Assembly: GCA_030390025.1 (NCBI GenBank)
Contig: CM059432.1
Span: forward strand, 44,580,001 to 44,644,000
DNA length: 64,000 bases
DNA from: Squalus acanthias
Lineage: Eukaryota
Direction of reading: 5' to 3'
Positions within the stretch are counted from its first letter, which is position 1; each line of letters starts with the position of its first letter. The translations under genes and the position numbers were made by a program. Of this stretch, positions 1 through 64,000 are shown piece after piece. A model generated the notes under the pieces. The model was not told the origin of the DNA. It saw only the letters and a program-made list of their open reading frames with translations, and did no database searches.

Positions 1-600
1 GTTTGGTAAAATAATGTAATCTGCAGTATTGCGTTTGATACTATCAATCTGTTATTTCTAATTAACATGTTCTTGTGGTTTATAGTCTATGCCACAGACT
101 GATATAATAGCTATTTTAGTCTAAGATATCATGAGAGGGTTCATGCCATATCCAGCGAGTTGAACACAGTAACAATAGTTTTTGTCCAACCCCCAGGCAA
201 TGCTACAAATCCACAAATTATGTGTATAGGGCCACACTTTGGTTTGCAGGGAGCAAGGGCACACTGATGAGATGGTCCATGACATTGAGCATAAAATAAA
301 TATCTGAGCAAAGCCCAAAAACTTAACAGTTGCATTTGTGACTTTTGATCAAGATTTGTGCCGATTCAATTGTTCCAATATCGCTAAATCTGTGCAAGTA
401 AAACCGTGTTAATTTGGCACAATGGTAACTGGGTCATAATATGAAATCACATTCATGAGAAGTGGTTCTGTGATGTAACTGGAGTATTAGATAAGACTGG
501 CTACAATAACTGGTTGCACATACAATAAGGCAAGCCAAAAAAAAAAACAGCACCCTGCACAGATCTAACAAATGAAAACAGCCCAACTCCTTCTATGGGA

Positions 601-815
601 ATACAATAGCAAAATACTGCGGATGCTGGAAATCTGAAATAACAACAGAAAATGCTGGAAGCACTCAGCAGGCCAGGCAGCATCCGTGGAGAGAGAAACA
701 GAGTTAACGTTTCAGGTCTGGGACCCTTCATCAGAATTCTGAAACGTTAACTCTGTTTCTCTCTCCACGGATGCTGCCTGGCCTACTGAGTGCTTCCAGC
801 ATTTTCTGTTGTTAT
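601..815. mobile_element. Penelope-like palindromic mini-element, family A, with hammerhead motif
   Basis: Inverted arms about 638-715 and 738-816; 13-bp direct repeat TCCTTCTATGGGA at 588-600 and 816-828; minus strand reads CTGATGA-AGGGTC-CCA-GACCT-GAAAC-GTT. Confidence 0.8.
702..738 (-). ncRNA. Minimal type I hammerhead ribozyme motif (family A)
   Basis: CUGAUGA core, stem II GGUC/GACC, GAAA, palindromic AACGUU stem III, GUU triplet; stem I imperfect in this copy. Confidence 0.6.
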
Positions 816-1055
816 TCCTTCTATGGGATATTTGCTGATTCACAATTCCTACTTCCTCATTTAAAAGTAACATTTTTCAGTCATTAAAATCAGTTTTATT
901 TAGATTTTTATTTCCCTGACAGTTAAGCAGCACTCACCAGATCCCAATGATGGGATCAAATGCTCAAAGAGGAGACAGTTTGGGTACAGACCAGGAACAT
1001 TCCCACGAGGGGGAAAGAAAGGTCATCCAAAGCTAGAACTCCCTGGATGACTAAA

Positions 1056-2677
1056 GGTCCTGGAGTTTCCACTCAGTTTTGCTTTTTTTTTTCAGCGCAA
1101 TTCACCCAAAATCGGAGAAACCAGTGCAAAAGGTCGCAGACTTTCAGGTAGAAATTATGTCCAGAGCAAATCAAGTTTCCGCGATCTTTTGTGCTAGTTT
1201 TTTTTTAAATCACACGAGAAGCTGGTTCGGCCCACAGAACTGGCCACACCCCCAGATCAAAATAATCACCATTGGGAGTTTCCGTTAACTGCACTCATTT
1301 GGGGCCTTCAATAAGGCTCTTTGGGGGAAAAATTCAGTTGGTTGCACCTCCCGTTAGCGCCTTAAGAGGGCGCTAATGGGGCGCAAAGCTTCTAGCGCCC
1401 AATCGCGGCGATGTTTGCGCCGCTCGCGAAATTAACTAGACATTTTGCGGCGGCACTGAACACTACAGCCACGATCTCCTGCGCCGGCAGATCGTGACGT
1501 CAGTCGAGTACGCAACGCCCCGGTATCGCCCCGGAGCAGATATTGAGTGGCGCCCCCTGCCTTACCGCCTGACGCTAGCAACGACAGGTTGAGGGGAGCG
1601 AATTGCAGTCATGAAGGGACTGGGGGAGCGCTATTTAAAGGCGACTGTTTCCTGCCTTTTATCGTTGGTGCCATTTTTGAACCACGCATTCTGAGAGAGA
1701 GAGAGACTTCTGGAGAGATTCAGCGCTGTGTGAAGGAGTTTTGGGTACTGAGCAGCACTTTGCAGGTTCATTTTGATTTGCCATTCCTTGTATCGATTTA
1801 GAAGAGACTGTGGGGGCTGCACTCTAAGCTCTTTCCCTGGTACTCTCCATTGTTCTTTCCAGCAGATTTGATGTGCAGGTCACTCCAGGCAGAGATTCAA
1901 GGCTGCAATGAGCAGGATGTGGATGGAAAGCAAGATCAACCATCCCCTTTAAGAACTGGCCCGTGCCATTGTGTGTGTGTTCCATTGCTGACTGACATCA
2001 CATGAGCTTCGCCAGCGCTCTGAGGTAGCGCCTCGCTCCTCGGCCTTTGCGCCTTAAGACAGGTGTGAAGCGCCTGATTTAGCGCTCCGATCACCTCCAG
2101 GGGCGATAAAAGTCAAGTTTGCAGTCGGTGGCGATAATTAGCGCCAGGCGCTAATCTTTGCGCCCGGCCGATAATTGCGCCCCAAATGGGGCGATACTGA
2201 ATTTCTCCCCCTTTAAATTAAGCTGGTACTTTTGGGCGCAAGGACACTAATAGGCCCGTTCTAAAAGCTTTTGAATATAATTTTCTTTTTACTTTACTAA
2301 GAAACTGATGCTTGTACACTGATACAACGAGCAAATGGTTATGCATAGCTTTTCAAAGTCACAGGTGGTGGACTAGACACTCTGATTAAAAATGGTTATC
2401 TTTTGTGATAAACCCATTTCCAGCTGTATTAATCAAACTGCACCAAGTTACCACTCCTAAATATATCAAGGAACATTTTTTAAAGCAAAAACATTTTTTT
2501 TAACAATTACATTCTAAAACGCTGGCCAATTGCGCTGGCTCATAACAGATTTTACATTCGGCGATATGCAAATGCGTTTGAGCGGAAACGTGAGGAAAAA
2601 AAATCTCACAACTAGCGCAATTTTGGGCGCAATTTGCGCACAGAGCGCCGATTGCACCCAAAATGGAAACTCTACCC
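1056..2677. mobile_element. Non-autonomous Harbinger-like DNA element (outer) inserted in CR1
   Basis: CR1 frame stops at PWMTK (about 1055) and resumes at LKHKREAY (about 2678); imperfect TIRs share GAGTTTCCA / TGGAAACTC; left end degenerate. Confidence 0.6.
1323..2211 (+). mobile_element. About 890-bp PIF/Harbinger MITE, copy 1
   Basis: TIR GGGGGAAAAATTCAGT / ACTGAATTTCTCCCCC; TSD TTT; near-identical copies at 5888 and 38504. Confidence 0.85.
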
Positions 2678-3412
2678 CTTGAAACACAAAAGAGAGGCTT
2701 ATGTTAAATGTCAGGTCTATAATACAGTAGAGAACCAAGCTGAATACAAAAGTTACAGGGGAGAAATGAAAAAGGGAGTAAGAGGGGCAAAGAGAGTGTG
2801 TGAGAATAGACTAATGGGTAGCATAAAGGGAACCTAAAAGTCTTTTATATACATATGAATAGTAAAAGGGTAGTCAAAGGAAGGGTGAGGCCAATTAGGG
2901 ATCAAAAAGGAGATCTTCTTGTGGAGGCAGAGGGCAGGGCTGAGGTATTAAATAAGTACTTTGTATCTGTGTTCACTAGAGAAGAGGATGCTACGAATGT
3001 CACAGTAAAGGAGGAGGTAGTGGAGCAATTGGATGGATAAAAATTGATGAAGAGGAGGAACTTAAAAGGTTGGCGGTGCTCAAAGTAGAAATGTCACCCA
3101 GTCCGGGGGATGTATCCAAGGATACTGAGGGAAGTAAGGGTGGAAATTGCAGAGGCTCTGGCCACAATCTTCCCATCCTCCTTAGCTATAGGAGTGCTGC
3201 CAGAGGACTGGAAGATTGAAAATGTTACACCCCTGTTCAAAAAAGGGGCGAGGGGTAAACCTGGCAACTACAGGCCAGTCAACCTAATGTCGGTGGTGGG
3301 GAAACTTTTAGAGATACTAATCTGGGACAAAATTAATTGGCACTTGGAAAAATATGGGTAAAAAGTGAAAGTCAGCACAGATTTGTTAAAAACAAATTAT
3401 GTTTGACTAATT

Positions 3413-4143
3413 CGCAACCTTGGTGCCATATTTGACCCTGAAATGAGCTTCCAACCACATATCCGCAGCATAACTAAGACTGCCTATTTCCACCTCTGTA
3501 ACATCGCCCGTCTCCGCCCTTGCCTCCGCTCATTCACTGCTGAAACCCTCATCCATGCCTTTGTTACCTCTAGACTTGACTATTCTAACGCACTACTGGC
3601 TGGCCTCCCACATTCTACCCTATGTAAACTTGAGGTCATCCAAAACTCGGCTGCCCGTGTCCTAACTCGCACCAAGTCCCGTTCATCCATCACCCCTGTG
3701 CTCGCTGACCTACATTGGCTCCCGGTTAAGCAACGCCTTGATTTCAAAATTCTCATCCTTGTTTCCAGATCCCTCCATGGCCTCGCTCCTCCCTAGCTCT
3801 GTAATCTCCTTCAGCCCCACAACCCTCCGAGATGTCTGCGCTCCTCTAATTCTGCCCTCCTAAGCATCCCTGATTATAATCGCTCAACCATTGGTGACCG
3901 TGCCTTCTGTTGCCTCGGCCCTAAGCTCTGGAATTCCCTGCCTAAACCTCTCTGCCTCTCTACCTCTCTTTCCTCCTTTAAGACGCTCCTTAAAACCTAC
4001 ATCTTTGACCAAGCTTTTGGTCACCTGCCCGAATTTCTCCTTATGTGGCTCGGTGTTAAATCTTTTGTCTTTTAATACTCCTGTAAAGTGCCTTGGGACG
4101 TTTTACTATGTTAAAGGCGCTATATAAATACAAGTTGTTGTTG
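3413..4143 (+). mobile_element. L2 LINE 3' fragment inserted in CR1
   Basis: ORF 3443-3796 with LIHAFVTSRLDYSN and LHWLPV, typical of the L2 ORF2 C-terminus; tail GGCGCTATATAAAT..(GTT)n; TAATT duplicated at 3408-3412 and 4144-4148. Confidence 0.9.
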
Positions 4144-5887
4144 TAATTTGACTGAGTTCTTTGATGAAGTAATGGAGAGGGTTAATGAGGGTGGTGTGAT
4201 TGGTGTTGTGTTTATGGACTTTCAAAAAGCATTTGATAAAGTACCACATAATAAACCTGCTAGCAAAATTGAAGCCCATGTGTTTAAAGGGGCAGTGGCT
4301 GCATGGATACATTTTTTAAAGCACAGAAAGCAGAGAGTAATGGTGAACGGTTGTTTTTCAGACTGGAGGGAAGTATGCAGTGGTGTCCCCCAGAGGTGGG
4401 TATGAGGACCACTGCTCTTTTTGATATATATTAATGACCTGGACTTGGGTATACAGGGCATCATTTCAAAATTTGTAGATGTCACAAAACTCGGAAATGT
4501 AGTAGTCAGTGAGGAGGATGGTAATTGACTTCAGGAGGACATGGACAGACTGGTAAAATGGGAGACACATGGCAGATGAAATTTAACACAGAGAAGTGTG
4601 AAGTGATTAATTTTGGTAGGAAGAATGAAGAGAGGCAATATAAACTAAATAGTACAATATTAAAGGGAGTGCAGGAACAGAGAGATCTGGTGCTGTACGT
4701 ACACAAATCTTTGAAAGAGGCATGACAGGATAAGCTGTTAAAAATGCATAAGGGATCCTTGGCTTTATAAATAGAGGCATAGAGCACAAAAGCAAGGAAG
4801 TTATGCTAAACCTTTATAAAACACTGGTTAGGTCCTAGCTGGAATATTGTGGCCAATTCTGGGCACTGCACTTTAGGAAGGATGTCAAGGCCTTGGAGAG
4901 AGTGTAGAGGCGATTTATTAGAATGGTTCCAGGGGTGCGGGACTTCAGTTATGTGGAGAGACTAGAGAAGCTGTGACTGTTCTCCTTAGAGCAGTGAAGG
5001 TTAAGGAGCGATTTGATAGAGGTGTTCAAAATCATGAAGGGTTTTGATAGAGTAAATAAGGAGAAACTGTTTCCAGTGGCAAAAGGGCCAGTAACCAGAG
5101 GACACAGATTTAAGGTAATTGGCAAAAGAACCAGAGGTGAGATGAGGAAATAAAATATTACACAGCGAGTTATTATGATCTGGAATGCACTGCCTGAAAG
5201 GGTGGAGGATGCAGATTCAATAGTAACTTTAGAAAGGGAATTGGATAAATACTTGAAGGGAAAAATTTGCAGGGCTATGGGGAATGAGCAGGGGAATGGA
5301 CTAATTGGATAGCTCTTTCAAAGAGCCAGTACAGGCACGCTGGGGCGTATGGCCTCTTTCTGTGCTGTGTATTCTATGATTCTAAGTATAGTACATACAC
5401 CTAGAAACAAAATAATCTTGAGCCACATACACACCATTATTATGTTACACTGATAGGCCTCACATAACATTATCTTCAAAAACTTAATCAATATTAAATA
5501 TTTTGAATAATTGCACCTTCATTGTTCATTCTTTTTTAACATTAACTTTTTAAATCTTTGTAGTTACACAAATTGTCTCAGTTGTTTTTGACATATATGG
5601 CCTTTGCAAAATAAAAAATACCACTCCTGAAGTAATCCTGTCGGCTGCAGAATATCCCTTCACTTCTGAGAAGATTTTAATACAAATGCCTTGATATTTA
5701 AAATACATGTTTTCTTTTACAATCAACCTGCTGTAGTCTGAGTCCATATATTTCCTATCACTACGTCAAACGTTGAACTTGATCTTAATGCTAAAAGAGG
5801 CATTAAATTACATTACAATCCACATTGTAAGAATCAACAGTTCTTAGCAAATTGTAGGGCCTTAAAAAAATGATGGATGAAATCCTA

Positions 5888-6780
5888 GGGGGAGAAATTC
5901 AGTATCGCCCCATTTGGGCTGCAATTATCGGCCGGGCGCAAAGATTAGCGCCTGGCGCTAATTATTTCCACCGACTGCAAACTTGACTTTTATCGCCCCT
6001 GGAGGTGATTGGAGCGCTAAATCAGGCGCTTCACACCTGTCTTAAGGCACAAAGGCCGAGGGGCGAGGCGCTACCTCAGAGCGCTGGCGAAGCTCATGTG
6101 ATGTCAGTCAGCAATGGAACACACACACAATGGCACGGGCCAGTTCTTAAAGGGGATGGTTGATCTTGCTTTCCATCCACATCCTGCTCATTGCAGCCTT
6201 GAATCTCGGCCTGGAGAGACCTGCACATCAAATCTGCTGGAAAGAACAATGGAGAGTACCAGGGAATGAGCTCAGAGTGCAGCCCCCACACTCTCTTCTA
6301 AATCGATACAAGGAATGGCAAATCAAAATGAACCTGCAAAGTGCTGCTCAGTACCCAAAACTCCTTCACACAGCGTTGAATCTCTCCAGAAGTCTCTCTC
6401 CCTCTCTCTCAGAATGCGTGGTTCAAAAATGGCACCAACAATAAAAGGCAGGAAGCGGTCGCCTTTAAATAGCGCTCCCCCAGTCCCTTCATGACTGCAA
6501 AACGCTCCCCTCAATCTGTCGTTGCTAGCGTCAGGCGGTAAGGCAGGGGGCGCCACTCAATATCCGCTCCGGGGCGATACCAGGGCGTTGCGCACTCGAC
6601 TGACGTCACGATCTGCCGGCGCAGGAGATCGTGGCGGCAGTGTTTAGCGCCGCCGCAAAATGTCTAGTTAATTTCGTGAGCGGCGCAAACATCGCCGCGC
6701 CTGGGCGCTAGATGATTTGCGCCCCATTAGCGCCCTCTTAAGGCGCTAACCGGAGGCGCAACCAACTGAATTTTTCCCCC
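5888..6780 (-). mobile_element. About 890-bp PIF/Harbinger MITE, copy 2 (inverted)
   Basis: Reverse complement of 1323-2211; TSD CTA. Confidence 0.85.
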
Positions 6781-7332
6781 CTAGTGTTTATTACTGATTG
6801 GACCGTTAGGTACATCTCTCAGTGCATACAAATGGGAAGCATCTTACAAAGCAAGGAAATTTTAACTTACTCATCAAACTTAAAACAGAATAAATCTGAG
6901 TTACTATTTTGAAGGAACCTAGTAATATAAGTACTGTTGATTTTCAGTATTAGAATTACAATAAAACATATCTTAAATATAAAACTTGCTCAGTCGATAC
7001 TCCAGCGTGATTATTGATGGTAAAGCCAGCAAAGACTTTCAAAAACCAGCAGATGGATTAATCTTTATTCCACACAAGGATAAAGATTAAAAATGGAGAT
7101 ATGTATTAGGCTGAACGTGAAATGTGGCAATTTAGATTTTGTTTTCATGGAAAACCTTCATAATCTCATATGAGTGCTTGTTTTCTCAGAGAGCAATAAA
7201 AATAGCTATTATTATTCAGTTCTTTCATTGTTAGCTGAAAATGTTTGTTGTTTGTCATGGCATTGTTATTTGGGAGGTATAGGCAGTGACAAATAAGGTA
7301 TGGCAGATACTGGACAATGGAGACATAATAGG

Positions 7333-8103
7333 CTAGAAAGCACTCTTGGTGATATCAACGGACAAACACTTCACGCATTCATATGGCATTACTCTGTCCA
7401 ATATTTTAACTGAGGCATTAACCTCTTAATGCCTGTGTTCAAATAACAGACAGGAGAATAACATGCAAATGGGTTAAGTGTTCAGCACCCAATATCGCCA
7501 ACAGTAGTTTCTAACCTATCATGGAACATTACTTTTTATTGTACAATAGTGCCCTCTTCAGGGTTAAATCAAGAGTATGGTAGACTGGATAACCATTAAT
7601 GCTAACCAAGCACAAATAAAATATACAATATAAGCAGATAAGTTTAAAAAAAACTCTTTTCAAAAGATCCTTACAATTTTACCAAAATTTTAATTTAACC
7701 AAACAGCAATATTCTGATCAATTCAACAGCAGCATCAAAAGATGTCTGAAAGTGGCTCTCTGCATTTGGACCTGTAAGAAAGAAAGGAAAAACAGACTTG
7801 CATTTTTATAGCGCCTGCCACGATCACCGGACGTCTCAAAGTGCTTTACAGCCAATGAAGTACTTTTGAAATGGAGTCACTGTTGTAATGTGGGAAACAT
7901 TGATGTAAAACATGTTTAAAACTAGATAACTGGGTGTTTAATTATGAATAATCAATCATGGATCAACAAACATACTGGAGACTCCACCTCTAATGTCTGT
8001 TATTTATAGGATGCACAAGTAACTAGATTAACTAGAAATTACTCTTGGTGCTATCAATGGACAAACACTTCATGCATTCATATGGCATTCCTCTGTCCAA
8101 TAT
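7333..8103 (+). repeat. Dispersed 72-bp direct repeat pair (7333-7404 and 8032-8103)
   Basis: 66/72 identical by manual alignment, no indels. Confidence 0.85.
7775..7900 (-). mobile_element. DeuSINE 3' tail fragment
   Basis: Reverse complement of the 3' end of 43030-43451; a similar fragment lies at about 52833-52947. Confidence 0.75.
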
Positions 8104-8242
8104 GGTTAGAACTACAATGAATATTTCCTGTTTGAAGTAGTGTGTATTCATCCTACTTTCTCCCAATTCACCAGGAACACAATAACCATGACCTATTACT
8201 GAAACCCATGCTTAAATGATGCAATATTAATTGTTACAGGGT

Positions 8243-10798
8243 AAACATAGAAACATAGAAACATAGAAAATAGGTGCAGGAGTAGACCATTCGGTCCTTC
8301 GAGCCTGCACCGCCATTCAATGCGTTCATGGCTGAACATGCTACCTCAGTACCCCATTCCTGCTTTCTCGCCATACCCCTTGATCCCCCTAGTTGTGAGT
8401 ATTATATCTAACTCCCTTTTGAATATATTTAGCGAACTGGCCTCAACAACCTTCTGTGGTAGAGAATTCCACAGATTCACCACTCTCTGGGTGAAGAAGT
8501 TCCTCCTCATCTCAGTCTTAAATGGCTTCCCCTTTATCCTTAGACTGTGACCCCTGGTTTTAGTTTTCCCTAACATTGGAAACATTCTGCCCGCATCTAA
8601 TTTGTCTAAACCAGTCAGGATTTTAAACGTCTCTATAAGATCCCCCCTCATTCTTCTGAACTCCAGAGGATACAAGTTCAGTTGATCCAGTCTTTCTTGA
8701 TATGTCAGTCTGGCCATCCCAGGAATCAATCTAGTGAACCTTCGTTGCACTCCCTCAATAGCAAGAATGTCCTTCCTCAAGTTAGGAGACCAAAACTGCA
8801 CACAATACTCCAGGTGTGGCCTCACCAAGGCCCTGTACAACTGTAGCATCACCTCCCTACTCCTGTACTCAAATCCCCTTGCTATGAAGGCCATCATGCC
8901 ATTTGCTTTCTTGACTGCCTGCTGCACTTGCCTTCCCACCTTCAGTGACTGATGTACCATGACGCCCAGGTCTCGTTGCACCTCCCCTTTCCCTAATCTG
9001 CCACCATTCAGGTAATAGTCTGCCTCCCTATTTTTACCACCAAAGTGGATAACCTCACATTTATCCACATTGTACTTCATCTGCCATACATTTGCCCATT
9101 CACCCAACCTGTCCAAGTCACTCTGTAGCCTCCTAGCATCCTCCTCATTGTTCACACTGCCTCCCAATTTAGTGTCATCCGCAAATTTGGAGATATTACA
9201 ATTAATCCCTTCGTCCAAATCATTAATATATAATGTAAACAGCTGGGGCCCCAGCACCGAACCCTGCGGTACCCCGCTGGTCACTGCCTGCCATTCTGAA
9301 AAGTACCCATTTACTCCTACTCTTTGTTTCCTGTGTGCCAACCAGTTCTCAATCCACGTCAACACATTACCCCCAATCCCATGTGCTTTAACTTTGAACA
9401 CCAATCTCTTGTGTGGGACCTTGTCGAAGGCCTTCTGAAAGTCCAAATACACCACATCTACTGGTTCCCCCCCCGTCCACCCTATTGGAAACATCCTCAA
9501 AAAATTCCAGGAGATTTGTCAAGCATGATTTCCCTATCACAAATCCATGCTGACTTGGACCTATCATGTCGCCACTTTCCAAATGGTCTCTTATGACATC
9601 TTTAATAATTGATTCCATCATTTTACCCACCACCGATGTCAGGCTGACCAGTCTATAATTCCCTGCTTTCTCCCTCCCTCCTTTTTTAAAAAGAGGGATT
9701 ACATTAGCCACCCTCCACTCCTTCGGAACTGATCCAGAGTCTAAGGAATGTTGGAAAATGATCGTCAATGCATCCACTATTTCCAAGGCCACCTCCTTAA
9801 GTACTCTGGGATGCAGACCATCAGGCCCTGGGGATTTATCAGCCTTCAGTCCCATCAATTTCCCCAACACCTTTTCCCGACTGATAAGGATTTCCCTCAG
9901 CTCCTCCCTCTTACCAGATCCTTTGATCTCTTTTATTTCCGGAAGGTTGTTTGTGTCCTCCACAGTAAACACCGAACCAAAGTACTTGTTCAATTGATCT
10001 GCCATTTCCTTGTTCCCCATTACGACTTCCCCTGTTTCTGACTGCAGGGGACCTACGTTTGTTTTTACTAACCTCTTTCTTTTTACATATTTATAGAAGC
10101 TTTTGCAGTCCGTTTTAATGTTCTCCGCAAGCTTCCTTTCATATTTTATTTTCCCTGCCCTAATCAAACCCTTCGTCCTCCTCTGCTGAGTTTTAAAGTT
10201 CTCCCAGTCCCCGGGTTTGCTGCTACTTCTGGCCAATTTGTATGCCACTTCCTTGCTTTTAATACTATCCCTGATTTCCCTTGTTAGCCATGGTTGAGCC
10301 ACCTTCCCTTTTTTATTTTTACGCCAGACAGGGATGTACAATTGCTGTAGTTCATCCATGCGATCTCTAAATGTCTGCCATTGCCCTTCCACTGATAACC
10401 CCTTAAATATCGCTAACCTCGCCAATTCACGCCTCATACCCTCAAAGTTGCCCTTATTTAAGTTCTGGACCATGGTCTCTGAATTAACTGTTTCCTTCTC
10501 CATCCTAATGTAGAACTCCACCATACTATGGTCACTCTTCCCCAAGGGGCCTCGCACCACAAGATTGCTGATTAGTCCTTCCTCATTACACAACACCCAG
10601 TCCAGGATGGCCTCCCCTCTAGTTGGTTCCTCAACATATTGGTTTAGGAAACCATCCCTTAAACACTCCAGGAAATCCTCCTCCACCGTATTGCTTCCAG
10701 TTTGAGTAGCCCAATCTATATGCATATTAAAGTCACCCATGATAACTGCTGCGCCTTTTTTGCATGCACCTCTGATTTCCTGTTTCATACCCTCCCCC
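8243..10798 (-). mobile_element. Young CR1 LINE, 5'-truncated; ORF2 (partial endonuclease plus RT) intact apart from one frameshift
   Basis: ORFs 10788-9388 (MGDFN, LGKSDH) and 9500-8346 (QGSVLGP, KFADD); tail (TTTCTATG)3. Confidence 0.95.
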
Positions 10799-11014
10799 AG
10801 AAAGAAAGAAGAAGCTAGGCATCTTCATTCAAAACCAGATCAAATAAATATCTCAAGACAAGAGACAGATTTCTATGGTTAAAATAACTACGGAATTCAC
10901 AAAATCTGGAAGAAGGGATAATGAACCACCTGGATAGGTACGGTATGGTAACAGAGAGTCAGCATAGATTTATAGATGGGTGGTGTTTTCTAATAAATGT
11001 ACTGGAGTTGTATT

Positions 11015-11404
11015 CGTCAGCTTGAATTAGAAGATTGTGAGGTCAAATTCGAATCTAGGACTTGAGTACATAATTTAAGTTGACCTTTCAATGGAGAGCT
11101 TTAGATGCTGTCTTTCAGAGGAGATGTTAAACTGAGGCCTTGTCTACCTGAGTAGGTGGCCATCAAGTATGCCAATGGTATTTTAAGAAGAGCAAAGAGT
11201 TCTGCCGGTGTCCTGTCCAAAATACATCCCTCAACTAACACTACCAAAAAACAGATGGGCTGGTTATTCATCTCATTTGCTGTTTGTGGGACCTTGCTGT
11301 GGGCAGAATCAGCTGTCGTATATACGTACATGTCAAGGGTAATTCATTGGCTGTTAAAATATTTGAGGGTGTGAAAGGAGCTATATTAATTCAAGTTCTT
11401 TCTC
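11015..11404 (+). mobile_element. DeuSINE (SacSINE1-like), diverged
   Basis: Colinear with 43030-43451 including the central domain and L2-like tail. Confidence 0.7.
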
Positions 11405-11527
11405 TGCGAAAATCATGGACCCTGTTGACAATGGACATTTTATAGATGTGATAAATATAGATTTCAGCAAGGCTTTTGATAATGTGCAACACAAGTGATT
11501 AGTCCACAAAGTAGGAGGGTATGGAAT

Positions 11528-14500
11528 GTTTGTTTTATTCGTTCCTGGGATGTGGGCATTGCTGGCAAGGCCTGCATTTATTGCCCATCCCTAATTGCCC
11601 TTGAGAAGGTGGTGGTGAGCCGCCTCTTGAACCGCTGCAGTCCGTGGGGTGAAGGTACTCCCACAGTGCTTTTAGGGAGGGCGTTCCAGGATTTGAACCC
11701 AGTGACAATGAAGGAACAGCGATATATTTCCAAGTCAGGATGGTGTGTAACTTGGAGGGGAACTTGCAGGTGGTGGTGTTCCCATGTGCCTGCTGCCCTT
11801 GTCCTTCTAGGTGGTAGATGTCACGGGTTTGGGAGGTGCTGTCGAAGAAGCCTTGACGAGTTGCTGCAGTGCATCTTGTAGATGGTACACACTGCAGCCA
11901 CGATGCACCGGTGGTGGAATGAGTGAATGTTTAAGGTAGTGATTGAGGTGCAGATCAAGCGGGCTGTTTTGTCCTGGATGGTGTCGAGCTTTTTGAGTGT
12001 TGTTGGAGCTGCACTCATCCAGGCAAGTGGAGAGTATTCCATCACTCCTGACTTGTACCTTGTAGATGGTGGAAAGGCTTTGGGGAGTCAGGAGGTGAGA
12101 CACTCGTCGCAGAATACCTAGCCTCTGACCTGCTCTTGTAGCCACAGTATTTATGTGGTTGGTCCAGTTGAGTTTCTGGTCAATGGTGACCCCCAGGATG
12201 TTGATGCTGGGGGATTCAGCGATGGTACTGCCGTTGAATGTCAAGTGGCAGTGGTTAGATTTTTTCTTGTTGGAGATAGTCATTGCCTGGCACTTGTGTG
12301 GCGCGAATGTTATTTGCCACTTATCAGCCCAAGCCTGAATGTTGTCCAGGTCTTGCTGCAGGTGGGCATGGACTTCTTCATTATCTAGGGTTTACAAATT
12401 GAACTGAACACTGTGCAATCATCAGCAAACATCCCCACTTCTGACCTTGTGATGGATGGAAGGTCATTGATGAAACAGCTGAAGATGGTTGGGCCTAGGA
12501 CACTGCCCTGAGGAACTTCTGCAGCGATGTCCTGGGGCTGAGATGATTGACCTCCAACAAACACAACCATCTTCCTTTGTGCTAGGTATGACTCCAGCCA
12601 ATGGAGAGTTTTCCCCCTAATTCCCATTGACTTCAATTTAACTAAGGCTCCTTGATGCCACTCTCGGTCAAATGCTGCCTTGGTGTCAAGGGCAGTCACT
12701 CTCACCCCACCTCTGGAATTCAGCTCTCTTGTCCATGTTTGGACCAAGACGGTAATGAGGTCTGGAGCTGAGTGGTCCTGGTGGAACCCAAACTGAGCAT
12801 CTGATTGGTGAGTAAGTGCCACTTGATAGCATTGTTGACAACACCTTCTATCACTTTGCTGATGATTGAGTGTAGACTGATGGGCCAGTAATTGACCGGA
12901 TTGGATTTGTCCTGCTTTTTGTGGACAGGACATACCTGGGCAGTTTTCCACATTGTCGGGTAGATGCCAGTGTTGTAGTTGTACTGGAACAGCTTGGCTA
13001 GAGGTGTGGCTAGTTCTGGAGCGCATGTCTTCAGCACGACAGACGGGATGTTATTGGGGCCCATAGCCTTTGCTGTATCCAGTGCGCTCAGCCATGTATT
13101 GATATCACGTAGAGTGAATCGAATTGGCTGAAGATTGACTTCTCTGATGGTGAGAACGTCAGAAGGAGGCCAATATGGATCATCAACTCGGCACTTCTGG
13201 CTGAAGATGGTTGCAAACGCTTCAGCCTTGTCTTCTGCATTCACGTGCTGGGCTCTGCCATCATTGAGGATGGGGATATTCATGGAGCCTCCTCCTCCAG
13301 TTAGTTGTTTAACTGTCCACCACCATTCACGACTGGATGTGGCAGGACTGCAGAGCTTTGATCTGATCTGTTGTTTGTGGGATCGCTTAGCTCTCTTTAT
13401 AGCATGCTGCTTTCACTGTTTAGCATGCATCTAATCCTGTATTGCAGCTTCCCTAGGTTGGCACCTCATTTTTAGGTACACCTGCTGCTGCTCCTGGCAT
13501 GCTCTTCTGCACTCCTCGTTGAACAGCATTGGTCCCCTGGCTTGATGGTAATGGTAGAGTGAGGGATATGCCAGGCCATGAGGTTACAGATTGTGGTGGA
13601 ATACAATTCTGCTGCTGCTGATGGCCCACAGTGCTTCATGGATGCCCAGTTTTGAGCTGCTAGATCTGTTCTGAACCTATCCCATTTAGCACGGTGGCAG
13701 TGCCACACAACATGATGGAGGGTGTCCTCAGTGTGAAGTCGGGTCTTCGTCTCCGCACGGTCTGTTCAATGGTCACTGCTACCATGGACAGATACATCTG
13801 CGACAGGTAGATTGGTGAGGTCGAGGTCAAGTAGGCTTTTTCTTCGTGTTGGTTCTCTCACCACCTGCCGTAGGCTCAATATGGCAGCTATGTCCTTCAG
13901 GACTCAGTCAGTAGTGGGGCTACCGAGCCACTCTTGGTGATGGACATTGAAGTCCCCCACCCAGAGTACATTCTGTGCCCTTGCTACCCTCAGTGCTTCT
14001 TCCAAGTGTTGTTCAACATGGAGGACTACTGATTCATCAGCTGAAGGAGGGCGTTAGGTGGTAATCAGCAGGAGATTTCCTTGCCCATGCTTGACCTGAA
14101 GCCATGAAACTTTATGGGGTCCAGAATCAATGTTGAGGATGCCCAGGACCACTCCCTCCCCACTGTATACCACTGTACCTCCACCTCTGGTTGGTCTGTC
14201 CTGCAGATGGAGGATTCTGGGACATTGGCTGAAAGATAAGATTCTGTGAGTATGACTATGTCAGGCTGTTGCTTGACTAGTCTGTGTGACAGCTCTCCCA
14301 ATTTTGGCACAAGTCACCAGATGTTAGTAAGGAGGACTTTGCAGGGTCGACTGGGCTGGGTGTGCCAGGTGGTCCGTCCGGTTTTATTCTTATTGTTTTC
14401 TGTAGTGGTTTGTTACAACCGAGTGGTTTGCTAGGCCATTTCAGAGGGCAGTTAAGAGTCAACCACATTGCTGTGGGTCTAGAGTCACTTATAGGCCAGA

Positions 14501-14705
14501 CCAGGTAAGGACAGCAGATTTCCTTCCCTATAGGACATTAATGAACCAGATGGGTTTTTACGACAATCACCATTACTGATATTAGCTTTTCATTCCAGAT
14601 TTATTTACTTAACTGAATTTAAATTCCCCAGCTGCTGTGGTGGGATTTGAACTCACGTCTCTGGATTATTAGTCCAGTAACAGAACCTCTATGCTACCGT
14701 TCCCG
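11528..14705 (-). mobile_element. Near full-length CR1-group LINE (APE endonuclease plus RT, frameshifted) with tRNA-like 5' head
   Basis: QQPDIVILTESYL (endonuclease N-terminus), KAMGPNNIP, AAFDREWH, QGSVLGP, MFADD; 3' end GGGCAATTAGGGATGGGCAATAAAT; 5' end has A/B boxes. Confidence 0.85.
14636..14705 (-). promoter_or_regulatory. tRNA-derived Pol III internal promoter (A box and B box)
   Basis: Minus strand: TAGCATAGAGG (A box), CTGGA-ctaataa-TCCAG anticodon-like arm, GAGTTCAAATCCC (B box). Confidence 0.7.
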
Positions 14706-15060
14706 GCTCCTGTTCACTTGTGAAGTGTGAGTTACCAGGTGAAAAGCCAAATATCTGTCTTACTGGTCCCACCAAAGTGTGAGTATCTAAGCTGGTGCAT
14801 GATCAGAATGAGTCCTGTGATGGTGCACCTTCAGAAGAACTCAGCTCCTCTGAGGACTCGTCGCCCGCCACATCCTCCGACTCCTGCTGCACGCGTGAAG
14901 GCCCTGTGGGAGGTAAAAGAGATGAATTAATCCTGCAAGGTAAGAATGTTGCAAGTTATCATTATGAAGATGATCCTATTTCACTCGCTGTTGAAACCAA
15001 GTCAACATGATTGAGTGCTGTATGACATGTGGGTGGTATTTATTTAATTATAGAGTCATA

Positions 15061-15833
15061 GGGGGAAAAATTCACCTGCTTGCGCCTCCCGTTAGCGCCT
15101 TAAGAGGGCGCTAATGGGGCGTAAAGCAGCTAACGCCCGGGCGCAGCGCCGCCCACGCCTCCCGAAAAATTTAGTGGGAGGTTAGCGGCGGCGGCAGCCG
15201 GTAGCGCCCTGTGGCGCTGCGCCGCCGGCGATGACGTCATCGCCGTGCGCAGTGCCCCGCTCGCGCCCCGGCCGTGATCTTCAGTCGCGCCCCCTGATTT
15301 ACCGCCAGACGCTATGTCCGACGGGTTCAGGGGAGCGTACGTGCGGCCGGGGCGGCGATATTTAAAGGGGAGGTGGCAGGCGGCCATTTTTGTTGCTGGC
15401 CGCCTGCCAGCACCTGCCCCCGTTGCTGTCCCCGGCCCCCGTGAAGCCCCCCCACCGTGAAGTGCCGGCTGCGCTCCAAGAGCCCGGCACTTCTCTTGAG
15501 TGCCGGGCTCTTTTGCCGGCACTCCCGATCCCTGGAGGCCCAGCTGGGCCCCGGTTCGCGCTGCGCAAGGCCCCTCCCCTTTAAGAAGGGGAGGAAGGCC
15601 TGCAATACCGCGGCGCGACGTGCCGCAGCGCATGGCGCTGCGGCACGTAGCGCCAGGATATTCACTCGCAGCGCCCCAAGAGGGATGCGGGGTGCTTCCA
15701 GTGGCGCCCCGCTTCCCTCTTGGGGCGCAACCACTGAAGTTCCGGCGCGGGGCCGCTAATTTTTTCGGGGCGCTAAAAGTCGCGCCCCGGCGAGGTTAGC
15801 GCCCCAAATGGGGCGCGACTCAATTTTTACCCC
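15061..15833. mobile_element. GC-rich PIF/Harbinger MITE related to the 890-bp family
   Basis: TIR GGGGGAAAAATT / AATTTTTACCCC; TSD ATA; shares CCCGTTAGCGCCTTAAGAGGGCGCTAATGGGGCG with 1323-2211 but has a different core. Confidence 0.8.
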
Positions 15834-16617
15834 ATAGAGTCATAACGGCACAGAAGGAGGCCATTCAGCCCATCGAGTCTGTGCTGGCTCTCTGCAGAGC
15901 AATCGAGTCAGTCCCATTCCCCTGCTCTATCCCCGTAGCCCTGCAAGTTTATTTCCCTCAAGTGCCTATCCAGTCTCCCCTTGAAAACATTGAGTGTCTC
16001 CGCTTCCACCACTTCCGTCAGCAGCGAGTTCCAGGTCCTCACCACTCGCTATGTAAAAAAGTTTTTCGCCACATCCCCCTTGTATCTCTTGCCCAAAACC
16101 TTAAATCTGTGTCCCCTAGTCCTTATACAATCAACTAGTGGGAACAGCCTTTCCCCGTCTAGCCTATCCAAACCCGTCATAATCTTGTACAACTCGAGCA
16201 AATCATCCCTCTACCTTCTTTGCTCTAATGAAAACAAATCCAGCTTCTCCAACCTGTCCTTGTAGCTAAGATCCCCCATTCCCCGGAACCATTCTGGTAA
16301 ATCTCCTCTGCACCCCTTCAAGGGCCTTCACATCCTTCCTAAAATGTGGCGACCAGAACTGGATGCAATACTCCAGTTGTGGCCAAACCAGCGCTTTATA
16401 AAGATTCAGCATAACTTCTCTACTTTTGTACTCAATACCTCTATTTATGAAGCCCAAGATCCCATATGCTTTGTTGACCACTTTCTCAATATATCCTGCC
16501 ACCTTCAGGGACCTGTGCACATTAACTCCCAGGTCCTTCTGTCCCTGCACACTCTTTAAAACTGTGCCATTAAGTGTATATTGCCTCTCCCTGTTCCTTC
16601 TGCCAAAATGCATCATG
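15834..16617 (-). mobile_element. CR1 LINE 3' fragment
   Basis: MHFGRRNRERQY...PQLEYCIQFWSP; (TATGACTC)n-type tail split by the MITE at 15061. Confidence 0.9.
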
Positions 16618-17560
16618 TCATCAAGTAGCTGGGAGCTCCCGTCTCCCCATCTCCAACAGCCAGGGACGCTGAAACTCCACTTATTTCCAGCGCCTCTTCC
16701 ACTGCCGTTGTGAGCTGCATGATCTGCGGAGGGCCCCCTCCGGTTCTCTCCCTCTCCCTGGTGTTCTGTGCTTTCTTCGCCTGCAAGGAGGGAAAGAACA
16801 GACCTATGAGTGAGGTAATGGCATGTGTTCATCGGATGGATGGAGTGTATTTGGTGAGGGTGACTATGAGGGAAAGGCATGACATTGCATAACAATAAGG
16901 GTGAGTGGGAGTGAGGGATGGATAGATGGGGATGTGAGGAAGTGCATTGAAAGAGAAGGATGCAAGTTTAGTGGATGTGATGGAGTAGGCTTGACGTGGG
17001 GTGATGCGCACAGTAGGATGTAGATGAATGTGCCACTGTACTCACCTTTCCTGACCTGCTTAGGTCATTTAACCTCTTCCTACACTGAATCCAGGAGCAT
17101 GGCACCACGCTTGTGCTGCTGACCTCCTCCGCAACCTACAACCACACCTTTTTGGTCACAGTTTCAGGCTTCTTCCTCCCATTGCTAGGGAAGAGTATCT
17201 CTCTCCTACTCCTCACAGCCCCCAGCAGCACATCCAGGGAGGCATGAGTGAAACGGGGAGCAGCCTTTGCCTGTCTAGACTCCATTCTGACACTTGCTTC
17301 TCTCTTCTTCCCAACTCCAAACTCCTTCAACTTGCATGTTTGGATTGTCTCCTCAAATACTAGAGTTGAGATTGCATCATGCTGGTCCACATCACGCCTG
17401 CTGCCGCTGATTGGATGGGAAACCCGGAAGTAAAATGCTAATAAGCTGGCTCAGTTAAAAAGCCACTGACAGAGGCGCTGAACTTACTTCCAGGTTTCCT
17501 GCATGTTATCAGACACCCACCCCCTCGCTCCCAGCGCGTCGCAAACTTAAAGTCAGGGCC
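16618..17560 (-). mobile_element. Harbinger remnant with Myb/SANT-like exons 1-2
   Basis: AAPRFTHASLDVLLGAVRSRREILFPSNGRK...WL, followed by WIQCRKRLNDL and a GTGAG donor; ends in ...GGGCCC. Confidence 0.75.
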
Positions 17561-19095
17561 CATGAGTCTGTAAAAGGCATAGGTATGGCCACAACTGGAG
17601 GACTGTGTACAATTCTCGTCATCAGATTGCAGCAAGGATATTATTTAAGCAGTAATGATTCTTTAGGGAATAGATAAATTGAATTCTAATGCTATGTTCG
17701 AGATTGCCACAAACTCTTGAACCAGGCAACACAGACTCAAGCTTCGAAGAGGGAATGTGCACAGACAGTGTAAATGTAACTACATCATGCAGAGAGTGGT
17801 GAATAGACAGGAGATAGACAGTGTGGAAAAATGTAAGTGAGAATTAGATAGATATTTGAGGGAGTAGGAGATTGAGCGGTATTAGTTTCTGGGATCAGCC
17901 AGGTGGAATGTAAAATTTATTCTGGTCCTGGACCTTCCTTTATTTCTATGTTCCTTCTGAGGATGCCATCCTGAGTATCTTTGTCTATAAGAGCATTGAG
18001 AGAGTAGGGGAAGGTGAAGACAGACATATTTTCCAAGATCAGGGATAGTAGCTATTGTGCTTATTAGGACCAACTCATACATTCAGGTATACTGATCCTG
18101 CTGGTGCCAATAAGGCAAGACGTCAGGCTTGTTTCTTACCTGAAATGTACAGAGCATAACTCTGTGGCTAAGCTGCAAAATTAATAGCAGAGACTGATTG
18201 CATCTTTCTTGCAATTCCCTTATTAAATTATTGAAATTTATGCTAAATTATTAAAAGGGCCTTTGCAATTTCCTCCCTCAACTCCTTCAGGATCTCAGGA
18301 GGTATCCCGTCATGCCCTGGTGCTTTGTCTTCCTTTAGCCTAACTAAATTATCAAAAAAATTTCCAGCAAATTTGCGGTAATAGTGTGGAGGATGAATTC
18401 ATGGAATGTATGCAAGATAGTTTTCTAGATCAGTATGTTGAGGAACCAACTAGGCAACAGGCTATTTTAGATCTAGTATTGTGCAATGAGAAAGGGTTAA
18501 TTAATAACCTTATAGTAAAGGGGCCTTTAGGGAAGAGTGACCATAATATGATAGAATTTTATATTGAGTTTGAAAGTGATTTAGTTAAATCCAAAACTAG
18601 GGTCTTAAATCTAAACAAAGCAAACTACGTAGGAATGAGAGACGAGTTGGCAAAGGTAGATTGGGAAACTACATTAAAAGGTATGATGGTAGAGAAACAA
18701 TTGCTAGCATTTAAAGAATTAATACATAATTTACAACAAATATATATACCTTTATGGCACAAAAATCCGACAGGAAAAGTGGTCCAACCGTGGCTAACAA
18801 GAGAAGTTAAAGATAGAATTAGATCAAAGAAAGAGGCTAATAATGTTGCTAAAAAGAGTAGTATGCCTGAGAATTGGGAGGATTTTTGAATTCAGCAAAG
18901 GAGGACCAAGAAATGCAGAAAGAAAGGCAAAATAGAATATGAGAGTAAACTAGCGAGTGACATAAAAACAGACTGTAAAAGCTTCTATAGGTATGTAAAA
19001 AGGAAAAGATTAGCGAAAGTAAATGTGGGTCCCTTATAGGCTGAGAGAGGAGAAATTATAATAAGGAAATGGCAGAGAAATTAAACAAATACTTT

Positions 19096-20169
19096 GGCAG
19101 CGAATTTGCCGGTGCCCAGAGGGCGGGTTTGGAGGCGGGTCTGCTGTCAAAATAGCAAAGATTGACAGTGGGTAGGAAACCTGCTGTCAACCCGCCTCCA
19201 CGCGAGTCTCCCAGATGTCGGGTCTGTCAGCGGAGAACTGACCTCACACCAAGTGGCGGGGGATACAATTCAGCTTGTTAAATGGCTTATTAAGAGCCAA
19301 TTTAAGACTATTATGATGCTTCCTTCAAATTTTACGTTCTTCCCCACGTGTAACCACTGTTCGGGGAACACGCCAGCTCAACCTGGCGAGTTTGGAGTCT
19401 GCTCTGATGTTTCTGTGATGTGGAGATGCCGGTGTTGGACTGGGGTGGACAAATGTGAGAAGTCGCACAACACCAGGTTATAGTCCAACAGTTTTATTTG
19501 AAATCACAAGCTTTCAGAGCGCTGCTCCTTCGTCAGGTGAAGTCAGCTTCGAAAGCTTGTGATTTCAAATAAAACTGTTGGACTATAACCTGGTGTTGTG
19601 CGACTTCTCACTGATATTTCTGATAAGCTGACAGCTGCAGAATTGGTGGAAAGGATGCCATGTTGCAGATGGTGAGTTTCAGAGTGCAGGAAATGTTGGT
19701 TACTGCATTTTTTATACATATACATATAGAGATTTCTTTAGCTTACAGGTTTTTAGCTCCAATAATATGTCCAGTTCCACCTCATTGGGAGAACCTCTCT
19801 CACCATTGACAGATCGCTTCTGTCATCGCAACTGCAGCTGCCATCTATTGCAGCAACATCGGTACCCTTGAAAAAATCAGACCTTGGTCCTCCGAATCCT
19901 TCCACGATCAGCCCCAACACCAACATCACCATGCACACAACATCACCAACAACATCACCAGCCTTCTCCGCCATCACCTGATGCTGCACAGGACACAGGG
20001 CATCAGTCCCTGACAACATTGCTGCCCGGGAGGCTATCACCATGGCCAGATTTTCTTCACTTGACGCTGTAAACCTTGGCTGCCACATGATGCGCCAGGT
20101 TGACCAGCTCTCCCGCCACCATCCCGCCACCATCCCACCATCCCGCCTCCTGCAATAAAATTTGCGGCC
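19096..20169 (+). mobile_element. Non-autonomous Harbinger deletion derivative
   Basis: TIR GGCAGCGAATTT / AAATTTGCGGCC; TSD TTT splits the CR1 sequence LNKYF|VSVF; internally homologous to 26443-28221. Confidence 0.85.
19416..19610. mobile_element. Penelope-like palindromic mini-element, family B, with hammerhead motif (minus strand 19504-19540)
   Basis: Inverted arms; TSD CTGATRTTTCTG at 19404-19415 and 19611-19622; empty site in the paralogous element at about 26750. Confidence 0.85.
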
Positions 20170-22189
20170 TTTGTGTCTGTCTTCACGGAAGAAGACGCAA
20201 AAAACTTCCCGGAAATAGTGGAGAACCAAGGGTCGAGCGAGAATGGGGAACTGAAAGAAATTAGTATTCGTAAAAAAATAGTACTGGAGAAATTAATGGG
20301 ACTGAAAGCTGAGAAATCCCCTGGACCTGATGGCCTACATCCTCGGGTTTTGAAAAAAGTGGCTTTAGAGATAGTGGATGCATTGGTTGTCATTTTCCAA
20401 AATTCCATAGATTCTAGATAGGTTCCCGTGGATTGGAAGGTAGCAAATGTAACCCCACTATTTTAAGAAAGGAGGGAGAGAGAAAACAGGGAACTATAGA
20501 CCAGTTAGCCTGACATCAGTAGCAGGGAAAGTGCTAGAATCTATCATTAAGGACGTGGTAACAGGGCACTTAGAAAATAATAATAGGATTGGGCAGAGTC
20601 AACACGGATTTATGAAAGGGAAATCGTGTTTGACAAATCGGTTAGAGGTTTTTGAGGTTGCAACTAGCAGAATAGATAAGCAGGATCCAGTGGAGGTGAT
20701 GTATTTGGATTTTCAGAAGGCATTCGATAAGGTGCCACACAAGAGGTTATTAAACAAAATTAGGGCTCATGGAATTGGGGGTAATATACCAGCATGGATT
20801 GAGGATTGGTTAAAGGACAGAAAACAGAGAGTAGGAATAAACGGGTCATTTTTGGGTTGGCAGGCTGTAACTAGTGGGGTACCACAAGGATCAGTGCTTG
20901 GGCCTCAGCTATTCACAATCTATATCAATGATTTGGATGAGGGGACCAAATGTAATATATCCAAATTTGTTGATGATACAAAGCTGGGTGGGAATGTAAG
21001 TTGTGAGGAGGATGCAAAGAGGCTTCAAGGGGATATAGATAAGCTAAGTGAGTGGGCAAGAACATGGCAAATGGAATATAATATAGAGAAATGTGAAGTT
21101 ATCCACTTTGGTAGGAAAAATAGAAAAGCAGAGTATTTTTTAAATGGTGAGAGATTGGGAAATGTTGGTGTTCAGAGGGACCTGGGTGTCCTTGTACACA
21201 AATCACTGAAAGTTAACATGCAGGTACAGCAAGCAATTAGGAAAACAAATGGTATGTTGGCCTTTATTACAAGAGGATTCGAGTATAAAAGTAAAGACGT
21301 CTTTCTGCAATGATATAGGGCCCTGGTGAGACCACACCTGGAGTATTGTGTACAGTTTTTATCTCCTTACCTAAGGAAGGATATACTTGCCATAGAGGGA
21401 GTGCAACGAAGGATCACCAGACTGGTTCCTGGGATGGGGGGATTGTCCTATGAGGAGAGATTGAGTAGACTAGGCCTATATTCTCTAGAGTTTAGAGGAA
21501 TGAGAGGTGATCTCATTGAAACATACAAAATTCTTACAGGGCTTGACAGGGTAGATGCAGGAAGGATGTTTCCCCTGGTTGGGGAGTCTAGAACCAGGGG
21601 TCACAGTCTCAGAGTAAGGGGTCGGCCATTTAGTACTGAGATGAAGAGAAATTTCTTTACTTAGAGGGTGGTGAATCTTTGGAATTCTCTACCCCAGAGG
21701 GCTGTGGAGGTGCAGTCGTTGAGTATATTCAAGGCAGAGATCGATAGATTTTTGGATATTAGGGGAATCAAGGGATATGGGGATAGTGCAGGAAAGTGGA
21801 GTTGAGGTAGAAGACCAGCCATGATCTTATTGAATGGCGGAGCAGGCTCAAGGGGCCAAATGGCCTACTCCTGCTCCTATTTCTTATGTTCTTATCATAA
21901 TATTGCTCATCTCACTCAACAACTTCATGATTTATCTCGTCTCCAATATTCTTCTCTTTAGTTAAGACCAATGCAAAGTACTTATTAAATACTGCTACCA
22001 TTTTTAGATCATCATCTATAAATTACCAATCCATTCCTTTCAGGGTTTACATCTAGCTTTTAACATTTCTCTTTCTACTGATATATTTGTAAAACACATC
22101 CTTGTTCCTTTTGATGTTTTTTGAAATGTTTTCCTCACATAACTAAAATGTTCAACTTCTATGCTACTGGTCTTTCGAGGAACAGCAGG

Positions 22190-22800
22190 GGAAAATGCCA
22201 GATTTCTAAACCAGCAGTGCAGTGATGCAGGTGACGGATATTGTGTTTACCAGGACTAACACCTTGAATAATTTCTCCATCTAAAGCAATCAGCAGCACC
22301 AGAGAGCACTGCACTTTTTGAGGGTATGCACGTGGCCATATCCACTACCAATCCCACATTCTTCATGTACAGCAAAAGGTTCCACTCCATTAATGTGCAG
22401 CTGGTTCATGTCTATAACCACAAAATTATACACATGAATGTCTGTTACCATGGCAGCAGTTATCACTCCTTTATTTTATGGCAATCTTTTAAGGAGAAGG
22501 AAGATTGGATGATTATTGCTTCGGGACTAAACATATTTTCTATTGCTCTGACATGACTCCTTTGAGGCAGCCACAAACCAGAGCTGAAGAGTGATATAAT
22601 GAAGCACAAATGGCCACCAGGATCCTCGCTAGAACGTTGAAAATAAAGATTCAGATGCGTGAACAGATCAAGAGCGTGCTATAGTATAGCTTCATCAAGA
22701 TCGCAAAGATTATTGTACTCTGCACAACTTCATCATACAAAGACACATTACCATGGAGGTGGAAGAGGAGGCCAACCAATCATGGCTAATTGTGCCCAAT
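22190..22800 (+). pseudogene. Highly decayed Harbinger (HARBI1-like) transposase
   Basis: HVAI...KRFHSINVQLV...HGSSYHSFILWQS aligns to 33230-33949. Confidence 0.7.
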
Positions 22801-22942
22801 TATTTAGCCCACAACACTAACCCACCATTGGCTTTTTATTCTACCCCATCCCAAGTGGACTTACAGTACAAAGTTAAAATAAAATCTGTCCATTTTATTC
22901 TGCCTAATACTGTCAGGTGCAAATATGCTCAGTACATCTTAC

Positions 22943-23060
22943 ACATAGAAACATAGAAACTAGGAGCAGGAGTAGGCCATTCGGCCCGTCGAGCCTGCTC
23001 CACCATTCAATACAATCATGGCTGATCATCCAAATCCAGTACCCTGTCCCTGCTTTCCCA
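22943..23060 (-). mobile_element. CR1 3' UTR/tail fragment
   Basis: ACATAGAAACATAGAAA..GGAGTAGGCCATTCGGCCC matches the tails at 8243 and 50380. Confidence 0.8.
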
Positions 23061-23732
23061 CACAGAATCCCCATCGAGCCTGCACCGACACATATCCCAC
23101 CCTATCCCCACGTATTTAATTCCCCCTAACATATCCCATCCTATCCCCGTAACCCCAAATATTTAATCCCCCCCTAACACTAAGGGTCAATTTTATCATA
23201 GCCATGCATGTCTTCTACTACTTAAACTAGCACTCCAATTCAGCAATTGTTGAATGGGAGGGGAAAGTGTGATGTCTGTTTGCTGGGTGTCAGTGCGTTC
23301 CTCTCAGGATGGAAGTGTTCCAATGCTTTTCCTGCAAGTAAATACAGTACAAATATTGGAAATTGGAAGAGGAAAGAAAGAAAGAAAGACAGATTTGGTT
23401 TACATGCCATTTGGCATGTGGTGGTAGTGTACTTGGTGGTCTTAAAATGACAGATTTATGTGTGACATTTGAAGCATATTTGTGTACTAGCTAAATGGCC
23501 TTGCAGCAACATAGGCATGTATATGTATGATTCAATCAGATCAGCCACTGTTGATGGGCACTGTCCTTGCAATGCCCTCACCACGCACATGGAGTACACT
23601 GGAGGAGGCTACATCCCTGCTTCATGAGACTATGCAAGATTTACATGCCGTTGTGCAGTCAAATTATGATGAAATACATAGTCACCTGACCATACTGAAC
23701 AATTCGCCATGCACAGTTAATGGAGTTGATTG

Positions 23733-25565
23733 TGTAAGGGGTGAGACCTGTGGCTCTGTGCTTAGCCTGGGTGCTAGTGCGAGGTTAGGCCTTGTTGCCT
23801 GTTCTGGTCTCCAGCCAGCCTGGTAACACTAGACACCTGTGAGTGGTTCGACCCACTCGCCCTTACGGTTCTGACACTGGACTTAGGTGCGAGAGCAATA
23901 ATGCAGAGAAAACTCAGGTAGACCCGGTTGAATAGTGCGAAATGGAAAATCTTTATTGCATATTATTCAAGATTACGAAATACATGTCATAAGCACAGAT
24001 TAATGACAGTACAATCTTACACGCAGTTATGTAACTAATTTTAGGGAAACGAGGAGCGCACGACACATCGAAAAAGGGGGCACACATTACAATTATCCTT
24101 AAAACTTAAACCCTCCCCTATCAATACCTGTCCTAAACTAGATTTGTAGGATCGAGACTCATGCTCACCACTCGTGATAACTCGGAGAATTCCGAAACTC
24201 TGCTCGGGTGTTTTTCCTGCAGCACCTGACTATCCACGTGTTGATCAGGGGTCTCTGTACCCCACTTGTCTACTCGTTTCTGCTCCGGCTAGCAGGCTGG
24301 ACCGTCTGCTGTCATGAAGATCTGTGTTGTCCTCGGAGTTCCGACACGACTCAAAAAATAGTCTTCCTGTGCCCTCACCAGTTTGTAAAACTCAAAGAAT
24401 GGTCTTCCTGGGCAAGGAAAAGTGTTTATTCGACTTGCAGGCGCGGTCGGGGCTTACTGACCGTGGCGATACGTATTGTCGTCTTCTTCTCTTCTCATCT
24501 CATCTCATCTCATCTCGGGCCTTCGGTTCCAACACCGTTTACCGACTTCTCGGGATGGTGTGCCCGTTTCAAGGCCTCACAGCCCAGTTCTACACAGATC
24601 TTCGCGGCAAGCCACGAGGTTGATCCTGGCGGATCAGAGTCCAGAGCCGTCAGGCAAGAGAATAAAAGTTCGATAGTCTTCCAGCAAGTCAAACAGCAAG
24701 AGCTGCAAGAGGCAGAGGCACGAGGCAAGCGGCAAAGAGTCAGGCGGCAAGAGCAAGAGGCAAGAGACAGATGGACGGTTGTACCTTACAGTTATAGTGC
24801 TGTAATTCCTCTTTTCCCGCCCAATCTTAATGTCTTTCTTTTGTCAGGGTTTTGGCGCTCAAACTTCTTGTATAGGGTGATCTCCGTTTTTAATGGGTTT
24901 CGGTGATACTTGTAACTGTCTGAGTACCCGTTAATACTTCTCCCATTGTGGAACCGGTCAGTATTCTCCCTGGAGGGGTTTTGGGGCTTCCAAATGTTTT
25001 CTGTAACTACCCGCAAACGGCTCTCTCATCGTAGAGTCGTGGGGATTTTGCATATTAATGTCTTTGGATGGGTCCTTGATCGCTCGGTACAATAGCCCTT
25101 ATTCGCACCTGGGAGACCGATTCCAGTATTTATGTATAAAATGCAAACCCATTATGTCTTGTCAATTATCTCAAATGTGCTGAGTCTTGTACGATCTCGC
25201 ACAAATGTTTATTGGAACGCCATCTTGTCTGCTCATTGAAAGTCTAGAACGTTCTGCCACGAGGCGTGGCGGCCATTTTACAGGCTGTTTGTGTCCACTT
25301 TGAAAACCTGACAGCATTCTGCTGAAATAAAACTGTTTGTACGAAACTTTATGTCTCCTTCTTATTTTATAAAATCGTGATAATTTTGCGAATTCTACAA
25401 TTGGCTCTCTGGTAAATCTACTCACCATGTTAGTACAAGTCAATAGACTACTAAACGTCAGTACATTATGGTTGTGAGGGCAGCAGCCACCACATCCAGA
25501 ATGACATACTACGTAGGGTCTATAAAGTGCTCGATCCTTCCAAAGCTTGGCAGCCAATCCTTCAC
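23733..25565 (-). mobile_element. Probable solo LTR (boundaries approximate)
   Basis: CpG-retaining non-coding block in AT-rich flanks; starts TGTAAGG; minus-strand AATAAA near 23952-23957; TATA-like site near 24795 followed by CTCTTG repeats; no TSD confirmed. Confidence 0.45.
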
Positions 25566-26094
25566 CTCACTAGTAAATGGTACACATGTAATCGTTTAAA
25601 TATTTTCAACAAGCTTGTCATAGAATACCATTATTTATTTCTACAAAGATTAATTTTGCATTTATTTAACATGTCAACAAGAGCTCATCAATATGACCAT
25701 TGAACAGAAATGCCCCACATTTTTATTCACTTTGATATTTGCACAGGTACACTATGCAGGCAACCACAATTTTATGTCTATTCATTGGAAAAAAACAAAA
25801 GAAAACTGTAACGGTATTTATTTAATCATTTGAGTAAACTGTTTGGGTTAACCCCACATATAAATACCATATACGTCATTTTCCCCATGCTTCCATGGCT
25901 TTTCTGCTGAAGTTACACAGCCAAGTGGGAAAACCCCTACAGAAATTCAACCCCCCATGTGCTTAGCCACAGGAGGTTGATTAGTAATATATGAAAATTA
26001 AGGAGACCTCCTTTTTGTCATATTTATTTCATATTGTATTGGCTTAATAGTGGTGTTATGATATTGTTAATGCCTAGAGGTAATGCCTAAAGTA

Positions 26095-26430
26095 AAGAAA
26101 TAAAGAAAGAACCTGCAGTTATATAGTTCTTTTGATGATCTCAGGACATTGCAAAATGCTTCACAGCCAATGATGTACTTTTGAAGTGTAGTCACTATTA
26201 TAACATAGAGAAACATAGCAGCCAGTTTTCATACAGCAAGGTCCCACAAACAGCAATAATCTATGTTAGTGATATTGGCCAGGACCCTGGGAGAACTTGC
26301 CTGCTCTTCTTCAAATAGTGCTGTGAGATCTGAGAGGGCACAATGGAGCCTTAGTTTAACATCTCTTCCTATAAGACAGCATCTCTGACAGTGCAGCACT
26401 CTCTCAGTACTGCACTGAAGTGTTAGCTTA
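26095..26430 (-). mobile_element. DeuSINE, diverged and internally deleted
   Basis: Reverse-complement similarity to 43030-43451. Confidence 0.7.
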
Positions 26431-26442
26431 GGAGGACACAAA

Positions 26443-28221
26443 GGGCTGGATTTTGCCAGCGCTCAGAGGGCGGGTTTGGAGGCGGGTCCACTGTCAAAAT
26501 AGCAAAGATTGACAGTGGGTAGGAAACCCGCTGTCAACCCGCCTCCACGCGAGTCTCCCAGGTGTCGGGTCTGTCAACGGCGAACTGACCCGACACCAAG
26601 TGGTGGGGGAGACAATTGAGCTCATTAAATGGCTTGTTAAGAGCCAATTTAATGGTATTATGAGGCTTCCTTCCAATTTTACGTGCTCCCCCACGGGTTA
26701 CCCGCTGCTCGGGGAACACGCCAGTTCACCCTGGCGTGCGTTGAGTCTGCTCTGATGTATCTGATAAGCTGACAGCTGCAGAAATGGTGTAAAGGATGCC
26801 ATGTTGCAGATGGTCAGTTTCAGAGCGCAGAAACTGTTGGTTACTGCATTTGTAATACATATAGAGATTTCTTTAACTTGCAAATGTTTAGAGCCAACTG
26901 TATGTCCAGTGCCACCTCATTGGAACAACCTCTCTCACCATTGACAGATCGCTTCTGTCATCTCACCTGCAGCTGACATCTATTGCAGCAACATCGATGT
27001 CCTAGAAACTATCTCATCTTGCTCCTTTGATTCCTTCCACGCTCAGCCTCAACAGCAACATCACCAGGCACACCAGCAGCACCAACAACAACACCAACCT
27101 TCTCCGCCATCACCTGATGCTGCACAGGGCATCAGCCCCTGACAACATTGCTGCCCGGGAGGCCAGCGATGGCATCACCATGGCCAGATTTACTTCACTT
27201 GACGCTGTAAACATTGGCTGCCACATGATACGCCAGGTTGACACCATCCCACACCAACACCATAAAGCATCCCTTTAATGTCCAAGCCATTCACACTCAT
27301 CGCTATAGCGGGGGTGGGGGATAGTTATGTCTCAACATTCACTGGAACTCAGTAAGACACTTCTCAAGGTGTGCACAGATCTGTCCAATAAGGGGCAGTG
27401 TTGAAAATATAGATTTCACTGTATGACAACACATTACCAGAAACTTCACATGGACATTGGCTAAACCTCTCAAGTGCTTACCCTTGTGTGTTGCTAGTTG
27501 GTATGCTTGCAGTAGGATGAGGATGAGTGTGAGGGGTGGCTAGTGAGATGGGGAAGTGATAATGTAGATAGAGAGGGATGGGTGGAGGTGCAAGGTAAGT
27601 TGTTGTGAGTAAGGATGTGCAGGAGAAGGCTATGGAAGGCAAAGTGATGGGGATGTGTCGAGTGGCACAGCAGGGTGAGTTTGAGTGTGGCTTTGCAGTA
27701 ACGTTTTGTGATCCACTGAGATCATTGAAAGGTTGGCACTACTGCATTCAGGGACCCCTGACAACATCCCTGCTTTTGCCCTCCTGTGCAATGTGCAACC
27801 AGGCTGTGTTGGTGTCCTGGGGAGGTCTCTTCCGCCCTTGGAAGGGAAGAGAACCTCCCTGCACGCTGTGACTCTCTCCATAAGCATATGAAGGGAGTCA
27901 TTGGAGAGCCTGGGTGCAACCGTCCACCTTTGTGCAGTGCTTGTCAGTGTTTGCAGCACCTCAACGCTGTAAACACTGACAGCACAACTGTCAAACTCAA
28001 TGTGGCCGTGGTCCCTTTAAGGAAACCGGCTGATGACGCGTCATCAAATGACGTCATCAGACCCGCTTCCTGTTAATTGGCCGGGAAGCCCGCAGCGTGG
28101 GCTTAACAAGGCCAATCAAGGGAAAATCCCTTTGACAGAGCGGCTGCAGCCAGGAGCGGGACCGGAACCCGACAACCAGGTATCCCGCCAACATCCCGAC
28201 GCCACTGATAAAATCCAGCCC
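26443..28221 (+). mobile_element. Non-autonomous Harbinger with both TIRs; retains Myb/SANT exon 1 remnant on the minus strand
   Basis: Perfect 12-bp TIR GGGCTGGATTTT / AAAATCCAGCCC; TSD AAA within a CR1; VAPRLSNDSLHMLMERVTACREVLFPSKG. Confidence 0.88.
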
Positions 28222-28820
28222 AAAGAATCTGCAAAGGGGTATAGACAGGTTAAGTGAGTGGGCAAGAAGGTGACAGATGGAGTATAATGTGGGGGAATGT
28301 GAGGTTATTCACTTTGGTAGGAAGAATAGAAAAACAGAATATTTTTTAAATGGTGAGAAACTATTAAATGTTAGTGTTCAGAGGGATTTGGGTGTCCTTG
28401 TACACGAATCACAGAAAGTTAACATGCAGGTACAGCAAGCAATTAGGAAGGCAAATGGTATTTTGGCCTTTATTGCAAGGGGGTTGGAGTACAAGAGTAA
28501 GGTAATCTTGCTGCAATTATACAGGGCCTTGGTGAGACCACACCTGGTGCACTGTGCACAGTTTTGGTCTCCGTACCGAAAGAAGGATATATTTGCCTTA
28601 GAGGGCATGAGAGGGTTGTCCTATGAGGAGAGATTGAGCAGAATGGGCTATACTCTCTGGAGTTTAGAAGAATGAGAGGTGATCTCTTTGAAACATATAA
28701 GATTCTGAGAGGGCTTGACAGGGTAGATGCTGAGAGGCTGTTTCACCGTGGCTGGAGAGCCTACAACTAGGGGACATAGTCTCAGGATAAGGAGTTGACC
28801 ATTTAGGACTGAGATGAGGA
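28222..28820 (+). mobile_element. CR1 LINE fragment
   Basis: MEYNVGECEVIHFGRKN...RPHLVHCAQFWSP. Confidence 0.88.
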
Positions 28821-29879
28821 ATGGGAAGAGGACATGAGTCCAGGCAGAGCAACACCAGCTGCTGCAGGAGAGAGGGACAGGAGAGACCGGCGAGGAGCAC
28901 TCCTCCCTCCCTGCGGGTACAGGACGTCCCTCCTCCTCTAGACCTCCTCCACCAGGACCTCCAGTGCCTTGTCCGGGAACCTATGCGCCCGCTTTAGCGC
29001 CTAAAGTATCCATTGAAAATTGCCTTCAGTAGCTGCTAGAAGCTAGTATTGAAATCACGATTTTTGTGGTCATGAGGTTTCTAAAAATAAGTTTGAGAAG
29101 GTTTTAGCTGTTCCTGCATACTTTAAATAACTAAAATTAATTGCTGCCTGCCAGAAGCTTTGCTTTGCACATTGCTGCTACTTTGAAGGTGTCTTCCCCT
29201 GTGAATGTATTCTTGCTTCTCCAGCAGGCTCAAATGGCATCAACATACCAAACAAAAGTAAAGACATCTCATTTCGACAATGGCAGCAATGGCTGTAGGC
29301 TGTGCAACAAAGCAAGGCCATGTTGTTACTTGCCATAGGGAGAAAAAACACCAAGATTGTAAGCCAAAGTGAGGAGCAAGTCAACTCCGGCAGCACTCTA
29401 TTCTGCACATGGCTGCAGTGCCAGAAAAAGTTCACAGATCCCTCCAGAAAGGGCAAGGCAGGCTACTGGCCAGCTACGCTTTTTGATAAAGAATAGGTAA
29501 TGGTTCTGTGCATTCTGTTCCTCACAATCTCTATTCTTTGGCACAGGCCCTGAAATCCATCTGGCTTCAGTCTACTCTACCTTCCTTTCACACTACTCCT
29601 TCCCCTAGCATGGTCCAAGCTCCCAAGCTAGAAAGGCGCCTCAGCCTTTACCAGACTACCTTCTCACATGGGCTTGGTAACTGGCACCGTACATTGTAAT
29701 TAGCGTCATCTCTGTTTTATCCTTACATAAGAAATCACCACATAATCGCAGACAGCAGAACCAGGCACAGCAGCAGCACCAACAACAGGAGCGCCAACCT
29801 TCTCCTCAGCCACCTGATGCTGCGCAGGGCAGAGGGTGTCAGCACAGGGCTGCACTGCGCCGCAGGAGATACACCCAAC

Positions 29880-32843
29880 TTCTTCTTAGGCAGTCCCTTG
29901 GAACCGAGGATGACTTGCTTCCACATTAAAAATGAGTTCTTAGGTGACTGATGAGTCCAATGCGGGACCTACAGTCTCTGTCACAGGTGGGGCAGACAGT
30001 GGTTGAAGGGGCGGGTGGATGGGGTGCCTGGGTTGACGTGCGCTCCTTGCGCTGTTTGTGCTTGGCTTCCGCTTGCTCCCGGTGAAGAGACTTGAGGTAT
30101 TCGGCGCCTTCCCGGATGCTTCTCCTCCACTTTGTGCGGTCTTGGGCCAGGGATTCCCAGGTGTCGGTGGGGATGTTGCACTTTTTCAAGGAGGCTTTGA
30201 GGGTGTCCTTGAAGCATTTCCTCTGCCCACCTGGGGCTCTCTTGCCGTGTCGGAGCTCCGAGTAGAGCGTTTGTTTTGGGAGTCTCGTATCGGGTATGCG
30301 GACGATGTGACCCGTCCATCAGAGCTGATCGAGCGTGGTCAAAGCTTCGATGCTGGGGATGTTGGCCTGAGCGAGAACATTGACATTAGTGTGCCTATCC
30401 TGCCAATGGATTTGCAGGATCTTACGGAGGCAGTGTTGGTGGTACCTCTCCAGTGCTTTGAGGTGCCTGCTGTACATGGTCCATGTCTCTGAGGCATACA
30501 GGAGAGTGGGTATTACTTCTGCTCTGTAGACCATGACCTTGATGGCGGGTTTGAGGTCCTGGCCTTCAAACACTCTCTTCCTCCGGCAACCGAAGGCTGC
30601 ACTGGCACAGTGAAGACGGTGTTGGATTTCGTCATTGACGTCTGCCCTTGATGACAGTAAGCTCCCGTGGTATGGAAAGTGGTTCACGTTGTCCAAGGCC
30701 TTGTCATGGATTTTGATAATCGGGCGGTAGTACTGTGTGGCGGGGGCAGGATGGTACAGGACCTTTGTCTTATGGATGTTTAGTGTAAGGCCCATGCTCT
30801 CGTACGCTTCGGTGAAGGTGTTAACGATGGTTTGGAGTTCGACCTCCGAGTGTGCGCAGACGCAAGCATCGTCTGCGTACTGTAATTCAACGACAGAGGA
30901 TGGGACGACCTTGGATCTGGACTGGAGGCGACGGGGGTTGAACAGTTTCCCGTTTGTTCTGTAAATTAGCTCCACTCCAGCGGGGAGCTTACTGAGGGTG
31001 AGATGGAGCATTGCAGCAAGGAAGATTGAGAAGAGCGTTGGTGCGATGACACAGCCTTGCTTGACCCCGGTCCGTACGTGAATTGGGTCTGTGGTGGAAC
31101 CTTTGGTCAGGATCACAGCTTGCATGTCGTCGTGAAGTAGGTGGAGGATGGCGGCAAACTTTTGAGGGCAGCCGAATTTGAGGAGGATACTCCATAATCC
31201 CTCACGGTTGACAGTGTCGAAGGCCTTTGTGAGGTCAAAGAAGACCATGTACAGTGGTTGGTACTGTTCCCTGCATTTCTCTTGTAATTGACGTGCGCTG
31301 AAGATCATGTCCATTGTGCCCCTTAGTGGGCGGAATCCGCATTGCGACTCTGGGTGGAGCTCTTCAGCCACTGGGAGAAGGCAATTGAGGAGGATTCTTG
31401 TGATGACTTTCCCTGTGGCAGACAGCAGGGAAACTCCTCTGCAATTATCGCAATTGGACTTGTCACCTTTCTTGAAGATGGTCACAATTACGGCGTCTCT
31501 GAGATCCCCTGGCATGCTCTCCTCCTTCCAGATAAATGAAATGAGTTCATGAATTTGCACCAGTACTGCTTCTCTGCCATGCTTTAGTGCCTCGGCAGGG
31601 ATTCCATCTGCTCCTGAGGCCTTGTTGTTCTTTAGTTGTCGGATGACCTTTTCAACCTTATGCCGGGCTGGGGTTGTGCTGAGATGGTAGCGGTTTGCAT
31701 GCTGCGGGATGGAGTTGAGGACACTCGCGTCGAAGACAGAGTCTCGGTTAAGGAGATCTTCGAAGTGCTTCTTCCAGCAGGCACTGACTGCCTCCCTGTC
31801 CTTGATGAGTACCTCTCCATTCTCGGCCTGCAGTGGGGTAGGACCATGGGTGCTTGGGTCATAGGCAGTCTTGACTGCGCTAAAGAATCCACGCACGTCG
31901 TGGTTGTCAGCTAGCTGCTGGATCTCCTGCGCTTTCTCCACCCACCATCTGTTCTTTAGGTCGCGAGTTTTTTGTTGGACCTCGGCCTTCAGGCGTCTGT
32001 AGAGCTGCTTTCTTGCTCTCGAGTTCTGTTGCTGTTTCCAGATCAGGAATGCCTTGTGCTTGCGGCTTATTAGCTCCTGGATCTCCTGGTCGTTCTCGTT
32101 GAACCAGTCTTGGTGTTTCCTGGTCGAGTGACCAAGCGTCTCTTCACAGGTGCTGATTATGGAGGCCTTGAGTGCAGACCAGGTGCTGTGGGCACTCTGT
32201 GTCTCTGAATCACTGGGAGTCGTCAGGTTGTTTGTGAGGCGTAGGCTGAATAGGGCTTTCTTAGCGGGGTCTTTGAGTGCTCCAGCATTGATTTTCCTGC
32301 GGCATTGTTTCTGTTGCTGCCGCTGTTTTGGGGCTACATTGATGGAGATGACAGAGCGGATTAGGCGGTGGTCTGTCCAGCAGTCAGCAGCTCCTGTCAT
32401 GGCGCGGGTGATGCAGATGTCCTTGCGGTCCCTCGCTCGGACGATGACGTAGTCCAGCAGATGCCAGTGCTTGGAGCGAGGGTGTTGCCATGAAGCCTTG
32501 TACTTGTCTCTCTGACAGAACAAGGTGTTGGTTATGACAAGGCCATGTTCTAAGCATTTCGTCAGGAGGAGGGTACTGTTGGAGTTGGCTTTCCCTACCC
32601 CTTCTCTGCCGCTCACACCTCCCCAGAGGTCTGTGTCCTTTCCAGCTCTGGCGTTAAAGTCGCCAAGGAGGATCAGCTTGTCGCCCGTTGGGACTCGGGA
32701 CAGGGATTGTTCGAGGCTGGAGTAGAATTCCTCTTTGGTCTCGTCTGTGGCTTCCAGTGTTGGGGCGTACGCACTGATGACCGTAGCGCACTGGTTCCGG
32801 GCTAGGGTGAGCCGAAGAGTCATGAGGCGCTCGTGACTCATGA
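29880..32843 (-). mobile_element. RTE-clade LINE, 5'-truncated, young
   Basis: 840-aa ORF 32841-30319 (SAYAPT, LGDFNAR, WTDH, GVKQGC, LQYADD); C-terminal CPTC..HLRTH in a shifted frame; (AAG)n tail; 9-bp TSD ACMCCCAAC at 29871-29879 and 32844-32852. Confidence 0.93.
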
Positions 32844-32873
32844 ACCCCCAACACAGGGTTTACAGGCAGAGGA

Positions 32874-33949
32874 TGAGCTTCCTCAACATGAGTGAGCAGC
32901 AGTGCCTAAGGAGGCTGAGAATTTCGTGAGAGGTAGTCGCTGACATCTGCACAATGCTGCACCAAGACCTGCAGCCCAGAGGAGCGGATGGACACTCCTT
33001 ACCAGTGGCTGTCTAAAGTCACCACCGCCCTCAACTTCTTTGTTTCAGGGTCCTTCCAGGGATCAGCAGCAGACATCAGCGGCATCTCCCAGTCGGCCGC
33101 ACACAGTTGCATCAGCAGATTACCGATGCCCTGTTTGCCAAGTCGCACAATTATATCCACTTCTAAACGGCTGAAACAAGTGTTAGCGCATGGGCTTTTG
33201 GGTTTGCCAATCTGGCAGGCTTCCCAAGGGTGCAGGGCGTCATCGACAGCACATATGTGGCCATCAGGGCACCTCATCACAACCCAGCTGTATTTGTGAA
33301 CCGCAAGGGCTTCCACTCCCTTAACGTCCAGCTGGTGTGTAACCACAGGAAGAACATTATGCATGTTTGTGCCAAGTTCCCTGGCAGTTGCCATGACTCG
33401 TTCATCCTGCGGCAGTCCACTGTGCCTCAGCTGTTCAATCCGCCAACCCAACTTTCTGGATGGCTACTTGGAGACAAGGGCTATCCCCTGAAGACGTGGA
33501 TAATGACACCAATGAGGAGGCCATCAAACGAAGCTGAAGAGCGCTACAATGACAGCCACAATTCCACCAGAAGCATCATAGAGCAAACCATAGGCTTGAT
33601 CAAAATGCACTTCAGATGCCTGGACAGATCTGGTGGAGCTCTTCAGTACGCAGCAGCCAAGGTGTCCAGAATCATCGTGGTCTGCTGTGCCCTACACAAC
33701 ATTGCACTACAGCGTGGCTTACCACTTCCTGAGGAACAACTGGCAGAGCGCAGAGCCTCCTCCTCCTCCTCAGATGAGGAGGAGGAAGAGCCGAATGAGG
33801 CTGCAGATGAGGAAGACCTTGAGGCGGCGGCTGTCCCAGTGCCAAAAGCACACGAGCATATTGCTGGCCATGTGGCAAGGGTTGCACTAATCCATGCTAG
33901 ATTCGCGCAACTTTACGCAGCAAAGACATGTCCTGGCACATGGATATGA
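32874..33949 (+). pseudogene. Harbinger DDE transposase (HARBI1-like), with stops and frameshifts in the 5' half
   Basis: [61 protein letters not shown]. Confidence 0.92.
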
Positions 33950-34195
33950 GTGTTTGCAGGACCTTCATTACACGCCATACAGCATCTGTACAATTAACTG
34001 TGCATTCCTATCACTCTCCCCACCATCACTGCAGATGAAAGGCACACTCACCCCTCAGTGTGCCACTTCCAATTCTGAGCACACATAGGCCAACTCTTTG
34101 AATCTTTGACATCGCATTTGTTTAATACAATAGAAATAAAGATGACAAACGTTACTTTGTATTATATCAAAACACCCAAGTGACTACCCTTGTGA

Positions 34196-36095
34196 CTATT
34201 TGTGTGTTAGATTTCTCTTACGCATGCTTCTACGTGGTGCTTCCCCTGTGGCTTCAGCAGATGTAGAGGCAGCTTGCTCACTTCCCTCCTGCACCTGCTT
34301 AGATGCCTTTGGTGGGCATCCTCTGGGTTTGGGAACCTGTGAGGGCTCCACAAAAGTCTGCTCCTCCTGCGGCTGTGCAGGGGCAGAGATGCCCATCTCA
34401 GTTGGGTGAGGAATCTGGGGCTCTGACTGAGGGCCCCGCAGTGGCATGGGAGTGTGAGTGCTTGGAGAGGAGCCCACACTTCCTTGTTGTCAACCACCAA
34501 CATCCCTCCCATGGGTCACCCACACTTCACTGCTAGCAAATAGCTGGAGAGCACCTTGCTGTACATCAGTGGGGCCATGAGGACCCATTTCTGTGCTGAC
34601 ATTCCTCATAATAAGGACGCCCATGAACCTCTGGTTTCTCTCCTCAATAGATGCCATCTATCCTCTATAGATGACCATCTATTAAGAAGTGTTACCAAGT
34701 TCTCCTGAGTCTGGCGATTTATGTCCTCCATGGAGGTTGTCATCCTTTCCATGGCGGCACCTACATTCGCCATTGCGTGCACCATGGCATTGCTCATGTT
34801 TGACATGGACTCCTCCATTCTCTGCACACTTGCAGTTACCATGGTTGCGAACCCTGTCAGAGACTCCTGCACTTGTCCCTGAAGCTCCAGCACTGCTCTC
34901 TTTCTGGATGGCCCCAGAGGCACAGGGTCCACATGCAGCTGAGCAGAGCTAGGAGTGCCCTGCGACCTCTGACGAGGACTCTCCACTGCTGTCCTTGTCT
35001 CCACCATCTGCTCATGCTCACTTGTGAGCTGTGATACACCAGGTGACAACACTACTCTATCTCGCAAACTACCCACCGAGGTGTGGGTCTCTGCGCTGGT
35101 ACTGGGTGCGCTCATTTCTGCTGACGCTGCTCCCTCAGAGGCTGCAGGTTCCTCTGAGGAGTCGTCCAGCTCTTCCTCCTGGTCAGTGGGGAGGGGGGCT
35201 CTCAATGGTCCTGTGGGGGAGTACAGGCATGAGTTAGACATGTGATATTTAAGTAGCAGACAAATCCCATTGGGCAGATGATCAGAACTCAATCTCTAGG
35301 AACATCATATGCCATATCAGTCACTCATGAAATCTAAATGAGAGGGTTGCAAATCTATTCTGTCACCAGCTTGCTCTACTGTGCCCGTCTCTCCATCCCC
35401 CACTTCCAGCTCCTCTGCACCTCCGACAATCTTGATAGCAGCCTCCTTGCGCCATGGAAGTTGGGCCTCCTCCTGTCCTCCCCCTCTCCCTCTTATTGTG
35501 GGCTCTCTTTTCCTGCAATGAGGGACACAAGTGGAGTTTCAGCGAGATTGATGGAGTGAGTGTAAAGAATCCATAGTATAGATGCTTAGAGGGAGACAAA
35601 GATGGAGTGAGGTGCCAATACCAAGGGCCCTCCCTGTGCATTGTTAGTTGTTGTCATTGCATAACAGTGAGAGCAAGTGTGAGAGGTGCATAGTAGGATG
35701 ATGAAGTGATTCTGTACATAGAGAGAGAGGGATTGTTAGGGGTGCAAAGGATGTAAGGGTAAGTTGGGATGTGGAGGAGTAGGTTGACAATGCAGAGTGC
35801 TGATGATGAGAAGAGATGGGAGGCAGATTGAAGGTAAGTGTGATGTTATACTCACTTTTGCTGAGCGTAGCAGATCATTGAACCTTTTTCTGCACTGCAC
35901 CCAAGTGCGTGCACACAACGACCTAGCACTTACCTCCTCAGCAATTTTCAGCCAGGCTGCCTTTGTGTGCTGAGGAGGCTTCCTCCGTCCATTGGAAGGG
36001 AACAGAACCTCTTTGTGCCCTCTTACTCCCTCCACAAGAGCATGGAGGGAGTCATCATCAAAGCAGGAAGCAGCCTTGGCTCTTGGAGCACTCAT
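34196..36095 (-). pseudogene. Harbinger Myb/SANT-like DNA-binding gene, three exons, frameshifted
   Basis: Exon 1 36095-35856 (MSAPRAK..AWLKIAEEV..WVQCRKRFNDL..K|GTGAGT); exon 2 from 35512 (TTGCAG|EKRAHNKRERGRTGGGP); exon 3 from about 35210, ending in basic PRRSMRKR. Confidence 0.85.
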
Positions 36096-36272
36096 CTCGC
36101 AAAGACCAGCACTCAGGAGCATCAGAAAGTAAATGAAACCCAAAGGCTACATGGGCCCCTTAAATACAGTTGAGTCAAAGACATCAGCAAAGGTGAGCAG
36201 CAGACCCGCACCCATTGATTGGGCCGGGTAACGCACAGCGGGCTTAATAAGCCCAATCTAATGAAAATCGTT

Positions 36273-37036
36273 GGGCCAGAAATTCGGCTTTCTGGCTTCC
36301 TGCGGGTGCAAGCATCGCGCGCGTACTTGCCTACCGCGCCTGCAGTTGTGCTTTGGGCCCACGAGGACTTCGGGTCCTGGGCCTCCTCCAGCTGCCGGCG
36401 GGCAGTGCTTGTGTATCCCAGGGACGCAGTTAGTTCGAAGCGTCCCCTGGGATCACGTGGACCATGGAGAGCCAATCCTAGCAGGGCATTTTCATTCATA
36501 GATTTGACAGGAAGATCTGTCAAATCTATGAATAGAGATCGGCCCCAAAACCACACTTAAACTTCAAATAAATTGAAAAAAAACATCACATTTTTAAAAT
36601 AACTATAAGTTAAATAAATTAACTACTTTAAACAAAAATTTAAATTTTTGAAAAAATTAATTATACTTTTTAACGGTGCTAAAAATAAACTTACCTTTCT
36701 TTAAAGTATCTAAAAAAGATAAAGCTGTTGAAAAAATGTTTAAATTGTAATTAATTAACCACTTACCTTGTTAAAAACAGGCCTTGCGCCTCCTTTTTAA
36801 AAGTGCAGCTTCTCCATACTTCCCTTCCCGGAGAAACCTGAAAAAAAAAACGAAGTGTGCTGCGTGCGCACAGCCTCTCCCGTGCATGCGTTCGACTTCT
36901 GAACCCCTCCCTTCAGGGGAACGGAAGTTCCGGTTTCCCACGCATGTGCAGTGCATGCAGAAAACCGGCACTCCAGGTGGCCTTACGGGTGAGTACACAG
37001 CGCGCACTCACCCGACAAGAGCCAAATTTCTGGCCC
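36273..37036. mobile_element. Harbinger-type MITE nested in the subterminal region of the large Harbinger
   Basis: Perfect 12-bp TIR GGGCCAGAAATT; flanks GTT/ATT; AT-rich core; related to 46053-49134 in the opposite orientation. Confidence 0.8.
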
Positions 37037-37455
37037 ATTATCTCAGTGCTGTTGGAACCGGCAGCAGGACTGGAACCCGCCAAACACCGAACCCGACACG
37101 AACCCGCCTCCGCTGGGAAAATCCAGCCCTAAATATCTTATAAGGTGAAAAGGAGGTGCATCAAAGAATACAGTTCTGTGGATAAAAAGAGAGATAAGAA
37201 CTAAATTGAAATTTAAAAGGAAAGCAGATATTAAAATTATGGCTAACAATACTAAAAGTAATCATGTGGAATATAGAATTTGTAGTAGAGAAGTGAAAAA
37301 TGAGGCTAGAAAGGCTAAAATGGAAAATGACATAAAGGATAGCACATAATATAAAAGAAAATAGTAAGCACATCTATAAGGGAAGGTTCTGAATGTGGAA
37401 GATGAAGGTATGTTGGCAATATTAAGTAAATATTTTGCATTAATTTTTACAAATT

Positions 37456-37773
37456 TGGCAGCACCTCCCAAACCCGCGAACTCTTTCACCTAGAAGGACA
37501 AGGGCAGCAGACGCATGGGAACACCACCACCTCCAAGTTCCCCTCCAAGTCACACACCATCCTGACTTTGAAATATATCGCCGATCCTTCATCGTCGCTG
37601 AGTCAAAATCCTGGAACTCCCTCCCTAACAGCACTGTAGGACTACCTTCATCACACGGACTGCAGCGGTTCAAGAAGGCGGCTCACCACCAGCTTCTCGA
37701 GGGCAATTAGGGATGGGCAATAAATGCTGGCCTTGCCAGCGACGCCCACATCCCATAAACTAATAAAAAAAAA
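37456..37773 (+). mobile_element. 3' fragment of the LINE family at 11528-14705
   Basis: Reverse complement of about 11530-11845; ends in an A-rich tail. Confidence 0.88.
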
Positions 37774-37904
37774 TGATAGTGTAAGTAAGAATGAAGGTAC
37801 AAAAAGCAGAATGCAGAATAATTGTTAGGGATGACTATAAAAAAGAATTGTTTTTAAAAATATGGTAGAGCTGAAGGTGGCTAAGTCACTGGGCCCAGAT
37901 GACA

Positions 37905-38452
37905 TCATAGAATCATAGAAATTTACAGCACAGAAGGAGGCCATTCATCCCATCTTGTCCGTGCCAGCCGACAAAGAGCTTCCACCCTATCCCACTTTCC
38001 AGCTCTTGGTCTGTAGCCTTGTAAGTTACGGCACTTCAAGTGCATATCCAAGTACTTTTTAAATGTGATGAGGGTCTCTGCCTCTACCACCCTTTCAGGC
38101 AGTGAGTTCCAGACCCCCACCACCCTCTGGGTGAAAAATTTCTCCTCAAATCCCCTCTAAACCTCCGACAAATTACTTTAAATCTATGCCCCCTGGTTAT
38201 TGACCCTTCTGCTAAGGGAAATAGGTCCTTCCTCTCCACTCTGTCTAGGCCCCTCATAATTTTATACACCTCAATTGGGTCTCCCCTCAGCCTCCTCTGT
38301 TCCAAAGAAAACAACCCCAGCCTATCCAATCTTTCCTCATAGCAATATTTCCCCAGCCCAGGCAACATCCTCGAAAATCCCCTTTGCATCCCCTCTAGTG
38401 CAATCACATCCTTCCTGTAATGTGGTGACCAGAACTGCACGCAGTATTCTAG
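37905..38452 (-). mobile_element. CR1 LINE 3' fragment
   Basis: LEYCVQFWSPHYRKD..; ATCATAGA tail repeats. Confidence 0.88.
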
Positions 38453-38503
38453 CATGCACCCTAGGCTGTTGAAAGAATTCAGAGAGAAGATAACAGAGAA
38501 TTT

Positions 38504-39390
38504 GGGGGAAAAATTCAGTTGGTTGCGCCTCCCGTTAGCGCCTTAAGAGGGCGCTAATGGGGCGCAAATCATCTAGCGCCCAGGCACGACGATGTTTGCG
38601 CCGCTCGCGAAATTAACTAATCATTTTGCGGTGGCGCTAAACACTACCACCACGATCTCCTGCACCGGCAGATCATGACGTCAGTCGAGTGCGCAACGCC
38701 CCGGTATCGCCCCGGAGCGGATATTGAGTGGCGCCCCCTGTCTTACCGCCTGCCGCTAGCAACGACAGGTTGAGGGGAGCGTTTTGCAGTCAGGAAGGGA
38801 CTGGGGGAGCGCTATTTAAAGGAAACCGCTTCCTGCCTTTTATTGTTGGTGACATTTTTGAACCACGCATTCAGAGAGAGAAAGACTTCTGGAGAGATTC
38901 AACGCTGTGTGAAGGAGTTTTGGGTACTGAGCAGCACTTTGCAGGTTCATTTTGATTTGCCCTTCCTTGTATCGATTTAGAAGAGATTGTGGGGGCTGCA
39001 CTCTGAGCTCTTTCCCTGGTACTCTCCATTGTTCTTTCCAGCAGATTTGATGTGCAGGTCTCTCCAGGCCGAGATCCAAGGCTACAATGAGCAGGATGTG
39101 GATGGAAAGCAAGATCAACCCTCCCCTTTAAGAACTGGCCCGCGCCATTGTGTGTGTGTTCCATTGCTGACTGACATCATATGTGCTTCGCCAGCGCTCT
39201 AAGGTAGCGCCTCGCTCCTCGGCCTTTGCGCCTTAAGACAGGTGTGAAGTGCCTGATTTAGCACTCCAATCACCTCCAGGGTCGATAAAAGTCAAGTTTG
39301 CAGTCGGTGGCGATAATTAGCGCCAGGCGCTAATCTTTGCGCCCGGCCGATAATTGCGCCCCAAATGGGACGATACTGAATTTCTCCCCC
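38504..39390 (+). mobile_element. About 890-bp PIF/Harbinger MITE, copy 3
   Basis: Same TIRs and body as 1323-2211; TSD TTT. Confidence 0.85.
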
Positions 39391-40599
39391 TTTGACTACA
39401 ATTTTTCAATCTTCCTTATATGTGCAAATCATACCATGGGACTGAGAATAACCAATGTAGCACCTTTGGTTGATGGACGGGAAACAAAGAGCTGGGGAAT
39501 GGATGTTGCTTAGATTGGAGAGGGGTTGGAAGTGCTGTACCTCAAGCATCAGTGCTGGGTCCACTTTTGAGCTTGATATATATAGATGATTTAGACTTGG
39601 GTATAGGGAACACAATCTTGAAATGAGCTATTCACACAAAAGTAGGGGTTTTGGCAAAAAACGAGAAAGACTGTAAAATAATTCAGGAAGATGGGGATAG
39701 GTTAGCAAAATGGGCGGGGATCAAATGTTACTAATCTCTTCCCATTTTTCTGCTTCCCCTTTTGCATGATGGGGCAAACACAGATGAAAAGCAGTCCAAG
39801 TAAATGTAACAAAGGGAAACATTTTGAAATATTACTGAAGTAGTGAGAGAAATGAGTAATACAAAGGAGTGTTCTCCCCAAGAGCATGGATGTACCAATT
39901 ATTGGCAAGTATATGCCAGAGGACCAGAAAGAGAAGAGGATAACACAGGTGCACAAAGAGCATAGGAGGCACAGCAGGTGCCACGTGAGGCAGTTATCTG
40001 AGCCTGGGGAGCAGCAGTTCATAAGGAGGCTGAGATTCCCTATGGAAGCTATGACTGAATGTGTCACCTGGGCCACAAAAAGGTGCAGGGATATTCAACT
40101 ATTTGCCATCTACTATCAGTTGCAGTGTAAATCATCTCAACCTATATGTGACAGGAATCATCCAAGCATCTGCAGAAGCTGTTTCAGAAGTAAATCACTT
40201 TATTTGTTTGACTTTTGTCCAACTGACATCTTATTTTCTGCATAATGAATGACAACAGTAAGATATATTAAAGTGAATTAATTTTATTAAGTTGTGCACA
40301 CTGGTGGTGTACATGTTTACTGCTCTGTTGACACCTTGTATGTCATGACTTCTTCTTTGTGGATGTGCCCTACTTCTAAATGTTTCCATAGTTGCACATC
40401 TATCCACCTGTCCACCTATAAGAGATGCAGAAAGCCCACAACCTTTATCAGTGACTAGCCCTGATGAAGCTGTAGTTGCTATGGCCTTGCTGCTTGCAGA
40501 AGTGATGGTTACTCTCACTTATGTGAGGCTATGTGATAGCACAGAATTGCCACTGAGATGCGTGCCAGGCAGCAGACAAAAATGGACAAGATGGGAAAG

Positions 40600-41570
40600 T
40601 AGTACAAAGAAATAAATGTATGTGCATCATAAATATAACTGAAGCTTAACATTAACATTTTGTCAAACACCCATGTGAATACCCTTGCGCATCTACGATT
40701 GTGTCTTGTTTCGTTTCTGCATGCTTCTACGAGGTGCAACCCCTGTGGCTTCACCAGAGGTAGAGGCAGGCTGCTCATTTCCCTGCTGCGACTGCTTTGA
40801 CACTTTTGGCAGACATCCTCTGGGTTTTGGAGCCTGTGAGGGCCCCGCCAAAGACTGCTCCTCCTGCAACGGTGCAGAGGCAGACTCGGCCATCAGAATT
40901 CGAGGCAGCATCTGGGGCTTTGACTGAGGGGGAGGTAATGGGGGAGAAGTGGGAGTGCTTTGAGAAGAGCCCCCACTTTCATATCCCCTCTCACCATCAT
41001 CCCTCTCATGGGCCACCCGCACTTCCCTGCTAGCAAGGAGCTGGAGAGCACTTTGCTGCAGATCAGTGGGGCGATGAACGCCCAAGTCTAAGTTGATATC
41101 TCTCCTCGAGATGAGATCAATGAGTGTCTGCAATCTGTTGTTCACAGCAAGCATGTTCTCGTTCGACTGGTGCATTTGCTGCTCCATGCAGGTGGCCATC
41201 CCTCCCATGGAACAGCACAACATCGTCATCGCCTGCAAGATAGTAGTGCTCCTCCATTCTCTATACAGTTGCATACATTGTGGATTCCAGAGCCTCAAGC
41301 ATTTGTTGCTGCTCCTCCAAGATCACCCTCTTTCTGGATGGCCCCCAAGGTTCAGCATCTGCATGCAGCTGAGCAGAGCTGGGAGCTTCCTGCGCCCTCC
41401 GGCGAGGAGTCTCCACCGCTGTCCCTGTCTCCACCATCTGCTGTTGCTCAATTGTGATCAGTGAGACACCAGGTGACAACACTACTCTATGTCTCACATG
41501 ACCCACCGACGTGCATGTATCTGCGCTGGTGCTGGGTGCGCATGGGATTGGTGACGGTGCACCCTCAGGG
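40600..41570 (-). pseudogene. Harbinger Myb/SANT gene last-exon remnant
   Basis: Aligns to 34196-35210 (PSQAPKPRGCLPK..PASTSGEATGVAPRRS). Confidence 0.8.
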
Positions 41571-42680
41571 GGTGGGGGATGAGAGAGAGCAATTCTCGGG
41601 GGGGGGGATCAGAGAGAGTAATTCTCGGGGGGGATCAGGGAGAGTAATTCTCGGGGGGGTGGGGGATGAGAGAGTAATTCTCGCGGGTGGGTGATCAGAG
41701 AGAGTAATTTTTGGGGGGATCTGAGAGAGTAATTCTCGGGGGGGGTGGGGGATGAGAGTAATTCTCGCGGGTGGGTGATCAGAGAGAGTAATTCTCGGGG
41801 GGGAATCAGAGAGAGTAATTCTCGGGGGGGGAATCAGAAAGAGTAATTCTCGGGGGGTGGGGGATCAGAGAGAGTAATTCTCAGGGGGAATCAGAGAGAG
41901 TAATTCTCGGGGGGGGAATCAGAAAGAGTAATTCTCGGGGGGTGGGGGATCAGAGAGAGTAATTCTCAGGGGGGGAATCAGAGAGAGAGTAATTCTTGGG
42001 TTGGGGGGATCAGAGAGGGTAATTCTTGGGTTGGGGGTTCAGAGATTAATTTTTGGGTTGGGGGAATCAGAGTAATTCTTGGGTTGGAGGGGGATCAGAG
42101 AGAGTAATTTTTGGGTTGGGAGGGCGTATCAGAGAGAGTAATTCTTGGGGGGGATCAGAGAGAGTAATTCTCGGGGGGCGGGGAATCAGAGAGAGTAAAT
42201 CTCAGGGGGGAGAGAATCAGAGAGTAATTCCCAGGGTGGGGGATCAAAGAGAATAATTTTTTGGGGGGGAAATCAGAGAGAGTAATTCTTGGGGGAATCA
42301 GAGAGAGTAATTCTTGGGGGAATCAGAGAGAGTAATTCTTGGGGGAATCAGAGAGAGTAATTCTTGGGGGAATCAGAGAGAGTAATTTTTGGGTTGGGGG
42401 GATCCAAGAGAGTAATTCTTGGGTTGTGGGGATCAGAGAGAGTAATTCTTGGGTTGGGGATCAGAGAGAGTAATTTTTGGGTTGGGGGGATCCAAGAGAG
42501 TAATTCTTGGGTTGTGGGGATCAGAGAGAGTAATTCTTGGGTTGGGGAGATCAGAGAGAGTAATTCTTGGTTTGGGGGGATCAGAGAGAGTAATTCTTGG
42601 TTTGGGGGGATCAGAGAGAGTAATTCTTGGTTTGGGGGGATCAGAGAGAGTAATTCTTGGTTTGGGTGGGTATCAGAGAG
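41570..42680 (+). repeat. G-rich minisatellite, unit about 22-31 bp, consensus GGGGGATCAGAGAGAGTAATTCTTGGGTT
   Basis: Tens of tandem units with a constant GAGAGTAATT core and variable G-runs. Confidence 0.95.
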
Positions 42681-43029
42681 CGTAGTTAGTTTGGCACTGC
42701 AGCTCTTATAGACACTGAAAATAGGATTTTTTTGTATCGAGTCACTGTACTCATTGAGGTATTTGCCAATATTTTAGAGGCATTATGATGCCAAACAAAT
42801 CCAAACACGTCTTCCAACAGCTAAAGTACGCTACTATATCCCTAGAATTGTTTGGCAGTGTTTTAGGCGTTGCAATGCCAAACGAGGTGTGTTTGTAGTA
42901 GGCAAAAAACAATATGCAACGTGTTGTCGGAAATTTTTTTTTTAGTCACCATTAACACCGAGAAATGTACCCCAAAGCAAAGGTAAAAAAAAAATCGAGA
43001 ATCCAATGTAATTAAAACAGAATCTGGTT

Positions 43030-43451
43030 TATTGTGGGTTGAAGTCCCACTCCAGGGACTTGAGCACATAAAGCTCGGCTGACACTCCAGTGCATTGCTG
43101 AGGGAGTGCTGCACTGTTGAAGGTGTCGTCTTTCAGATGCGATGTTAAACCGAGGCCCCGTCTGCTCTCTCAGGTGGACGTAAAAGATCCCATGGCACTA
43201 TTTCGAAGAAGAGTAGGGGAGTTATCCCCAGAGTCCTGGCCAATAGTTCTCCCTCAACCAACATAACAAAAACAGATTATCTGGTCATTTTCACATTGCT
43301 GTTTGTGGGAGCTTGCTTTGCACAAATTGGCTGCTGCGTTTCCCACATTACAACAGTGACTACACTCCAAAAGTACTTTGTTGGCTGTAAAGGGCTTTGA
43401 GACGTTCGGTGGTCGTGAAAGGCGCTATATAAATGCAGGAGTTTCTTTCTT
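43030..43451 (+). mobile_element. DeuSINE (SacSINE1/AmnSINE1-like), well preserved
   Basis: Degenerate B box GGGTTGAAGTCCC; Deu-domain-like GGTGGACGTAAAAGATCCCATGGCACTATTTCGAAGAAGAG; L2-like tail GGCGCTATATAAATGCA. Confidence 0.8.
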
Positions 43452-43469
43452 ATTGAGTGGGAGGGGGGT

Positions 43470-44110
43470 AACGCAGCGGCGTCTGGTAATGTCCCTTTAA
43501 GCCGGGTATCCCTGAGCTTGTCTGTAGTGTCTCTTTAAACAGTGCGCCGCTCGATCACGTGTCGCAGCATTGTGGGTGCGGGACAGCGGCAGTCAGAGCG
43601 GCGCAGCATCGGCGTGGGGGAAACGGCAGTCAGAGCGGCGCAGCATCGGCGTGGGGGAAACGGCAGTTGGAGCGGAGCAGTGCCGGGCGGATGGCGGCGG
43701 GGGCGCGCGGGACTGGAACCGGAACCGGGACCCAGTGCGAGGCCGGCTCACCGGCGCTGACGAGTGCTGGGCGGGCAGCGCGCGCTCTGTGCAGCCGGCG
43801 GGTTCGGACGCCTGTCCTCCCGGGGCCCTGTTAGGCAGTCGGTGGTAGTGGGAGAGACACACAGAGATGTGTTGGTGTGTGTGTGTGTCGCTCCCCTCCC
43901 TCTAAAAGAAGCATGAGACAGGACGTGGCACGAATCCCCTTCCCGTCCGCCGGCTGCTCAGTCACAGACACCGGGGTCATCTAAAAAAAAACCTTTTTGC
44001 ACCCGCTCGGCCTTTGGGAGCATCCCACCCCTCTTCCCCCCTCTCCCCTCGGTGGGGAGCCGCTGCCGCAACACTTGAAGCCTCACTCACTCCGCCCCAA
44101 GTCTGCAGCT
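43470..44110 (+). promoter_or_regulatory. CpG island, promoter and 5' UTR of TMEM64
   Basis: Non-repeat CpG-dense stretch directly upstream of the first coding exon; CACGTG E-box near 43556; GC boxes; GGAACCGGAACCGG ETS-like sites near 43715. Confidence 0.75.
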
Positions 44111-44145
44111 GCACCGAGTGATGTAGACTTTCGGCAAAAAAGTGA

Positions 44146-45036
<891 letters not shown>

Positions 45037-46812
45037 TGACCTGCACCATCTCTGTTGCAGTTGTAAACAGCGTATACCGAAAGAAAAACTGCTGCAAGCT
45101 TACTCCATTTTTTTACAACTTGTTGCTCATCCAAATCCTGGCACATTGAATATTTCCCCCCATCTAGACAAGTCTCTCCATCTAATTGGGGATTGAAATC
45201 TAAGTAACAATTTTATTTAAAATTCACTTTGCTTAATGAGTGACTATTTTGTAGGATATACTGTTTAGGGAATCTGCATAGATAAATTATAGTATCACAA
45301 GCTGCATTTTGACAATTATGGTACTTCGCAGATGATTCCTGTGTTTTTTTCTGAGCTTTTTGATTTCCTATCTCAAGTAGGTCACTGGCATGGAAGAGTG
45401 CGCTTGTTTAATTTCCATGGGGGTTTATTGGTGGTTCCTCCAGTCTGGAGATCAGTGCTGCAGTTTGGGGAATGGGAGCAGCAATATATTTATCATAGTG
45501 CAGCTCACATTTATTCAAGTTTAATTAAAAGCGTTGTATAACACTAATGTTTCAGGCCCTAGTTTTCAATAGCCCACAGTCCTTTTCACATGACTTTAAC
45601 CGCTGTTAGTGAAATCAAACATGACTGCCTGGAATGTTAAATTACTTTTCACTAATTGTCAATGCAGATGACATATATTTTTAATTAAAGAGACTGAAAG
45701 GGGAAAACTTATATTCATCTTGGACACTGTTTCAAATTCATGAGCACAGGATACTGTGTACCTTAAAGTTATTGGCCCGCCTGGTGAAGCATCACTAAAA
45801 TAGATAATGCGTTCCACTGTCTGTTCAAGCATGAACTTAGTGCTAAACTCTAGTATGAGATCACTTCAGGAGGCAGTCTTGCACTCTGCTTTGTTTCTAC
45901 TCTTTACGCTTTGCTTCCGCAGCATATAATTGTAATAAAAACAGAAAATGCTGGAAATACTCAGCAGGTCAGGTAGCATCTGTTGAGAGAGAAACAGAGT
46001 TAACATTTCAGGTTAATGACCTTTCATCATCAGGTCATCGACCTGAAACGTTGGGCCGGATATTCCGACCCCCACGGGTGTGTATGCACCCGTAGGGGCC
46101 TCGCAAGTGCCGGTTTCAGGCATACGAAGCGCATGCACTAAAACCCGGCACTTCCGATCTGTCAAGAATCCTCTTGACAGATCATCCGCCTGTCTGGGAG
46201 AAAGGCCTCAGCGGGCAGAGAGTTCCGCTTTCTGCACAACTTCCGCCCGCTGAAAACCTTTAAAAATCTTACGCCTGGCAAAAGCAGGCGTAAGGCCTGC
46301 TTTTACCAGCATAAGAGTTTAAAAAAAATAAAAAAAAATTTTTTCACTCATTTATAATTTAAAAATACTTTTATAAAAGGTAAGTTTATTTTTAGCCCTG
46401 TAAAAAACTTTAATTATTTTTTTCAAAAAATTAAATTTTTGTTTAAAATATTTAATTTAATGTAATTTTAATTTTAAATGTGATTTTTTTTTTTAATTAT
46501 TTAATATTTAACTTTTTTAAGTGATCCCCATTCATATTTTTGACAGATCTATGCAAAGAGACCTGTCAAAAGTATGAAGGGGGATTTAGACACATAGAAA
46601 CTAGAAAAATAGGAGCAGGAGTAGGCCATTCGGCTCTTCGAGCCTGATCTGCCATTCAATATGATCATGGCTGATCCTCTATCTCAATACCATATTCCCG
46701 CTCTCTCCCCATATCCTTTGATCATGATGCGGAGATGCCGGTGTTGGACTGGGGTGGACAAAAGTGAGAAGTCGCACAACACCAGGTTATAGTCCAACAG
46801 TTTTATTTGAAA

Positions 46813-46850
46813 TCACAAGCTTTCGGAGCTGCTGCTCCTTCGTCAGGTGA
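46813..46850 (-). ncRNA. Minimal type I hammerhead ribozyme motif (family B)
   Basis: Reverse complement of 47067-47104. Confidence 0.7.
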
Positions 46851-47066
46851 AGTGAAGGAATACGAATCGGCAAAGCATATATAGACAGAGAACAATGCTT
46901 GTGCAGCGTACAATGTCAGACGACTACAGTTAATCTTTCTGACTGTCTCTCTGCCGAGGTGTGATAAAAGGCAGTCAGAAAGATTAACTGTAGTCGTCTG
47001 ACATTGTACGCTGCACAGGCATTGTTCTCTGTCTATATATGCTTTGCCGATTCGTATTCCTTCACT

Positions 47067-47104
47067 TCACCTGACGAAGGAGCAGCAGCTCCGAAAGCTT
47101 GTGA
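47067..47104 (+). ncRNA. Minimal type I hammerhead ribozyme motif (family B)
   Basis: TCAC-CTGACGA-A-GGAGC-AGCA-GCTCC-GAAA-GCTT-GTGA: stem I UCAC/GUGA, stem II 5 bp, palindromic AAGCUU stem III, CUU triplet. Confidence 0.72.
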
Positions 47105-48038
47105 TTTCAAATAAAACTGTTGGACTATAACCTGGTGTTGTGCAACTTCTCACTTTTGCATACCCTTTGATGCCTTTTGTGTCTAGAAATCTATCTATCT
47201 CCTTCTTAAATATATTCAGTGACTTGGCCTCCACAGCCTCTGTGGTAGAGAATTCCACAGGTTCCCCACCCTCTGAGTGAAGAAATTTCTCCTCGTCTCA
47301 GTCCTAAATGTCCTACCCCTTATCCTGAGACTAGACCCCGCCCCCCCCCCCCCCCCCCCCCCAGCCCCAGCCCCAGCCAGGGGAAACGTTCTCCCTGCGG
47401 TCCAGTCTGTCTAGCCCTGTCCGAATTTTATATATTTCAATGAGATTCCCCTCTCATTCTTCTAAACTCTACTGAATACAGGCCTAGTCGACTCAATCTC
47501 TCCTCATACGACAGTCCTGCCATCCCAGGAATCAGTCTGGTGAACCTTCGCTGCACTCCCTCTATGGCAAGTATATCCTTTCTTGGGTAAGGAGACCAAA
47601 ACTGTGCACAGTACTCCAGGTGTGGTCTCACCAAGGCCCTGTACAACTGTAGTAAGACATCCTTGCTCCTGTACTCAAATCCTCTTGCAATGAGGGCCAA
47701 CATGCCATTTGACTTCCTAACAGCATGCTGCACCTGCATGTTTGCTTTCAGTGACTGGTGTACAAGGACACCCAGGTCCCTTTGTACATCAACATTTCCC
47801 AATCTATCACCATTTAAATAATACTCTGCCTTTCTGTTTTTCCGACCGAAGTGGATAACTTCACATTTATCCACGTTATACTGCATCTGCCATGTATTTG
47901 TCCACTCACTCAACTTGTCTAAATCGCCTTGAAGCCTCTTTGCATCCTCTTCACAACTCTCAATCCCACCTAGTTTCGTGTCGTCAGCAAACTTGGAAAT
48001 ATTACATTTGGTTCCCTCATCCAAATCATTGATATATA

Positions 48039-48402
48039 CAGGAAACTCTTTATTAACCGGCACCCAAATATCCAGAAATCTCTCTTAACCGGCAAAATTC
48101 TTGAGTAGGTAACCGGGGTTTTCCTTCATCTCTCGTTTAAGATTAACTTTAAAAAAAACCCCGAGGCGTTTGCCTTGTATCGGAGCGTGTAGATTGGGAG
48201 GGGAATGTGCAGCCTGGGTAGGCAGCGGACACGACAGATGGTCAGCTGGCGGTCCCCGGGGAGACGGAGCTCCGAATGCAGGCGCATTTCAATGTGTACG
48301 GGGCTCTCGTACATTGGTAGATATAACTCTCCGTTATCCGGACTTTTTGATAAACCGGCACCACGCCGGTCCCGTCGGTGCCGGTTAATAAAGAGTTTCC
48401 TG
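48039..48402. mobile_element. Tc1/mariner-pogo (Tigger-type) MITE
   Basis: Perfect 26-bp TIR CAGGAAACTCTTTATTAACCGGCACC; TA duplication; splits the CR1 sequence LFTI|YINDL. Confidence 0.88.
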
Positions 48403-49254
48403 TATTGTGAATAGCTGGGGCCCAAGCACTGATCCCTGCGGTACCCCACTAGTCACCGCCTGCCACCCTGAAAAAGACCCATTTATTCCTACTCTCTGTT
48501 TCCTGTCTGTTAACCAATTTTCAATCCATGCCAGTATATTACCCTCAATCCCATGTGCTTTAATTTTGCACACTATGCTCTTATGTGGGACTTTATCAAA
48601 GGCCTTCTGAAAATCCAAATACACCACATCAACTGGTTCCCCCTTATCTATTCTACCAGTTACATCCTCAAAAAGCTCCAGTAAGTTTGTCAAACACGAT
48701 TTCCCTCTCATAAATCCATGTTGACTTTGTCTAATCCCGTTGATATTTTCTAAGTGTCCTGTTATCACATCCTTTATAATAGACTCTAGCATTTTCCCTA
48801 CTACTGATGTTAGGCTAACCGGTCTGTTGTTCCCTGTTTTCTCTTCCCTCCATTTTTAATTAGTGGGGTTACATTTGCCACCCTCCAATCTGCAGGAATT
48901 GTTCCATAATCTATAGAATTTCCCGTCGTTGATTGGTTCCCCATGGCCCACGTGATCCCAGGGACGCTTGCGAACCGCTTGCGCCCCAGGGATACCTGGG
49001 CCTCTGTGCGCGCGGACCAGGATATGCCCAGGATCGGAAGTCTCGGGACCTACGAAGCCAGCAGGTCAGTGCGTAGATTTTTCCCGATCAGAGGCATCCG
49101 CACGCAGGAAGCCTCCGATTGGAAAATCTGGCCTGTTAACTGTGTTTCTCTCTCCACAGATGCTGCCTGACCTGCTGAGTATTTCCAGCATTTTTCTACA
49201 TTTCATTTTTCCAGCAGCTGCAGTATTTTGCATTTGCAGTGTAATTGTAACCTA

Positions 49255-50380
49255 GTGCAAAGTCATGGGGGTAAGGTACTGACTTGGATAGAGAACTGGT
49301 TGGCAGACAGGAAGCAAAGAGTTGGAATAAACGGGTCTTTTTCTGAGTGGCAGGCAGTGACTTGTGGGGTACCGCAGGGATCGGTGCTAGGACCCCAGCT
49401 ATTCACTATATATTAATGATCTAGACAAGGGAACTAGATGTAATATCTCCAAGTTTGCAGACGACACAAAGCTGGGTGGGCATGTGTGCTGTGAGGAGGA
49501 TGCAGAGAAACTCCAGTATGATTTGGACAGGTTGGGTGATTGGGCAGATGCAGTACAATGTGGATAAATGTGAGGTTATCCACTTTGGTGGCAAAAACAG
49601 GAAGGCAGCTTATTATCTGAACGGCAATAGATTGGGAAAAGGGGAAGTGCAACGAGACCTGGGTGTCCTTGTGCACCAGTCGCTGAAGGTAAGCATGCAG
49701 GTGCAGCAGGCGGTTAAGAAGGCAAATGGTATATTGGCCTTCATAGCGAGAGGATTCGAGTACAGGAGCAAGGATGTCTTGCTGCAGTTGTACAGGGCCT
49801 TGGTGAGACCACACCTTGAGTATTGTGTGCAGTTTTGGTCGCCTTATCTGAGGAAGGAAGTTCTTGCCATGGAGGGAGTGCAGCGAAGATTCACCAGACT
49901 GATACCTGGGATGGCAGGAATGACGTATGAGGAGAGATTGGGTCGATTAGGCTTATATTTGCTGGAGTTTAGAAGAATGAGAGGGGATGTCATTGAAACT
50001 TATAAAATTCTAACAGGACTAGACAGACTAGATGCAGGAAGGATGTTCCCAATGGCGGGGGAGTCCAGAACCAGGGGTCACAGTCTAAGGATAAGGGGTA
50101 AGCCATTTAGGACAGAGATGAGGAGGAATTTCTTCACCCAGAGAGTGGTGAACCTGTGGAATTCTCTGCCACAGAAGGCAGTTGAGGCCAATTCATTAAA
50201 TATATTCAAGAAGGAGATAGATATATTCCTTAAGGCTGAAGGGATCAAGGGATATGGGGAGAAAGCAGGGACAGGGTACTGGATTTGGATGATCAGCCAT
50301 GATCTCATTAAAGGACGGAGCAGGCTCGAGGGGCCGAATGGCCTACTCCTGCTCCTATCTTCTATGTTTCTATGTTTCTA
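49255..50380 (+). mobile_element. CR1 LINE 3' part, young
   Basis: ORF 49455-50381; tail TTCTATGTTTCTATGTTTCTA. Confidence 0.92.
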
Positions 50381-50679
50381 AAGTTTCTAACAATTGCAGA
50401 TTTTTAGAACTTTATTTTTAATGTTAGCAAAGAGTCGGCTAACGTGACAATTTAACTGATATTCGGATGTTGCTGAGAACTTTTTATTGGTCTGTCTGCA
50501 AAGAACACTTGTCTGGGCAGAAAATGACGTGAAAGTTGGCAGTATAATTTGGATCTGCCCATACAGGTATCATCTGAAAGCAGTACCTGTAGTTTAATAC
50601 CTTTATGCTTATAGTTATAATGCCAGTGACACTCACCAGTGGTTACACTTTACAGTAAAAGATGAAAATCCCACACTTC

Positions 50680-52048
50680 TAGTAACAACAGGCTGGTCAG
50701 TTTAACATCAGTGGTGGTTAAAGTTTTAGAAACAATAATCAAGGAAATAATTAACGGGCACTTGGAGAGGTTTAAGCTAATTAAGGAGAGCCAACACGGA
50801 TTTGTAAAAGGCAGATCGTGTTTGACTAATCCAATTGAATTTTTTAATGAAGGGAATGCAATGGATGTTGTCTACATGGATTTTCGGAAGGCGTTTGACA
50901 AAGTGCCACATAGAAGGCTGGTTAACAAAATTGAGGCTCATGAAATAGGTGAGTCAGTGGCAGCTTGGATAAGGAATTGGCTTAAGGACAGAAAACAGCG
51001 AGTTGTGGTAAATGGCTGTTTTTCAGACTGGAGGACGGTAGACAGTGGTGTTCCCCAAGGGTTAGTGCTGGGGGCCACTGCTTTTTTTGATGTATGTGAA
51101 TGACCTGGATATTGGAATAGAGTAGAATTTCTAAATTTGCTGATGACACCAAACTTGGGGGTGTGGCAAACAGTGATGATGATGCCAATCGACTGCAACA
51201 GGACATAGAAAGGCTAGCAGAATGGGCAGGCAAGTGGCAGATGGAATTTAATAGAGAAGTCTGAGGTGATGCATTTTGGCAGAAGGAACAGGGAGAGGCA
51301 ATATACACTTAATGGCACAGTTTTAAAGAGTGTGCAGGGGCAGAGGGACCTGGGAGTTAATTTGAATAGGTCCCTGAAGGTGGCAGGACATATTGAGAGA
51401 GTGGTTAACAAAGCATATGGGATCTTGGGTTTCATAAATAGAGGTATTGAGTACAAAAGTAGAGAAGTTATGCTGAACCTTTATAAAGCGCTGGTTAGGC
51501 CACAACTGGAGTATTGCATCCAGTTCTGGTCGCCACATTTTAGGAAGGATGTGAAGGCCCTTGAGAGGGTGCAGAGGAGATTTACCAGAATGGCTCCGGG
51601 GATGGGGGAATCTTAGCTACAAGGACAGGTTGGAGAAGCTGGATTTGTTTTCATTAGAGCAAAGGAGGTTGAGGGGTGATTTGATAAAGGTGTACAAGAT
51701 TATGACGGGTTTGGATAGGCTAGACGAGGAAAGGCTGTTCCTACTAGTTGATTGTATAAGGACTAGGGGACACATTTAAAGTTTTGGGCAAAATATACAG
51801 GGGGGAATATGAGGAAGAAATTTTTTACGCAGCGAGTGGTGATGACCTGGAACTCGCTGCCGACGGAAGAGGTGGAAGCGGACACACTCAATGTTTTCAA
51901 GGGGAGACTGGATAGGCACTTGAGGGAAATAAACATCAGGTTACGGGGATAGAGCGGGGGAATGGGACTGACTGGATTGCTCTACCGAGAGCCGGCACAG
52001 ACTTGATGGGCCGACTGGCCTCCTTCTGTGCCGTTATGACTATGACTT
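50680..52048 (+). mobile_element. CR1 LINE 3' part (same subfamily as 15834-16617)
   Basis: ORFs 50711-51103 and 51266-51616; tail TATGACTATGACT. Confidence 0.9.
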
Positions 52049-52509
52049 ACAGTATCCTAAATTTAAATTTCTGTGCATGCTGAGGGTTGCCAATCAGTCA
52101 TACAAAATGTGGATCTCCATGCCTATTGGGCCTGCATTGTACTCACGTTGAGACTAATGGGATACTGAAAGAGAACTGGGAGCAGTGGTACCTATAAATT
52201 GTCTTTATGTCTCTTCGTGTTCACAAAAAATGGCTACTTTTCCAATAGAGGAAACTGGAATAGCTCCTGAGGATTGATTAAGGATGAATATGGTATCAAT
52301 TTTTTTTTTAAAAGGGTATCGAGAGAACCTTGGAGCTACAGGCCACTGATCCTATTTGTAGTAGGTAAAGTGTTAGATGGCATTTTGAAGGAGGGAATAA
52401 TAAAGTACCTAGAGCAATGAGGACTAAGAGGGAGGCAGCATGCCTTTACGTGTTGGAAGTCATGTTTGACTAATTGTTTTAGCCTCAAGGAGATAACAGA
52501 CCTAGAGAG

Positions 52510-54255
52510 TTAAAAGAAAAAACTAATCAAAAAGGCTGTTGGAATGTTGGCTTTTATCTCCAGGGGGCTGGAAAACAAAAATGAGGAAGTGATGTTTCAG
52601 TTGTACGTAGCCTTGGTTAAACCCCATCTGGAGTACTGTGTTCAGTTTGGGCACTGAACCTTACAAAAGATATATTGGTCTTGGAGGGGGTGCATTGCAG
52701 TTTCACCAGAATGATACCAGGTCTTAATGGATTAAAATATAAGGACAGGTTGCATAAACTTGGTTTGTATTCCCTTGAGATTAGAAGGTTGAGGGTAATC
52801 TAATCAAGGTGTTTAAAATAGTGATCCAATAGAAAGAAAAAAAAGACTTGCATTTACATAGCGCCTTTCACGACCACTGGACGTCTCAAAGCGCTTTACA
52901 GCCAATGAAGTACTTTTGGAGTGTAGTCACTGTTGTAATGTAGGAAATTTACCTCCTCCCAAGGCCAATAGGGTAAGTACAAATAAACCATTTCATCTGG
53001 TGGGAGCATCCAGAACAAGGGGCATATTCTTTAAAATTAGAGCTATGCCACTTTTTCCACACAAAGGACAGTGGAAATCTGGAACTCTTTCCCATAAAAG
53101 GCTGTGAATGCTGAGGCAATTGAAATTTAAGACTATTATAGATTTTTGTTGGGTAAGTTGTTGGGGCCTCAACTATTTACAATCTATATTAATGACTTGG
53201 ATGAAGGAAGTGAGTGTATTGTAGCCAAATTTGCTGATACAAAGATAGGTGGGAAAGCAAGTTGTGAAGAGGACACACAGAATCTGCAAAGAGATATAGA
53301 CAGGCTAAGTGAGTGGGCAAACATTTGGCAGATGGAGTATAATGTGGTAAAGTGTGAGGTTATCCACTCTGGTAGGAAAAATAAAAAAGCAAATTATTAT
53401 TTAAATGGAGAAAGATTACAAAATGCTGCAGTACAGAGGGACCTGAGGGTCCTCGTGCATGTGAAACAAGTTAGCATGCAGGTACAGCAAGTAATCAGGA
53501 AGGCAAATGGAATGTTGGCCTTTATTGCAAGGGGGTTGGAGTAAAAAGCAGGGAAGTCCTGCTACAACTGTACAGGGCGCTAGTGAGACCACACCTAGAG
53601 TACTGCATACAGTTTTGGTCCCCTTATTTAAGGAGGGATATACTTGCATTGGAGGCAGTTCAGAGAAGGTTCACGAGGTTGATTGCTGAGATGAAGGCGT
53701 TGACTTATGAAGAAAGGTTGAGTAGGTTGGGCCTATACTCATTGGAGTTTAGAAGAATGAGGTGTGATCTTATTGAAACATAAGGTACTTGACAAGGTAG
53801 ATGCAGAGAAGATGTTTCCCCTCATGGGGGAATCTGGAACTAGGGGGCTCAGTTTCAGAATAAGGGGTCGCCCATTTAAAACTGAGATGAGGAGGAATTT
53901 CTTCTGAGGGTTGTAAATCTGTGGAATTCTCTGCCGTGGAGGCTGGGTCATTGAATATATTTAAGGTGGAGATAGACAGATTTTTGAACAATAAGGGAGT
54001 GAAGGGTTATGGGGAGCGGACAGGGAAATGGAGCTGAGCCCAAGATCAGATCAGCCATAATCTCATTAAATGGCAGAGCAGGCCCAAGGGGCCAAATGGC
54101 CTACTCCTGCTCCTATTTCTTATGTTCTAAGGGAATTAAGGGATGTGGCACAAAGGCGGGTAAATGGAGTTGAGGTACAGATCAGCCATGAGCTAATTTA
54201 ATGGTGGAATAGGCTCTTGGGGCCAAATGGCCTACTCCTGTTCCTATATTCTTAG
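52510..54255 (+). mobile_element. Nested CR1 fragments: 53155-54129 inside an older CR1 3' end, plus a DeuSINE tail
   Basis: LGPQLFTIYINDLD..KFADTK; two consecutive CR1 3' UTRs at about 54000-54129 and 54130-54255. Confidence 0.8.
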
Positions 54256-56211
54256 AATAAGGGGTACTTTATGGATATTGTGTTTAGATTTTAGCAATGT
54301 TTTTGACAGTGCTCTACAGGAAATTAGTCCAAAAGGTCAGAGCCAACGATGGTGAGAGCTAGCAGAAAGTGGCTGTCAGGATGCAAAGGGTAGTTGTTCA
54401 TGGAGCTGCACCCGAATGGATGATGATGATTACTGGAATGTTTCAGTGACACATTGTTTGTGTTCATAAATGATTTGGAAGTGGGGAGAGAAACACAATT
54501 ATCTAGGTTTGCTGCTATGAAGCCCATGTGGGTGAGTAATGCAAACACCCAGGAATGAGCAGATCAAATACTAAGGGATCTGCATAGATTGGGGATTAGG
54601 CTGGCAAGAGGCAGATGTAACTTAATAGGAACGAATGTAAGTTGAGACTGGGAAGGAGGACAGGCAATGGAAGTGTAAGCTGAACAGTGATGGAATGTAG
54701 AACACGACATAGGAAAGGGATTTGAGTGCTGCTGGCTAGCTTGTTGAAATTATTTGTTTCGTATGTAACTGCAGTAAAGAAGCCAAATTTAATCTTGGGT
54801 TGTTTAGCCTGAAGAATGCAATACAAGCCCCAAAGACGGTACTAGTTCGATTTCTCCAGGGATACTCTATATAGTTCACAACAATGTACTACAGTAGGGG
54901 CATCCTGGTTGTGGAGAAAGTACAGAGGAGTGCAACAAAGCTGATGATTAGGGTTTAAGCACATGAGCTGAAAGGAGAGACGTAGGAAGAAATTGGCTAT
55001 ATTTGCACTAGAGAAAAGAAAGCTAAGGGGACATTTATTGTAGTTTTAAGATTATAGGGAGTTTTGGTACACTGAACCTAATACATTGTTTGTGCCACAG
55101 ACTGTAACCAGAGAACACATACTGGATCTTGGAAGAGGAAAGGTGAACCGACCGCTCGTATTTAACTATCCTATAGAAGGTGGTCAGTTTGTGAAACAGA
55201 CGGCCCAGAGAAATAGTGGAATTAGATGGTGTTGGCAGATTCAAGAGGATGCAGGGTAGTTTTATTTTGGCAAAATAAACAATTAAGGCATATAAGACAG
55301 TTCAGTGTGGATTTTTTCTAACTTTTAAGCTCAGCCAGATGGACTGCAATGGCCATTCCAATATTCTGCTTCTGCAGCATCAAAGTGGTAAAATAAAAAA
55401 ACAGCACGAGGAAGCTTTCTTTTCATTGTAAAGCAGAAAGAGGTCAAACCTTTTAAATTACTTAAGTCTCTGACATGTAGTCGCAAAGTAGCTTGGTTGT
55501 CACTGCAAACAATAGCAACATCATTTACAGCTGTCCCACAAAAAAAGCTTGGTAGGAGTTATAAATGAAGAGAAAAATGTTTTGTAGGCCAAGTTTGAAG
55601 CAGTCATTCCTACAAAAAATGGGTATCAGCAGTACTTGAATCATACATTCCTTTTTTTATTACTTGGCATGGAGTCTAATCTGCTCTGTGGACATCTTGA
55701 ATATGCACTGTGTGCTGCTCTGTGATGTGCTGTTGCATTAAAATGAGTTGTATTTTCAGTCAGATCCTGAAACTGAACACTTGAGTGCAAGTTTGCAAAC
55801 GGTGAATATCTTCCAGCAAAACACAAAACAATCCTACAGGGAGCAGTGATTTACAAAACAGCTTGATGAGAACAGGTGTCAAGTACCTGGGGATTAATGT
55901 AAACTGCATATAGAAGAAATTGAACCTATGACTTACGCTCTTAAGGTGGAAAGATGGTTTTTCGGCCTCCATCTTTGTCAGACTGGATAAACTTTTGAAT
56001 CTCAATATTATGTGTTTATCTTTAAAATTATGTAGAGTTGAATGATCCCAATGTATGTTTATTTTGGAAATTTACTAATCTGTTCAGTGACTTTATAAGA
56101 AACAAAGGTAAAGCATGGATTTGCATTGTGAAGTTTAAAAGTAAAAGCTATTGGAGCCTAGCACTAAAGTGTACCGTAGACTTCAATATAAAGCAATATT
56201 GTAGTGTATAC

Positions 56212-56433
56212 AAAAGCAAAATACTGCTGATGGAAATATGAAACAGAGAAAATGCTGGAAATACTCAGCAGGTCAGGCAGCATCTGTGGAGAGAGAAACC
56301 ATTAACATTTCAGGTTGATGACTTTATCACTTATTACCTAAAAGCTCTGACAAAAGGTCATCGACCTGAAGTGTTAACACTTTCTCTCCACAGCTGCTGC
56401 CTCACCTGCTGAGTATTTCCAACATTTTCTTAG
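56212..56433. mobile_element. Family A Penelope-like hairpin, decayed
   Basis: Inverted arms; 12-bp TSD TGTAGTGTATAC at 56200-56211 and 56434-56445; hammerhead cores mutated. Confidence 0.8.
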
Positions 56434-57141
56434 TGTAGTGTATACTCACATTCGTTGTTTTTCCTCTGAAATGGATTACCCATCTCTTATCCATATTAAA
56501 TTGCACCTTCCACCTGCTCGCTCATTTTGATAACCTTCCAATAGCTTCATTTACCCCTAGGCCTTTTATAGTTCTCCTCACTGCTAGGTGTTTGAGGACA
56601 TGGGCAAAATTCTGCAAATTCCAAAACCAGTGGTTAGCATAGTATACAACCTTGATTTCAAAGAAGGGCTCTGATCTTTCAGAGGGGAGGATGAAAAAGG
56701 AGCTGATTATTGGTATAGGAGAGGATACTTGCAAAACAGTTTAAAAGAATATAAGCTGAAGTGTGCAGCAATGCCAGGTTGAATTTCCTTCCCTGGACAG
56801 TAGTGAACCCAGCATTTCCAGCACCAAAAGGTTAGAGAGAGGTTGAACAAATGAGTAAAATTACCAAAATGCTCCTGCAAAGGGGAGGTACATATGTTAA
56901 TTTGCTTCAGGACCAAACGGTCTTGAGAGATGCCTGCAGTATGTTGCAACTGGGAGAGATTTTTTCTTTTTAAATTAGAACTTGCACAGGGAATACTGCT
57001 AGTTAAACCCAAACTCAACAGAAATGGGAGAAAAACTCAAGTCAATGCTACTTGCATATTGCAAGGTTGGAAAAGTAGTGGCTCCATTGGACTTGGTGAT
57101 CGAGTAACTTGTTGGATGCAGTTTGTGTGGCTAAAATAATA

Positions 57142-57488
57142 CAGGAAACTCTTTCGTATCTGGGACCGGGATGGTGCCGGTTGATTAAAAATTCCGGATA
57201 ACGGCGAGGTATATCTACCGAGGCTATTTTTAACAAACAAAAATAAAAAAATCAAGAAATGTGCAGTATAATTGGGTACTCCCCTACAGAATGTTGTGTT
57301 AAATGGATGGTGGAAGATGCTTGATTAAGTACAGTAATGCCAGTTGAGAGTAATCCATAACTCTTTAATTACTTAACAGTAAAACAAAACTTATAAACGA
57401 CTGTATACTGTAGTTTTCGGAGTATGAATTCTGCCGGTTATTAGAGGAATTCCGGATATTTAGGTTCCGTTTTAACGAGAGTTTCCTG
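57142..57488. mobile_element. Tigger-type MITE related to 48039-48402
   Basis: TA-CAGGAAACTCT...AGAGTTTCCTG-TA. Confidence 0.8.
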
Positions 57489-59114
57489 TACAGGGCTGCC
57501 AGAATAAGTAAGATGCTTGGTTAATGGTAGTTAAACGGGAATAGAGAATGGGAAGATCTAATTGGAATGAAGAAAAATAATTTAGTTGGGGGATAATGGG
57601 AGCTGTGGGATGTGTTATACTGTCTATGCTTACTTTAAGGTTTCTTAATTCAAATTCTGTTGATTTGAATTTTTTGAGCATTAAATGCTTCCTGAGGTGT
57701 TTTATCTACATTGCTTAATTCAACATTTTTGACACTCCTCATTTATTTTGATGAAAAGGCAACTCTGATTTAACAGGTGTTGACGGTATTGCTGTAATTA
57801 GAGTAATAGAGACTTGGTTAAATCAAGACATTGTCTGCAAGATTAGAATGGTATTCATTTGGCACCGAATTGTATAAATTTTACAGAAGTGATGGGTACA
57901 TTAGTGGTGGGGGGGGGGTTAATATAGATGTGGTTATTTTTGCATTAATAGGAAGAAATTATATATTTTTGACTGACCGAAGAAATGGCTTGAATTCAAG
58001 TTGAATATGAAAAAGGGAAAGACTTTTGTTTAGATTTTCTTGATCTGCTATATAAGAAGAATGAATAAATTGGCAAGTGTTTTTGCAGAAATGGGAGGTC
58101 TGTAAAAATACCAAAACTTTGATCTTGAGACTTTATATTATTGACTGGGCTGTTGGAAAAACTAATGAATAAATTTTTTGGGGGCCTGGAATAGGGTGCT
58201 GGATAGAAAAGTCACTCAAAAACAGGACGCAGAGGATACCCATATGTGGAAACCTTTCAAGCTGCCAAGGAATTACAAATGGGGTACAGCTAGGGTTGGC
58301 TTTTGAACCCCATTAAATATAAATTACTTCAATAAGGATATTGATAGCAGGATCTCCAAGTTTGCAAAGATAACTAAACTTGAAGGCAGAGTAAATAATA
58401 AGCAATGTAAAAGGTTGAAAAGGATTTGAATGTTCTAGGAAACTGGGCCAGTGGATGGCAAATGCAGTTCAGTGTAGACACATGTTAACTAACAGTATGG
58501 AAGTGTGGAACCAGAACCAGGAATATGTATTTAATTGCCATGCAGCATCTGATTAGGAAAGAATCTGATTTTGTCTTTTTAGGAAAAAATTATCTGTTAG
58601 CCCAGTATGTGGCTGCAGTGAATAAGGCAAACTGGTTGAATTAGCATTGGGATACAATGCCAATGAAGAGGTGGTTACTTTATAAAACACTGGCTAGACT
58701 TTATCCACTGTGTTGTGTGTAGTATTGGCCACCAAACTTTGGAAATATATTAAGGATGCTTTTTCTCTTGATATTGTTGGCGTCAAAGATGCTCCCAAGT
58801 CTCAGGCAGCTAAATTGAGAATTGGTTAAGGAAGTTAGGCTTGTTTTCAAAGGAACGAGGAGCTATAATTTTTCAAAAATTATAAAGAAATGGCTAAAGT
58901 TGAAACTTGCCAAAGGGACTGCAAACTGAGGAATATTATTTAGAAATTAGGAGTATCTGTAGTATTCGCGCAGGACTATATTACCTAAAGGATGATAGCA
59001 GCTCAAATTGTAAGGCGTGGGAATTGATGCAATTGGTATAAACCCATTCAAGAGACGCATGTGTTTATGGAGAAAGAAGGAAATGATGAGTGTGTGGGCT
59101 GAGATCAACCAAAA

Positions 59115-60985
59115 TAGAGTCAGAGTTATACAGCACAGAAAGAGGCCCTTTGGCCCATCGCGTCCGCGCCGGCCATCAAGCCCTGTCTATTCTAATCCCA
59201 TTTTCCAGCACTTGGTCCGTAGCCTTGTATGCTATGGCGTTTCAAGTGCTCATCTAAATGCTGCTTGAATGTTGTGAGGGTTCCTGCCTCTACCACCCTT
59301 TCAGGCAGTGACTTCCAGATTCCAACCACCCTCTGGGTGAAAAAGTTTTTCCTCAAATCCCCTCTAAACCTCCTGCCCCTTACCTTGAAACTATGTCCCC
59401 TGGTTATTGACCCCTCTACTAAGGGGAAAAGTTCCTTTCTATCTACCCTAGCTATGCCCCTCATAATTTTGTACACCTCAATCAGGTCCCGCCTCAGCCT
59501 TCTCTGCTCTAAGGAAAACAATCCCAGCCTGTCCAGTTTCTCTTCATAGCTGAAACGCTCCAGCCCAGGTAACATCCTGGTAAGTCTCCTCTGCACCCTC
59601 TCCAATGCAATCACATCCTTCCTATAGTGTGGCGACCAGAACTGCACACAGTATTCCAGCTGTGGCCTAACTAGCGTTTTGTACAGCTCCATCATAACCT
59701 CCCTGCTCTTGCCTTCATTAGCCGAGGCATAGAATATAAGTATCCCATATGCCTTTTTAACCACCTTATCTACCTGTCCTGCTGCCTTCGGGGATCTATG
59801 TACATGCACACCAAGGATCCTCTGTCCTTCCTAGGGTCGTACCATTCATTGTGTATTCCCTAGCCTTGTTAGTCCTCCCAAAATGCATCATCTCACTTTT
59901 CAGGGTTAAATTCCATTTGCTACTGTTCTGCCCATCTAACCAACCCGTCTATATTGTCCTGTAGCCTGAGGCTTCCCTCCTCGCTATTTACCAGTCCACC
60001 AATTTTCGTGTCATCTGTGAACTTACTGATCATACCTCCTACATTCATATCTAAATCATTAATGTACATTACAAACAGCAAAGGACCCAGCACCGATCCC
60101 TGCGGTACACCACTGGACACAGGCTTCCAGTCACAAAAACAACCTTCGACCATCACCCTCTGCCTCCTGCCACTAAGCCAATTTTGGATCCAATGTGCCA
60201 AGTTGCCCTGGATCCCATGGGCTCTTACCTTCTTGACCAGTCTCCCATGCAGGACTTTGTCAAAAGCCTTGCTGAAGTCCATGTAGACCACATAAACTGC
60301 ACTACCCTCATCCACACACCTAGTCACCCCCTCTCAAAATTCAATCAAATTGGTTAGATATGATCTCCCCCTGACAAAGCCATGCTGACTATCCTTGATT
60401 AATCCTTATCTCTCCAAGTGGAGACTAATTCTGTCCCTTAGAATTTTTTCCAGTAATTTCCCTACCACTGATGTTAGGCTCATTGGCCTGTAATTCCCTG
60501 GTTTATCCCTACTACCCTTCTTGACTAATGGTACTATGTTAGCTGTCCTCCAGTCCTCTGGCACCTCCCCTGTGGCCAGAGAGGTTCTGAAAATTTGTGT
60601 CAGAGCCCCTGCAATCTCCTCCCTTACTTCACACAGCAGCCTGGGATACATCTCGTCTGGGCCTGGGGATTTATCCACTTTTAAGCCCGCTAAAACCGCT
60701 AGTACCTCCTCCCTCAATACTAATTTGTTCAAGTATATCACAATCCCCCTGCCTGATTTCTATGCCTACATCGTCCTTCTCCATAGTGAACACAGATGCA
60801 AAATATTCATTTAAAACCTCACCCACATCTTCCGGCTCTCCACACAGATTGCCACTTTGGTCCCGAATGGACCCTACTCTTTCCCTGGTTATCCTCTTGC
60901 CCTTAATATACTTATGAAACACCTTGGGATTTTCCTTTATTTTGCCCGCCAGTGTTTTTTCATGCCCCCTCTTCGCTCTCCTAAT
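59115..60985 (-). mobile_element. CR1 LINE, 5'-truncated
   Basis: ORFs 60922-60671, 60741-60406, 60327-59920 (KFTDD) and 59809-59192. Confidence 0.92.
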
Positions 60986-62049
60986 TTGAGCTGGGCTTGC
61001 TGGATAAAATGGTCTTTACCTGGCATTTCCTATGTTTCTGCATCCTGAAGGTAATGGAGCTAAATCACGCATACTACTGAAGTGACTTGGGTATTCTGAT
61101 ATCACTAAGTTTTTTTTTTCCAATTAAGAATATACAACTAAATCTAAAAAATCAATCAAGAATAAAAGTGAGAAGTCGTGTCTGGTTGAATAGGATCTTT
61201 ATGCTGTGAGGATCCACAACAGTTTTGATGTATGGCTGTTGTACACACAAACTGCTCAGGAAATTTGAAGGGACCTTTTAGATAGCAAAGTGCATTATGA
61301 AAAAGCAGTGAATCTGCTGCTGCTTAAACTGATAATTTTGAGAAAATTATGAGAAAACAAAATCCAATGTCTGCAAAGGATAAGTGTTCATTGTTATTTC
61401 TAAGAATTCATTTCAATTTATTTTAAAATGCGCTAGTCTTTTTTAAACTGTTACAAGAAAATTGAAAACGTGGCATTTCTGGCCAAGTTTTGTGTGCATT
61501 TGGAGCCTCCATGTAACTCTACAGAATGGAACTGTTGATTCCCGTAGTCTGAAAATACTATTTTTGTAAACTTTCCAAATTGGCATCTGATGGAAGAGCT
61601 GTATACTTAAATTTTTCCCCAACTTAACATTTTTTAAACTAATGGTATTGGTGGAATGCTTACCCATGGCTATTTTTCCAGCAGGGTCTACATTTTAACA
61701 ACTTTATTACTTTTTAAGTTACTGTGATGTGCAAAAATGTAGCTGGGGTAGCCTAGTTGATTTGTGATGCTGATCCTGGAAATGCTGGGCAACGATGACG
61801 TCAATTTAATGCAAAATTTACTATAATTACTTATCCAGGAAGAAACACCTGGCAATCTATTAATTAAATTACAGTGTCTAGGAACATTTAAGTTTTCGAG
61901 AGATGCTTGTGTTCAGACACTAGTTCTGTCAAACATATAATCTAACTGTATGAATTGGTTAAATTTAGTATCTAAGTTTTATTATAAAGTACAATTAGTA
62001 CATGCTTTAACCCTGCTATATTTTATTCTGCCCCATTTTTGCTGCAATG

Positions 62050-62290
62050 CAGATGGTTCAAAGCAAGTGTGGCAACCCAGAGGTTGTGAGTTCAAATCCC
62101 ACCATGTCAGTTGTAAAATTGAGTTCAATAAATCTGTAATTTGTGGACTGGCACCTTGAAAATGATCATCAAATAATCATCAAAGCTGCCAAATTGTTGT
62201 AAAAATATCACTGGTCCGTCGGGAAAGCGAGCATCACCCCCCCCCACCTTCACCTTAGTCTGGTCTACATGTGACTCCAGTTCCACATTA
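62050..62290 (+). mobile_element. Decayed tRNA-headed SINE or LINE 5' fragment related to 14450-14705
   Basis: GTGAGTTCAAATCCCACCA and TCTGGTCTACATGTGACTCCAG shared with the LINE head. Confidence 0.6.
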
Positions 62291-62291
62291 T

Positions 62292-64000
62292 GGTCACAAT
62301 TTTGCTGGCGCTCAGAGGGCGGGCTTGGAGGCGGGAGAGTCAGTTAAGGCTTGTTAACTACCTGTTTAATGCTATTTTGAGGGTTTTAAAATTTTGCCAC
62401 ATTTTCACCGTGTTCCACGACGTTGGACAAACACGCCAGCTGTTGTGTCGGGTTTTCCAACAAGCTGAATAGTTCACAACTGCAACATTAAAGCTAACCT
62501 GCCACATCAGTTTAATTTCAAAAGCCAGAAGCTTCTGATTTCAGGATTTGGAAGACATATTTCAGGTGTATTGAGGTTGTAAGTGTGTGTTGTGAGATCT
62601 ATATGCACTGTGACCTTGGAATAACACCTCTCCACATTGACTCAGTGCTTATAACATCTCATCCTCAAGTGACATATATACCAGCAGAATGGGAACCATT
62701 TATACTCTCTCATCCTGGTCCTCCGATTCGGAGGACGAGCAGCAGCAGAACCAGGCAGACCAGCAGCACTGACAACAAGACCACCCATCTTCTCCTGAGC
62801 CACCTGATGCTGCACAGGGCAGAGGCCGTCAGCGCAGGGCTGCACTGCGCCGCAGGAGATACCCCCAACACAGGGTTTACAGGCAGAGGATGAACTTCCT
62901 CAATATGACTGAGCAGCACTGCCAAAGGAGGCTGAGACTTTCGCGAGAGGTAGTCGCAGACATCTGCACAATGCTCCACCAAGATCTGCAGCCCAGAGGA
63001 GCGGGTGGACACTCCTTACCAGTAGCTGTCAAAGTTACCACCGCCCTCAACTTCTCTGCGTTAGGGTCCTTCCAGGGATCATCTGCAGACATTAGCGGCA
63101 TTTCCCAGTCGGCCGCACACAGATGCATAACGCAGGTTTGGCAAGTCGGCCAATTGCATCCACTTCTCAATGGATGAAGCAAGTGTTAACTCGCGGGCGG
63201 TTGGGTTTGCCAATATGGCAGGCTTCCCAAGGGTGCAGGGCATCATCGACTGCACACGTGGCCATCAGGGCACCCCATCACAACCCAGCTGTATTTGTGA
63301 ACCGCAAGGGCTTCCACTCCCTTAACATGCAGCTGGTGTGTAACCACAGGAAGAACATTATACATGTGTGTGCAAAGTTTCCTGGCAGCTGCAATGACTC
63401 GTACATCCTGTGGCAGTCCACTGTGCCTCAGTTCTTCAATCCGCCAACCCAACTTTCCGGATGGCTACTTGGAGCTTAGGGCTATCCCCTGAAGATGTGG
63501 CTAATGACACCGATGAGGCCATCAAACGAAGCTGAGGAGTGTTAGAGTCACATTTCTACCAGAAGCATCATAGAGCAAACCATAGGCTTGCGCAAAATGC
63601 GCTTCAGATGCCTGGACAGATCAAGTGGAGCCCTACAGTACACACCAGTCAGGGTGTCTAGAATCATCGTGTTGTGCAGGGCACAGCAGACCATCACACT
63701 GCAGCGTGGCTTACCGCTGCCTGAGGAACAAGTGGCACAGCCTCCTCTAGGAGGAGGAAGAGGCCGAATGAACACCTGGCGGAGGGGGCTGTCCCAGTGC
63801 TACCAGCATGTGACCTCATTGCTGGCCGTGAGGCAAGGACTGGACTAATCCATGCCAGATTCGTGTAACTTTATGCTGCACATACATCTGGCTGGCACAT
63901 ACACGAGGGTTGGCAGGACCTCCATTCCACACACTACAGCATCTGAACAATGAACTGTGCATTCCTATCACGCTCCCTGCCATCACTACAGATGAAAGGC
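62292..64000 (+). mobile_element. Harbinger transposon left part with frameshifted transposase (about 62890-63870); runs off the window
   Basis: Left end [66 protein letters not shown]; close paralog of 29735-34040 without the RTE insert. Confidence 0.88.

Follow-up and report, generated by a model that had tools for sequence, protein, structure and literature searches.

A truncated head-to-head insertion of a Penelope-like pseudo-LTR with a hammerhead motif in the first TMEM64 intron of Squalus acanthias

Penelope-like elements (PLEs) that carry an endonuclease (EN+) insert as a pseudo-LTR with an adjoining inverted, 5'-truncated copy and a tail of 30-40 bp at one end (PMC8557442; PMC3846280). 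The vertebrate groups of these elements are Neptune and Poseidon (bioRxiv 10.64898/2026.07.22.740005), and a CX2-5CxxC linker, which Penelope/Poseidon lack, points to Neptune or Nematis (PMC8557442). For a PLE of Anolis it was described that the protein nicks and extends both strands, that two start sites bound the tail and that uncleaved RNA is used, ribozyme cleavage not being needed for insertion (PMC11167929). Cleavage as dimers was reported by Lunse et al. (2017), as cited in a review (PMC6765202). The available portion of a survey of metazoan PLE hammerheads makes no mention of cartilaginous fish (PMC4209133), and our literature search returned nothing relevant on hammerheads in this group, although shark PLE families or motifs may stand in supplements.

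Here, a stretch of 64,000 nt of S. acanthias DNA (contig CM059432.1, positions 44,580,001 to 44,644,000; the window) was analyzed, in which a hairpin at 46723-47158 had been predicted to be a protein-free, ribozyme-bearing insert in an intron of TMEM64. The hairpin is real but ordinary, and its pattern of an inverted copy plus a tail is already published for PLEs. Its arms are 3' ends of one family, one with a tail and one without, which meet at a microhomology; a 13-bp duplication flanks the pair. The left arm (46759-46945, - strand, antisense to TMEM64) and the right arm (46972-47158, + strand, sense to TMEM64) are 5'-truncated pseudo-LTRs of 187 bp each with two mismatched pairs (46773/47144 and 46899/47018). 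A tail of 36 nt (46723-46758, - strand) is found on the left side only, and its terminal ATG (46725-46723, - strand) corresponds to the ORF start of full-length copies. The two copies of the duplication (46710-46722 and 47159-47171, + strand) are identical at 12 of 13 positions. Between the arms lies an unpaired spacer of 26 nt (46946-46971, + strand). The tail-less right arm extends 30 nt further inward than the left arm and the spacer is just that excess, upstream 3'-UTR sequence that the right arm has in addition; an origin from foreign DNA was thereby ruled out. The head-to-head junction (46939-46948) is placed at an imperfect CTGAyTG microhomology, which the pseudo-LTR provides through a short inverted repeat in its interior. 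When folded in silico, the hairpin RNA reaches -371 kcal/mol, with a z score of -47.8 relative to 100 shuffled sequences, and its longest Met-started frame comprises 22 aa. Near-perfect arms, the spacer, the 13-bp duplication and the lack of a meaningful ORF were all part of the original prediction and were confirmed, the duplication with one mismatch. An AATAAA is found in the right arm at 47110-47115 (+ strand), in TMEM64 sense just 3' of the ribozyme and buried inside the hairpin.

The gene in question contains a VTT-domain exon, which we take to be exon 1 of TMEM64 by sequence likeness and by the name given in the original prediction. Its coding part spans 44287-44988 (+ strand), and intron 1 starts at 44989 and has a total length of ~43.5 kb, so that it reaches past the window end. 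Three contigs from presumed RNA runs depart from the window at 44988 with 30 identical letters, which have a single match in the genome; it is preceded by AG and located, in the same orientation, ~24.5 kb outside the window. Because these contigs join 44988 to a same-strand exon beyond the window, the hairpin lies in intron 1, 1.73 kb from its start, with its + motif in the sense of the pre-mRNA; an intronic position and the sense orientation had both been predicted. A second TMEM64 exon was not detected within the window when it was searched for TMEM64 motifs; it was found outside.

The insertion is placed within the 3' portion of a LINE (46590-48084, - strand, with a weak RVT_1 match at 47437-48081), which is presumably CR1-like and whose paralogues in the window are uninterrupted. 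The 13-mer was present once in two of three of these paralogues, the third giving no readout, and four DNA runs yielded contigs in which 46709 is directly followed by 47159, representing repeat paralogues and not the orthologous site. Since the 13-mer is single in the paralogues, since the paralogous contigs are joined and since such duplications flank 29 of 39 insertions of the family compared with 5.5% of 200 random position pairs, it is a duplication of the true target-site type (TSD). Within the host LINE, an element of 370 bp with perfect 29-bp terminal inverted repeats (48036-48405) is likely a non-autonomous DNA transposon. Upstream of the LINE end, the region 46090-46590 contains several short hairpins together with a palindromic block rich in AT; it is highly repeated in the DNA runs and belongs to another repeat family. 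The window further harbors LINE RT/endonuclease frames at 30319-32859 (- strand), 8346-10824 (- strand) and 20453-21313 (+ strand) and a DDE_Tnp_4 (Harbinger-type) transposase fragment at 33167-33949 (+ strand).

With the right arm as genome query 602 candidates were obtained, of which 40 were scored at 97-100% identity, and upstream of many arm copies the end of an RT and GIY-YIG-like frame was present. When compared over 211 nt, the window arm matches the 3' ends of four copies that bear an ORF (L031, L032, L035 and L036) at 98.1-99.1% identity, and the frames of these copies comprise RT (RVT_1), DKG, a CX4CXXC linker and a GIY-YIG-like end. Across 483 aa their ORF shows 93.8% identity to an intact ORF of 892 aa, in which DKG is found at 296, CHGKLCKTC at 753, a VVYLIRC...YIGE motif and, by Pfam, RVT_1. 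No direct GIY-YIG match was given by Pfam for the family ORF; the domain is present in relatives. Shark relatives of the protein were found at 82-91%, and several distant ones carry Pfam PF01541. In the protein search 150 of 11,838 candidates were listed, several with open frames of 921 aa, and 16 long-ORF loci were fetched. At these loci the intact 892-aa ORF is usually placed between direct repeats, each with a hammerhead. The pseudo-LTRs thus stand on both sides of the ORF as direct repeats that overlap its start, and the tail ends at the ATG. The intact ORFs found represent sister subfamilies with 84-87% identity to the window arm; the 16 long-ORF loci that were retrieved, out of the 150 listed, included no intact copy of the very subfamily to which the arm belongs.

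The combination of a parent ORF for RT plus GIY-YIG at the C terminus, direct pseudo-LTRs, an inverted truncated copy and a TSD is that of EN+ PLEs, and a CX2-5CxxC linker between RT and endonuclease, DKG and a C-terminal endonuclease agree with Neptune, the linker being common to Nematis. The parent is a young, very abundant endonuclease-bearing PLE, by motif likely of the Neptune clade. In exact searches of the genome the subfamily ribozyme core was matched 7,129 times and a family anchor 34,687 times, while control patterns gave 0 in either case. The predicted Penelope-like origin was therefore borne out by a genome-wide search, which recovered RT/GIY-YIG parent copies at 98-99% to the arm and intact ORFs in sister subfamilies. 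A special protein-free ribozyme element was not supported, the hairpin being one truncated insertion of this large family.

Head-to-head insertion is a general property of the family. Among 57 distinct pairs one tail was found in 54 and none in three, and two tails did not occur (0/57). TSDs, which are mostly 11-14 bp long, were also detected in 14 of 18 family insertions of a second set. The window contains a second insertion of the family, a mini hairpin of 198 bp (19416-19612) with a 12-bp TSD that has one mismatch; its tailed left arm ends at the predicted start site described below and its right arm starts inside the ribozyme.

The hammerhead motif predicted on both strands is complete at 47067-47104 (+ strand) and mirrored at 46813-46850 (- strand). 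It is a minimal type I motif with a predicted cut after 47100. Stem I is formed by 47067-47070 and 47101-47104 and is followed by CUGACGA (47071-47077) and an extra A, a stem II of 5 bp (47079-47083/47088-47092), GAAA and the palindromic AGCU of stem III. The core of CUGANGA, GAAA and NUH with helices I and II and a palindromic 15.2-16.2 is thus present, and for a dimer the AAGCUU duplex by itself was computed at -4.3 kcal/mol. An Rfam search, which the original prediction had named as a check, was negative, as scans with 3-kb and 96-nt queries returned no hammerhead family at E <= 10; a hammerhead lacking loop 3 would be expected to elude the covariance models. Rfam gave only generic miRNA-hairpin matches far under the gathering scores, and a miRNA reading was rejected.

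To follow the motif through the family, 104 arms were picked by an anchor sequence outside of it, which yielded 46 hammerhead variants, and 20 of these were selected to span the subfamilies. In the 20 variants 96.5% of cells were paired compared with 21-44% in slid controls. Two-sided C-G/U-A swaps occurred at the third pair of stem I and the fifth of stem II, stem II pair 3 varied between A-U and G-U, and loop II ranged from 3 to 8 nt. The stems thus covary among subfamilies, which supports the assignment as a minimal hammerhead of type I whose stem III is palindromic. On this comparative evidence the motif is a real feature of the family, the covariation stemming from few independent events among related sequences. 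In subfamilies with intact ORFs (L068-L071, L075, L077 and L079) the core reads CCGACGA for CUGACGA, a U4C variant in apparently active lineages. Two hammerhead-like motifs of another family were observed on the - strand of the window at ~690-760 and 45985-46055, consisting of CUGAUGA...GAAA with CGTTAAC or TGTTAAC downstream (TCTGTTTCTCTCT). Stem II is imperfect in both and the first is part of a small inverted arrangement; probably they belong to another Penelope-like family.

Upstream of the hammerhead, a TATA-like TATATATG (47034-47041) and an initiator-like A at 47064, which we take to match the respective consensus sequences, mark a start of the element RNA that is predicted from their spacing and from a pile-up of 5' ends (47034-47064, + strand; mirror 46883-46853, - strand). 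These 5' ends were mapped for 101 arms by ungapped extension, with 220 longer arms as reference. The 101 arms stem from the first 100 hits that an anchor 3' of the cut site gave on contig C1 and hence sample one stretch of a single contig. Such extension breaks off too soon where indels occur (L125-L127, L177 twice, L180, L206 and several longer arms). Thirty-seven of the 101 arms end at -11 to -1 before the ribozyme core (35 after dropping two indel artefacts), with a mode at -7 (10 arms), whereas the next 11 nt upstream (-22 to -12) contain three ends (one after correction). A further 21 end inside the hammerhead motif (18 without three artefacts) and ~40 run further. A pile-up at the ribozyme cut site was not seen (1-2 of 101). 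Position -7 is the A in TCACTTC, located 30 nt after the TATA-like box and equivalent to 47064 in the window.

The distribution of ends suggests run-off at the capped 5' end of an uncut RNA, with a putative start site just before the ribozyme. Arm-to-arm microhomology is disfavoured as its cause because solo arms end at the same place, and stalling of the RT after the structured hammerhead motif might also produce such a pile-up. A further reading, which we put forward tentatively and regard as rather unlikely, is that the fossil ends of the family record an RNA beginning 3 nt ahead of hammerhead stem I and serving as template without being cut. The ribozyme would then occupy the cap end of the mRNA, where cutting would decap it, and might be a dimer-sensing brake or a link pairing two template RNAs for two-sided priming and not a template-making enzyme. 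No report of the 5'-end pile-up was found in literature searches on twin priming of PLEs and on start sites or TATA with hammerheads and pLTRs, which covered mainly the open-access literature. If confirmed by start-site mapping, the pile-up would provide genomic support for the use of uncleaved RNA as template as found in vitro.

Taken together, we consider it highly probable that the hairpin is a truncated head-to-head double insertion of a Penelope-like pseudo-LTR, likely of Neptune, likely twin-primed at a staggered cut and likely inert. As judged from the insertion anatomy alone, two priming events at such a cut, joined at CTGAyTG, would account for the TSD, the orientation of the arms and the single tail. 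The GIY-YIG domain would nick both target strands ~13 nt apart, and reverse transcription would proceed from both nicks, starting once at the tail end by the ATG of the ORF and once ~35 nt earlier. The template would be RNA of the same source subfamily, uncut by its ribozyme, on which both cDNAs would halt ~100-130 nt upstream of the ribozyme before they are joined. The hammerhead itself would serve the life cycle of the parent. Two observations speak against twin priming. In eight hairpins that share the inner junction the arms differ by 2.0% within a locus compared with 3.8% between loci, which fits arm copying or gene conversion too and indicates either a single source subfamily for both arms or their homogenisation; and the two TSD copies differ at one position, as against just two mismatches in the 187 bp of the arms.

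The closeness of arms within a locus is also what would be expected if one cDNA had primed itself by fold-back and copied itself as second arm, with the tail asymmetry arising when the intermediate was resolved, an explanation that we find doubtful. It would fit with alleles that track the locus and with the junction lying at an internal inverted repeat, as junction palindromes have been read as signs of self-priming by Arkhipova et al. (PMC3846280), and the tail is on the inward-longer arm in six of the eight hairpins. The junction sequence of 46939-46948 recurs 48 times in the genome, and the 30 loci examined (L132-L161) comprise the eight hairpins, 21 longer and otherwise normal copies with a local inversion of ~40 bp between the internal inverted repeats of the pseudo-LTR, and one other; the inversions show that template switching takes place. 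However, plain fold-back copying cannot give the TMEM64-intron hairpin, because its inward-shorter arm has a tail that is absent from the longer arm. The supposed copy likewise has a tail that its supposed template lacks at L139, and in 10 of 16 pairs, the TMEM64-intron hairpin included, the inward-longer arm is without tail. The arms of one pair moreover differ at times at subfamily-type sites, for example at stem II A/G in three of 15 close pairs listed. Recurrence of the exact junction could also mean that the 436-bp hairpin is itself a non-autonomous, MITE- or retrozyme-like unit copied by a Penelope-like protein, and non-LTR retrozymes have been proposed to be PLE-derived (bioRxiv 10.64898/2026.07.22.740005). 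Two loci, L086 and L087 (G000 C1, 2.94 and 3.04 Mb), have an identical inner junction including eight untemplated bases, although their TSDs differ and the arm that carries the tail is not the same in the two; a shared template or ectopic conversion may be involved. Nevertheless, we judge such a unit very improbable. Because 21 of the 30 junction loci are local inversions and alleles track the locus, the recurrent junction is a hotspot and not a master. In the eight hairpins the alleles do not go with the side and the tail occurs on either arm, while arm lengths in the family are continuous from <100 nt to full length and the tandem array that defines retrozymes (bioRxiv 10.64898/2026.07.22.740005) is missing. 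A hairpin master, recognizable by shared length, junction and side-specific alleles, was not found among the 30 of 48 junction loci examined.

Little influence of the insertion on TMEM64 would be expected. In the computed folds the pair probability of stems I and II was 0.000 in read-through RNA and likewise in nascent RNA ending at 47104, so that the + hammerhead is predicted to be locked in the 187-bp duplex and hence likely silent. This agrees with the proposal that the antisense arm, being transcribed first, masks the + motif. Given this stem probability, the TMEM64 pre-mRNA is unlikely to be cleaved. Editing of the predicted duplex is plausible: in read-through pre-mRNA the duplex that sequesters the hammerhead would be a candidate ADAR substrate and would be excised with the intron. 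That the insertion affects TMEM64 as a conditional ribozyme switch, as long dsRNA or via two outward-facing predicted promoters is, in our view, extremely improbable. The motif is intact, in sense orientation and close to the first splice donor, and the TATA-like box and predicted start are kept in both arms, the one on the - strand facing exon 1 at a distance of 1.7 kb. An RNA begun at 47064 would be without the masking arm and reached a hammerhead stem probability of ~0.3, and a pseudo-LTR of D. virilis is able to drive transcription (PMC2377424). However, intactness of the motif reflects youth, because the arm is as similar to 40 other copies as given above. The motif is also masked in the pre-mRNA, and metazoan minimal hammerheads showed no cleavage as monomers and were weak as dimers (PMC4209133). 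The contigs show normal splicing of exon 1 to exon 2, although they may come from carriers or non-carriers of the insertion alike. The idea of a likely effect on TMEM64 was thus not supported for this ordinary truncated insertion with its masked hammerhead.

As one truncated retroelement insertion within an intron, the locus is of little weight. The family, being young, with ORFs still intact and ends numbering in the tens of thousands, provides a vertebrate data set on Penelope-like insertion, with a strict one-tail rule and duplications of about 12-13 bp, and it bears on the role of Penelope-like hammerheads.

When the family is compared with known systems, its hammerhead shares with those of metazoan PLEs (PMC4209133) type I, a helix I of 4 bp, a helix II of 5 bp and the lack of loop 3, as well as an unpaired base 9/10.1, G10.1-C11.1, a palindromic 15.2-16.2 and families with compensatory changes. 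It differs in having U at the cleavage position and, in some sister subfamilies, CCGA for CUGA. Like non-LTR retrozymes (bioRxiv 10.64898/2026.07.22.740005), the TMEM64-intron hairpin is non-coding and PLE-derived and has a type I hammerhead; retrozymes, however, form head-to-tail tandem arrays, whereas the hairpin is a head-to-head pair with a TSD, and no head-to-tail tandem hammerhead units but two inverted copies only are found at its locus. The Poseidon element PAc of Anolis carolinensis (PMC11167929) resembles the shark family in two RT starts that bound the tail, in both strands being nicked and extended and in an uncleaved template. The shark family differs from it in the CX4CXXC linker, which Penelope/Poseidon lack, and in its ORF, which starts ~90 nt after the cut site while that of PAc starts inside the ribozyme. 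The closest match is with EN+ Penelope-like units (PMC8557442; PMC3846280). Both are head-to-head and truncated with a one-ended tail and a pseudo-LTR that extends up to the ORF start, and both have TATA- and initiator-like motifs in the pseudo-LTR. The TSD of the TMEM64-intron hairpin is 13 bp compared with 8-10 bp in the rotifer examples, and the hairpin stands out in that both of its copies, in a genome with tens of thousands of arms, are cut to ~220 nt, which leaves no ORF and gives it a MITE-like look.
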